Source: Trichodelitschia bisporula (lineage: Eukaryota). From it: DNA of 64,000 bases. The stretch lies in NCBI GenBank assembly GCA_010356995.1, contig ML996692.1, positions 631,933-695,932 on the forward strand, read 5' to 3'. Below the pieces are notes generated by a model. It saw only the letters and a program-made list of their open reading frames with translations. It did no database searches and was not told where the DNA came from. This document shows, piece after piece, positions 1 to 64,000 of this stretch (the first letter of the stretch is position 1; each line of letters opens with the position of its first letter). The position numbers were made by a program, and so were the translations under genes.

Positions 1-1727
1 TCCTCCAGTTCCTTGCTGATCCGATTATCAGTCGCCAGGTACTTCTCCTGCGTGCGCAGGTCTACAGTCGGGAAATCTTCAACCTGCACCTTATACGAGT
101 GCCCGTAGGCGATATCATTTTTATCTTTCTTTAAGGGGTCGCAACCTGGAGGGACTCCAATTTCGGGACATAGAGGGGCTCCATCTTCGGGTTGAGTGGG
201 CTTCGTTTCTGGTTCCATTGCCTGCCGCATCTTCGCTATGGCCTCGTCGAGTTTCTTGCGGGGAAGGGGGGCTTTCTTGCGTCCGCTGTGTGGGGTGAAG
301 AAGCTCGTCATCGAAGAGGGTGGGCCCCTGCCCGAACTCGCAGGCACAGTCGACGCCGAATTGTCCGTCAACACCGACTTCTCCCTTGCACTGCGCTCCT
401 TCGGCGTCTTCGGCGACACCGACTTCTCCCTTGCGCCTCCCTCCGTTGGCACCTTCAGCAACACCGACTCCTCTGTCGACACCGCCGTCCTCTCCCTTGA
501 GTACCTCTCCTTCGGCGCCTTCAGCGATTCCGGCGGTGGAGACACCGAAGAGAGGGGCTCAAAGCCCAACGTCTCGCTCCCAGCCCCATGGCTCGAATCC
601 CCCGCAATAGGGTGGTAAGTAATCTTGAAGTGTGGAACATCACCTCCGTGGCTCGCATCCCCCGCAATAGGGTGGTGAGTAATCTTCATGTCTGGAACAT
701 CACCTACATGGCTCGCATCCCCCGCAATAGGGTGGTAAGTAATCTTCAAGTCGGGAACATCACCCCCAGCATTTCCAGGCTTCGCCGCGGTCTGGCAAGC
801 GGCGGCGCCGGAAAGGGGTGGGGCGGAGCGAGGTGCGGCTGGACGAGGAGCGGGACTGGGACCGGTGGGCGCGGTGGGCTCCATGTAGGTGCGCGGGGTC
901 CTGAACATGGGAGCGGGGGGGTCGCGGGGAGGCGCTTTGGTGACCGGTTCGGGGGTCTTCGAGGCTGCTTCGGCGCCCGGTCTGGGAGTCGCATTGCTGA
1001 CTGGCCTGGATCTCGCTCTGGTGGCCGATTTGGGAGGCGCCTCGGGGGCCGCTTCGCCGGATACTTCGCTGGGTGTCTCCTTCCGCGCCATGCCGCGCGT
1101 CCTCATCAGGAAGGCGTCTTCGGGGATCGCGATGCCCGAGTCGGGCGGCCGTGGCGCGGCGGAAGGCGAGCCGGAAGAGAGCAACTGAGCCATTAGTTGC
1201 AATGTAGGTGACGGGGATAGGGGGAGACGTACATGGTTTAGCGAGAGCGTATCGAGCGCGTCGTCCTCCGTATGGGACGTGTCGTCCTCGGCATCGGAGT
1301 CGGTCATGTCGATGTCGCTCAGCTGATTGTGGTTGTCGCAACCCTCGGCGCCGGCGTCGTCGTTGGACATGTCTGTTGGGTCGCTCTCGTAGGGGTCTTG
1401 CCAGTTGGGATCCAGTTCTTCGAGGACATCTTCCACTACTTCGTCGACGACATCGCCCATTACTTCGTCGAGAGCGTCCTCCAGTTCTTCTTGGGAATCG
1501 GCAAGCTCTTCTTGAGAATCTTCAGATTCTTCGGGAGAATCGTCCTGTTCTTCGGAAGACTCGGAGGCTTCGGAAACGGACTCGGGGACTTCAGCTTCGG
1601 CGGCGAACTTGACTTTCCTGCCGGAAGGTGCAGTGGCCTTGACCTTGCTGCCGGAAGGCATGGTGGACCTGCTTTTGCCGCCGGAAGGCGTGGTGCTGCG
1701 ATTGCGGAGGTTGTACCTCGAGGGCAT
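1..1727 (-). CDS. Hypothetical acidic/Pro-Ser-rich protein with internal repeats; 3' end runs off the window
   Basis: Stop-free minus-strand frame from ATG 1727 (MPSRYNLRNRSTTPSGGKS...) to the window edge, so absent from the ORF track. Probable in-frame 48-nt intron 1185-1232 (GTACGT..CTAAT..CAG). Asp/Glu-rich N-terminal third. Confidence 0.7.
   Translation of the reverse strand, partial: MPSRYNLRNRSTTPSGGKSRSTMPSGSKVKATAPSGRKVKFAAEAEVPESVSEASESSEEQDDSPEESEDSQEELADSQEELEDALDEVMGDVVDEVVEDVLEELDPNWQDPYESDPTDMSNDDAGAEGCDNHNQLSDIDMTDSDAEDDTSHTEDDALDTLSLNHVRLPLSPSPTLQLMAQLLSSGSPSAAPRPPDSGIAIPEDAFLMRTRGMARKETPSEVSGEAAPEAPPKSATRARSRPVSNATPRPGAEAASKTPEPVTKAPPRDPPAPMFRTPRTYMEPTAPTGPSPAPRPAAPRSAPPLSGAAACQTAAKPGNAGGDVPDLKITYHPIAGDASHVGDVPDMKITHHPIAGDASHGGDVPHFKITYHPIAGDSSHGAGSETLGFEPLSSVSPPPESLKAPKERYSRERTAVSTEESVLLKVPTEGGAREKSVSPKTPKERSAREKSVLTDNSASTVPASSGRGPPSSMTSFFTPHSGRKKAPLPRKKLDEAIAKMRQAMEPETKPTQPEDGAPLCPEIGVPPGCDPLKKDKNDIAYGHSYKVQVEDFPTVDLRTQEKYLATDNRISKELE
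588..767. repeat. 60-bp tandem repeat x3, coding GDVPx(L/M/F)KIT(Y/H)HPIAGD(A/S)SH on the minus strand
   Basis: Three near-identical copies of ...tcccccgcaatagggtggt(a/g)agtaatctt...ggaacatcacc at a 60-nt period. Confidence 0.95.
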
Positions 1728-2169
1728 GATTTGCGATGGAACAGATGGAGGAGTGCAGAGTCACGATACAGGCAAATAGATGGGGGAGATGGGAGATGGA
1801 GTTGCGGGAAGGATATCTATACCCCATCATTTGCCGCCAGCGGCCGCCGCTTTCGGTCGCTGCGTTCGGCCGGCCCATACCGCGTGCCTTTGTGCTGCAT
1901 CCGGTGTTTGCGTGCTGAAAACGGGGTGCATTCCAGCACAAAGCGTGCATGCCGCGACGGGGCGCATTCCACGCTTCCTTTCGCGCTGCCCACGCCAGCC
2001 ATGTCCCCCTTCCATGCCCTTCCTCCACTGATTAATGTACGTTGTCTGTCCATGCCCTCCTGCGACAGCCTATCCCGTCTAGGTATTACCGCCCCCGATG
2101 CTTAGCCCCCAAACCACCCGAATGCCATGCCGCCCGAAACGCCTCGGTCCGATTCTAAATTCCGGCACC

Positions 2170-2795
2170 TTACACACCCAAAACCACAGCACCCATGACA
2201 CCCACGCCCGCCACAATGGCAGGCGCACACCGCGCCGCTAAGGCCTTCGACGCCGTCGCCGCACTCGAAGCCACAGCCCCACTACTGCTGGCCGCTCCCG
2301 AGCTGCTGACCGGCGGCGCCGTGCGCGTCGCGTACGAGGAGTCGGTCAGGATGTTGGTGTAGGAAGCCGTGCCAGGCGTGCCAGTGGGGAAGATGCCGGT
2401 GGGCAGGGAGGAGGAGCCTGTTTTGGACGAGGCGGAGGGGGATGATGATGTCGAGAGGACGAGCTGGCCTGCTTTTATTAGCTTTGTCTTGTCTGGTTGC
2501 TCTGGGAGGGGAACGCACCGTTGTCTTCACTCCAGGCCACCACTGGCCCCGCCGCTCCGGTGCACAGCGCGCCGCATGCGCAGCATCCGACGCCGCTGCC
2601 GACGGAGCGGGCGGTGGCGGCTTCGGCGCAGCAGAGGGTCTCGGTGTCTAGGGTTTGGACTGCGTAGGAGGCGGGGCAGGCGGGCGAGGCGGAGAGGGCG
2701 GGCGCGAAGGTTGTGGTTGCTGTTATGCCTTGGATGCAGAACTGGGCGAGGGTGGTAGCAGGGAGGGCGAGGAGGATGGATGTTGTGAGCCGCAT
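2170..2795 (-). CDS. Secreted Cys-rich, Ser/Thr-rich putative GPI-anchored cell-surface protein
   Basis: Signal peptide MRLTTSILLALPATTLAQ and a Cys-rich head (C..C..CC..CCxC..C). 50-nt intron 2469-2518 (GTGCGT..GCTAAT..CAG). Ser/Thr/Ala stalk, then hydrophobic C-terminus ...AIVAGVGVMGAVVLGV*. Confidence 0.85.
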
Positions 2796-3892
2796 TTTTG
2801 CTGTAGGGAGAGTGGAAAGGTAAGGTGAGGGTTAGGTGAATGTGAGATGGCGGATGGTGGATGGGGGGCGCGAAGCCGCGCGGTGGGGGGGGGTGGCGGC
2901 GATGAGGTGGAAGGCGCGGAGAGAGGAGGATGGGGTGGTGAAAGTCCGGGCCTTTGGAGTGAGGTAGCCCCGGGGATGGAAGCGGGCCGGTTGGGTTGTG
3001 CACGCTCTCTCTCTGCCTGCCTGTCTGTCTGTCTCTCTCTCTCTCTTTCTGCGCTGGCCGGGGGTTGGTGGGTTGCGTGGTGGGTTGTGTTAGGTTGGCC
3101 GGGTGCTGCAGGGCAAAGAGCTGGCGGGTGTCGCTTAGATAGGGTGGGGAGTTTGTCCGTGGAGGGTGTTTGAAAGTACTATGTACAATAGGGGATCCTG
3201 GGGATCCTGGAGATAGCTTGGACGTGGGTGAGAAGGAGGAGGAGCGAGTTGTACATAAAGGGTTCCGGCCAGAAATCAAAAGAAGTGAGAAACAGAGAGA
3301 GAGAGCAGCGGGCCGGTTTGACGATCGCCAGTTTTGAGATGACGAGCGTTTCAGCCTTCCGCATAGTAATGAGAAGGGAGGAGAGGATGAGACTATGGCA
3401 ATTACGGCGTAGTAACTGTGCCTCTTTTGCCCCCATCCACATTTCTCCTGAATATCATTCTCCTCTAAGGGCATAGGTGTTTGTAAGTAGCACAGTATGA
3501 TAAACCGTGCCAACCCGCACTCCGCCCCAGTAGTAACCTCGTCTCGCCTCTTCTTGTCCCAAGTCTTGTCGTCTCCGAGCCGCAGCTCCTCGAATTCCGT
3601 GCCGCAACGCAAGAGGCGTCGAAAACCCCAGCTAGCCTCGCGCCGCCGCCCAGTTGGCCGTTGCTAGGGCTGAAGAGAGGCGTCGTCCGGTTTGTCCATC
3701 TCAATTTGGGTCCTCACGCTTTTCGCTTGTTGTTGCCTTCGCCGAACGCCGTCCGATGCTGATCATTGGAGTGCGATCCGAACACAGACAGTGAAACAAC
3801 TATTCCCGCTTCGGAGCAGCACACACCGCGCCTCCAATCTGCGCCTACCCGGTCCATGATGCGCCCGAACTCGGGAACACAGTATGACCGGT

Positions 3893-4831
3893 TCACGACT
3901 GCTCCCTGTTCATAGTACCAGTGACCGGCTCAACGAGCCTCTCCCTCCTCCCCTCAAAAACATCCCTCACCGTCGCCCGTTTCGCTATCTCCTCTTGCCG
4001 CCTATTCAAAATCCGCAACGGTACGCTCTTCATGCCCGTGCCCAGATCGCTGAGTCCGACCAGCGTTACGCGCCTCGCAAGATCGAGTTGTCCGACCCGC
4101 TTGGGGAGCACCTCGAAGGGACCCCATTGTGGCGAGCGTTCGAGAAAGTCCGTGTGCGAGCCCGTCCATGGCTCGGCTACAAGCTTGAAGAAGCGCGCTC
4201 GCGTAGGCCCGTCACCGCGCCGGGGGCTGTGGGGCGGGTAGGTCAGGTCGGAGGAAGAGCGGGAGGCGCGATTGTTGTGGTTGGAGGACTGGACGAGTGA
4301 GGGTTCAGAGGAGGAGGGTAGATCGGTCGGTGCTTGTCCCGCAGCATGCGCTTCGGCTGCCATGGTCGTGATGTCTTCTGCGTTGCCGAACCACTCTGCC
4401 CCCGTGGCTCCTTCTGCCATTGTGTCCGCCCCTGCCTCTGTCTCCAAGCTTGCCTGCGCCATCTCATCGCCCTGAATCATCTCCTCGCTCTCCGCACCCC
4501 AGTCGAGCCTCTCGAGCTTGAATCGCAGCGGGCAATTGTCCAGCAACGACTTCGCGCCCTCGGGATACCGATAAATCGCCATAGCCGCATTAGGTGCGGG
4601 CCTGAACTCATGATACTATCCCGCAACAAACCCATCAGCCACGTCCCAAAGTGCTAAGGCAGAGCCCGAAGGGCAGGGAAGGAAATGGCTCACCTTGAGG
4701 GACTTGAACACCACAATCTCCCCGTGCGACCGCAGAATACGCAGTATCTCGCGCTGCTCCGCCAGATTCGCCGGCGCAGGCGTGATGGCGACGCGCAAGG
4801 CATTGGCGACCAGCGCGCGTGTAGACGCCAT
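3893..4831 (-). CDS. Hypothetical fungal protein (2 exons)
   Basis: Exon 1 MASTRALVANALRV...VFKSLK, intron ~4617-4693 (GTGAGC..GCTGAT..TAG), exon 2 YHEFRPAPNAAMAIYRYPEG... continues in ORF 3893..4582. Confidence 0.75.
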
Positions 4832-5449
4832 GCTAGAACTAGTCGAGGGCTATGAGCATATAAAGGACCGTTTCAAGCTCGCCGATGCTGTAGGTGTAGC
4901 ATGAATGTGAAGTAGCTATGTACCGGGTGGACTTGGGGTATGGGGTGCGTGGGCAGTGTTTTCGCTTTTTTTCTAGAAGATTTGGGTGTTGAGCGTGACG
5001 CTGGACTGGGTTCCGGGTGATGCCTCCACACAGCACGATCAGCGGCTCTTCTAGAATATGGCACAGCAGCGAAGTATCTCAAATTAGATGCAAATTGCGC
5101 AGGCGTCCCAATGGAATGGTAAGTCTAAAAATTCGTGATGATATTATTTCATGTCCTGCGATCCTGCTTGTGCCAAAAAGGATCGTCGCGTGCAGTCTGA
5201 CTACGTACGTCCGCCCAAAACTTCCATCCCCGTCATGCCGCAAAGCTCGAACATCAAGGGTATCCTAAAAAAAGCCGTCCCAACCATCCCATAAAGCAAC
5301 AGATGCCGAACTTTTTAAATCATCGTGAATACACAGAGGGCCGCCTCGTCACAAAAACGCCAGAGTTCTGAAAATCAGATGCCCGCCGCAGATGACGCCA
5401 TTGCAAAACCAAATCACAGCCATTATAACTGCTGCGGCTGCTGCTGCTG

Positions 5450-6457
5450 CTACTGTTGTTGTTGTTGTTGCGGTTGTTGCTGATGCTGCTGTCCCGAGGC
5501 CTGTAACGCTAGCTTCACTGATCCGCTCTTTTTCCGTCGCGCCTTCCGCACGCGAATGCTCTTTTGTACCCATCCCTGGGCACCCGCCGGCACTGGATCG
5601 CGGGACCGACGGTATGTGAGCGAGGCCGGGGTCGGCAGAGTGATGCTGCTCGCCCAAGGGACGTTGGCGTCTGGGATGATGGCTTCGCCGTCTTCGGGAG
5701 TCGAGTCGAGCGGCGAAGGTGAGTAGGAGCGCGATTGTGGGCGCGAGGGTATCTCCAGCGGTGGGAGGGGAAGCTGAGGTGTACGTAACGGGGCGGGGTG
5801 CGAGGTTATGTGGCCCGTGTCGAGCTGGAGAGAGAACTGGGTGTGAGGGTGAGGTTGGGAAGTGGGAGAGAGAGAGGGGTTGTAGGGAGGAGACGAGCAG
5901 CGGTGGAGCTGGTGCTGCTGTTGCTGGTGCTGATTTTGCTGCTGCTGCTGTTCCAACAGCGGATCATGAGACCCGGTGTATAGTCCAAGCCCGATGTTGT
6001 CCTGTGTCCAAGCCTGCGACCTGGCTGCGCTCTCCGACATCAGACGTTCGGCTAGCGAAGGGTGCTCGAGCGGGTATGACAACCTGCTGCCAGGCGCGAC
6101 GGCTTGGACGCATTGCGGCGGAGGCGAGCCCGACGGAGTATAGGGTGGCGAAACGGGGCACAAAGTCGGTGGGACAGGACACGAAGTCGGCGGCGCGTGA
6201 AGCAGACGTGAGCAGAGAGGGCGACGCGGACGAGGTGAGGGCCGGCGGTCGGGCGCGAGGGAGTGATTGCTGAGTTGGTCGGCGAGGAGAGAGAGGTCGT
6301 TTGGTGAGACTGAGGCGGAGGTCGGGGAGAGGAAGGTGGGTGAGAGGTTGCCTTCTTGGTGCAGGTTGGCTGATGCCCGCGACCGTCTTACCGCGGGCAG
6401 AAGTACGGGATCACGAACGCGGTAGTCGTAGCGGCCATCGTCGCGGTCTGCCGCCAT
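5450..6457 (-). CDS. Low-complexity Pro/Ser/Gln-rich protein with polyQ tracts and a basic NLS-like C-terminus (RVRKARRKK)
   Basis: Long ORF with first ATG in good context (acaATGG) at 6457; CAG/CAA runs. Confidence 0.65.
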   Translation of the reverse strand: MAADRDDGRYDYRVRDPVLLPAVRRSRASANLHQEGNLSPTFLSPTSASVSPNDLSLLADQLSNHSLAPDRRPSPRPRRPLCSRLLHAPPTSCPVPPTLCPVSPPYTPSGSPPPQCVQAVAPGSRLSYPLEHPSLAERLMSESAARSQAWTQDNIGLGLYTGSHDPLLEQQQQQNQHQQQQHQLHRCSSPPYNPSLSPTSQPHPHTQFSLQLDTGHITSHPAPLRTPQLPLPPLEIPSRPQSRSYSPSPLDSTPEDGEAIIPDANVPWASSITLPTPASLTYRRSRDPVPAGAQGWVQKSIRVRKARRKKSGSVKLALQASGQQHQQQPQQQQQQ

Positions 6458-8000
6458 TGTTGACAGGGCAGCAACGTGGACGGCGCTTCCATTGAGGTGA
6501 AAGATTTGAGACAATTGGCAAGACTGACGGCCGGACGCTCCTCGCAGTTCCTTTCTTCACGTCAAGATAGAAGGGAAAAATAGGATTAAAGTTCAAAGAC
6601 ACAGGACGACAGCAAAAATATGATAGCGATGATAAGAAAGTGTGAATATGTAGATCTGGTGGTGATGTTCAGATCAGCAAATGTGCTTTAGTGGGTGACC
6701 CGAGAGAGCAGCACCGGGGGATCCAGCTCGGTGGGTTGGCCAGGAGTGTGGGGTTTGGGGGGGGAACAAATCCGGGGAAGATTCTGGGGGGGAGGGGGCG
6801 AGAGAGGTGAGGATCCAGGACGTCGGGTCCGGTTTAAAGAGCAACTTTGTCATCCCCTTTGCGAGTCACGACTGCAAACGTTTACATTCTAAGTTGCGTA
6901 CATTCATTGGTTTTGTTTGAAGAGGAGAGCAAAGTGGCGCCTTCATTCTTCTACTTCTCCTGCCTCTCACACGCTCTTCTGTCGACAAAAAAATTATTAT
7001 CGGCACTTCGCCCCGCCTTTGCCTAGCCAACCTGCAGTGGAGGTGGAGAGCACGGTCTGCATGATGCCACTCTTCAGATCTCTTTTGGTCGCTTGCATAC
7101 TGTACGGTATTCTGCCGCTTCGATGTATCCTCTGGTCCTATCCCATCGCTGGCTTTGAGTGACGTCCCCAACAGACGGCGGTGAGATCCGACAATTGGCA
7201 TCAGTTCGAAGCATGCGACAAAGTTTGCAGTGCCAGGTGCACTCTGCTTCTTCTAGCGACGAGTGATGCATGTAAGTACATCCGTACATCAGTGCAGTAT
7301 CGCGGAGTCGACGGAGAGTTCCGCCCGCCTTCCCCATCATGGTCTGTTCATGGCGTTGTCCAAGATACAGGAGGTTGACACCTGACGTACGTCTGTCGTG
7401 TTGCTATTGAAAGAATCGGAGAGGCTGCCACGGCTGCCCACCTGAAACAGCATATGCACGCGTCAATGAACCACTGAACCGTGGCGCCCAGACGAATGTG
7501 GAGGAGAAAAAAGAAGCAGGTGGCTTAAACATATGCCAACGTATTACCTAAATCCCCAGATCTCTTGACATCCAAGAATCGATGCGGAGCGCCCTTAACA
7601 CATGCGAAGGATCCAGGCCGCATGCCAATGTTCTCGGCCTCTTGAGCGCCTCCAAAGCTCGCGTGCGTTCACAAGAAGAAATGATGGAGGTTGTAACGAA
7701 AAGGGGCGAGCAGCAGCAAGTCATCACGTACCAAAGGCTACCTGAAGAATTAGTGGCCTCCCTGCCTGGGAGTTACTGTGAACGAGTAAGACACGACTTT
7801 TTCAGGTGCCTTCAGGATCGCATCAAATCAGTCACGTGCTCGGGCGAGCCATCCGATAACATGCGCGATAAAGCCAGTGTTGTCCGCTAGCCCCTTTGGG
7901 ACAGGGATCTCTCTGCATGGCATCCAGCAAGTAAACACAGTAAACAATCATCACCACTGTCCATCTCAACCCACCACCCACTCCGCACATCATTGTCACG

Positions 8001-9880
8001 ATGGACTCTCTCAACCTCAAGTCTGCATCCACCTACCTGAACAACCTCCTCCTTGCCCGCGGCCTCCTCCGCAATGGCCAACCTATCGAATTCGCGCGCC
8101 CATCCAAGGGAGAAGGCGGCACAGAGGCCACCATGGCCGCCGTGATAAACCTCGTTCACGACCTCGTCCTGCGCCGCGATGTACCATCAGTCCCCTCTTT
8201 TCTACTCGACTGAACTAACCCCCACAGCGCGACCAAACCACCACCGCAAACCTCTCCACCGCCATCTCCACCACCCGCGCCGAAGCCGCCCGCACAACCG
8301 TCGCCCTGCAAAAAGCCACCACCCGCACCGAAGATTTAGCGCGCCAACTGCACACAGCGCAAACGGCGGAGAAGGCGGCCCATCGTGCACTCCGCGCCGC
8401 CGAGGCGAGCGCCCGGTCACTCAAGGAGGAGGTCGTGCGCGTGCGCGCCAGCGTGGCTCAGATCCGCGCTGCGTGTGCGAATGATGTGCGCAAGCGCGAT
8501 GTGCAGCTACAACGGCTCAAGGGGCATCTGAGCGCGTCGCAGCGCGGGAATGCACGCGCGGGCACACTAACTATCGTCCCTGGGCTGATGGTGGGGCGTG
8601 AAGAGGAGGGCGAGGTGGGCGAGGAGAGGGCTAAGGAGGACTTTCTTACGCATCTGAGTCAGGGGTTGAGTGATGAGAATGATGCGCTGATTGCGCTGGT
8701 TAGGGGCTCTGTGGCATCGTTGAGGGAGTTGCTTGGAATGCCGGAGAATGCTGCGAGGGGTGCTGAGGTGGAGGCGCCGGAGGAGGGCGAGGATGTGCTC
8801 CATGCACTGCCTAGTAGCTACGAGGCGCTGGCAGCGGATATGGAATGCGTGCTGGAGAATCTGCGCACGCTGCTTACGAACCCGAGCTTTGTGCCCATTG
8901 AAGAGGTTGCCGAGCGCGAGGAGGAAATTGTGCGGCTACGCGAGGGCTGGGAGAAGATGGAGGGGCGATGGCGCGAGGCTATCGCCATGATGGATGGGTG
9001 GATGCGGCGCATGAGGGACGGCGGAGAGATGGTTAACCTGGAAGAGATTCGCATGGGGATTAGGATGGGCGAGGGGCTGGGATCGCCGAACAAAAACGCC
9101 GCACTGTCCCAGATGCCCCAGATGGCGGACCACGCATCCGATGACATGGACGAGCAAGACGACGACGAGCTGCACAGCGAAGACGAGCCCGTCCTGCACG
9201 ACCCGTTCGACATCGAAGTCGAGTCCGAGGAAGAACAGGTTGTGCCCGAGCACCTCGTCGCGCTCAAGGAGGCCAGCGGCAACGCCAAATCGCCACGCAA
9301 GGTCGCCTTCTTGTCCCCCAACACGGTCACGGGAGCCAGCAGCTCAACGCCGCAAGACGAAAACGCGCCCGTCGAGGAAGACGGCCTCACAGTATCGGAA
9401 GGAGCAATAAGATTGCTCGAACATTCCGGCCAAACCGCGCGTCTCAAGGATTCATCTCGCCCCCGCACAGCAGCAGAAGCATTGCTCGAATACCCCAGCG
9501 AAACCTCGCGTCTCAAAGATTCATCTCGTAAAGTACATCTTCCCGCATCCTTGACGCTCTCCCTGCTCAATATGTTAACCCATGAGCAGTCGCTCAAGCG
9601 CCTCTCCGCTGGCGCCCACCCCGAAGAACGCTCGCCCAAGCTCTCCCTCCAGGAGAAGCTGAACCTGGTAGAAGCCGAGGCCGCGGCTGTGGCTAACGGG
9701 CTTGACTTTGCTTCACTGGAGCCATCGGCACGCCCGCGGTCACGCGAAGAGAAGGAAGTGCCGGGCACCGAGGCGGCAGGAGCAACAATGCGGCGGACGC
9801 GTATCGGTGGCCGTGCGCGGCGGCGGAAGAGCACGCTGACGCCTGAGGAGCTGGAGCGATTGATTGGGGGTGGTATGTGA
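8001..9880 (+). CDS. Afadin/alpha-actinin-binding (ADIP/SSX2IP/Msd1; Aspergillus TinA-like) coiled-coil spindle-pole-body protein
   Basis: N-terminus MDSLNLKSASTYLNNLLLARGLLRNG...INLVHDLVLRRD. 47-nt intron 8181-8227 joins in frame to ORF 8435..9880 (CANDVRKRDVQLQRLKGHL; LSQGLSDENDALI; C-terminal RRRKSTLTPEELERL). Probable second intron ~9533-9589. Confidence 0.8.
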
Positions 9881-12800
9881 AGCGTGCCCTGCCATGAGGG
9901 AAGTTGTGTATTGGGCATGGGAGTTGGGGAGTTGGCGATGGGGATTGCATGCATTGTTGAGGCGTGAAAATAGATGTGTGGTTGTCAATTGTGTGGGTAA
10001 TCTCGGTAATGGGTTTGATGCTGCTGTTGCTGTTGCTTCTGCTGCTGTGGAATGTTCTGTGCATGTGATCTGCTCACTTGACCGCCGTTGACGACGGTCG
10101 AAGGGTGCAGTGGTTGCAGATGTGACTACGCGAAACTGACATGATGTATCGATTGTTCTATGTAAGTAGCACGACATCAGGTACATACGCCTCTCGCGTG
10201 GATATCCTCAGCAACACACAGACAAATGCATTCCCAACTCCCACCAGACTGTACGAACAAACGGGTACATCCGCGAGGTACATCTTGGAAATAGAACTTC
10301 TTGTATATTGGAAGGTCGCGTGGCGATATTGGCTCGTGGATGAGGCGCTCTCGGCGCCCGTTTGCCCTTGCATGAAGGGCTATATACGCCATGTGCAATA
10401 GCGGCCCTTCTGCCCGCCAAAATTATCCGCGCCAAACGAGCGCCCATCGCATCCCACTAGCAGAGCTCAAGCAGCAGCTAGCGTCCATGGCTTTCATCAC
10501 CACGATACACCGGTTAAACAGGTCATCTAAACGTCGTCCAAATGGCGCAGTGCTGCATCTTCACGTCTTAGACGCATCAGCAACTAGCTTGCCAAACCGC
10601 ATGTCCAGGCTCCAATCACCGTAGGTGAAGGCTCAGCTGGGCGCTGTTTGCCCTGGCCAGCAAGGCCCCAGTTCGCGACGCCCTTCTCCACACGACGGTA
10701 TCCGCCCTAGGGGTGATCCGCCTCCCCCGGACGGTGTGCAGTCGCTCAATGGGCTACTGTAGCCGCCAACATGGTGAGCCACGCACCCTGCTGAGTGATC
10801 GACTGCAGGCAGCGGCCAGGATACAAAGATACCGCCCAAAGTCCCATACTAAGGACATTCGAGCGTCATCTCACCGCGAAACGCACAGCCCAAGCCGTAC
10901 AGCAAGCGGCGAGGTTGAGGCTCAGACGTTTCAGCATAGCATAAGCTTGCTCTTCAGAGTAGTGATCATCGCGAAGAACGAGCAGTTATCCGGGCTACTA
11001 AGTTAGTACTGTCATGTCGAACGGTCAGAGCAAGCAGCGGGACGGTTAGCCGTGATGATGCACGTCGGGATATTTTTGGGCCTGGGGGATCCTTCTCGGC
11101 TGCGCCTGTCGCCCATCGGAGAATAAGGGCGAGGAAGCCCAGGCACTGATTGGTGGAGAGAGGGCGATACTAGGCAAGATTTGCCTGTTGCTAGCCGGAT
11201 GCGGCCTAGATATGGGTGATGGGTTGCAGGGCTCACACAAACGGCCAAATGTAGGGCTGATGTAAAATGAACGTCTGTTGTCATCCAAGTCTTCCAGAAG
11301 CCTGCAAAGAAGCCTTGATGATTTGGCGATCTCGATGCAGGTGTTGGAACCAGCTGTCATTTTTCACTGTCGTGTTCGGAAAAGGCCCCCTGTACTACAA
11401 GAACGAAACCATGGATGTACCGGTTGATGCCTTAGGCGCCATTTCTTGCTTTCGTCAGTTGCTCACTCGGTGCATCGCTAGCTGTCAGCTTCTTTGCTTG
11501 TGGCTTGCGGTGCTTGCGTACTTCCTCGGACGTTTTGGAAGAGCGAGGAAGTGCTGAGTTGGGAAAATGCAAGACCAACGACCGCCGTTCTCACCAGATG
11601 AGCATTTCCCGTTCAACCGCAGTTTGCGACGCTGCATGGTGCGGTGTATGGCGAGTTGGTCGTTTACACATCGTGCCCAAGGCTTGGACGCTTCAGATGG
11701 CGCGATTGGTAAAGGATGGCATAATTGGCCGGGTGTCGTCCGTAAGCCATTCAGAATGGCCCGAGTGCTGAGAACTGGAACTTCATCGGGCGACATCACT
11801 CTCCGAAGCCGACAGATTCCTGCGTAGGATTCCCGCATACGGACAAGGCGGCAAAAGGCCAGGCAACAGACTAGACGACAGCGGAAACTAACTTGGGTGA
11901 CTTGCGAGTGCTGGAGGCATCGCGTAGAGAATCTCACCGGAATGATGCGGAAAGGGAGCCCCAAGACGCGTGCGGATGGTGTAGACACGATGCGGTCCAG
12001 GCGATGGGAGCCTCTCATTCGCCGATTTGTTAGCTGGCAATCACACACTGTCGTCAAGACCTCGCGGCCGACGGAGTACAGAATAATCAAAGTCCTAACA
12101 CCGAAGTGCTGAGCCTGCGTATGCAGTAGATGCATAGGAGAGAAGAAGCGTAGGGCAACGAGTCAAAGGTGCTGATGGGATAGTGCTTGAAGACCGAAGC
12201 AACACCGTTTTCTCTTTTAATTTTCTTCTCGACGGACCGATGGCGGGGCAAGAACCATGGGGACTAACTTCGGGCCGGACCGAGATTACATCCCAGAACA
12301 TGGATGAGGGGATGGTATACGTACCGTACGGTATCTCAAGTCACGGGATGTCGCCGACAGTGAAATCCCGACGACATGTCACCAACCCCTCACCTCTCCA
12401 TGCACCATCCACACACAAACCACTCACCATCCAGCCTTAAATGCAGCCTCATGACATATCCCTCCGATGATCAGACAATAATCGACTCCACCAACGCCTA
12501 ACATCACCGTGAAGGTCGCCACCCCAACCACCTGTAATCACCTCCGTGCGACCCTCCTCAAGCACTGCGCAAGTCGGCAACCCGCATTATCAAGAAAACC
12601 GCGATTGCGCTGTATGGCCAAGTTTTTTCTCCGATCCTCCGAACCAACCTCCGCATCTCGAATAGCCTAAGACCTGCAGCCGATTAGGTTATCCAACTTT
12701 CCCCCCACCCCCCCAGCTTGCCCAGCCAGATTGCGAGCTCAGCGCCACATCCAAGACGTCACCCGCGATCCAGGATGCCAACTGCACGCATTCTGACCGG

Positions 12801-14186
12801 TTTTTTGACTCCCGCGACTCGTGCGCTTGCCGCGATCCCCACGTGTGTGTTTCTCCACAGTCAATTCTCCGTAGTTTGCTCTGCAGAGCTTCAAACAGAA
12901 CCGCCATCAATCAAGGAAGCTTCATTCCGCATATTTCTCTCCCCACAAATGAATCCCACTTCTAGCCAGTCCCCGCGCATTACCACACTTATGCTTCTCC
13001 CCCCCCCCATACACACTGCGCCTGCCCCGCCATGCCGGCTCTCGGCAGCCCAGCCAGTCCAAGAGCCAAAAGCGACTTCAGTGCTCGGCCGCAGCGCGGC
13101 GCCATAGGAATCAATGCCACGGTTCGGCAAGTTCCATTCCCACATCAGCCGGAACCCAGTCCCGGTGCCAGCCTGCTAATTGCTCATCCGCCCTTTCCCT
13201 TCCAGGCGTAGCATCTTACGCTCCCTATCTTGCGTTTCCCTCCCCACCGTGCCCCGCGTTTTCGCTGATGCTCCCCAAGGGTTCTGCACGTGGCGTGTGG
13301 GCAACGTCCTCGCGCTGGGGGATGCAGTGCCGGGCCGCGCGTGAGAGTGCGTATGTGTGTGCCTGTCTAGCGATAAAAATAGCTAGCCTTGGGTCTCTTT
13401 TAGGAGCATTTTGGAGAATTCGTCGCCTGGACGCATGAAGTTAGCAATTCTTGTGGGCAGTGGATGTATGTCGTGCCCTTTCACCTGTCTGCACTCTGTT
13501 GAGGTAATGACCTGTCGGGGGCTCGACGGGCGGGGAATTGGGGAGGGGGAGAGCGATTCGCCTGCAGGGGCTAAGAATGGAGGGGTTCGAAAGTCCTACA
13601 TGTCAACGAAGCCAGTTTGTGTTCATGATATTAGGTCAATTACTATTACGAGAGTTGAAGCGGCTCATGGCGCATACAAAGTACAGTAAGGGAAGCAAAT
13701 ACTCATGACAATCCTCAATCCCGGCTCTATTGCCCCACCAGACCCGAAAGTGTACAAAAGAGAAAGAGGAACATTGTCGCCCGCCACGAAACATTAGGAG
13801 CACCACGTCCCCCTCAAGCGGGCCAGCCTCCAGGCCGGGTACAAGGAGCGCCCTGGGCGCCTTCCGGAGTTTTGGAGTCTCTCTCCACAGAAAGGTGATA
13901 GCACAGTAGCTATATCCAGCCTCGTGCGGTTCCCCCCACGCCGCAAAAACACTCGCCATTCCGTTGCCGGGAGAAGGTGTAGTTGATAAAGGAAGGTGTC
14001 TAATGAAATGGAATGGAGTTTGTAGAGACCGTTTCTGGTAGCCGAATCGTACATGAGATGCGTGGTAGCGTGTATATATGTCGTAGTGATCATAAAAATG
14101 TTCATGGTGTTGCATGGTTCAGCCTCGGCGACTTGGGCGCATGGCCTGATCACACCGGGTCAGGCCATTGGAGCTGGAGAAGGAGC

Positions 14187-14405
14187 TCAATGGAAACCGC
14201 TGGAGTAGCCCGAGTCTGAGAGCTTTCTGTCGGGATAGGCACCCATAGCGCCGCGTCCAGAATGCGCAGGGCAAGCGTAGCCGACAAGCACCGTCTTGGT
14301 GATGACGGCATGGCCGCGTTGGCCATAGGAGGAGCAAGCGTCGACGCTGTGCTGGTAGTAGATGCAGTTGCACACGGCGTAGCGCTCGACAATCTGATAG
14401 CACAT
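14187..14405 (-). CDS. 72-aa Cys/His-rich small protein, conserved-type fungal hypothetical
   Basis: caccATG context; MCYQIVERYAVCNCIYYQHSVDACSSYGQRGHAVITKTVLVGYACPAHS...DSGYSSGFH*; C-ending codon bias; pyrimidine-rich leader. Confidence 0.8.
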   Translation of the reverse strand: MCYQIVERYAVCNCIYYQHSVDACSSYGQRGHAVITKTVLVGYACPAHSGRGAMGAYPDRKLSDSGYSSGFH

Positions 14406-16043
14406 GGTGACGAGAAGGATCGTGGAGGTTTGATATTTGTGTTGAAAGATTGAAGATAGGAAGCTGACGCAGGAAGCCAATGAAGGAGGCAAGGCGTGAG
14501 CGTGTAGTGGTAGCAAAGAATGATTGAAGTAGACGAAGTGTCTGGATCTGATGAGAGGACTGCTTGGGATGAAGAAGAAAGAGGCGGGAAGCTTACGATA
14601 TAAATACTCCTCTGGGAAATGGAGACCGTGATAGAGGAGGGAGTGCAGAGGGAAGTGATATCGGTTGAGCGTGTGTAAGGGCAGATGTCGTCCTGCAAGT
14701 CATGCATCCGCCGAACAAAGAAAACGGCTGCTTCCGCATGGGCGGAGGTAGCTGCTGCTCTCCTTTCTCAGGCGGATGCCACGAGGCTGGCGGAAAATGA
14801 GGTCTTGCTGATTGCTTGATCCAGGAGTATACTAAAGCTCGAAGAGGAAAGGTCGTAGAAGGTCTTGAATTAACTCTGGAGTCCGCTTAAGGACAGACGA
14901 TTGGAGCACAATGGTGCCGATGGAAGTGGTACCGGCGAATGGTAGCACAGTTGGCGAGACGGAGAGAGCTTAGTCAATGTCGAATGCGGATATACAACCC
15001 AGTCGACGATGGGGGGTCCAAAAGATGTCCAATAGTTCGGGTGGTGGTGGTAAGGGACGCGGGGGAGCGAAAAGGTGGAAAGTAACCACGATCTCTGATG
15101 ATGCTAAAGTTAAGAACCGTTTCCCGATCCGTCGGTGACAGGGAGTATGAGACGCAAGAAGCATGCCGTACGCAGCCGGGATACCGTCTGGGGAGGGTTT
15201 GAGAAAGTGGAGGGGGAGGTGGATGTGAAGTGGATGTGAAAGGTTTACGGAAGTATGGGGAAGCGAAGAATAGGTGTAGACGCAGGGCCGTTGGGAGTGA
15301 AAATACGCGGTAATGGGTCAATAATGGCACGCGAGCCTTGCACGTCAGACGGGTAGATGAACCTACAAGCGACGAATGAACTCTTCGCCCTGGCTGAAGA
15401 GCAGCCCCAGAACCATGGTGATGGTTGGGGGAGGTGTGTAAAGGAGGGTAGAGAGAGAGTGTGGAAGGGATGGTGAGTACAGAGCCTGGAGCCTGGAGCC
15501 TGGGGCCATGGACACTGCATGGACATCTGAAATAGCAGTAAAAAGCTGGTGTTGGCATCGAGTGCAAGTGGGTGGCTGAGGTTGGTGCTATGCCGGTACA
15601 AGCGATCGAGCAGTCAGCACCAGAAAGACTGGAGAGATGTTGGGGGAGAAGATGCAGTTTGCAGAGAAACTAGAGGAGAGCCAATGGAGTCGAGGTGAGA
15701 GTAATCAAGGGTTGCCATTAAAAACACTTTCACCAGGCACACGCGAAAGGCAAGGCACAAAGGGGAAAGTTAGTTAGCGGGAAGAAGAGGAGCATGGGGT
15801 CTTGATTGGGCTGATGGCTAGAGAAGTACAGGAAGTGGTAATGGTGATCTTTGGGGTGAGAGATCGAATATAGGACAAAGCAAGGGGAGCATGCAATTGA
15901 ATGAGCAAAGGCGAACAAAGAGAGCGACTGAGGCCGATAGAGTAGTTCTAGTGACCGCACGGAATATAGAAATGGCCGTCCTGTGATGGTGAGGGAGAGG
16001 GGAGAGAGTGACAAGAGGAACAGAGGGAGAGAGAAAGGGAAGA

Positions 16044-16069
16044 AGAGAGAGAGAGAGAGAGAGAGAGAG
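16044..16069. repeat. (AG)13 microsatellite within a ~100-bp polypurine tract
   Basis: Direct reading of 15990-16083. Confidence 0.9.
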
Positions 16070-18398
16070 GAACAGAGAAGAGAATTGGGCCGTTGCATCA
16101 CCGTCCTTACTGCGTCACTCGTCACTTGTCCCTTCTCGCTCACAAAACCCCTGCACGGGCCGGTGGTTGATGTCGGAAGTGGTCGCGATTGCTAATTTTA
16201 GCCCACAACCTCCCACCTCACCTCATGCAACTTGCTCGCACACCACCACCATCAAGGGAATCGTTTACACTCCCCCACCGCACAATCAAACTCCATCACG
16301 TCTGTACCGCTACACCGGCAATGCGACTCTGCATCTCCTCATCCTAAACTGCCCTGACAGCCTCAAACATACCCCGTTATCTCTTCACCAGATTACCAAC
16401 AACTGCCCCCGATGACACAGCGCTACTCCCTCTATCTGGCATCGTCCCGTACAGTAGCTCCCCGTACAGTAGCTGCGTCGCCGATGCATCGAACCGTCTT
16501 ACCGAACCATCACCACTCCATCCTCAATACCCCCAAAATACGAAGACGCCCGACATTCCGTCAATTAGCTTTTCATCCCTTTAGGCATGGTGTCCTCCAC
16601 CTCATACATCCTGTAGCTAACTTGAGCCCATTTTGCTCTATTTTGCTTTCTGTCTTTTCTGCATTCTCATCTACCCATTTTCCTCAATCCGTCCTTGCCG
16701 ACTCATGAGGGTACAGACGCTCCCTTCATTGAGTCCCTAATTTGTCCCTCAGTTCGTGCACCTATTCGCCGGTTGAATAGTCTAGAGCACGATAACCGAT
16801 GAAAACCATAATCACTAACCCTTTGTCAAAGTATGACGCCCTTGAGCATCTGTCACATTCTCAGCTCGCTGGCATGGCCATGTGTTCCTAAGCTTGTCGC
16901 GCGTGGAGTGCAGGGGACAGTAGTTCGCCAACGCAGTTGGTCTCCACTACTAACTTATGTGCTATTCAGAAACGCAAGATAGTGCCGGGCGATCAGGCAC
17001 ACGACCAGGGGACGAGCGAGAGGGTGCTTGGAACGTTGAACGAGGGACAGCTTCGCCCTCGGGGAGGGCCGCCTGCACATGGGGCTTGGAGATCATGTTC
17101 GCGCAACACACAAATCCCAGGGGATGCCACGGAGCGTTAGATGCCGAGGCTCGGAACAGAGCCTCAGAGCCGTTACCCGAGACTCCAGACGCGGCCTTAA
17201 ACCCAGGTGCTCAGCCATGGTGTGTGCACAATCACTGTTACACATGCTCGGAGCAGATTGCGGTGGACGGATAGCCACTCGTGCGTTGTTTCAATGAGAC
17301 ACAAGTAAACCGGCACCTCTATTCAGTCTCTGCCTCATCGCCTGTACCTGAATCTTCTCCGCTCAAGTGCACAAATAATGCGCCTGGCGGCGATCGGCAT
17401 ATCGGCCATCGCGCGTCGGGTGGCTGCGCCGCGAATCGCTGCGTGACCGGGACGGGGCGGTGGCTACACAGCGTCGAATGTGTACCTAGTGCGGTAGTCC
17501 ATGCCACCTACATGTCCAGTGGCTGAGGCCGGAGAAGGGTCGAATGCAGCATGTACTCGGAACATAGCTTGGGGGCCGAGATCGAGGGATTGACCAACAT
17601 GGAATACAGTCGTGAAGAGTTTGAGGTTGATGTTGGTTGTGTTGATATCGCTCATCTAGTGGAGGTCAAGATTGTCAGATCCGTGCCTGGACCCCACTCT
17701 TTGCTTCGTGAAGGTGGGGTCGTGAAGGTGGACTTGTTGGCACGTGCGTATCTAATTTGGGACCAACGAGTCAGGTTGCCGCAACGACGACGTCCATCCA
17801 TCAGCACGTCATCGTCCTCACGTCCTCACATCAACAATCGCTTGAATCTTTATTGTACCAGGGACCGTCACTTCAATAGACAATTACGGACGTCACGTCA
17901 ATGATGTGCAAAGTCAGAGTCAAACGTCCTGCTCCCTTTCGTCGCAAGGTTCAATTTGATGCTCAACTACCCTACTCCGTTCTTCCCATCATCATGACCT
18001 CGTTCCCTCTTACGTTAAGGTCATCACATTCCTTCATCTCCCTCGTCCATGGCTCTCCGGATCTCGTGTCGTTAGAATGCACACGAGAGTCCGAAGCTAG
18101 ACGTAATTGGCGTGCGCGAGCACAAGCCGCTCGAACCGTGTGTCTGGCGCACAGTTGCACCCAAGCCGAGCGCCGAAGACCAGCGACGACACTGGCCAGG
18201 GCAACAACATAATGCCAGGCGAATTAGCCGGTCCTAAACAGCGCTGTCCAACGAGCGAAAGCGGGCGGATCCGTGAATCCCCTAAGTTGAAACCAAGAGT
18301 TATGTACAAGGTTCAAAAAACCGATCCCCCATGGATTGGCTTGCAAAAGAAGGTATTAAAGTTGCAAAAGTTGTCCGTTCTCCTGGCTGGAGTTTCAT

Positions 18399-19230
18399 CT
18401 AGCTCCGGATGACGATGCCCTGGCGCCTCGTGGTCCGCTCGTAGTACGCGCCGGAATCAGAGTCGGAATCGCAGCTCGACGAGTCGTCGGAGTAGCCACA
18501 GCGCGCACCGTTGCAGTCAAGCTTGACGCGCGATCCGCCGCGGGTGATGCCATAGCGCTCGCACGTGCAGCAGCTGGAGCGGGAGCTCACGCTGCTGGGA
18601 GACGAGGAGTTGGAGCTGCGCGAGCTGGCGCTCGTGAGCGAGGGCACATCAGACGAGACGTCGGACTCGTCGTCGGACGAATCCTCATCGTTCTCCTCCA
18701 GCGTCGCCGCGCGCAGGTGGTTCGCCAACCGGTCAACAGCCGCGTAGTCGGCGCCCGTAATGGCAGCCGTCTGTACGGGGTTGTACGGCTTCGGCGACTG
18801 AATCTGGCTCGGCGAGAGGCTGCGGCCTTTCGCGACGTCGACGGAGATGCGGCGCGAGTGGCGCTTGGAGGTCCGCGCGGAGGCACCGGCGGGCACGTCG
18901 AGGATGTTCAGCGAGCGGCCGGTTGTCGGCTCGACGGTGTGCTGCTGCTGCGGGTCGTGCGAAACGTGGTACCCATCCATGATGTACTGCGCCTGTGTTA
19001 GTGGGGGAAACGGGGAAGAGTGTGGCGCTACGCACGTAGTACCAGTACCGCTGGCCGGGCGCCAGGGTGCCGGACTGGAAGCGGAAGGTGCCCATCCACG
19101 AGCCGAGCGGGCCAGAGGCATCGCGCGACATGGGGAGCTGGCCTTGGTAGTTGTCCCAGGAGCCGAGGAGATGGACGGTTTGGACATGGGGGGTGGTGCG
19201 GATGGTGAAGGGGATCTGGACGGCGGCCAT
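18399..19230 (-). CDS. esdC: EsdC-like early sexual development protein with an N-terminal AMPK-beta-type glycogen-binding (CBM48-like) domain
   Basis: MAAVQIPFTIRTTPHVQTVHLLGSWDNYQGQLPM...RYWYY, 49-nt intron 18987-19035, then YIMDGYHVSHDP...EPTTGRSLNILDV; C-terminal CTCERYGITRGGSRVKLDCNGARCG. Confidence 0.8.
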
Positions 19231-22214
19231 TGTAATAGATGGTTCGTTCAAAGGTTTCGATTAACGAGATTTGGTGGTGCTGATTCGTGAAGAAGGCTGA
19301 AAGCTCAGAGTCGCGTCAAAAGAGGGCGAGCAAGTTGTGAAGCTTGAGGAAGCAAAGTGTCGAAAGTTTCAAAGATTTGATTAAGGTCGACCAGCGACGA
19401 AGAATGAATTAGTTGATGCAAAGGTTGTGCAGGAAAGATCGCTTGTTGATGTTGAAGCCTTGCGCAGCGAGGCTGTTGCTGTTGAGCAGTGGGATGACGA
19501 TCTCTCGATAGAGTATGGTTTTGGCTGGAATAGGCAAGAGCACCAGGCTCTTTGAAAGTGACTAGGGGTATTAAAACAAGAAGTAAAAGGTAAGAGAAAA
19601 CAAAAAACAAAGAAACCACGACACTTGCTCGAATAGTTTTGACAGAAGCTTGCTGAAGAGAAAGAATAGGCCCAAAAGGCGGGCGACATGGTCCTTATAA
19701 GTGCAGCGCACGGCAGCCGGTCACTCGTCACTCGTGTGCACTCCAACGGCATGCCCCCCCCCCGCGCCCTGCTCTCCACCATCACCTCGTCTTCCCCCAC
19801 CACCCATGCCGGCCGCACAAGGCCAACAAGGTCTTCAACCAGGGTGCCAGGCTCTCCCGCATCGAGCAAGACAGGGCCATCTCGCTGCCATCTCGTCCGC
19901 CAATCAGACCCGCCATCGTACCGCCGGGACTAGTCTCTGCACGACCCATCCCGCACAGACCATACGCCCCGCCCGTCGACATCCATGTGCGGGCCGACGG
20001 CGTGCCAATCGAGAGCGAGGGCGGGGGGCCGGGGGAGGAGCGGGGCACGGACGTGGGCAGGGATACAGGAGGGGAATCGATAAACAGCGTGCGGACTTGG
20101 CGCGATGGGTGCGGCCTGTCATTCGGTGCGCATTGAGCACTTTTCGGGCAGCTGGGGCTGAGTGACTTGATGGGCTTTGGTGAGGCGGGGGGTAGCTTTT
20201 GTGTGCGCTTGCTGTGTTCGGCAGGTTCTTTGGGGGCGGCGGAGCGATTTGCCTGGCTTTTCGGGAGTGACAGTGGTGCCGGCGGCTTGGATGGAGGTGA
20301 GAGCAGCTGCTTTCTGGTTGTGCAGTTACGTCTCCGAGGAAGACGCCATTAGCCACGTTCTGTCCCCTATCCAGCTGGATATGCGATCAAGGAATGTTCC
20401 AAGCGCCGACGAGATGTGACCACATGCCCGACCTGCTTCTGCCTCTTCGCTTCCGTGCTCTCGGCTTGACCCCCATGGAGGCCTCAGCCTGGTAGAGGCC
20501 ACAGTGCGCCATATGTCACCAGCTGAGGCTGGGGGGAGGGGGTGCATGATGGTGGTGACGACGGCGGGAGACTTGCTAAGTTGGGGGTCGTCGGGTCTGC
20601 TGGCATCTGGCTGCCGGATGGACATCGTGCCTGTCCGAGGGGTCGAGGATCTTGACTCTGGCCTGTCATCCGGCGCTTGGATGCATGGCATTGCACACGG
20701 GGAATCCCGCACCACAATCCATGAAGTTCGACGGCGAAAGCAAAATTTAGCTGCAAAGACCCACCAAAGCGGGGGAGAAACGGAACGGGAAGTGGGGAGG
20801 AAAGAACCAAAGCTGCGACAATTAGCAGGCTTTCCGACTTCCCGGGCGGACAAGGCTCTCTCTAGACGAGTCAAGTGCACACCCGAACAGACCGTCAATT
20901 AACACCCAATCTCGCCGGGCCCGCAAAATATAGTGACCTCTGCGGCGGCCGTCGCACAACCTTCGAAGAAAGGCTTGGGTACGGAAGGAGAATCGTCGAG
21001 CGACGGGAAGGATTCACAAACGCCGCATCCGCATGCGTAGCGTCCGCCGACCCCGCCGCGACCACATGCGCCCAGCTGCAACCCAAGGCCAGCAGCGCGA
21101 GAATGCGGTAAACGCATGTGCAGCCAGCTGCGGACAAGTTTGGCGGGGCCGCGAGAAAAGATGCTCCTTCTTGCTGCCACACCAACCTGTGCGACATGGG
21201 AGGTGCCCGACCGCCATTCGCCTGTTGTATTCCCTTCCCCTCCCCGGCTCGGCTGCAGGTGCGGTCACGTCGGTCGGGATCATGGTTCGGAGATCAATGC
21301 AGCTAGGCACCAGTTGGCCCGTTTTGCGGCCTTTTACGCTTGACGCGGTATGTTTTTTGCTGCATTATGGCTGGGTGGGGTTGATGCTGTCGGTGAAGAG
21401 GTCCATTTAATGCACTATGGGCGGCGCTTGCGCGGAAGTGTGCGACGTAATCGATTGCTGGGGTTAAGCAATCCTACTTTAGGCCTTTGGCGGGGTATGG
21501 TGGCTTTCCGTTGGGTGAAAGACCAGAGAAGCAGAGCCAGAAGCGGCCCGAGAATATGAGATAATTACCGTAAGCGGAAATTGCAACGACATCTAACGGG
21601 AGCCTCACCTTGTCACCTAGAAACACCACGGTAAACCCATGCAATAAGAGCGGAGATACCATGCTCAGTCCAGTACTTGACGTGCCCTCGATGGCGTTCT
21701 ACGGCTCCACAACGTACAAACCGGCCCCTCGGCCACGTCCATCCCCTAGCCCCCCCCTCGCACCGAAGCAATCGCATAGCCGCCGAAGGCCCCAGCCCAG
21801 CCAACCACCTCCCTGGCCTTGCAGAACTGTCAATTGTCATGGCAAATCCCTCTTGCCCGTTCGCATGCCGCCCGGTACACGGCTAATGCGCCCCACACTG
21901 CAAGTTTGCGGCCTCGTGTACGGATGTACGCCGTGCCCTCGTCCACGACCGGTGTGGCCGCGGATTGATCGTTAGAGTCTGCCTTGCTTCTAAGCGCCAA
22001 TCGATAAGTTGCCGGCTGACCGATTACGTGCCTGCTGAGATGTGTCTAGCCCTGGTGCCTGCGTCCCATCGTCGCGAGATAGACGCCCCCTCCACGACCG
22101 CCTGTTCAGCTTCGACACGGCCATCCATCAGAGATCATCCGATGCCCTCTTCCTATCTCCCATGGTTCCCCGGATCCCCCTTCCACCCGCCCATCTTCGT
22201 TCCTCGGTCAGGTC

Positions 22215-24119
22215 CTAATCATCCGTCGCACCCCCAGCCCCCATAGCGACAACGCTCCTTAGCGTCCCAAACGGCAGTACGTCTGCAATCCGCTTCGCGC
22301 CCCCCAACAGCATGACCAGCCGATCAATCCCACACCCCCACCCGGCCGTGGGCGGCAGCCCCATCTCCAGCACGCGGACAAAGTACCTCTGACCCGGCGT
22401 CAACATCTCTAAGCATTTCTCAAAGTCCGCGTCCCCTGACACTACGTCAGACCCCCACCGCTGCACTGCGAACTTGCGTGCCTGCGTAAAAGGGTCATTC
22501 TCCTCTTCGTACATGTTGGCCACCTCAGTACCTGCGACAAAGAACTCGGCACGTGCGCTGACCTCGTGGTCTGTCTCACTGTCACGAAACGTCTTCGCCA
22601 ACGGCGACATGACGGCCGGATGGTGCGTGACGAATGTCGGCCCGATGCAGAGGGGCTCAATGAACCGTGCGCCTAGCGTATCGAGTAGCCGTGCTGCCGT
22701 CGGCTGCGGAGGCAGCGGCATGTCGAGCTTTGTGAACAGTGCGACAAGGTCCTCGGTCGCGGACTTTGAGGTTATGTCCCGCGGAAGCTTCCAGCCCGGA
22801 GCAACAGTTCGGAGTTGCGACATCAGAGTAGGAAGAAAAGGCAGGCGGGGAAATGAAGCAGCAAACGTGCGCTGGGGTGCGGTCAGACTGGTCAATGACG
22901 AGGCGATAAGCGTGCTTGCGCCGTCAATCAGCGTGCTATACAGCTCTTCGGTGGTAGACATAAGATCATCAAGAGTTTTGTAGGGTTGGTAGAACTCGCA
23001 TGTCGTGAACTCGGGGTTATGCGTGGCGTCGATGCCTTCATTGCGGAAGACAGGGCCGATTTCATACACAGCACCCATGTCCGCCGCAATGAGCTTCTTG
23101 AGCGCCAGCTCCTGCGCGATGCGAAGCCGCAGTGGGGAGCCCGAAAACTCGTTTGCGCGTGTCTCGAAGGGCCGAGCGACCGCACCACCTGTATCAGAGG
23201 CGAGGATTGGCGTGGTGACTTTGATAAAGGTTCGTGTGTTGAGGAACTCCTGCATCGTGCGCTCAATGTGGTGGCGCAAACGCAGAAGGTCGCGTTTCTG
23301 CTTGTTCATGGCGAGATCGAGCTGTGGGAAACGGGCCAAGGTGTCGGGGTTGATCACTGTCTGCGGAAGATCGTGCAAAGATGGGCTCAGGGCCTCAGGG
23401 ACGCTGGTGCAGTAGAGCGTAAGCTCACCAGTTGAAGACCGGATAGGTCCTCCAGCGAAAGCTGTCGCAGTGGTATCAGTAAAGCAGTTTGGTGCAGAGC
23501 ATGTGGTTCTAGCGTACAGTAATAATCGCCTTCTTTGATCATACCGCGGAAGCGCTGAAGCTCGTCGCTCGAGGCCAGGCCGCGTCTGTGGATCCACCCC
23601 AGATCACACATCACTTGAACTTTGACATCTGCATGGACAACGTCGACGAATATGAGTTTGGAACCCGCAATCCGGACACCTTTGACCTTGCCTGCACGCT
23701 GCGTTTAGCATAGCGAGTAGCAGCAAGGCGGTGCTCGTACCATGAAGTATTACAGTGTTGCTATCTGGGCGCGGATGCACTTTGCCAGCTAAGGGCATGC
23801 TATGATACTTCTCATGAAACTTGCTAGGAGGCATGATCTCGCAAGCTCCACCGAGATCATCCTTGCCATGCAATCTTGTAATACCCATTCGCGGATACAA
23901 GCTGCTAGGAAAGGCAGACTTGGGCTCAGATTTTGGCCGCCCATCCTTGAGTGCTTGCACTCTCGCCCCATATGTAACCGACGTCCAGAGCCCATCGCCA
24001 ACTGAACGCGAGTGCCGCTGTCGAACAGCATAGTAGAAGCGAAGGTACGCTGCAGGGCAGGTAGGGCGGATGTCCTTGTACAGGTAAGGTCGGAGTGTGC
24101 TACAGCTTGTGTTGGCCAT
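22215..24119 (-). CDS. MSK1: Mitochondrial lysyl-tRNA synthetase (class II)
   Basis: GGAVARPF, YEIGPVFRNEGIDATHNPEFTTCEFY and GLPPTAGWGCGIDRLVM motifs; basic presequence-like N-terminus; two introns (~23691-23739, ~23463-23518) give one continuous frame. Confidence 0.92.
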
Positions 24120-24180
24120 CTGAGAACTTAATTAGCATCTGAGCGTCTCTAGCATGCGGTAAAGAATAGAGCGTGAGAAA

Positions 24181-24270
24181 ATGTATCAGAGTGAGCTGAG
24201 TTTGGTAAAATCAGTCGCCGAAGCGTCAGTCGCAACGGTTCTAATGTTATGGATTTGATCATCATTACAT
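24181..24270 (-). ncRNA. Intronic box C/D snoRNA, snR71/SNORD29-type (LSU rRNA Am at the yeast A2946-equivalent)
   Basis: Terminal stem ATGTA/TACAT, box C ATGATGA, D' CTGA, CGC-TTCG-GCG hairpin, C'-like CTGATT, guide AAACTCAGCTCAC, box D CTGA. Lies inside a GTAAGT..GCTAAT..CAG intron at 24120-24314. Confidence 0.85.
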
Positions 24271-24629
24271 CGAGAAGGGGACAATTGAGTCGCATAGAGA
24301 GAGTGTCAACTTACATCTGATGTTAGAGCGCAGAGGTGCGCGATGAAGAATGAAGAAAGTGGAGGATGAGGTCGAGGTATTTAAGGGCCCGGCGAGGAAA
24401 AAAGCTCCGCAAGCTTGGACCTCTAAGAAATTTACGTAGCTCGCGGCGTCCGTGCGTCTCTGCCGCCACCAATTCGATAGAGATCAACCGAAAACGCGAC
24501 ATCATCATCAAGCAATTGAACAACATCCACGCCCACAGTCTGCAGCGCCATATTCGCACTCGAATCCGCCACACTTCTTTGGCCTTAGTTTTCTGTCACT
24601 CCAACCTACACAACTTTCCCACCGACATC

Positions 24630-24972
24630 ATGTCCTTCCTCTTCGGCGGCGGGCGGCCGCAGCCCAGTTCAGCGGAGAAGATTGCCGCGGCAGAGACCGA
24701 GATAGACATGGTGACCGAAATGTTCAACCGGTAGGACCTGCATTTTCTCCACATTCTTCAGCTAAGTTTACAGCATCGTGCGTTCCTGCACCACCAAGTG
24801 TGTTCAAAACGACTATCGTGAGGGCGAGCTCAACAAGGCCGAGGGTGTGTGCCTCGACCGGTGTGTCTCCAAATTCTTCGAAGTCACCATGAAGGTGAGC
24901 GAGAAGATGCAGTCGGAGGGGGCCGCGAAGGCGGCTGCTGGCGGTACTGGCGGTGGCATGTTTAGCATGTAA
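24630..24972 (+). CDS. TIM10: Mitochondrial intermembrane-space chaperone Tim10
   Basis: [34 protein letters not shown], 43-nt intron 24731-24773, twin CX3C motifs (CTTKC...CLDRC). Confidence 0.95.
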
Positions 24973-25435
24973 TGGGGGAAAACGGACTGCTTTGGGCATA
25001 TACTCGGCGTTTATGTACCTGCTACAATATGGATGGGATGGGTGATGCTTAGGGGGGCTCTACACTCTGTTTAACGATTTCATGTCTGTCCGAGCCTACA
25101 GTAGGCAGAGGTTGTCTCCTGGATGTGGATACATATCAGCCCCTACAGCTGCAGAGCTCGAGCAACTTGTCTCAGGAAATCCGAACAAGGACCAGCACGA
25201 TATCTGGTAAATTTGCATATCAGTTCACCTTATGCCCCAGCTACAACGCGCCTGCAGCAGTAATACCTATTGAGGAAGCCTTTGTGCGCGTCACAAGGCT
25301 CAAATCTCGCTTTTTAGTCTTTCCCAACATGACAAATACACCGACAGATTATCATGAAGTCAATCTTTGAGTATCATACCTGAGAAACCCAGCCAAAAAA
25401 GAAATTTGGATACCTTCGCCGAAGAGACAAAAAGC

Positions 25436-25507
25436 TGGACTCGCCGGGAATCGAACCCGGGACCATCCGCATGCTAAGCGGATATTATACCACTAAACCA
25501 CAAGCCC
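25436..25507 (-). tRNA. tRNA-Ala (anticodon AGC), intronless
   Basis: GGGCTTG/CGAGTCC acceptor stem with G3:U70, D-loop AGTGGTA, anticodon arm TCCGC-TTAGCAT-GCGGA, T-loop GTTCGATTC, downstream T5 Pol III terminator. Confidence 0.97.
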
Positions 25508-26423
25508 AATTGATGAGAGATGATTGCAAACAAAACGAATATGAGCGTTGTAAACAAATTGAGTCGGCACGACCGGGACACGTGAGCATCTGACTGCTTC
25601 GCTTCATGCAGATATACCGGCAGCGCTCACAGCTCTATCTTAAGCTGGCAGGCCAGGTCGACTTTGGAAGTTTCATGGCTGTCTCGGCTCAGCACCCTGT
25701 CGACTTCAGGCGAGCAAAAATTCTAGGCTCGGTGACTCAACAGCGCCGGGAGAGACCGGACCCAGATGAGGGATGAGATGATGATCTGTAGAATGGCGCC
25801 TATACGGCCGGAATCCCTCGGTAGGAAATGACATTCTGTTAATAATATCTATATATTTACAGTGGACCACGAGAAGTTTAGTACATGCGCCACACCGGGG
25901 AGTGTCAGTGGACACTGTTCACCCGGACGTCCATTGACTGTCAAACTCAGCCGTAGAGCAGACCTCTAGACCTAGAGCTTTAGGACGAACACCCAGAATA
26001 AAAATTCTGCCCTGTCGTCCTCCGCTTTCACTGGCTTGCTTTCTTCACCATCCCGTTCCGCAGCTTGCCTCCTTCTTTAGCGGACCCAAGTATGGAATTG
26101 GAATGCTGTCTCTTATTTGCTGCCCGCAGGGCCCACCGAAGCATTCCTGTCGCTTCCTCATGTTCCTATTTTGATATCGGAATTCCGACGGCTCCATGAA
26201 GTTGTGCGCTCCGTTTTGAGAGGTGCTTCCTCTTCGAGCAAGTGACAATTCCGGAAATTCCTAAAGTTCTGGGCCGCTGGTATCCCCCACTAGCATGGAC
26301 TTTGATATACGAGTGGCTGCTAGATAGCACTCGCAAAGCAATGGTTAAGGCTAGGTGAATCCGTATCACCGGTGGGTGGTCGGAAGATGTCCAAAAGTCA
26401 ACTATTTCGAATTTTCAGTCGTT

Positions 26424-27261
26424 TCAGGGGTCCGTGATGATTCCAATGGGGATGCCACCCAAGACATCCCCAAGCTCGCTCAGCGTCCTTTCGTATACCT
26501 GTCCTATGCGGAGTTCTCGCTCCATGTCCTCTTCCGAGATTTCCGGTTCGTTCGTGTCCATTTCGTCAACAGTTTCGTTCCAAACTTCTTCCTCTTCCTC
26601 GTCTTCAACTTCATCCGCCTTGCTCAAGGTCTCCATGATGCACCTCCTCGTCTGCTCCACCAAACTCTTTATGCGAACTTTTTCCGTCCCACTGACGGCT
26701 CGACCGTCTTGGCAGCTGGGCAACTCTTCGTCGGTCTCCGCATGTCTGCCTCGTAGCAGCGAGGCAAAGACTAAGTCGAGCTTGTCGAGAAGTTTCAACG
26801 TCGTCTTTGGGGCGGGCGTAAAGCCGGGGAGAAACTGAACCACGAGGGAAGCTATGGTAAGTAGATATGGAACTTGCAATGACGCTGATAACCCCCATCA
26901 GCATAAACTTTCGTTTGTTGAAGGGTGCCTTACGCGTGCCAGAAAGCCAGAGCAGATCAACCGCCTTTTCAATCTCTTTGGCAGCTTCCGGGAAGTTCTT
27001 GAAGCCTTGAACTTGGTGGCTGCCTTGACGTGCGCGTAGTTCGGCTTCATCCCGCAAAGCGTATCTCCTCTGAATTTTGAGTAGGTCCTGATCCAAAAAT
27101 CGAATGAAAGTGGATTCTTTCGTGCTGCCGGGTTTCAAAGGATGCTGGCGTGGGTGTGCAGGCAGCTGAGGAGGTGCTCCAGACAATGACGCTTCGGAGA
27201 GTGGAGGCGAGAGAACAGAAGGATTCGGCGCAAATACTTGAGGGGGAGATGAACTGTCCAT
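26424..27261 (-). CDS. Conserved fungal protein, probably TFIIH-associated Tfb6-like
   Basis: Exon 1 ...HPLKPGSTKE...DLLWLSGT, 49-nt intron 26885-26933, exon 2 PSLQVPYLLTIA...EKVRIKSLVEQTR...VYERTLSELG. Family name is from recollection of the motif. Confidence 0.7.
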
Positions 27262-28499
27262 AACTGCAGAGGATGCGCGCCAGATTTAGAGAACGCAAGA
27301 TTGGGAATTGAGCTTGCTAGCTACTGGTAAGGGGCTTTATATATCATCGGCAAGAGGGAGGGCAGATGGTCGCGGTACATGACGTGAGGTCGGGTCAAGC
27401 GACCTAGGGCCATGCGAAGAGGTCGTGGCTGCCATTGTCCGCCAAAATACATAGATATGGCGGCCACAACTTTTTCGGTAGCCCTCCAACCCTTGCTTGG
27501 CATGTGGCTGTGGAGTGCGCCACAACAGTTCTCATCCAACTTCGTCAGGAGACTCGCTCAAAGCCATCGCACATACCGTACAGTAACGTTCCACAGAGGG
27601 TTACTGTGCTCTGCGGACTCGGGCATTAGCCTCGAACTCCTTCCTTGGAATGATTAGTGGTGATATCTTTCTCTGTCAGGTTTGAAATATGGGGTTACAT
27701 CGAGCGGGAGTACCAAATCCGGTTTGCATGAAGATCCCGAGTCTAACAGTACGAGTTTACATCCAGAATCAAGAGTGTTCGTCTCTGGACTCTTCTAATT
27801 TCCAGCATCGGCGAGTTTTCCTTGGTTTTTTTCCGTCTTACTGGCACTGTAGTATGGCAAAGTGAATGTGGTAGGCCTCACTGGTGTGGCCTGATGCCCT
27901 TCCTTGTTCAAAATGCTGCTGTACAACAAATCTGTCTGAAGAGCACAGCGACGATGAGCATTCAGATGCCTAACTGTACGAAGAATTAGCCTTCGTACTA
28001 TCAACCTTATGAAACAGCAGCCGATGGCGGTTAAGACAACCGAAGTGTAGTCAACAAGTCGACCTCCAGCAACAACTCCATCATAACTCCACCATCACTA
28101 CATCACAAACCAAATGCCGTCAACCGGCAACTTGTCGGATGGAAATGGTTGGATAAAAAAAGTTTCGCATGCCACAACGGCTGTTTCTCAGCGTGCATCA
28201 GATTGAGGTAGGCGCGGCTCGCGCCAGGTCAGGGCAAGTTTCATATCATGCTCAGAAGCGGCAGGTGTGCTAACAAACCGCAGCTCATCACTGCTGCTCC
28301 CAGAGGATTCTCTTAACAAAATCTCCGCTGGCTTCCAAGTCAGCTTGCGAACTCTTTGCTATGCAGCCTTGCAACCCCGACGCCCAATTCTCACCATCAA
28401 TCGCCTTCGACGAGGCGTACTCCGAATCCTGGATCTGTGGTGCCGCTTTCGTCAGCCAGCCGTCGTTCGTGCCTACCTTGTTCTAACGTCTTTACAACT

Positions 28500-29996
28500 A
28501 TGGAGATCCTCTTCACGATCATCCGGAATACTTTCTCTCCACTACTTCCGAGCTATTTCCAAAGCCGCACCGCCGATGTCAAACCGTTCAGGATAACTAC
28601 CACTTCTGCCCTGGATGGCATTCGAGGCATCGCGGCTCTTTTTGTGTTCTGCTTCCACCTCCTTTTCTCGTACCAACAGTTCATAGAGTACGGCTATGGC
28701 CAAAGCGACCAAAATATGCGACTTGTTCAGTTTCCATTCCTGTCCATCTTCCATCGGGGCCATAGCATGGTAGCCGTATTTTTTGTCGTTGGAGGCTATG
28801 TACTATCACTCAAACCACTAAAGCTCATCTCTTCTGGGCAAGTGTCCTCTGCGCATGATGTACTTGCATCCTCAGCACTCCGCCGTGTCATACGACTCTA
28901 CCTACCAGCCTTTGTTGCGACATTTTTGACAATGATCACCGTCTACTTTGGTCTCTGGGAGTATCCTCGGCAGTTCATTGATACCACCGAATACAAAAAG
29001 TACATCTTTTATGCGGATGCACATCCAGCGAGGCAATCAAACTTCAAGGCACAAATCAAAGACTGGCTCACAGAAGCCATGGGTCTGACCGGCATCTTCA
29101 CTTACTACAACCACGGCTTTTCCATGCCGTACTACAACTCGTACGACCCGCACCTTTGGACGGTTCCCTTCGAACTCCGCTCTTCACTTACTCTCGTTCT
29201 GATGCTGCTAATGCTCTCCCGCTGTACTCACCGGGCAAGGGTCGTCTTGCTCCTTGTGGCAATCACCTTTTGCGCAACTTGGGACCGCTGGGAACTGGTG
29301 GCCTTCCTCTCTGGTTCGGTGCTCTGCGCCTTGGATACGAATGCGTCCCCTTCATCAGCAACAACTTCGCCTACATCAGTTGGAGAACGAAGTGATTCGA
29401 AATTGCCCTTGCACTCTTCCTCAGCGTTTAGTACCGCCGAGACAGCTGTTTTGCCTCGGAAATGCAGCTGCCGCCGTCTTCCATGGATGCTCCTCTTCAT
29501 TGCGAGCATTTACCTGCTATGTACACCGAACTTCGCTGCCGATTCAACGCCGGGCTATGTCGCACTATCATCTCTTCTTACGCCAACAACATACACTGAT
29601 CCCAAGCGAGGACCCCAAACGCTTGGTGCCATTGGTATCACTTGGGCTGTGGCGAACTGCCCCACCCTTCAACGTCCATTCAACACCAGATTTGCACAAT
29701 ATCTTGGGAAGATAAGCTACGCATTCTACATCGTTCATGGCCCTGCAATTCATATCATCGGATATTCGGTTACTCCTGCGTTGTGGCGAGCTGCTGGGGT
29801 GACTATGGCGGACGGTGCTGGCGCGGTCAGCCCTGCTTGGGCAAAGTACTGGACCTGTCTTGCACTGGGAACAGCAGTTCTTGCTGTTGTAATTGCGGTG
29901 GTGGCGGATTGGTTTTGGCGTATTGTCGATGTGAGGTGCGTGAAGGTGGCGAGGTGGTTTGAAGATGTCTGCTCGAGCGCGGCTGTGGAGCCATAG
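28500..29996 (+). CDS. Acyltransferase-3 family multi-pass membrane O-acyltransferase
   Basis: LDGIRGIAALFV, VAVFFVVGGYVLS, RRVIRLYLP, HLWTVPFE and LGKISYAFYIVHG motifs; intronless; first ATG at 28500. Confidence 0.9.
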   Translation: MEILFTIIRNTFSPLLPSYFQSRTADVKPFRITTTSALDGIRGIAALFVFCFHLLFSYQQFIEYGYGQSDQNMRLVQFPFLSIFHRGHSMVAVFFVVGGYVLSLKPLKLISSGQVSSAHDVLASSALRRVIRLYLPAFVATFLTMITVYFGLWEYPRQFIDTTEYKKYIFYADAHPARQSNFKAQIKDWLTEAMGLTGIFTYYNHGFSMPYYNSYDPHLWTVPFELRSSLTLVLMLLMLSRCTHRARVVLLLVAITFCATWDRWELVAFLSGSVLCALDTNASPSSATTSPTSVGERSDSKLPLHSSSAFSTAETAVLPRKCSCRRLPWMLLFIASIYLLCTPNFAADSTPGYVALSSLLTPTTYTDPKRGPQTLGAIGITWAVANCPTLQRPFNTRFAQYLGKISYAFYIVHGPAIHIIGYSVTPALWRAAGVTMADGAGAVSPAWAKYWTCLALGTAVLAVVIAVVADWFWRIVDVRCVKVARWFEDVCSSAAVEP

Positions 29997-30154
29997 AGAT
30001 GATACCAGGTCTTTTACTTAGCATTGTGCTTGGCGGCTGGAGTTACTCCTGGTCCCAAACTAGATAACTGGATCAATGTTCACCGACATAAATATGTCCT
30101 TCCGACATGTGACGATGTGAGGCTGAGATCCAATCAATTATCCTAAAACGGACT

Positions 30155-30202
30155 GGCGCGCCAAGAGTAACGCGAACTCGCGAACGCGCTCTGGACGCGC
30201 CA
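30155..30202. promoter_or_regulatory. Cluster of five CGCG cores (MCB/SCB-like) upstream of MCM3
   Basis: CGCG at 30157, 30171, 30179, 30185 and 30196 (ACGCGA, TCGCGAA, ACGCGC) about 150-200 bp before the ATG. Confidence 0.55.
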
Positions 30203-30355
30203 GCGAAATTGACAATCGCCTTCAACTGACGACGAACCACTCCGTACGAAGCGCGAAGGCAACTGTATCTTGGTTGTACTCCCCGAGTCTGAATTACTCC
30301 TTATTGAAACTACAAAGACACTGGGTATCGATTTGGGAACCACCACTTGCCCACC

Positions 30356-33268
<2,913 letters not shown>

Positions 33269-33824
33269 GAGAGCTTCGGACCGGGCGTTGATATGGGGAG
33301 GTGGAGCATGTTGAGATTGGTGTTTGGTTGCGGCAAGGGTATGGAAGCGGTGATGATGGGTGATGATGGGATGGGGGTCAAGATACCAGATACGCATGCA
33401 ATCCGTTTTACGTTGCTTCTAGCTTGCAACTCATAATTGCAACGGTTTACAATGGCTCGAAGATTTTGATGTCAGTTCTCTTACATGGCATAAAATCAGG
33501 TCATGAGTCGGGGCAACTGTTGTAATGAAGTGGTTACATTGAAGGCGCTGGAACAAACTCATTCCAAGTCAGGTATCTTTCTCAGAGCTCGTGGGTATTC
33601 CAAAGGAAACTCAGAAGCTGCGAAGAGATACAGCCTCAGCCACCCGTCGTGCGACACCTACCGCCCACTTTGTCACCCGGGCAACCCCGAATGCAGTCCA
33701 TATCATACAAGGCAAACCGCGAAGAAGCACACTTTCCAAGCGCCAGAGACGCCCACATAACCCTCCCACGTAGCCTCCAGCCCCGAACCCCATCAGAAAC
33801 ACAAAAGCAAGTGAAAACCGCCGT

Positions 33825-35975
33825 CTACAACTCGAGAACCCTTGACTCGCCCACCGGCAGCGGCGCCACGTCGCCCGCCTCCGCATTACGGCGCTTGACG
33901 CCAACTTCACCTTCGCGAGCAGCAGTCACCATATCACGCACGAGGCTCATGCCCTCCTGCGGCCCAAGGTTCATGGCGCGGACAAAGGCCTCCTCCACCT
34001 GCTGAACGCGCTTCTGGAACGCAAGGCGGTCGAGGAAGAGTGCCTGGCGACGACGCTCCAGATCGCGGCGTTCGGCGGCCAGTAGACCCTCCAGCTCGGC
34101 GAACTGGTTGAGCTTAAGGTCGAGCTTGGTCATTTGCAGGTTCGCCGCGGCGTTAATGAGGCGCGTGGCGTTACGTTCCTCGTGCGAGGCGAGGCCAGCG
34201 GCACGCGATGCCGTCAGGGCAAACGGCAAGGTAGACAAGGGATCGGACCGGATCGCGGCGTCGATATCCATAGCAGAGTCGTCCGGTTTGACGGCCGACC
34301 CAGCGGAAGGCTCAGCATCCGGATCGCCACGCTCGAGGCGGTTGAGAATGTCGCGGCGAACCTCATCGGTGGCCTTGCCAGCGGCGATAGTCGCAAGCCT
34401 AGGATCTGCCAGACCGACGAGGAAGCTCATGACCGAGAGAACGGGGTTCTCGGCAGTGGAGAATGGGATGCGGCCATTCCCTAGGTACGACAGGGCCTTA
34501 GAAGAGCGCGCCGCAAGGTTGTCTTGACCATCCGGCTCCTGGTACTTGTCCTCGATCTCCATCTGCAAGAACTTCATAACACAATCCTCGCGCGTGCGAG
34601 TACCGACGTAGTCAGAAATCTTGTTCCAGTCATCATCGTACATCTCCAGGCCTTCCAGCAGTAGAAGCTCCTCCGCCTCCGTCCATGGGGCATCGGGGTC
34701 GGGGATGATGGAGTATGCCTCGTTCTCAAGCTTGGTGAAATCCGCATTCGAGCTGTTGACCGGATACCGTTTTTCCATGAAGCAGGTTGGGCAGATGTCG
34801 TATTTCGTCTGCTGAGCAGCAGAACCAGTCACTCCGGGCGGCGGGGCCTTAGAGTTGTGGTAACGCACGCGCGTACAGTCATTTCCGCAGGTGAAGCAGA
34901 AGTACTGACGCACGGGTTCCTTGAGGGCTTCCTCCAGCTCCTTCGCGCCGGATTCACCAGTACCGTTGGCGGTCGAAGACTCGCCATTGGCAATCTTCTC
35001 CTTGATCTCGGCGGGCGTGGCTTCCTTGCCGTTGGACTCGTAGATGTTACGCCTAATCTCGAAGGTGGTGTCAGATTTGGAGGGTGTTCCAGCTTTGGCA
35101 AGACGGTCTGTCCGCGGGTGCGGTTTGCCCGATGTAACAGTGGTGTTCGGCGCCGGCTGAACGGCTTGCAAACCGCGCGGCGTATCAGCGATGAGGCGAA
35201 AATGGCCGGTGAAAGGAGGGCCGATGTTGCTGGGACGAGTATCGGGGTCAACCTGGACGCGATTAGATAAGAAACCATGCAACAAGCTGCCTCGTACTTG
35301 GTAGTTTATCAGACCCCAGGATTCGAGAAAGCCATGCACGCGCATAAGAGCGCAGACGTCACCGCACAGGTTGCGACGGCAGGCAGTGAAGGTAAGGTAC
35401 TCGACAGGATTCAGACGGTAGGTATTGATCATGAAATCTCTCGCGTCCTTGTACGTCGCCGGCGTCTTGCTGTGATTCCGGCTGTTGAACCACTCAGGCA
35501 GAGCCTTCTTCTCGATGTTGTGGATCGCATGCATGTCGAACCACGTGCTGTAGCTCGGAAGGATGATTTGATGAGTCTGAGCAGCGAGATGCGATCGAGC
35601 AGCAGATTCTATAGCAGCTTTGTTAGCAGCTTCGGCCTCGGTATCGGCCTCGCGCTTGCTGTCGGAAACCCCACCCATCTCGGTGTCCTCGGGCGCATCT
35701 GCCGACGCTTTCGTTTGGTCTTCGGATTCTGTGCCGTCGCGCGCGGGGGTAGGGCCCGCAGTGGGAGACTTTGATTTCCTAGCCGGCAAGCTGAGATTTT
35801 CTACGTCTTCGGACATATCGATGTCTAGATGCCTCAGTACTAGAACCAGAATACGAAACACGAAGCCAGGTCAGGATGTGACAAACAAAAAAAAACACCC
35901 ACCTTCGACAGCCGACTGTTGGCCAGAGACGTTGTCCTGGACTGGTGATGCACTAGCACCTTCATGCGACGCCAT
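33825..35975 (-). CDS. RSC8: RSC/SWI-SNF subunit Rsc8/Ssr/Swi3 (SWIRM, ZZ finger, SANT)
   Basis: ILPSYSTWFD...YRLNPVEYLTFTACRRNL..WGLINYQ (SWIRM), CFTCGNDC..CPTC (ZZ), WTEAEELLLLEGLEMY (SANT). Short first exon from ATG 35975; intron near 35250-35297. Confidence 0.9.
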
Positions 35976-36580
35976 TATGAGAGACTTTATTGCGGTGTGA
36001 TGCTCGGATATGAAAAGCTGACTGTTGTTGCGAAAGGGAAGGTAGCGGGAAGGGAAAGCTGTCGCGCGACGCGAATAGGCTAACCCGACAGGCGATGACG
36101 CGCAGTCGGATGAAGGATGGCTGCGCGACCGAAAGAGTTACTTCAGGGGGGTGTTTTGGTATTAAAGAGGCGCGAAGTTGATGAAAGAGTGGTGGTTCGC
36201 GATGGGCAGAGGGAGACTGGGGTTGGGGGTTGTCGCGAAGCGTCTGTGTCAACGAAACATCGCGACTTGCCAAGAGCTGTCTCCGTGCTCTTGCGTTCTC
36301 GCGGATGGAAAAACCATTATTCCGTCATTGAGATGACTAAGGAGATTCGAACTTCCACTCACGTGACTTTCAACCCGCATTCTCCGCCCCCGCAGCATCA
36401 CGTGCTAGAAGGAGGGAAGTCAACAGCCGCCCGAGGTCATCCTTGACTGTCATCCCAGAATAATGCAGCTTGATCGTTAGCTTTCGTCCGAAATCCCGGA
36501 ATCCCGCATCTTGCCACACATTCTACTCTCCTCTCTCTTTACCCCCCCCACCATCCTCTCCTCGCCGCTGTCTCCCAACC

Positions 36581-37728
36581 ATGTTCTCAATTGCGCGAAA
36601 CACAGCCTTACGGCAAGCCAGGACTCAACTGCGACCTTCCCAATTCACCTCTGTACCCCACCTCTCCGCCCTCGCCCGGTTACTGTCGTCGCTAGCGGTG
36701 CTGGAACAACGAAATGGAACGCTCAACACTTCTTCACTAGCCGCAGTTGTCGCTGCGCAGAAACTTGGAGGACCAGTGACTGCCTTTGTTGCCGGCAAGG
36801 CGGGCAAGGCGCTCGCTGAGCAGGCGGCGAAGGTCAAGGGCGTTGACAAGATAATATACGTGGAGAATGAGGCGTATGAGAGGGTACCGATTCCACACCA
36901 TTGCCTTTGGCTGTTGACCGCTGCTCTAACAGCAGATAGGGATTGCCGGAGAACTATGCGCCATTGCTGGCAGAGAACATCAAGAAAGGCGAATTTACAC
37001 ACGTACTTGCTGGTAACTCCGCATTCGGGAAGAACGTACTACCCCGGGTAGCGGCGTTGCTCGACAGCCAGATGGTGTCTGACATCATCGAGGTCAAGAG
37101 TGAAGATAGTAAGCTTGCCAGACTTGTTTTATAATGATCTAACCCTATAGCTTTCGTGCGCCCCATATACGCTGGCAACGCCATTCTGACTGTCCAATCC
37201 ACCGATGCGATCAAGCTTATCACGGTCCGCGGGACCGCATTTAACGGAGGCGAACCCGAAGGTGGCTCGGCGGAGGTGACAGAAGGTGTGGACCCCAAGG
37301 CGGAGAGCGTGTCGGAGTGGCTGTCAGAGGATCTGGCCAAGTCAGATCGGCCCGACCTGGCGACGGCTAGCCGTGTGGTGTCCGGTGGGCGCGGCCTCAA
37401 GTCGAAAGAGGGCTTCGACAGTCTTATGCAACCGCTGGCCGATGCCTTGGGCGCAGCAATTGGCGCATCGCGGGCGGCCGTCGACAGCGGCTTCGCCGAT
37501 AATAGCTTGCAGGTCGGACAGACGGGCAAGAACGTGGCGCCGCAACTGTACCTATCCGTGGGTATTTCGGGCGCCATTCAACATCTGGCGGGTATGAAGG
37601 ACAGCAAGGTGATTGCTGCCATTGACAAAGACCCCGATGCGCCTATATTCCAGATCGCTGACGTGGGGTTGGTGGGGGATCTGACCAAGATCGTGCCGGA
37701 ACTGACAGAGAAGCTGAAGAAAGCCTAA
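36581..37728 (+). CDS. AIM45: Electron transfer flavoprotein alpha subunit, mitochondrial
   Basis: [28 protein letters not shown] and [32 protein letters not shown]; introns ~36884-36938 and 37109-37150. Confidence 0.95.
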
Positions 37729-38238
37729 ACGATTGGACTGCGATTTTGTATATACCCTTTGGAGATAATCTATACACTAGACTAAGGTCGATTGGGATGA
37801 TGGTGGGGCAACCGCTTTAGTGTTTTGTGATTATCGTGGGCGACTGCGGGGTTGCTATCTCCATCAGGTGGTGGCGCCAGCTTGAACTGGTGTGGGCATA
37901 TCGTGCGCTACGGCGCAGATGAGCGGCATGCATAGGCTAGATCTGGGACTAGCTCTACCGTATCTTCAGTAAGCCGTCATTTAAGCAATCATCCTGACCA
38001 ACAATGCTTGGTCAAGATGAAAAGATGCATCAACCCCCATTCCGCTGCATCGCCTTGCCTCGCCTTTTGTCCTCCGCCGTCTCCTTCCCCGTTTTGATTT
38101 CTTTGTTGAGCGAGCGTCTTCCGTGCCGGCTGGCTTCCCGACTCTCACCTGCCATGTCGTGGAAATACTCGAATAACCACCACCTCTTCTGTCCACGACC
38201 GTCGAGGCTAGCCTCGTCGAGTGCATGGTGCCTGCTCA

Positions 38239-40691
38239 ATGGCTGACGCAAGCACATCCCCATCCCACTCCCCCGGCCGCAGAGATGAACAAGCTGGCCT
38301 CGTCTTCCCGCCTCTGGCGAAGCCGCAGCGGTCGATTAACAGGTCGCCGCAGGGCGAGCCAGAAGTGCGGCAGTGGTGGAAGTTCCGCATGAGAGGGCAG
38401 AATGATGATGGTGATGTGGATTGGTGGTTCGCATCTACGGCCATTCCGCTCATTGCTGCGACGGTGGCGCCGCTGGCGAACGTCTTGTCTTTAGCCGCAC
38501 TGGTGACGTACTGGAGGATGGATCTGCGGGATGCGCAAGGAAAAGATTTGCCTCAACTGTCTGGTATTCCATTTAAAGATCCCAAATGGTGAGTATGGGA
38601 GTGGTCGTGTGCTCTTCGGCGGTCGTTACTATGCAGAGCTAATGTCATGATGGTAGGTGTTATTGGCCGAATGTGGCGTCTCTTATATGTGGATTTGTGG
38701 GCAATATCTTCCTCCTGTTCAACTTTACTGGACGGATCCGGTACATCATAGCGTTGCCGATGACCATCATAATGTGGTACATCTCCACAGGAATCGTAAG
38801 TTGCCCGATAATGAAATGGTGAAACTGACAGTAGCAGCTCATCTCCCTCACCATATGCATGCACCTATACATACCGCCCATCGCACCATATCAGACCTAC
38901 ACTCAAGGTTTCTGGTATGCAGTCATTGCCGCTATCCTGTATCTCATCTGCTCCATGCTACTCATGGTCAACATGCTTGGTTACGTCCTCGGGCATTACC
39001 CGCAGCACTTCAACCTGACCGACCATCAACGCACCCTCATCATCCAAACCATGCTCTACTTCGTCTGGCTTGCCGGTGGTGGCGCTATATTTGCGCACAT
39101 CGAGTCGCGCTACCAAACCAACTCCATGCCTTGGGCCTTTGTCGACGGCGTGAGACTTCTCCCAGTCATACAAACTAACGAAAGCTAACTCCTCCAGCTC
39201 TATTTCTGTGACGTCACCGTCTTCACCGTCGGCTTCGGCGACCTCTATCCGATCGACAACCTAGGCCGGGGTCTTGTATTCCCTTTTTCCGTAGGCGGGG
39301 TTATCATGCTCGGTCTTGTCGTAAGCTCTATCTGCAAGTTCGCCGTCGAAATCTCCGAAATCCAGGTCGTACGCAAGCACATCGACCGGAAGCGCACGCA
39401 AACACTCGAGCGTACCCAGAGCTCTGAAGTCTCCAACAACCACAGAGCGCCCTTCGGCCTGCTCAACATCTCTTCCCCGTTTAATCCACAGCCCCTACAG
39501 CATGCCGCGGCAGCCATCTCTCCTCGCAGCCATCGATCCCACCGTACGGCCTCATCACCCCGTACACCGGGTCAGCCCTACCGCCGACGGTCCTCAGTCA
39601 TGCCAGGCATGCTGAAGCTGACAGATCTGCGCGAGGCGGTTTTCCAATCGCCGAAACTAGAACAACTCAGCGAAGAGCGTGACAAGTTCCTCGCGATGCG
39701 CCACATCCAAGCATCAACCGCACGCTACAAGCGCTGGTGGCGCCTAACGCTCTCCATCTGCGCCTTCGGAATCCTGTGGGCGGTCGGCGCCGTCGTATTT
39801 TGGCAGTGCGAGCGGCACATCCAGGGCATGACGTACTTCCAGGCGCTGTACTTTTCTTACGTCTCGCTGCTGACGATCGGTTACGGCGATCTGGCGCCCA
39901 AGAGCAATGCGGGCCGCTGCTTCTTCGTCGTGTGGAGCCACATCGCGGTGCCTACGATTACGCTGCTGATTCAGGACCTGGGCAACACGATTATAGACTC
40001 CTTCAAGAAAGGCGCGTTTCGGGTCGCTGACTTTACCGTCCTACCTAAGGCGGGCGTTTGGCATGACTGGCTCACCCAACATCCCAAGCTGCTGCGTTGG
40101 CTGAAGGAGAAGCGCGATGACACGGCGCGGAGAAAGCGCCTGAAGGAAGGGATGACGTATCCTTCGCCGGATGAAGCGGGGCCCCGCACCGACGAGGTGC
40201 TGAACCCGAGTCTTCGCGCACTGGAGAGGCAGATGGAGGCAGACGACGTGTGCGAGCCGAGCGAGGAGCAATTGGCGCGGCAGCTAGCGCTGGCGATCCG
40301 GGCGGTCGCAGGGGATCTGATGCTGGAGCGGGAGAAGCGGTATACGTACGAAGAATGGGCGGAGCTGACGAGGTTGATTCGGTTTACTTCGCATACTGCC
40401 AATACGGTGCGGAGGGAGGAGGACGAAGAAGGGTTGGTGGAGTGGGACTGGATCGGCGTGGATTCGCCCATGATGTCTACTCAGAGCGAGCCTGAGTTTG
40501 TGCTTGATCGGCTTTGTGAGAGCTTGAGGAGGTATATGCGGAGGGTGGAGGGGGAGAGGAAGATGGAGAAGGAGGGGTTGAGGAGGGAGAGTGAGAAGGG
40601 TAGGGGACATGGTTTCGGTGAGGGAGGACGCGGGCGGGATTATGTGTTTGGGGAGGGGAGTAAAAGGAATGAAGAGCTGCAAGATACCTGA
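38239..40691 (+). CDS. TOK1: Outward-rectifier two-pore-domain potassium channel (TOK1 family)
   Basis: DWWFASTAIPLIAA, two pore loops (FTVGFGD and LTIGYGD), LTDHQRTLIIQT; three introns. Confidence 0.92.
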
Positions 40692-41027
40692 TGGAAGCAT
40701 ATATAGTTGGAGTACTCGGCTGAGAATATCGGCCTCGGGGGGATGATGGTTATGATAGCCGGATGGATCTTTAGGGGATTTGGCGTTTGGGCTTTGGAGT
40801 ATTGTGTGAGCTTCGGCATCTGGCAATGAGACAATGTCTTCAGAGCCATCCCCTCCTCGTCTAAATGAGCTTCGATGTCTATCTTCCATCAGGGGAAAAT
40901 CTAGAGCAGTAGTGTACATGCGTAGCGAAGATCAAAGTCGCACTAAGCCCTTCCGGTATGCCCATACCACATTACATAACCCGCCAACCTCGTCCCGTCA
41001 TCTAATCATTCGACATGTAGCCAGCCA

Positions 41028-41939
41028 TTACTTCGTTTCATGCTTCTTTTCCCCGGCCAGATCTGCAGGGCTTGCTCCCTTACCCGCAGCGCCTTCCACG
41101 CTTTCTTTCTTCCTGTCTTCGGCAATCGCATTCTCGACCTGCTCCACCGCCCGCTCGATTTCCACCGCCATATCGGGCAGGCCAAATCTCTTCGCAAGCA
41201 ATACCCCATTCCACCGCCTTATGAGCATGGTATCTCTCTCCTCATCAACATCCGTCCGCATCCCCTCCACCACCTTCATCACCTCGCTTATATCGCCCAC
41301 ATTCTCCCCCACCTCCTCTGGCGTTGCATGCTTCAATCCCAGCGCATATGCCTCATCCAGCTGCGGCTCCGGCACCGGCTCAACCATGCCATTCTCGACC
41401 AGGAACTCGAGATGGCGGGCTCCAGAGAATGCGCGCCAGTGCGACCACGCGCGGAACAGCAGGTAGAACCCCGGAATATTAGGGATGATGGGGACGAGGG
41501 CGAAGGGTAGCGTCAGCGGTGCACCGATGAGGCTGTACACAAGGCGCTGGCGGTGAAGCGGCTGGCGGCTCGTCGCAATGGTATGAAGCGTAGGGAAGAC
41601 GCGTTTAGCGGGTAGGAAAGAGGGCGGGAACAAGACCGGAATCTTGGGTGGTGGTTCTGCGTCCGACCCGTCGAGGATTTTAGACCGGCGCGACGAGGAG
41701 AGCGAGGGAATGGTCTTCAGGCCCCATTCTTCAAAGGGGATTCGCCGGAGCGCTGCATTGCCGTAGACCGTGAGCTGCTTCTTCCATCCTGAGGGCGCGC
41801 GCTCGAATCTGGCCCAGGTTTCGCTGGCTTTGGTGGTTAACCGGTCGACGTAGCTGCGGGTGTGGTGGGGGCTTGGGGGCGGGCGCTCGCAGTAGATGAG
41901 GGTGCGGCGGGCGGAAATGGGGAGGAGGAAGAGGCGCAT
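41028..41939 (-). CDS. Mitochondrial K+/H+ exchange-related protein (Mit_KHE1 / Ydl183c-like)
   Basis: MRLFLLPISARRTLIYC, RIPFEEWGLKTIP and PFALVPIIPNIPGFYLLFRAWSHWRA motifs. Confidence 0.8.
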   Translation of the reverse strand: MRLFLLPISARRTLIYCERPPPSPHHTRSYVDRLTTKASETWARFERAPSGWKKQLTVYGNAALRRIPFEEWGLKTIPSLSSSRRSKILDGSDAEPPPKIPVLFPPSFLPAKRVFPTLHTIATSRQPLHRQRLVYSLIGAPLTLPFALVPIIPNIPGFYLLFRAWSHWRAFSGARHLEFLVENGMVEPVPEPQLDEAYALGLKHATPEEVGENVGDISEVMKVVEGMRTDVDEERDTMLIRRWNGVLLAKRFGLPDMAVEIERAVEQVENAIAEDRKKESVEGAAGKGASPADLAGEKKHETK

Positions 41940-42578
41940 TGTGAGTGAGATGGTGTGTGTGTGCGCGACTACGGCGAGGGAGCCATCAGTAGGATGAATT
42001 GCTGGCGGGGTGTAGAGATGTGGTGGATGTGCCTCTCTTTGGGAGAAGCAACAGAAGGTAAGTAGCTGGGTGAAGTTGGCAGTAGAAAATAGGTACGTAG
42101 TAGAACTAGCTTAGAGTAGTGACTGGGATAGTGTGGGATAGTAAAGTAGATCCTTAGCTTCATTCCACCAAGCTTCATCATGCAGTCTACCTAGCTGCCT
42201 CGTCAACCCCCACGTGTGCCCTGGCCCAGATCTTCTCTGCCACCCTTGACGTCAGCACCCGCCTCAACCTTGCTGCTCCAGCCACACCTTGATCCGTTCT
42301 CATCTCCGCCACGAAACGCCCAGAACACCGCCAAGCTCTCCGCTCCGCGGGTCTGCCTCACCCATCTCATCGGACGTTTGAAGCCCATTCCTGAACCCAT
42401 CATCGTGACGCGTCCTCTCCCAACCCACCCACATTCACCGCCAACCCCACACTCCCCGACAACCAATTCACCCCCCCGAAAACAATGCCGCGCTGACCAA
42501 GCCCCGCGCGCGCCATTCATTCCTCCCCCTCCCAAGCGCGCGCGCCGTCAGCCTCAACCCCCAACACCACGCACATCG

Positions 42579-43695
42579 ATGGCCAACCGCGTACGCACCA
42601 TTCCGCCTTACGTGCGCTCCTTTGACGACACCGATCACGATGATCAAGACTTCTCCTCCCCTCCGCGATCACTCACCTCCTCGCGCGGAGCCTCGAGCGC
42701 GCCGCCGGGCAGCGCGTCGGCGTCCATCCCCACGCCGCGCGCGGCCGCACTACACATCCCGGGCTTAGGACGGGGGCACCGCGGTTCGACGCCGGGCCGA
42801 CGATGGGATCACATGCGTACACGCGAGCCGCCTATCATCACAACACCGTTTTTGGAGTATGGCACGCGGTGGCGGAGTTTCGTTGGCCCGGTAACGGGAG
42901 GGCCGGACGTGCGGCGGATTACACCGCTGGAGGTGGAGAGGGCGAAGGAGTTACTGGCTCGCTATGATCGGCAGGAGATGGAGGTGGTGGGTGGGAAGGA
43001 GGAGAGTGGGGTAAGAAGGAGAGGGTTCGTCCGGGGTCTTAAAGTATGTGCTTTTGAGAGAGGAGGGGGGGGGAGGGGGTGCTATATGCAGGGCTGGTTT
43101 CTTTGTCCGACCGATCAGGCATCGTTTTTCAGCCCGCGCACATCACCGCTCCAGCCCGTCGCGAACAGTAGCTAACGTACCGCAGCGCACACTCCTACGC
43201 AGCGCCTGGGTTCCGCTCGCCTTCCGCATCTCCGTCCTAGTCTTCTCGGCCCTCGGTCTCGGTCTCGGAGCGTCCATCTTTAATCAACTGGCGACAAACA
43301 ACAGCCGTAACGAAAAGGGCGAGGTGTGTAAAAAGGGTGGATCGACGTACCTTGCCGTCATAGTGGACACTATCGCGATCCTGTACACGCTGTTCATCAG
43401 CTACGATGAGTTTCGCGCACCGCCCATTGGCGTACGCCATCCTGCAGCGAAGCTACGCCTTACCCTCCTCGATCTCCTATTCATCATCTTCGGTGCTGCG
43501 AACCTCTCCCTCGCCTTTCAGGCCCTCAAGGATCCAGACTGGGTATGCACAGAGTCTGGGGACTGTCCACGTCATGGTTACATCTGTGGCTACCAGAAGA
43601 GCCTTGTCAGCGTGCTGCTGATTGCTCTCATTGCTTGGCTGTTGACTTTCATTGTGTCCCTTTGTAGGTTGGTCTATAGAGTGTCAGACCGCTGA
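42579..43695 (+). CDS. Srf1-like regulator of phospholipase D (disordered N-terminus plus 4 TM)
   Basis: MANRVRTIPPYV.., intron 43044-43185 (GTATGT..GCTAAC..CAG), VPLAFRISVLVFS, YDEFRAPPIGVR..KLRLTLLDLLFIIF..NLSLAF. Confidence 0.75.
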
Positions 43696-43857
43696 CTGCG
43701 GCATAATCCTTATTCTGTAAAATAACGACTTTGACGACACCCGAGCGCTTGACTTAGACACGCAGATAGAGAAGGCCATAGGGTCTTGGATCAATCTGCA
43801 CAATCACATACAATGTCCATTGGAAAAAGAGCTATCCACGCCCCTCTCGATTACCGT

Positions 43858-46800
43858 CTAAAAACCTCTCATCAGCTCCTCGAACGTAATCGGCTTCCGC
43901 ACCGCGTTCGAATAGCCCTCATTGAAACTGACCCAAATCCTGTCCTCCCCCTTTGAACTCCCCGGCCGCTTCCGCCCCTCTGTGCCCTTGCTCGCCCCTT
44001 CCTCAACAACCAACCTTCCAAAAAAGTCCCTCACCGCCTTCCCTGTCTTCTCGACAGCCACTTCCTCCTTCTCCCCCGCGTCCCCTTTGTCCCCCCTCAT
44101 ACGCGCTATCCGACTCTCCTCCCCCTTCTTCGCCCCCTCCTTCCGCCACTCCATCTCCAGCACCTGCCGAACCGCATACCTAACACCCTCACTCGCCTGC
44201 CCACCACCCTTCAGCGTGTCGAAACCCCCCACCGCATCCACTGCCGGCTCCATCCTCAGCACCCACCCCGCCCCCCGTCCCTGCGCATCCTGCTCCACAC
44301 GACTCTTCTCAAACCGCAACCCCGTCGCCACCATGCAATTCACAGCCCGCAGCACAAGCGCCTTCTCCGCCGCTCGTCGAACCGCCGCCGTCGCACCCTT
44401 GTACCCCGCACTCGCACTTTGGACCACAACGGGCTTAACATCCGGCGCCAGGATGCGCATGATATACGGGAGGAGTTCGGTGGCGAGCAGGGCGGGGGAG
44501 CGGTAGGTGCGGGCGAGGGGTGTGGAGAGGCCGGCGTGTAGCGCGGATAGCGTTGCGGCATGGGCTTTTTGGTGCTCGGAGGCGGCGAAGGCGGCGCCGG
44601 GCCCGGTGAAGGGGCTGGTTGGAGGCGCTTCATCGGTGGGTTCATCTTTTGCGTATCGGTGGTGGGCGGTGGCGGGGGTGGCGAATAGGGCGTGGAAGGC
44701 GAGGATGGGGGTGCTGAGGTAGGGGAATAGTTCCCATTCTTGGCCTGTGTGTACGTTCTTGGAGAGGATGTCGTGGAAGTGGAGCCAGTCGTAGGCTTTG
44801 GTGGGCTTGGTGAGGAGGGTGTCGTCTTGGATGGGTTGGGTGGGGTAGGAGGTGAAGCAGTCTGGTGATGTTAGATGTGGAAAGGGGGAGGAAGAGGAGG
44901 AGGGACGTACCACTCATGATGCGGTCGGTGTCACCGCTCGTCTCGATCATTTCTCGCAAGCGCTCCATCGCGTTCCGCTTCGTTGCTTCTGCGACGCCGA
45001 TGACGCCGTTGGTCTGCTCCATTCCGTGGATCTTGGGCTGTGAGCTCCGCGCATCAAGCGCTTTGGAAAAGCCCGCGCCCTCCTTGAAAACGCGCTCCAT
45101 GACGTCCCTCGCTCCACCGTGACCAAGGCTGCGAGTCGCCCCGCCTCCAGGAGCCAGATCGTTCAGCAGGTGTTCCTCTATCCACCTCCGGGTCAGACGT
45201 AAGGATTTTGCAGTTGATATCCGCATGGAAGCCCGCAGTTTCATGGCCACCCACTCGCCCACGACCATCACGCTGCGGATGTCACCTTCGTTGGCACCGG
45301 CGCCGACACCGCCCTCTTTCTTGCTGCTCACGCCCCAGGTTGCCTCGCAGAGACGGCGGACGCCATCGGTGTCGCTGGGGATACCTTCCTTTTCGAAAAT
45401 GGCGTGCATGCGGGAGACGATCATGTTAAGGGGCGGCTTGCGGATGTGAACAATCTCCGCGGCGGAGCTCTGTCGCAGAGGCCGCAGAGACGGGTGGTAG
45501 ACATCATTGCAGATGAGGATGAGGGGCCGCAGCAACCGGAATTTGTCCCGCTTCTTCTTCTTCGACGTTGTGGAAGCAGACGGCCCGAGAGTCGAGTTCT
45601 TCTGGTCAAGCGCCACGAGATCAAGCAGGGCCTTGATGAACCCTCCTTCCCCGCCGCCGCCGCTGCCGGAGACCACGCCGTCGACTTCGTCCACGATGAC
45701 GCAGACAGGCTTCCCGGCTTTGCGAACATTGCCGTCGGTCGTTTTGACATCGATGCCCCGGACATTCTCCGTAGCAACCATGTCACGAATCCGTCCACGG
45801 ACAACATCCCGGCTGCGCTCGTCACTGGCATTGATCTCCTGAACCTCGTAACCCGCCTGTCTGGCGCATACGTGGGCCAGGGTAGTCTTTCCCAAGCCGG
45901 GCGGTCCAGTCAAAAGCAGAATCTTCTTCTGCTGGTGATCGTCGTTGCCCTCAAAGCCTGCTTTGAAACTCTTCGGCTTTGGCTTCGATGATCCCGGAAA
46001 GACGATCGGATCCCAGGTTTTGAGCCAGCGCAGGACGGATCGATGGGTGCGCTCGTCTCCGACGAGATCTGTGAACTTGCGAGCCCGGTATTTTTCCGTC
46101 CACATGGGAGTCCGGTTCTTCTTCCCAGCGGGGAGGGGTTCTTCCACGGTTGGGAGGGGTTCGGGTTCCACGACGGCAGCGATTGCGGCGTTGACTTTAT
46201 CCTCGGCAGCGTTTTCTTCCAGCAGCTGATGGATGTCAACGCCATAGTAGCTACGACGGGCCTTACCGTCCACTGCGGTAGAGCGGGAGGCAACGAGCTG
46301 CTCGAAGGTGATCTTGGGACCAGTCCTACGCGTACCGACGTAAACGGATTTCCCAGCACACGTTCGAATCATCAGTGGTCGCTTGGAGGGAGGAGCATTT
46401 GTCATAGCACTTGGTCCAGAAGGAAGGTCAGGTTCGACATCCTTGCTCACATCAGGGGGCTGGGTATTTTGGCTACCGCCCGCGATATCCTCAAAGGACA
46501 AAAGTCCGCTGGGAAGTGCTGAGGCATTTGGGGAGACGGGAGTGAGCCTGTCATGGGCCTCTGTTCCTTTACTCCCGTTCGTGGCGGCGAACAAGGAACC
46601 GCCGAGGGATTTGAAAGTTGATGGTAGAGTCAAGGTTGCTGTGCTAGGCTTCTTGTGTATGGGATGAGGCAGTTCATCTTCGTCGTCGGAATCGACGAGA
46701 AAAGCTCCTATCCGAGCATTGCCAGTGCTCTTCTTGAGGGGACTCCGCTCACCGACTTTGCGTCTCTTGCGGGGGGTGTCGGCGGACGGCGAAGATGTAG

Positions 46801-47223
46801 CCGGAAACTGTAGCGGTGACGAAGGTACCGGCATGGCTGCTAGCGGTGGAGAAGATGGCAGAGAGCCAAAACACTTTGGCATCAATGACGGAATAGCAGA
46901 GGGTCTGGCGCGTGGTTTGATAGGCGTGTCTGGCGCGCGTTAGCATGGAGGATGACGGGATGACGGACGCGCTCACCAACTTCGTGGAATTCGTCGCTCA
47001 AGAAAGGAGCTAATGGAGGCCAAAAACGATATTGGATTACGACACCGTTTCTCGTGTCCTCGGCTCGAACGTCTCTGATATGGTCGTGGAGGATACGAAG
47101 GTCGTCAGAATCGGGGAGCCTGTTAGACGCGTCTGGTACGTGTTCGGCTTCGGCTCCGGCTTCGGAATGGAGGTGAATGGCGGGATCAAAGGAAGAAGGG
47201 TAGTCGATTGGAGACAGAGGCAT
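43858..47223 (-). CDS. CTF18: Chromosome transmission fidelity protein Ctf18 (alternative RFC large subunit)
   Basis: MWTEKYRARKFTDL, GPPGLGKTT, EINASDER, DEVDG, C-terminal WVSFNEGYSNAVRKPI. Probable first exon MPLSPIDYPSSFDPAIHL from 47223; introns 46930-46976 and 44862-44910. Confidence 0.93.
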
Positions 47224-48211
47224 TAAGACCGTACAGCGTACAATGAGATGTGAATATGCATGGCAACGAAGCAGTAGCAAGATACGATGAAGTTTTTGGT
47301 TATGGTGGTTGAAAATCCCCCTCCAAGCTACGGAGGGACAAAGGCCATTACGGTAAAGTCGACGACGCGCCCTGCACAGGACGCGAAGCGCGTTGATTGC
47401 CAAGTCAAAGGGACAAGGGCTAACCCTGACCCCACGTCCATGCCATGGCGCGCTTACCTAATACCGGCGAGCTGCATTCGCGCCATTGCGCCATGGCGCC
47501 ATTTGTACTGCTGTGCCACTCTCTCTCGCCACAGTGCCACAGGTTGTTTCAAGCCACTGACATATCAGGAAACAAGGATCTCCAGGCCAGTCCCAGTCCC
47601 AAGGGCTACCCCGAAAAAAGTCATGACCTCCCTCCTCCAAACTTTGGCTGAGGTCTAGTCGCGGGTGTTGAAAAGACTTTTTCGATCAGCCCTTGGTCCA
47701 TCACCCCCCCCCCCCCCCCAGTCTGCCAGTCCAACTTTATGCAACTTGGTCACTCAATTGGCAGGGGACGACGGGGGCAACATGTCGAAGGGGAACGGGG
47801 GGGAGAGCGGAGAATCTATGAACAACCACTCTCGGACTTGAGAGACTGCCGTCACTGCCCATGTCTACTCTCATCTCCCATCGAGCCACACCCGTCATGA
47901 CCCCAAGGCCCTCCTTCTTCCATCTCATCTCACCCATAGCTTCTTCTACTACTTCAAATATCCATCTTCCATCGCCATCATCAGCTTAGACCTTGCTACC
48001 ATCCTTACCCTTCTCTATTACATATGCGCTGTGCTCCGGATCGTCACAGTAGCTTCCATCTGCCGCATGGGTCACTGGCTCAATAATCTCGTCTACTACC
48101 GCGATTTTGGCTACCCAAATACCAATCGCCGCATCGTCCAGATGTCTACCGGTAGCAATCACAACATCGGTGAAGCGGCTGCAAAGACATTTGCCGAGTA
48201 CGTTTGTCAAG

Positions 48212-49436
48212 ATGAGCACCGAAACCCTGGCCTCTGGTATGTATGCTGAGGAATTGCGCGAAAGGCTCCTCTCCGGTCCCATCGTCGATATATACGTAGG
48301 CGCCGATAAGCGCCTATGGTCGCTACACCGCAACCTTCTCTCCTACCACTCCGAGTTCCTTCGGGCCGAACTGCAGCATGCGGCGCAAAGCGTTGAGGAG
48401 AACGGCACCTCCAAGTCCAGCCATGGCACCCTCCGACTCGACCTTCCCGACGAGGCTCCCGAGGGCTTTGAGCTGCTGGTGAAGTGGCTATACCAGGGCA
48501 AGCTGGACGACGTTTCGAGCATCTCCGACGACACAGAGAAGTACCAGTATGCCGTCGCGTGCCAGAAACTGCATTTGCTGTGCGATCGCTTCGATCTGCC
48601 CAAGTTGAAGAACATCGCCATGGACCAGTATCGCAAGGGCTTGCACGCCGCTGGACTCGTCCCAGATGCGAGCGAACTCAATGACATCTACCGGCGAAGC
48701 CCCGAGTCCTCGCCTTTTCGTCGCTTGATGGTCAAGATCGCGGCCCGTCAGCTCATGGATCCGGAGGGCGACAAGGAAGCCGATAGCTATCGGCAGTGCT
48801 TCGAGGAGAACCCCGATTTCGTCGTCGATCTAATCAATGCGATAAAATGGGGCTCTGGCGGTATCCTCTTTGAAGATCCCACCGAAGGGCAAAACTGCGA
48901 CTACCACGACCACGACAGCGGGCCAAACTGCCACGACCGGAACAAAAAGAAGCTAGGTAAATAGGCCGCATATCATTACTCCTCCCCCCCCCCCTTCCCC
49001 AACCAGCCACCACCCACCGCCCCCGAGCACCTAGCAGAGGGACAACTTAGTAACGCGTATCAACGTCTTGCTTAAAGACATCAGACCAGGGTCGCGCTCG
49101 CCACCCCCTTCTCCAACTCCACGGTCCGGGCGCCAGTCGCCTTCTCAACCGGCGCAAGTCAATGGCCTTGCTGAGTCTAGCGGCAAGCTCCATAACGGAG
49201 GAGCCCGAAGCCCCAGCTCTCACGGCGACAACGAACGGCGAGACGGCAGCAGTTATGCTACTCCCGGCTCACCCAAGCACGCCACCTCCCCACCCAGCTC
49301 GGTCGCGAGCACTCCTACCCGCCCCTCCACTGCGCGGAAGTCAAAGCCTCCAAAACTTCGGCGTCGCAAGTCCGTGGACGACTCCGGAGATGTCGCCCAA
49401 GATGGCGGCCCCGTCGTCGGCCCCTCAGGGGAGTAA
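48212..49436 (+). CDS. BTB/POZ domain protein
   Basis: GPIVDIYVG..WSLHRNLLSYHSEFL..LDLPDEAPEGFELLVKWLYQG; probable intron 48957-49077 to a Ser/Pro-rich last exon. Confidence 0.85.
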
Positions 49437-50199
49437 ACGGTACAAGATGATTTGGGATTGGGCTCTTGTGGGACATCGGACAGGGTGAGGGTTTGGCGTT
49501 GTGAGGGATGGGAATATTTCGGGGTCAGGCTTGAATTTGTGCTGGGATATCCACTTGGGCTTGGTATCATCACTTTGTGCTACTTCTTCGGGCATGTAAC
49601 ACTCTGGGCCAGAAACGGTTGGAAACGGTATTACGGCGTAGACTGACAATGCTTTGTACTATCGTCAATCGCTTAATGGCGCAATACGCCTTTGTCTTTC
49701 ATCTGTCACGTTGTTGACCTGACGTCCAGCCAAGCCACCTTCCGCAATAATTGGAACACAGGGTATCAGGGACAGAGTAGAACTAGTACCGCCGCTGCTC
49801 CATTGCCCAGAGTTCAACGGCCAACCCTTTCGGGCAAGGCTCTCGAAGTACCAGAACGCCGTTTCACTCCGCCAGTTTCACATAAGTTAGCCCCGCATGC
49901 TCCTTCCCGACTGGACCAGACTGACGGGAAGGTCCGGGGAACGGTCACGCACGAGGTACATCATTCCCGCCGCAAACAAAGTAGATTACTCTCCGCCTTT
50001 TGAAAGGAAAACACCTCAACCCTCCCATGCGGGGTATACATGGGAAAAGAAATGCCACAAAACGAGCCACGCAGGTAGTGACCGACGGTCCTGATGTATT
50101 ACCAGTGGTATGCCATGCATCATCAAGCTTGAGCACCACCACACTTGGAATTCTCCGATGCCATGCGCCCCCCAATTGGGCTTCACAACTTGCCCGTGC

Positions 50200-52100
50200 C
50201 TAATATGTGTAGCGGAAACCCTCCTGCATAAAGTGATTAGCATCGTATAGATTTGCGACTCAACGGAGAGGCAGGGCTTACCTCGCTGTCCTCGATTGTT
50301 ATTTCTCCGCGATCGGCGCGCAGGTTATCGCGCTTGAACTTCACCGTCAACAGCGCCACGATGATGATGTTGATGATACACGCCGCCATGCATGCATAGA
50401 TGCCAGGCCGGTAATGCGGCTTGTCCTGCTCACTATTGGGGGTTAGTCGAAGCGGTTATGCTCCCAATCCGTGCTTGCTCACCGGAACACCAAGCCGCCA
50501 GCAATGCCGCCAATGCCTCCGAACCCAACAAGTGTGGCGCTACAGAATGCGCGCTTCCAGTGGCCACGGACGTTGTTCGCCTGGTAAGTCATGACAGCGG
50601 GAATATTGGCGTTGGCACCGGCGGTAATGAGGAAGATGCCAAAGTACTTCCAGTTCGCCGACTTGACCCACCCGAGGAAGGGCAGGCCGGCAAGACACAA
50701 GATCATGTTGAACGTGATGATCGGGCCACGAATGCGCATCTTATCGCCCGTATAACCCGTGGCATACATGACGATGCCGGCAAAGACGTAAGGCGGCGCG
50801 CCGAGACACTGCGCCTTCGCGATGCTGAAGTGCAACTGCTCCTTCAAGATGATCGGCAGGAAGTAGGCCAAGGCGTAGGACACGGTGGTGGTGCAGCAGA
50901 ATATCATAGCAAAGGCCCAGACTTTGAGATCGGCGGCACCTTTGAGGTACTTGGCGAGGGTGAATCGCTCGGTATGGGCGTCGCCACGATCGGCGTTGAC
51001 GCGGTCGATGACCCATTTAACTTCGCGTGGCGTGAGGAACTTCCAGTCCTTCGCCGCGTCTTCCGGGAAACCAACAAGAAAGAGGAAGCCTATTACGCCG
51101 AGGACGCAAGTGAGTACACCTTCAAGGATCTAACACGTCGTTAGGGGGGGCTTTCGTGGCGCGTAGAGAAAGCTCACGAATATCCAACGCCAGCCGCCAA
51201 GACCGGCCCTGCCGTTAAGTTGCATAAGCTGGATAGGTTAGCCTGCTTGTGACCTTCCCGAAAGGGGGCGCGTACACCGTATGCTAGGACACCAGAAAAG
51301 GCTGAAGCTACGCAGCCTAAGATATAAAACATGGAGTAACGCCGTCCCATATCAACTGCGCTAGATCAGCAGAGATAAGTGCAGAAATTTCCAGTAGGAC
51401 GCACATCGAGAGTACCATGTGCTGAGAAGGTAAACGCAGCTCGGGAAGAAACCAGCTTCAAGGATGCCGAGGAGAATACGCAGGCCCATCAACTCCTTCC
51501 ACTGTTTGACAAATCCCATAGCAATCATCAGGCCGCCCCTAACGCGTATCAGCATTCTGTCACCTATGTCTGAGTGGTCCTGCCTTACCAAACGAGCGTA
51601 ATGGTTCCAAGATGAATCCGCGGCCCGATCTTCCGGACAATGACGGTGGAAGGAATCTGGAAAATGACATAGGTAGGGAAGAAAACGAGAGTGACAATGC
51701 TCTGAGCGGGGTCAGGTTCGCAGCAAGCTGAAGAGCGTCCTCAACTCACGTATCTGTATCCCACGTTCAACTTCAATTCTTTCGTCATGCTGCTCTTCGT
51801 CAGTCTTCTAACTTCAGCTGAGATGATTCATTCCTACCCAGCAATCGCAGCATTTGAAAGATTGGTTCGATCCATCAAGCTCACGCAGTACATCAGCTGC
51901 AGAGATCAGTCTTGCGCCGCACGCGCACCAGTGATACGACGTACCCCAACCAGCGAGATCAAACGTCTGTCGATCTTGTGAATGATACTCCGCTGCTCGC
52001 GCTCCGTGAACTCCTGCGTAAATCCATCTTTGGTCGAGTCATCCTCCGGGCTCGTCCACTCGCTCTGTACCAGCTCGTGCTTGTCGCCTTTGAGAGACAT
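50200..52100 (-). CDS. MFS transporter, anion:cation symporter (allantoate/nicotinate/phthalate-type) family
   Basis: KIDRRL, LMDRTNLSNA, GILEAGFFPSCVYLLSTWY, GWRWIFILEG, YQANNVRGHWKRA, C-terminal FRYTY*; nine ~47-58-nt introns keep one frame. Confidence 0.92.
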
Positions 52101-53539
52101 CGTGGGGCGAGAGGGGCCTGCAGGTTCACGGATCCGGTTGACGTCCAAAAAAGCCCGTCACGATCCGGCTCTATACACAAGAGGGAGCGCACATAGGAAC
52201 TTTAAACGAATGTCCTCAGGGATAGCCTAAGGAGAATGTCCCCGCACTTTCCCAACTATGTTGACCCCGGTCCCCAGATGGTACAAATTGGGGCGCCTGT
52301 GAGAGATGCCGAGGGTGGAGATGATGCGGCCTGAGCTTTCAGATCTCAGTCTTTCCCTTGGATGATTGGCGAAGCCATTTCGCGGTAATGAAGGGAACGT
52401 CTGGACTCTTTCCTAACCTGGGCATGTTTGCTCCGCATAGCGCCAGGTTGACGGGCCCTGAGCGAGAGCATCTTAGCTTCAGCTCGACATGGGAGTTGTC
52501 CAGCATTGAGCTGTGCGATCCCACCACCTCTTGCGGCACAGCCAGTCATGAGATGTAGGGTCAGGTTGTACCGTAGGGAAGGCTACGTGCTTGGTTGCAG
52601 GGGCCGCTTGCTGGCCTCAATATCGCTATATTAGCTGAGCAATGACGCGCTGGCGCAAACTGACACGAAGTAGGGATCTATAGTAGGCGAAGACATCGAA
52701 AGAGAAAAGCGAATTCGAGAACTAAACTCGCAAAGAGAAGAAGGTCGGGGACCATGGCCTGCTGGGGACCAGCAAGTGCTGGACCATTGAAGCTGAGTAA
52801 CGTGCCAGTCGGGGACTTGATTGACGGGACTTGGCCTGTACTAGAAATAGGTATGCGAAGCTGCTCTGAAACCGCTTTGCGCTTGGCTGCGGTATCACAG
52901 AAATTGGCCGTTGATGGTTCGGGATAACACGCTATCATCGGGGGCAAACTCCGGAGTAGCGCGTCTGCCCATACGACAACGAGATTGTACCTGCATCGCC
53001 GGCTGGGCGCCATAGTCTTTCAGACAAGGGGTCTTCGGCGAAGGTCTAGGTCCGTGGCTGCTTCTAATGGTATCCGCACCGTATGGATTTGCGTTGCAAT
53101 AGTGCGAAAATCATCGACATACGTGATCCAGATCCGATATGAAGCCTGGGGGCATTTCCGGGTTTCGTGTAAGGCGCGAACGGCGTGTCTATAACGGCAT
53201 ATTGCTCGCCAGGACCACGCTCGTTTCGACACTCGAGCGGAACTGACAGACGGAACCGTGCAAAGTAATCTGAAGGCACCTCCATCAATTAGTAGGGTAT
53301 ACATACGCCGCAGACCGTCCCCCAATCATTGATTACAGCCTCTTTCGCAATCCACACGCTCCAGGTACTTGTCGCACAAAGTCGATATGAACGAGTCTAC
53401 AAAAGGCAGCAAGCCCCTTCGCCGCAAGTCATGGGAATATCCACGCGCCGACGCCGTGAGCCTGATGTCGACCGGAACCAAGCAAACGCCACAAAGAAGG
53501 CAAATGCCAAGGCGGCGAAGAAGGAGACGCTTCAATGGC

Positions 53540-54652
53540 TTAGCAGCATGTGCCCCGCCTTCTACCGTCGAGGTGGAAGACCTCTTCCCATTCCCTAAGC
53601 CCCGTAGACCATCCGTTTGCTCCGCGCGACCGGCCACTTCGCCGCCGCCTCACGTCCGCTGAGCCATCTTCCATGGTCATCCCACTCTTGACGCTCGCTC
53701 CGTCGGAACCTCCAGTTCCCCAGCCCCCGCTGTCGCCGTACTGGATGCCGCTCTGAGGATCGTCGGGGTTGATTTCACCGAGCTCGATTTTGGTCAAGAT
53801 CATGCGCGCAAGCTGGGAGAACACCTCGTCCACATTCTCACCCGTAAATGCGGACACCTCCAAGGAAACCGGTATGCCCTGGATTGATGCCCAGCTCGAG
53901 GCTTCGTCTGGTGAAACCTCTCGGCCTTCGGGGGCAACTGTCGCTGTATCCCGAGAACCCAGCCCATAACTGTTCATGGACCGAGGAGTATCCGACTGGT
54001 AGTCAGAGGCGCGGCTGTTGAAGCTGGTGGATGGTGTAGTCAGATGGGCAGTCAGAGGTGAGTTTACAAACGACGGTTCAGCGCTGGCGGATTCATCGGC
54101 TCTGTCCACTTTGTTGCCAGCGAGAACAACAGTGAGCTCTGGTGAGGCTAAGGCCCGAGCATCGTTGAGGAAGGTAGAAAGCGCACGGAATGAAGAGTGG
54201 TTAGTGATGTCGTAGACAAGAACAGCTCCGGCGGCACCGCGATAATAGGAACGGGAGACGGATCGAAAGCGCTCGGTCCCCGCCGTATCCCAAAGCTGAT
54301 CCTGTCAGCACGAGCGCCGGGAAGTTACCGGGAGGCATCAGACCTGGAGCTTGATCCGCTTCCTCCTTGAGCCGGTCCCAACCTTGACGATCTTAGAGGC
54401 AAACTCAACGCCTATGGTTTGCGACGTGAGAACGCGCCCTATGTGGTGTAAGCAATACGTACAGCGCGCCAAATGAACGACTTGCATTACACTCATTCTT
54501 GACAAAGCGGTGCAGTAGACATGATCTCAATGCCTTATCAGCACGACTCTGCTATGGTTGCCGACAGGGCAACATTGAGGGACGAGAGGTACTGCTCACT
54601 TTCCAGCTCCGCTCGGACCAAGCAGTATAATTTTGGCGAGGTAGTCATACAT
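53540..54652 (-). CDS. Rab4-like small GTPase (N-terminus may extend further upstream)
   Basis: MYDYLAKIILLGPSGAGKSCLL, TIGVEFASK, WDTAGTERFRSVSRSYYRGA, NKVD, EVSAFTGENVDEVF, C-terminal CC; introns 54526-54599, 54439-54490, ~54296-54343. Confidence 0.9.
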
Positions 54653-55250
54653 GCTACCCAATTCCTGTGCAGAACCGTAAGCCCCAGTTCGCGGTGCGGT
54701 AGGGTCGCCGGACGAGTACCTGGTTGGCAGCGCCAGAGGAATTGTCCGAAGCGCTGGAAGTTGCACGTTGGCGAGGCATTTCGTGAACTGTGAGAATGCT
54801 ATAACACGGCTACCGTAACTGCCGAGCGAAGCCGATTTGCCTGTGGCTACAAGCGAAACATGGAGAATTGCGGGGTGTTGTTCAGATGTCGAAAGCCCAG
54901 TGCGCAAAGAAGCAACAACAACCGCTGAGCTCAGACCCGATGATAACGGGATGACAGTTCCCATCTCGCCTTGGCAATGACATCCGTGCGTAAGGTAATA
55001 TTTACGGTACTCCAGAACGTCCAGATAAGATGACAAGTGGTCAGCCGATCACCAACTTCACCTTCAACCAACTCTTCATACAGTAAGATCCACAAGACAT
55101 CTCCTGTCACCTTTACGCATCGTCAACTGCATCACAAGGCTGGTTCATGTAGGTTAGAGCAATTATTAAAGGCAAAATCCGATACCCTATTGTACGCCAT
55201 CATATTCCCCATATTTCAACTTCATCTCGCTAACCATACTGTAAGACAGC

Positions 55251-57056
55251 TCAAACGGCGACCTTAGCCAACTTCCATGCCTGATAGTCATTTGCTACAC
55301 TCTCGTCCAGCGCTTCCTTATACGCTGGAAGGCCTCCTGACCTATCAGGACGGTTAGCTTGTGCCCTCGACTGCTCAGCCGGCTTGGAAGCCGCAGACTC
55401 ACCAGTTCAAGGCCTGAATTCTTTTCCCGGGGATGTTTGAGCTTTGATACCATGACTTCACCATGGGGAACAGGGACATGTTCCACTTCTCATTGACGCG
55501 ACGAGTCCATTCCACCTCCGCCTCAGGCTTTGGATCGATGCGGGTTATGCCCTTGGCCCTCAGGTCTCTAATAACCGTGTCGACCCAAGTCGCCTGGACC
55601 TCAAGACAAGTCGGCCCGTTAGCGAAGGCCGTCGGCCCTTGCGGCGCATACGGTACAAAGAGGTTCGGAAATCCTGCTATTGCATTGCCAAAGGCCGTCC
55701 GCACTCCATCCTTCCAGTGATCTGCAATGGTGCCGCCGTCTGTGCCTCGAATGTTAAGGCAACTGAGCGAGCCGGTGAGGCTATCGAAGCCAGTCGCAAG
55801 AATGATCATGTTGACCTCTACGAAACCAGACTTGGTCCGAATGCCCCTTTCGGTGACCTCAATAATGGGGTCCTTGTTCACATCAATGATGCCCACGTTT
55901 TTAGCCGAAACGACTTGGTAGAAGTTTTGCTCCAGCGCTGGCCTTTTTGTACCTATTGGATGAGGCGGCTTTTCGGGGGCCAGTAGCTCCTGCTTCTTGG
56001 GATCAGGGATCCGCTTCCGGACTGTTTCTTCCAAAACTCATAAGCCTCGTCATTTGCTTTTCGATCGAGCAGTATGTCCTTGTAAGTACCTAGCCAGAAT
56101 CTGAAGCCCCCTTCTTCCGCTAAGAGTTTGTGGAAGAACTTCTCTTTCTCCTCAGGGGTGTGGTCAAATGTGCTCGCGTCGCTAAGGCTGAAGCTGAAGC
56201 CTACAAAGGTGGAGAAAGCACCCTTCATAAATGCGTCCCACTCCCCGCTTATTTTCTTCGCTTCTACTTCTTTGGGGTTGAGGAGGCTCTGGTTCATGGG
56301 CAGAGCGTAGTTTGGCGTTCTCTGGTAGACTGTAAGATGCTCGACAATCGGACCGATCTCCTGGATCGGCTGCACCCCGGAGGCCCCGGTTCCGACGACG
56401 GCGGTGCGCTTTTTCTTCAGGCTTACGGAATACTGGGGCCAAACGGCGGTGTGGTGGACGTCGCCCCGGAATTCGGAAAGGCCTTTGAATGGTGGCGTGA
56501 ACCTCTTCGCCGCGAAGCCAACGCAAGGGATGAACCATCGGCAGTAAATCCGACTCCCATCAGCGCACTCCACCCGCCACACGTGCCTGGATTCGTCAAA
56601 GACAGCCTCGCCCACATGCTTATTGTACATGATATTTTTCTCAGGTCCCACTTGTCTTCGACATACTCGAAATACCGATGGAATTCCTCTCGGCCTGGAT
56701 AGCGTTCCTTAAAGGTGAAGTTCTGCCGCAGCTCCTTGTCGAGAATCTGGTACATTTGCATGTCGGTGTCGACGCGAGCTCCAGGATAACAGTTCCAGTA
56801 CCAGACACCGCCGCTCGCGGTGCCCTTTTCGTATATCTTGGTAGTCATTCCTTGCTTCCGCAGTCTTGTATTGTCAGCTTATTACACTGTCGACGGAACG
56901 CTGGGCTCACTTGTTCATGAGTAGGAATCCTCCAAACCCGGCACCCACAATGAGGACATCCACCTCTGGAATGCCATTGGATTCGGCCCCAATTTCACTG
57001 TGCAACATCTTTTGCTCGGTGGATAGACAGTTGGAGGTTGACGAGTCGATGGTCAT
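55251..57056 (-). pseudogene. Baeyer-Villiger monooxygenase (cyclohexanone/cyclopentanone MO type) with two frameshifts
   Basis: VGAGFGG, GGVWYWNCYPGARVD, BVMO fingerprint FRGDVHHTAVWP, VVGTGASG, ATGFD. Homology is split across three frames at ~56637 and ~56026; two normal introns. Confidence 0.8.
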
Positions 57057-58062
57057 GGTCTGTCACTCGATACCAGGCTAGATTTCGATGTGGTTTTCCT
57101 CCTAGCTTCTCGTGGTGTTCAAGGCGTTTTATAAGGGCGCCATAGCCCTTCCTCGCTCCACCGTCCCTCTCCCTTTTTTGGGTGCTTCCTCGACAAACGA
57201 CGGCTGGTAAGTGTGCCTTCGGCCTTTTGGTAGGTTACGCAGCCCCTCACTGCAGAATGTGGAATCACACGGCATAGCAAAGTCGAGCAAATGGTAAAAA
57301 GAAGTGGCCGTTCAAGGCTGTACAAGGATGGGTCTCAAGGAGGCTAATCACCCCGCATTCTTTTATCCAGAAGTCTCTCCGCTAATGCACCTTTAACCCC
57401 GGGCACAGCTGCAATGCATGCAATATAGCCTCCCGCTGAACGACATGCTCACTGCTACTACTATACTACCTTACTCCCTAGGTCTGGCCTTCAGGTTTGA
57501 ATCTCAAGCTAGCTGACGTACAGACTTGAACTAGCACTCCCTAGTCGCTTCATATACGCAAAGCAACTGCAATCAGGAGCGCGGCAACGATTCCGTCTTC
57601 ACACATCGGGCAACAGCTACGTCTTCATAAATCACCAACTCTTTGCTTCCATTGCAGAATATCTTCTCCAGATATTTGCCAACTGCGGGGTACTCGATGC
57701 GGACATCCCTGAGAAGTCGTCATATGGGGAAGATGCTGGACATTTTCCGTTGGACTGGGTTACCAGACGCCATGCAACGAAAACAACCACAGTTAGCCGA
57801 CATATGCATGCCGTGCCACGTGGAGCAATAAACCCTATGAATATAGGTATCTCCAGCAAAAGTCCCTTGTTCATAATACCCCAGTGTATGGACCGACAAC
57901 AAGGCATCGCTTATGAGGGTAAGAGCATCTTTGCATCCAGCCAGCGGTCGAGGGGATCGGAGTATTGGCCTGTGAAATAGGGTATCGGCAACAGGAACTT
58001 CTCTCAACAATACACTCTCATCGGCCAAACAGGGACCCTCAAGGAGGAGGATGCTCGCTCAA

Positions 58063-59306
58063 TCACTCCATGAGCCTCCCAACTTTCCCCGTCAGAATCC
58101 ATGGCCGGCACTCCCAGAACTCATCCTTGATGAGATCGATGTGCTGGACAGCGATGCCAGCCTTTGCCTTAGTTTTCTTCTCTCGTTCGGCGGCGCTCTT
58201 ACTGGGCTTCTGAACCTCTCTGGTAGGCGCTGCGAGGCTGGCTTCGGTAAGGGTTGAAGAGGCCTTGCGACCGGTCGCGGGGTTCAGCGTCTGTAGTTCG
58301 AACTGCGAGGGTCAGGTAGGTAGGGTGACTGACCGTCAAACGTACATTGCGGTAGAGGACTGTTCCTTTCTTGAACATCTCGGGCTCGTTATTGTAGTTG
58401 ATGCCTAGTTGAAAGAGGATTTCGTTTTTGTCTGAGGATAGGGTACCCTTGGCGTAGACGTCAGAAATGTAAAGCTGCTGGCGAGGCTGAAACTGGTGCT
58501 CCAGTGAGAACTCACCGATAGTCTCTGCTCGGCTTCCCTAGCGTCAATACCACTGCGTTGAATCAAAGCCCAAAATGTCGTGTTGTAGAGATTGTTTATG
58601 TGGCCTTGAAGGTATTAGCCCGCCCTGCATTAAGGTCGCAACCCGCTCCGTCCGGGACGGAAAGAGCTCATGAAAGGGACAACTGCTGTACTCACAGTCC
58701 ACCTGCCGCCAACTCAAATAGTCCCGCAGGTTCTCTACGCTTGGGTAACACACGGTACGGCCATCAAAAGTCGGCAGCGGCACACTGAGCCGCACGCCAG
58801 GGAAATATTCCGGCCAGAGCAGGACGTAGTAAGCCGTGAAGGTGGATGCAACAGTTGTCATAAGTTTGCTAAATGATAGTTGAGCTCGGGGGCAACTGCA
58901 ACGTCAGGGACAGCGTACCTCGACCGCCTCTCGAAGAGCGCGCAATCCTTATGGAACACAAAGCTGGGGACGGCGTTAGGGAAATGTTACGTTACGTGAA
59001 ACTCGAGTTGCGTGGTACCTGAACTCGTCGCTGCAGCCATAGCCCAGGACGACGTCCGGAAGTTCCTTCATGACGGCGGCAGCGGCACCGTTCATGAGAT
59101 CGATGGCACGTTTATCCGTCGGCTTCTCGAACTCATATTTAGCGGAGAACCTATTTGCCAATTAACAATGCTACATGGAGAGCACTCGCAGTGCAGGCGC
59201 ACTTGTGAAACCCGCGTCCGTCGATGCGGACTACGATCCAGGTATTTTTCAAGAGGGCGTCCGACTGCTCGAACTCGCGAACATATTCATACTTCGAGTT
59301 CGCCAT
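58063..59306 (-). CDS. THG1: tRNA(His) guanylyltransferase
   Basis: [63 protein letters not shown]; about six introns. Confidence 0.95.
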
Positions 59307-59949
59307 CACACGAATGTCGGGTTAGAGAGGCGAACTCCTGGTTCGGCGAAGCGTGTGCTTGGTAAAAATGCAACAATGAATGCACATGCAACCTCACTTA
59401 GCGGTCACGTCAGTCAAAGAACGGGCTCGCCCAGCTGATGAGTCACGGTACCACAATTTCAGAGGCAAGAGAGCACCAGCTTTCAACGGCACATTCATTC
59501 AATCCTGTTCGAGTATCATAAAATCGGATCGTGCTTCCGACCCCAGAACTCTCCCCACCTTCAGGCCCGGTAACCACACCTCAGAAAGCATCCTCTCAGC
59601 CAGATTTTTCTAGTCCACGATTGTATGAGAGTGAAAGGGACCACGGAAGTGCCATGTGCCATGCAAGAACAAATTACAACGCCATTGACCTCCCAGGTTT
59701 ATCCTTTGAAACACCATGCGATAGCAATCCCTCAACCTATACAAATTGAGTCCCCAACCAACATGCAGATTTCTGTTTTGCAATACACCCTCTTTTGATG
59801 AAATAAAATAGCTGCATCGTGAATGTTGTTACAAATGAAAGCAACGCAGAGTCCTTGTGGACGCAAACCTACTGAGGCGTCCTTGTCTTGACAAAGACTA
59901 TCCACCCATGACGGCGGTGGAAGAGACAATGGTAAAGCACGGAGAAAGC

Positions 59950-62900
59950 TCACTGAGGGGAATATGTCGGTGACGTCGGTGAGTACTTCGGCGATGTTGC
60001 ACTGTACGGGGCATCCTGGTTCGGCGAAGTCGGTGAGTACCGCGGTGAAGTCGGCGAATACGCGTTCACGCCTGGACTCGTCGGGCTGTACACAGGCGAC
60101 GTGGGCGAGCGCCGATCGCTGGTACCCTGGAACGAAGGGCTCGTGGGGCTGTACACCGGCGAAGTCGGGCTGTAGTTGGGGGACGTGGGTGAGTAGCTCG
60201 GAGATGTAGCGCCACGAGGCGACGTAGGACTGAAACTAGGAGACGTGGGAGAGTAGCTAGGCGACGTCGGTGAATATTGAGGTGACGTCGGTGAGTAGCT
60301 GGGCGACGTGGGCGAGTATGAGGGCGACGTCGGGGAAGCGTAGTTGGGCGACGTAGGCGAATACGTCGGAGAGGTCGGCGTATAAGCGGGACTCGCTGGA
60401 GACGATCCACCGAAGCGCGGGCTCGTGATAGCCATGCCAGGAGAGGTTGGAGAAAAGCCAGGGGAGGAAGGTGAGTACCCGGGAGAAGTCGGGCTCGTTC
60501 CGCTGAAGGGGCTGGTTGGGTGATAACCAGGGCTCTGTGCACTAGCATACGGACTGAACCCACCATCGCCCAAGCTGCCGTTTCCATATGCCGTAAGTCC
60601 TCCACCTTCGGAACCGCCAACCTGCACCATGGGAGAGAAGGAAGCACCGTAGTCAGGACCACCGGCGAATGTGCCCTCGTGTGCAGGAGATCCTATGTCA
60701 TAGGGTGTCGCAGCTCCGCCCATCGGATCATTCACACGTTCGGGATGGATTCCGTAGCGCGCATTGTCTGTTATCGCAGTGTTCAGCATGGCCTGATCCA
60801 GGAACACGTCCAAGTCACCAGTTCCAAGCGGTGCAAGCTGGCCGAGCATAACATTCTCAGAAATGCCGCGGCAGTCGTCGATTTCACCAACAGCAGCAGC
60901 CTCCAATAAGATCTCCACGGTTTCTTCGAAGGAGCAGCGCATCAAAGCGCCGGTGTCGGCTCGGTTGATGCCATGCCGAGTAACTGCCATGAGGAACCCA
61001 CGGGACGTCATGACGTCCACAAGAAGGGCCAAATGGCGATGGTTGACGTACGAACCATCGAAAGACAGCACCATGACCAGTTCCTTCGTGAGAGCCGCAC
61101 GAGCAGCTTCGATACCGAATACGTGCAAAATCTCGATGAACGAGTTCGAGTACGTCCGGTAAGGGTCGACGCCCTCGACCTCCAGTACACTCTTGAGGGC
61201 TGTGCCGCTGGTATTGAGGAACCACTCTTCGCAACGGGTATCTTCGGAATTCTTGACCAGAGCGCCGTCAGCGTCTTCCCTAACGATCGTCTTGTGGTCG
61301 ATGAAGGCCCTGTCGACACCTTCAACACCACGAAGCGTCAGACTCTCTAGGAGATGCTCCTCGATTTTCTTAAGCACCATGTCTTGGTCCATATCCTCAT
61401 CTTCCTTGCTGTCCAAGACGAGACGCATGCGGACCACCTGCTCATCGGCGTTATTGTCGCTGAAAATGAGAGCCACTTCCGCGCGGTATGCCCCCTTGAT
61501 CTTGGCAGCAACATCAGCGATGGTTAGACCCTTGTCAAGCAGCTTGCGACGGCCAAGGACAAAACGGAGTACCCATTTAGACTGGCGGTCGACGGTGTCT
61601 GAGTCGGTTTCGGGGATGATGAAATACGATTCCACCATGTCGACATCTGCCTCGATAACAGTTTGACGGGGGTCAGGGTCGTAGTAGATCTCCGCTGCGT
61701 CCGTGACAGATTTCAGTTTCGTGTGTTCAACTAAGCTGCGCAACTTCTTTGCGCCTTCTTGGCTGAACCGGTTATCGCCCTCCTGATACACCCACATGGA
61801 CGGAGTCTTGATGTTGACGGCGCAATTCAGAATTTCCTTGAGACGAGGAACACCGAGGGTGACGTTCTTGGAGGAGACACCGGCAAAATGGAAGGTGTTC
61901 AAAGTCATCTGAGTCGCAGGCTCACCGATAGACTGTGCCGCCAGAACGCCAACCATATCGCCAGGGCTCGCAGCAGCGCGGAGGAATGAATTCTCGAACT
62001 CGCCGAGGATATTTTCGAAAGCAAGCTTGTTGAGGGAATGCTCCACGACAAGCCGCTTGTAGGCTAGACGGGATCGCAGATGTGCCTTGATAAGCAAAGT
62101 CGCGCTTTCCTGGGCCTCTTTTGACAGCTCATCATCACCGCGGATAACGACGAGGTTATCCAGCATGGCCTCAACTCGAGTAATGACATACTCAGGGTGT
62201 AGATCGCTGCGGCCACGATCCTTAATGCGAAACTTGGTCCTAGCACTTTCGATGACGCGAATGATATTCAGCGGGAGCTGATACTCTTCGTCGTCATTCA
62301 ACTGCTCGCGCATAAATTTGCGCGCGTCCTTGAGTCTATCCCATTCTTCATCTAGGTAGCGCTGGACCTTGACATCGCCTGAAATCTCGGTGGCTTGCTC
62401 AAGGATGTCGGAGGCGGGCATCTTCTTTGGATCCATGACATCCACGCGGAACATCTTCTCGAACTGGGCGTCGGAGCACTTGATGAAGTCCATACGCTGT
62501 TTTTCAATGCGTTGGCCATCAAGGCCGTCCTCGCCATAGACGAACTGAACGATGTCACCGAGTGAGTTGCGCACAGTGCCGTCATACTTAACCGAGACGT
62601 CTTCGAGAGCTTTGACGAGACGACGCTGAATGTAACCAGTTTCGGCAGTCTTGACGGCTGTATCAATGAGACCTTCGCGACCAGCCATGGCGTGGAAGAA
62701 GAACTCGCTTGGCGTCAATCCGCGAAGGTACGAGTTCTCGACGAAACCACGGGATTCAGGAGAATAATCGTCCTTGGTGAAGTGTGGAAGCGACCGGTAC
62801 TTAAAGCCAAACGGAATGCGCTTCCCTTCAACTGACTGCTGGCCGACCAAGGCTGTCATTTGCGAGATGTTGATATTCGAGCCCTTGGAGCCTGAACGAG

Positions 62901-64000
62901 CCATCTGGACAGCGTTGTTGGCATCTTTGAGGTTTTCTGACGTCCTGGTACCGGCATTGTCACGAGCGCTGTTCAGAGCCTTTGAGACCTTGCTTTCGAA
63001 AGTCTCACGGATGTTCATGCCAGGCAGTGGCTCCAGCTTGTTCGCTGTAGCCAGCATGAGGATCTTTTCAACCTCATCTTTCTGCTCACGGATAGCGTCG
63101 TGAATGTCCTGCGTGGTTTTAGCGTCCGGAATGGTGTCTCCAATACCGATGCTGAACCCATTGTGCAAGAGCCAATGATTGACGATACGCTGAGTACCGT
63201 TGAAGAACGTAACAGTGGCCTCCCAGCCCAAGGTGTTGTAAATAGTGTGCACGACACCACCACCGGAGGCACCAACAGTAGACTTGGCAAAAAGGCCGAA
63301 GAGCAGTTCGCCATTCACGATGAGCACAGCGTCGTCCTTGAGAGGATGGAAGTCCTGACCACGCTGCAGGTTCAACCCTTCAGGCAGAGCCAAGCTAGCC
63401 ATCTGTTTTCCGGTCCAGCGAGGGCGCGGCTTGATAATGGCCGGATGCGGAAAGATACCGTCCCAGCCAGGCACACACATGAGGATTTTCATGACCTCTT
63501 CCTTAGTAAGGAAGGTGTCGCGACGGCAGAGCTTGTAGATGCCGCAGAGTGTGTCCTGCACAATACCCATAAGCGGGCCGTTGCGCTGTGGAGACACAAT
63601 CTGCAGGGGAACCATGCAAAGTTCCTTAACTTCCGCCCTGGTCTCCTCGCTCTGGGGAACGTGCAGGTTCATCTCGTCACCGTCGAAGTCCGCATTGTAC
63701 GGCGACGTGACTGAGAGATTCAGGCGAAACGTCGAATAAGGCATGACCTTAACTCGATGACCCATCATGGACTCCTTATGCAGCGACGGCTGACGGTTGA
63801 AGATGATGAAGTCTCCATCAATAAGATGGCGTTCGACCTTCCAACCATACTGCAAGGTGATTTCGCTAGCCTGTTTGTGATGCCGCAAATCGATGCGCTC
63901 TCCCGTATCGCGGATGATGTACTTGGCTCCAGGATGCTCGTTCGGTCCATTGCGTACATACTGGTGAAGTTTTGCGATGTTGTAAGGCGTGACAGTCTCG
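59950..64000 (-). CDS. RPB1: RNA polymerase II largest subunit (5' part outside the window)
   Basis: [20 protein letters not shown]-terminal heptad repeats. The stop overlaps a GTGAGC donor-like site, so a tiny last exon cannot be excluded. Confidence 0.99.
59953..60530 (-). repeat. Rpb1 CTD heptad (YSPTSPx) coding repeats
   Basis: Imperfect 21-nt periodicity; seen in the translation. Confidence 0.95.

What the first reader, a model, noticed from the sequence alone, without database searches (positions are those of the whole stretch)
24120..24314. Hidden box C/D snoRNA in a 5'-leader intron ending exactly at the mitochondrial LysRS start codon
Seen: on the minus strand, GTAAGT (24314) ... 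GCTAAT ... CTCAG|ATG (24120) defines a 195-nt intron, about four times the usual local size. Inside it is atgta-ATGATGA...CTGA-cgcTTCGgcg-aCTGATT...AAACTCAGCTCAC-t-CTGA-tacat, i.e. terminal stem, C, D', C' and D boxes. Established: the 13-nt guide pairs (one G:U) with the conserved LSU rRNA sequence GUGAGCUGGGUUU near the peptidyl-transferase centre. The D+5 rule selects the A of GAGC, the yeast Am2946 site guided by snR71 (human SNORD29). Inference: a guide for cytosolic rRNA methylation is co-expressed with a mitochondrial translation factor, from the short promoter shared with divergent TIM10. This would be an unusual host arrangement linking the two translation systems.
Basis: partly seen in the sequence, partly recalled or inferred. 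Interest (0 to 1): 0.8.

Follow-up and report, generated by a model that had tools for sequence, protein, structure and literature searches.

The report
Double-guide snoRNA upstream of mitochondrial LysRS
This is a genuine small nucleolar RNA carrying two guides for ribosomal RNA methylation, sitting in what looks like an intron just before a fungal mitochondrial lysyl-tRNA synthetase gene, which is an ordinary arrangement for filamentous fungi.

Summary
It is the only C-box/D-box/terminal-stem arrangement in the 64-kb window; 200 shuffles gave a mean of 0.025. The RNA (24270-24181, minus strand) is a real box C/D snoRNA. Its C box and D' guide match the cloned, northern-verified Neurospora crassa snoRNA Nc CD25, which guides 26S-Am846, over 24 contiguous bases (PMC2780460 supplements). 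Its D guide duplicates the guide of Nc CD27/snR71/U29 (yeast Am2946) in the same register. So it is a double-guide snoRNA on the CD25 scaffold, not an snR71 orthologue. No Rfam family reaches threshold. The host is a LysRS of the type named mitochondrial in relatives. Alignment with five relatives supports the ATG at 24119. The intron has canonical splice signals and typical snoRNA spacing, but splicing was not seen. One RNA contig runs unspliced across the 3' splice site to 24299. In N. crassa, 45 of 55 box C/D snoRNAs are intronic, so the arrangement is not unusual. Verdict: a new member of a known kind, of modest interest.

The parts
24181..24270 (-). Box C/D snoRNA, 90 nt including the 5-bp terminal stem (92 nt, 24180-24271, if the flanking G-T pair is counted)
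   Evidence: C box and D' guide identical to Nc CD25.
24259..24265 (-). C box ATGATGA
24230..24242 (-). D' guide AGAACCGTTGCGA. The fifth base upstream of D' is T 24234. Predicted target is the LSU A equivalent to N. crassa 26S-Am846.
   Evidence: The 17-mer including the D' box is identical to the Nc CD25 D' guide and box printed with its 26S pairing in Additional file 4 of PMC2780460. Contiguous identity with the Nc CD25 sequence of Additional file 1 spans 24 nt, 24248-24225.
24226..24229 (-). D' box CTGA
24216..24225 (-). Short hairpin CGC-TTCG-GCG between D' and C'. Nc CD25 has a different, longer hairpin at the same place.
   Evidence: compared by eye. This hairpin is not part of the computed MFE structure.
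24209..24214 (-). Degenerate C' box (CTGATT; only the TGAT core matches)
24191..24203 (-). D guide AAACTCAGCTCAC. The fifth base upstream of D is T 24194. Predicted target is the LSU A equivalent to yeast Am2946 / N. crassa Am2904.
   Evidence: Target string and register come from the Nc CD27 pairing. Am2946-snR71.
24186..24189 (-). D box CTGA
24120..24314 (-). Proposed 195-nt 5'-leader intron: GTAAGT 24314-24309, CTAAT 24135-24131, CAG 24122-24120. GC is 0.43 against 0.53-0.55 in the flanks. It holds six ATGs.
   Evidence: Splicing was not observed.
22215..24119 (-). LysRS gene. CDS exons 24119-23741, 23691-23518 and 23461-22215 (599 codons plus stop). The two internal introns are supported by RNA contig joints.
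24630..24972 (+). Divergent TIM10-family gene. Exons 24630-24729 and 24773-24972. The RNA contig starts at 24523.
   Evidence: zf-Tim10_DDP, E 7.9e-15.

Best explanation
The 90-nt stretch at 24270-24181 (minus strand) is a functional double-guide box C/D snoRNA of a Dothideomycete fungus. The 100%-identical protein for the host gene is named by NCBI as Trichodelitschia bisporula.

The D' guide is inherited from the Pezizomycotina family represented by N. crassa CD25. It directs 2'-O-methylation of the LSU A equivalent to N. crassa 26S-A846. The D guide directs methylation of the A equivalent to yeast 25S-A2946. In Neurospora and yeast that job is done by a different snoRNA (CD27 / snR71).

Inferred: the snoRNA lies 44 nt downstream of the 5' splice site and 49 nt upstream of the branch A of a 195-nt intron in the 5' leader of the mitochondrial-type LysRS gene. 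It would be released by splicing, debranching and exonucleolytic trimming. Splicing would also remove six or seven upstream ATGs, leaving an ATG-free leader joined directly to the start codon.

Sub-confidences: real snoRNA about 0.9; both guides active about 0.7; spliced intron of the LysRS transcript about 0.65.
For: Architecture: this is the only candidate in 64 kb, against a shuffle mean of 0.025.

D' half: ATGATGATC and then 24 contiguous bases (AACATTAGAACCGTTGCGACTGAC) are identical to Nc CD25. That RNA was cloned and northern-positive, and is listed as 'Intron' (Table 1; sequence; pairing to 26S-Am846).

D half: a 13-bp duplex (one G-U) with the 26S string given for Nc CD27, in the same CAC-N-box register. 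Am2946 is assigned to snR71 in yeast. The same U-for-C variant of the guide (ACTCAGCTCAC-N-CTGA) occurs in boxed, stemmed snoRNA-like sequences from other organisms: 11 of the 15 metagenome matches that have R before TGATGA and a stem of at least 4 pairs. That set was chosen by the pattern, so it shows only that the variant is common.

Intron: it has a consensus GTAAGT. CTAAT lies with its branch A 12 nt before the CAG, like the RNA-proven 49-nt intron nearby. The 44 nt from the 5' splice site fits the 41-60 nt reported as typical in N. crassa. GC is 0.43 against 0.53-0.55. The span holds six ATGs, while the 185 nt upstream (24501-24317) hold none.

Start codon: M1 aligns with the first Met of 4 of 5 relatives and with Met5 of the fifth. 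L9, P11 and L13 are invariant.

Co-transcription: an RNA contig that is spliced at both CDS introns continues through the snoRNA to 24299.
Against: No joint 24314->24120 appeared in either laid run. The X1 contig crosses the proposed 3' splice site unspliced and ends 15 nt short of the proposed 5' splice site. A transcription start near 24300 with the snoRNA in an unspliced leader is therefore not excluded. Contigs show presence, not absence. A contig across neighbouring units does not prove a single transcript.

No Rfam family reaches its gathering score. The best is snosnR61 at 19.9 bits against a cutoff of 45 (E 0.78).

Thermodynamic folding gives no support. The z-score is -0.72, and 41 of 200 shuffles fold at least as well. 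The MFE contains neither the terminal stem nor the TTCG hairpin. This is expected for protein-dependent k-turn RNAs, so it is neutral.

The C' box is degenerate. This species' rRNA and the rest of its genome could not be examined. The targets are therefore inferred from N. crassa and yeast, and whether a second Am2946 guide exists is unknown. No orthologous locus from a relative was obtained. None of the 115 metagenome loci carries the CD25 D' guide or a LysRS/TIM10 neighbour.
Confidence: 0.65

Rival explanations
1. The snoRNA is real but not intronic. Transcription of the LysRS mRNA starts near 24300, so the GTAAGT is not transcribed. The snoRNA then lies in an unspliced 180-nt 5' UTR, and is cut or trimmed out of a fraction of transcripts at the expense of the mRNA.
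For: The X1 RNA contig is collinear with the genome from 23740 to 24299 and ends there. No splice joint across 24120 was seen in 2 of 2 runs laid. The N. crassa paper reports one exon-encoded box C/D snoRNA (CD6) and two H/ACA snoRNAs in 3' UTRs.
Against: A consensus 5' splice site, branch site and acceptor flank the snoRNA at typical distances, and the acceptor abuts the conserved start codon. Six upstream ATGs would burden translation of an unspliced leader. A short first exon would be poorly represented in assembled contigs; this point is my inference about assemblers and was not tested.
Confidence: 0.2
2. The snoRNA is an independent transcription unit, or sits in the intron of a short non-coding host. 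It has its own promoter in the TIM10-LysRS intergenic region. Continuity with the LysRS mRNA would reflect read-through or overlapping transcripts merged by the assembler.
For: Nine of 55 N. crassa box C/D snoRNAs are intergenic with putative Pol II promoters. A TTAAATA element lies about 110 nt upstream of the snoRNA (read by eye). The tool warns that a contig across two units shows no single transcript.
Against: Only 61 nt separate the snoRNA 3' end from the LysRS start codon, which leaves no room for a separate LysRS promoter and leader. The acceptor CAG is placed exactly at the ATG.
Confidence: 0.1
3. A chance collection of motifs with no stable RNA.
For: No Rfam hit reaches threshold. The folding z-score is not significant.
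Against: The architecture is expected 0.025 times per window. There is 24-nt contiguous identity with a cloned N. crassa snoRNA from another class of fungi. A second 13-nt guide sits in the correct register on a known methylation site.
Confidence: 0.03

Closest known systems
Neurospora crassa Nc CD25 (EU780949; Liu et al. 2009, PMC2780460; Table 1 passages and Additional files 1 and 4 read)
   Same: The C box with its following TC is the same. The D' guide and D' box are identical over 24 contiguous nt (27 of 28 by eye), with the same predicted target (26S-Am846). Both have a hairpin between D' and C'. The size is similar (81 vs 90 nt). Nc CD25 is listed as intron-encoded.
   Different: The D-guide region is unrelated. 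In N. crassa that region has no assigned target; here it is a 13-nt guide for the Am2946-equivalent site. The hairpin sequence and length differ. The N. crassa host gene is not given in the parts of the paper I could read.
snR71 (yeast) / U29-SNORD29 (human) / Nc CD27 (N. crassa): guides for LSU Am2946 / Am2904
   Same: The target nucleotide and guide register are the same (…CAGCUCAC-N-box). The guide core is the same as in Nc CD27 apart from one C-to-U change that gives a G-U pair.
   Different: There is no detectable sequence homology outside the guide. No Rfam snR71 or SNORD29 match appeared at E up to 10. In Nc CD27 the guide is at D' in the 5' half and is credited with two sites (Am2904, Cm2906). 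Here it is at D in the 3' half of a CD25-type scaffold.
Intron-encoded box C/D snoRNAs of Pezizomycotina in general (45 of 55 in N. crassa)
   Same: One snoRNA per intron. It lies about 40-60 nt from the 5' splice site. The host intron is several times longer than ordinary introns.
   Different: The host here is a mitochondrial-type aminoacyl-tRNA synthetase, and the intron lies in the 5' leader, ending at the start codon. I found no paper describing this host.
Lineage-specific target switches and redundant guides described in 'The fungal snoRNAome' (PMC5824354; abstract and passages read; supplements not readable)
   Same: A guide function found on different snoRNA families in different fungal lineages, including Dothideomycetes-specific D/D' targets.
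   Different: This particular combination (CD25 D' plus Am2946 D) is not mentioned in the main text. It may be in the supplements, which I could not see.

Membership tests
Box C/D snoRNA (class) | C box RUGAUGA near the 5' end and D box CUGA near the 3' end, joined by a short terminal stem | tested here: met
   ATGATGA 24265-24259; CTGA 24189-24186; 5 Watson-Crick pairs plus 1 G-T. Only candidate in the window; shuffle mean 0.025.
Box C/D snoRNA (class) | Internal D' and C' boxes | tested here: inconclusive
   D' is a perfect CTGA. C' keeps only the TGAT core. C' boxes are often degenerate (recalled).
Box C/D snoRNA (class) | A guide of at least 10 nt ending 1 nt before D or D', whose fifth position faces a known 2'-O-methylated rRNA nucleotide | tested here: met
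   D: 13 bp to the 26S string, facing Am2904 (Nc) = Am2946 (Sc). D': a 13-nt guide that, with its D' box, is identical over 17 nt to the Nc CD25 string printed, facing Am846. This species' own rRNA was not available.
Box C/D snoRNA (class) | Stable ~70-120-nt RNA in an snoRNP; methylation depends on it | not testable with these tools
   Only assembled contigs of two runs could be laid.
Nc CD25 family | Sequence homology of the C box / D' guide / D' box module and its target 26S-Am846 | tested here: met
   24 contiguous identical nt, compared by eye with Additional files 1 and 4 of PMC2780460.
Nc CD25 family | Homology of the 3' half (C' to D) | tested here: not met
   The D-guide regions differ completely. 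Only the hairpin position and the TGAT core correspond.
snR71 / SNORD29 (Rfam families) | Match to the family covariance model | tested here: not met
   No such family is among the 5 matches at E up to 10 in 24050-24400. None reaches gathering score in the window.
snR71 / SNORD29 (function) | Guide selecting the Am2946-equivalent A | tested here: met
Spliceosomal intron hosting a snoRNA | Consensus 5' splice site, branch site and 3' splice site | tested here: met
   GTAAGT; CTAAT with the branch A 12 nt before the CAG; CAG|ATG.
Spliceosomal intron hosting a snoRNA | Exon-exon junction in RNA | tested here: inconclusive
   No joint in 2 of 2 runs. One contig runs unspliced across 24120 to 24299. 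Contigs cannot show absence.
Mitochondrial lysyl-tRNA synthetase (MSK1 type) | Class II D/K/N catalytic core with LysRS as best family | tested here: met
   Exon 3 matches tRNA-synt_2 at E 9.7e-60. lysS_bact scores E 2.4e-95 and 320 bits, below the whole-protein cutoff of 427.6 because only exon 3 was scanned.
Mitochondrial lysyl-tRNA synthetase (MSK1 type) | Mitochondrial rather than cytosolic paralogue | tested here: inconclusive
   7 of the 120 listed relatives are named 'mitochondrial lysine-tRNA synthetase' by a source, and most others only 'lysyl-tRNA synthetase'. The best NCBIfam model is the bacterial-type lysS. No targeting-peptide predictor was available.

The most novel reading that the evidence does not exclude
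In this Dothideomycete lineage the Am2946 guide has been moved onto the CD25 scaffold, possibly replacing a CD27/snR71-type gene. This would create a double-guide snoRNA whose production is mechanically tied to the mitochondrial LysRS mRNA. The leader holds six or seven upstream ATGs, so only transcripts that splice, and thereby release the snoRNA, can be translated. Output of a cytosolic-ribosome modification guide and of a mitochondrial translation factor would then be set by one promoter, shared with TIM10, and one splicing event.
Probability: 0.12. Interest if true: 0.5.

Novelty: new member of a known kind. Interest (0 to 1): 0.3.

Why it matters
It adds a snoRNA that no Rfam family recognises at threshold (the record's own annotation could not be read here). 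It also gives a concrete example of a guide function (Am2946) sitting on different snoRNA scaffolds in different fungal classes, which is useful for snoRNA family curation. The public protein model for the host gene appears to lack its first 153 codons. Neither the kind of RNA nor the kind of host arrangement is new, and no evidence supports a regulatory link between cytosolic and mitochondrial translation.

Tried and rejected
1. Whole-genome search for this species' rRNA and for a second Am2946 guide: no genome is held.

2. RNA evidence. The look-up of sequencing runs listed no holder on record as RNA, only two 'RNA?' runs from one sample and study. Their contigs carry spliced joints, so they derive from RNA. 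X2 has no cover over 24093-24580; this is not interpretable.

3. Orthologous loci.
- Most hits are chance or coding repeats: an 87-nt multi-copy family and a 63-nt family.
- 15 of 121 matches have R before TGATGA and a stem of at least 4 pairs.
- None carries the CD25 D' guide.
- tblastn with the window's LysRS and TIM10 found nothing in the 115 loci.
Host synteny is therefore untested.

4. Earlier-findings index, by sequence, relatives, genome and words: nothing relevant.

5. Literature.
- Main-text searches found no paper with the guide strings.
- None links snoRNA host genes with fungal lysyl-tRNA synthetase; 2 unrelated papers came back.
- Supplements of PMC5824354 could not be read. They may list this family in Dothideomycetes.
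- The host gene of Nc CD25 is not in the supplements of PMC2780460 that I searched.

6. Thermodynamic folding is uninformative.

The single exons were scanned by reference instead.

Full report
**Observation**

- GTAAGT lies at 24314-24309.
- CTAAT lies at 24135-24131.
- CAG ends at 24120 and is followed at once by ATG at 24119-24117.

Inside that span are, in order:
- ATGTA, then ATGATGA (C box, 24265-24259);
- a 29-nt stretch, then CTGA (D', 24229-24226);
- CGCTTCGGCG, then A, then CTGATT (a degenerate C');
- a spacer, then AAACTCAGCTCAC (24203-24191), then T;
- CTGA (D box, 24189-24186), then TACAT.

The span is 195 nt. The three introns that RNA contigs prove in the two flanking genes are 43, 49 and 56 nt.

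I scanned both strands of the window for RTGATGA followed 50-130 nt later by CTGA, with at least five directly adjacent stem pairs. This returned only this element. 200 composition-preserving shuffles gave a mean of 0.025 such elements.

**What it is**

Rfam does not recognise it. At gathering thresholds the window yields only a tRNA. A permissive scan of 24050-24400 gives five weak matches. The best is snosnR61 at 19.9 bits against a cutoff of 45. It spans 24183-24270 on the minus strand and reflects generic box features. No snR71 or SNORD29 match appears.

The decisive comparison came from the N. crassa snoRNA paper (PMC2780460). Its Additional file 1 prints Nc CD25. After an identical AUGAUGAUC, that sequence contains AACAUUAGAACCGUUGCGACUGAC. 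This is the same 24 bases as window 24248-24225. Additional file 4 shows that guide (5'-AGAACCGUUGCGACUGA-3') pairing with 26S 3'-UCUUGGCGACGCU-5' to select Am846. Table 1 lists CD25 as follows:
- cloned and northern-positive;
- 81 nt long;
- intron-encoded;
- without homologues in S. pombe, S. cerevisiae, Arabidopsis or human.

It is in fact the conserved, ancestral guide.

**The second guide**

The same Additional file 4 shows Nc CD27, the snR71/U29 homologue, pairing 5'-UUAAACCCAGCUCACUCAGA-3' with 26S 3'-GAUUUGGGUCGAGUG-5' for Am2904. The window's D guide forms 13 pairs with that string, 12 Watson-Crick and one G-U. It has the same CAC-N-box register, so the fifth base upstream of the D box (T 24194) faces the same A. 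Yeast Am2946 is assigned to snR71 in the table of PMC5199042.

However, in Neurospora this guide sits at D' of a different snoRNA. The 3' half of Nc CD25 bears no resemblance to the window's 3' half. The RNA is thus a double-guide snoRNA on the CD25 scaffold that is functionally, but not genealogically, snR71-like. 'The fungal snoRNAome' (PMC5824354; abstract and passages) describes such lineage-specific targets, target switches and redundant guides as common in fungi, including in Dothideomycetes. Its main text does not mention this combination, and its supplements could not be read.

**Relatives elsewhere**

Most are chance hits in repeated or coding DNA.

Fifteen of 121 matches have a purine before TGATGA and a terminal stem of at least four pairs. 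Eleven of these use the same ACTCAGCTCAC variant of the guide. The G-U pair is therefore a common form and not a sign of decay, although the set was selected by the pattern.

Several of them (for example L013, L084, L103, L050, L068, L062) combine this D guide with a D' guide, TCACGACGGTC. This is the guide shown for Nc CD31/snR73 (Cm2917). It is a third scaffold for the same D guide. None has the CD25 D' guide. None has LysRS or TIM10 nearby. Host synteny could not be tested.

**The host gene**

Exon 3 matches tRNA-synt_2 (E 9.7e-60), and bacterial-type lysS is its best NCBIfam hit (E 2.4e-95). A 100%-identical 446-aa protein is named by NCBI as from Trichodelitschia bisporula. The closest relatives (about 57-60% identity) are from Venturia, Verruconis and Tothia. 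Seven of the 120 listed relatives are named mitochondrial lysine-tRNA synthetase.

RNA contigs prove two CDS introns, 23740-23692 and 23517-23462. With these, the ORF from ATG 24119 has 599 codons. Its first residues align with the N-termini of five full-length relatives. M1 aligns with their first Met in four and with Met5 in the fifth, and L9, P11 and L13 are invariant. The start codon immediately after the proposed acceptor is therefore well supported. The public 446-aa model looks N-terminally truncated.

The divergent upstream gene has a Tim10/DDP domain (E 7.9e-15). Its RNA contig begins at 24523.

**Is the 195-nt span an intron?**

In favour:
- It has a consensus GTAAGT.
- The branch A of CTAAT lies 12 nt before the CAG, as in the proven 49-nt intron.
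- The acceptor sits exactly at the conserved ATG.
- The snoRNA starts 44 nt after the 5' splice site, within the 41-60 nt reported as typical for N. crassa. It ends 49 nt before the branch A.
- GC is 0.43 against 0.53-0.55 in the flanks.
- The span holds six ATGs, and a seventh straddles the 5' splice site. The 185 nt upstream hold none.

Against:
- Neither run shows the joint.
- The X1 contig is spliced at both CDS introns but runs collinear with the genome from 23740 to 24299. It crosses the acceptor and ends 15 nt inside the donor.

This could be retained-intron pre-mRNA, with a short first exon lost in assembly; that is my inference. It could equally be a transcript that starts near 24300. 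I put the intron at about 0.65.

**Mechanism**

This part is inferred from established knowledge of intronic box C/D snoRNAs. Snu13, Nop56, Nop58 and Nop1 assemble on the C/D and C'/D' motifs of the nascent intron. Splicing, debranching and exonucleolytic trimming then release the ~90-nt snoRNP. The snoRNP methylates two LSU adenosines.

Because 45 of 55 N. crassa box C/D snoRNAs are intron-encoded, the arrangement is normal for this group of fungi. The suggested coupling of cytosolic and mitochondrial translation has no support beyond co-location.

**Verdict**

The snoRNA was correctly spotted and is almost certainly genuine. Its intronic status is probable but unproven, and it is ordinary in kind. 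It is a new member of a known kind, with an interest score of about 0.3.

Noticed in passing
window 22215-24119 (-): The public protein that is 100% identical to this gene's product (P0001, 446 aa) starts at an internal Met (MCDLGW...). RNA contig joints and the N-termini of five relatives indicate a 599-codon ORF starting at 24119. The deposited model therefore appears to lack its first 153 residues, including the likely targeting sequence.
   Followed up: partly
window 25434-25508 (-): A tRNA-Ala(AGC) gene lies about 460 nt downstream of the TIM10 stop codon (Rfam 62.2 bits; ARAGORN).
   Followed up: yes
L013 1494-1581, L084, L103, L095, L050, L068, L059, L062, L104, L015/L112: Metagenome box C/D snoRNA-like sequences that combine a D' guide TCACGACGGTC (the Nc CD31/snR73 guide for Cm2917/Cm2959) with the Am2946 D guide. 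They target two sites 13 nt apart on one rRNA stretch. The source organisms are unknown.
   Followed up: partly
L062 713-969 (-), L104, L064, L015/L112: Tandem copies of such snoRNAs on one short contig. L062 has three copies at 94-nt spacing. This suggests polycistronic snoRNA arrays in those unidentified eukaryotes.
   Followed up: no
L030, L033, L040, L045, L053, L054, L064, L098, L108, L020: Another group carries the same D guide together with a conserved D' region, GTTTCCTGTCAG(C/T)C-TGA. I did not identify its target.
   Followed up: no
L005, L009, L012, L014 and about 50 further loci (BNJS/BNJT/BNJU/BNJV contigs): An 87-nt stretch (86 nt in one copy) that matches the search pattern by chance recurs nearly identically on many large contigs. 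It looks like a multi-copy element or gene family and is unrelated to snoRNAs.
   Followed up: no
window 24317-24501 (-): The 185 nt upstream of the proposed 5' splice site contain no ATG on the LysRS strand (about 3 expected). This is consistent with their being leader sequence.
   Followed up: partly
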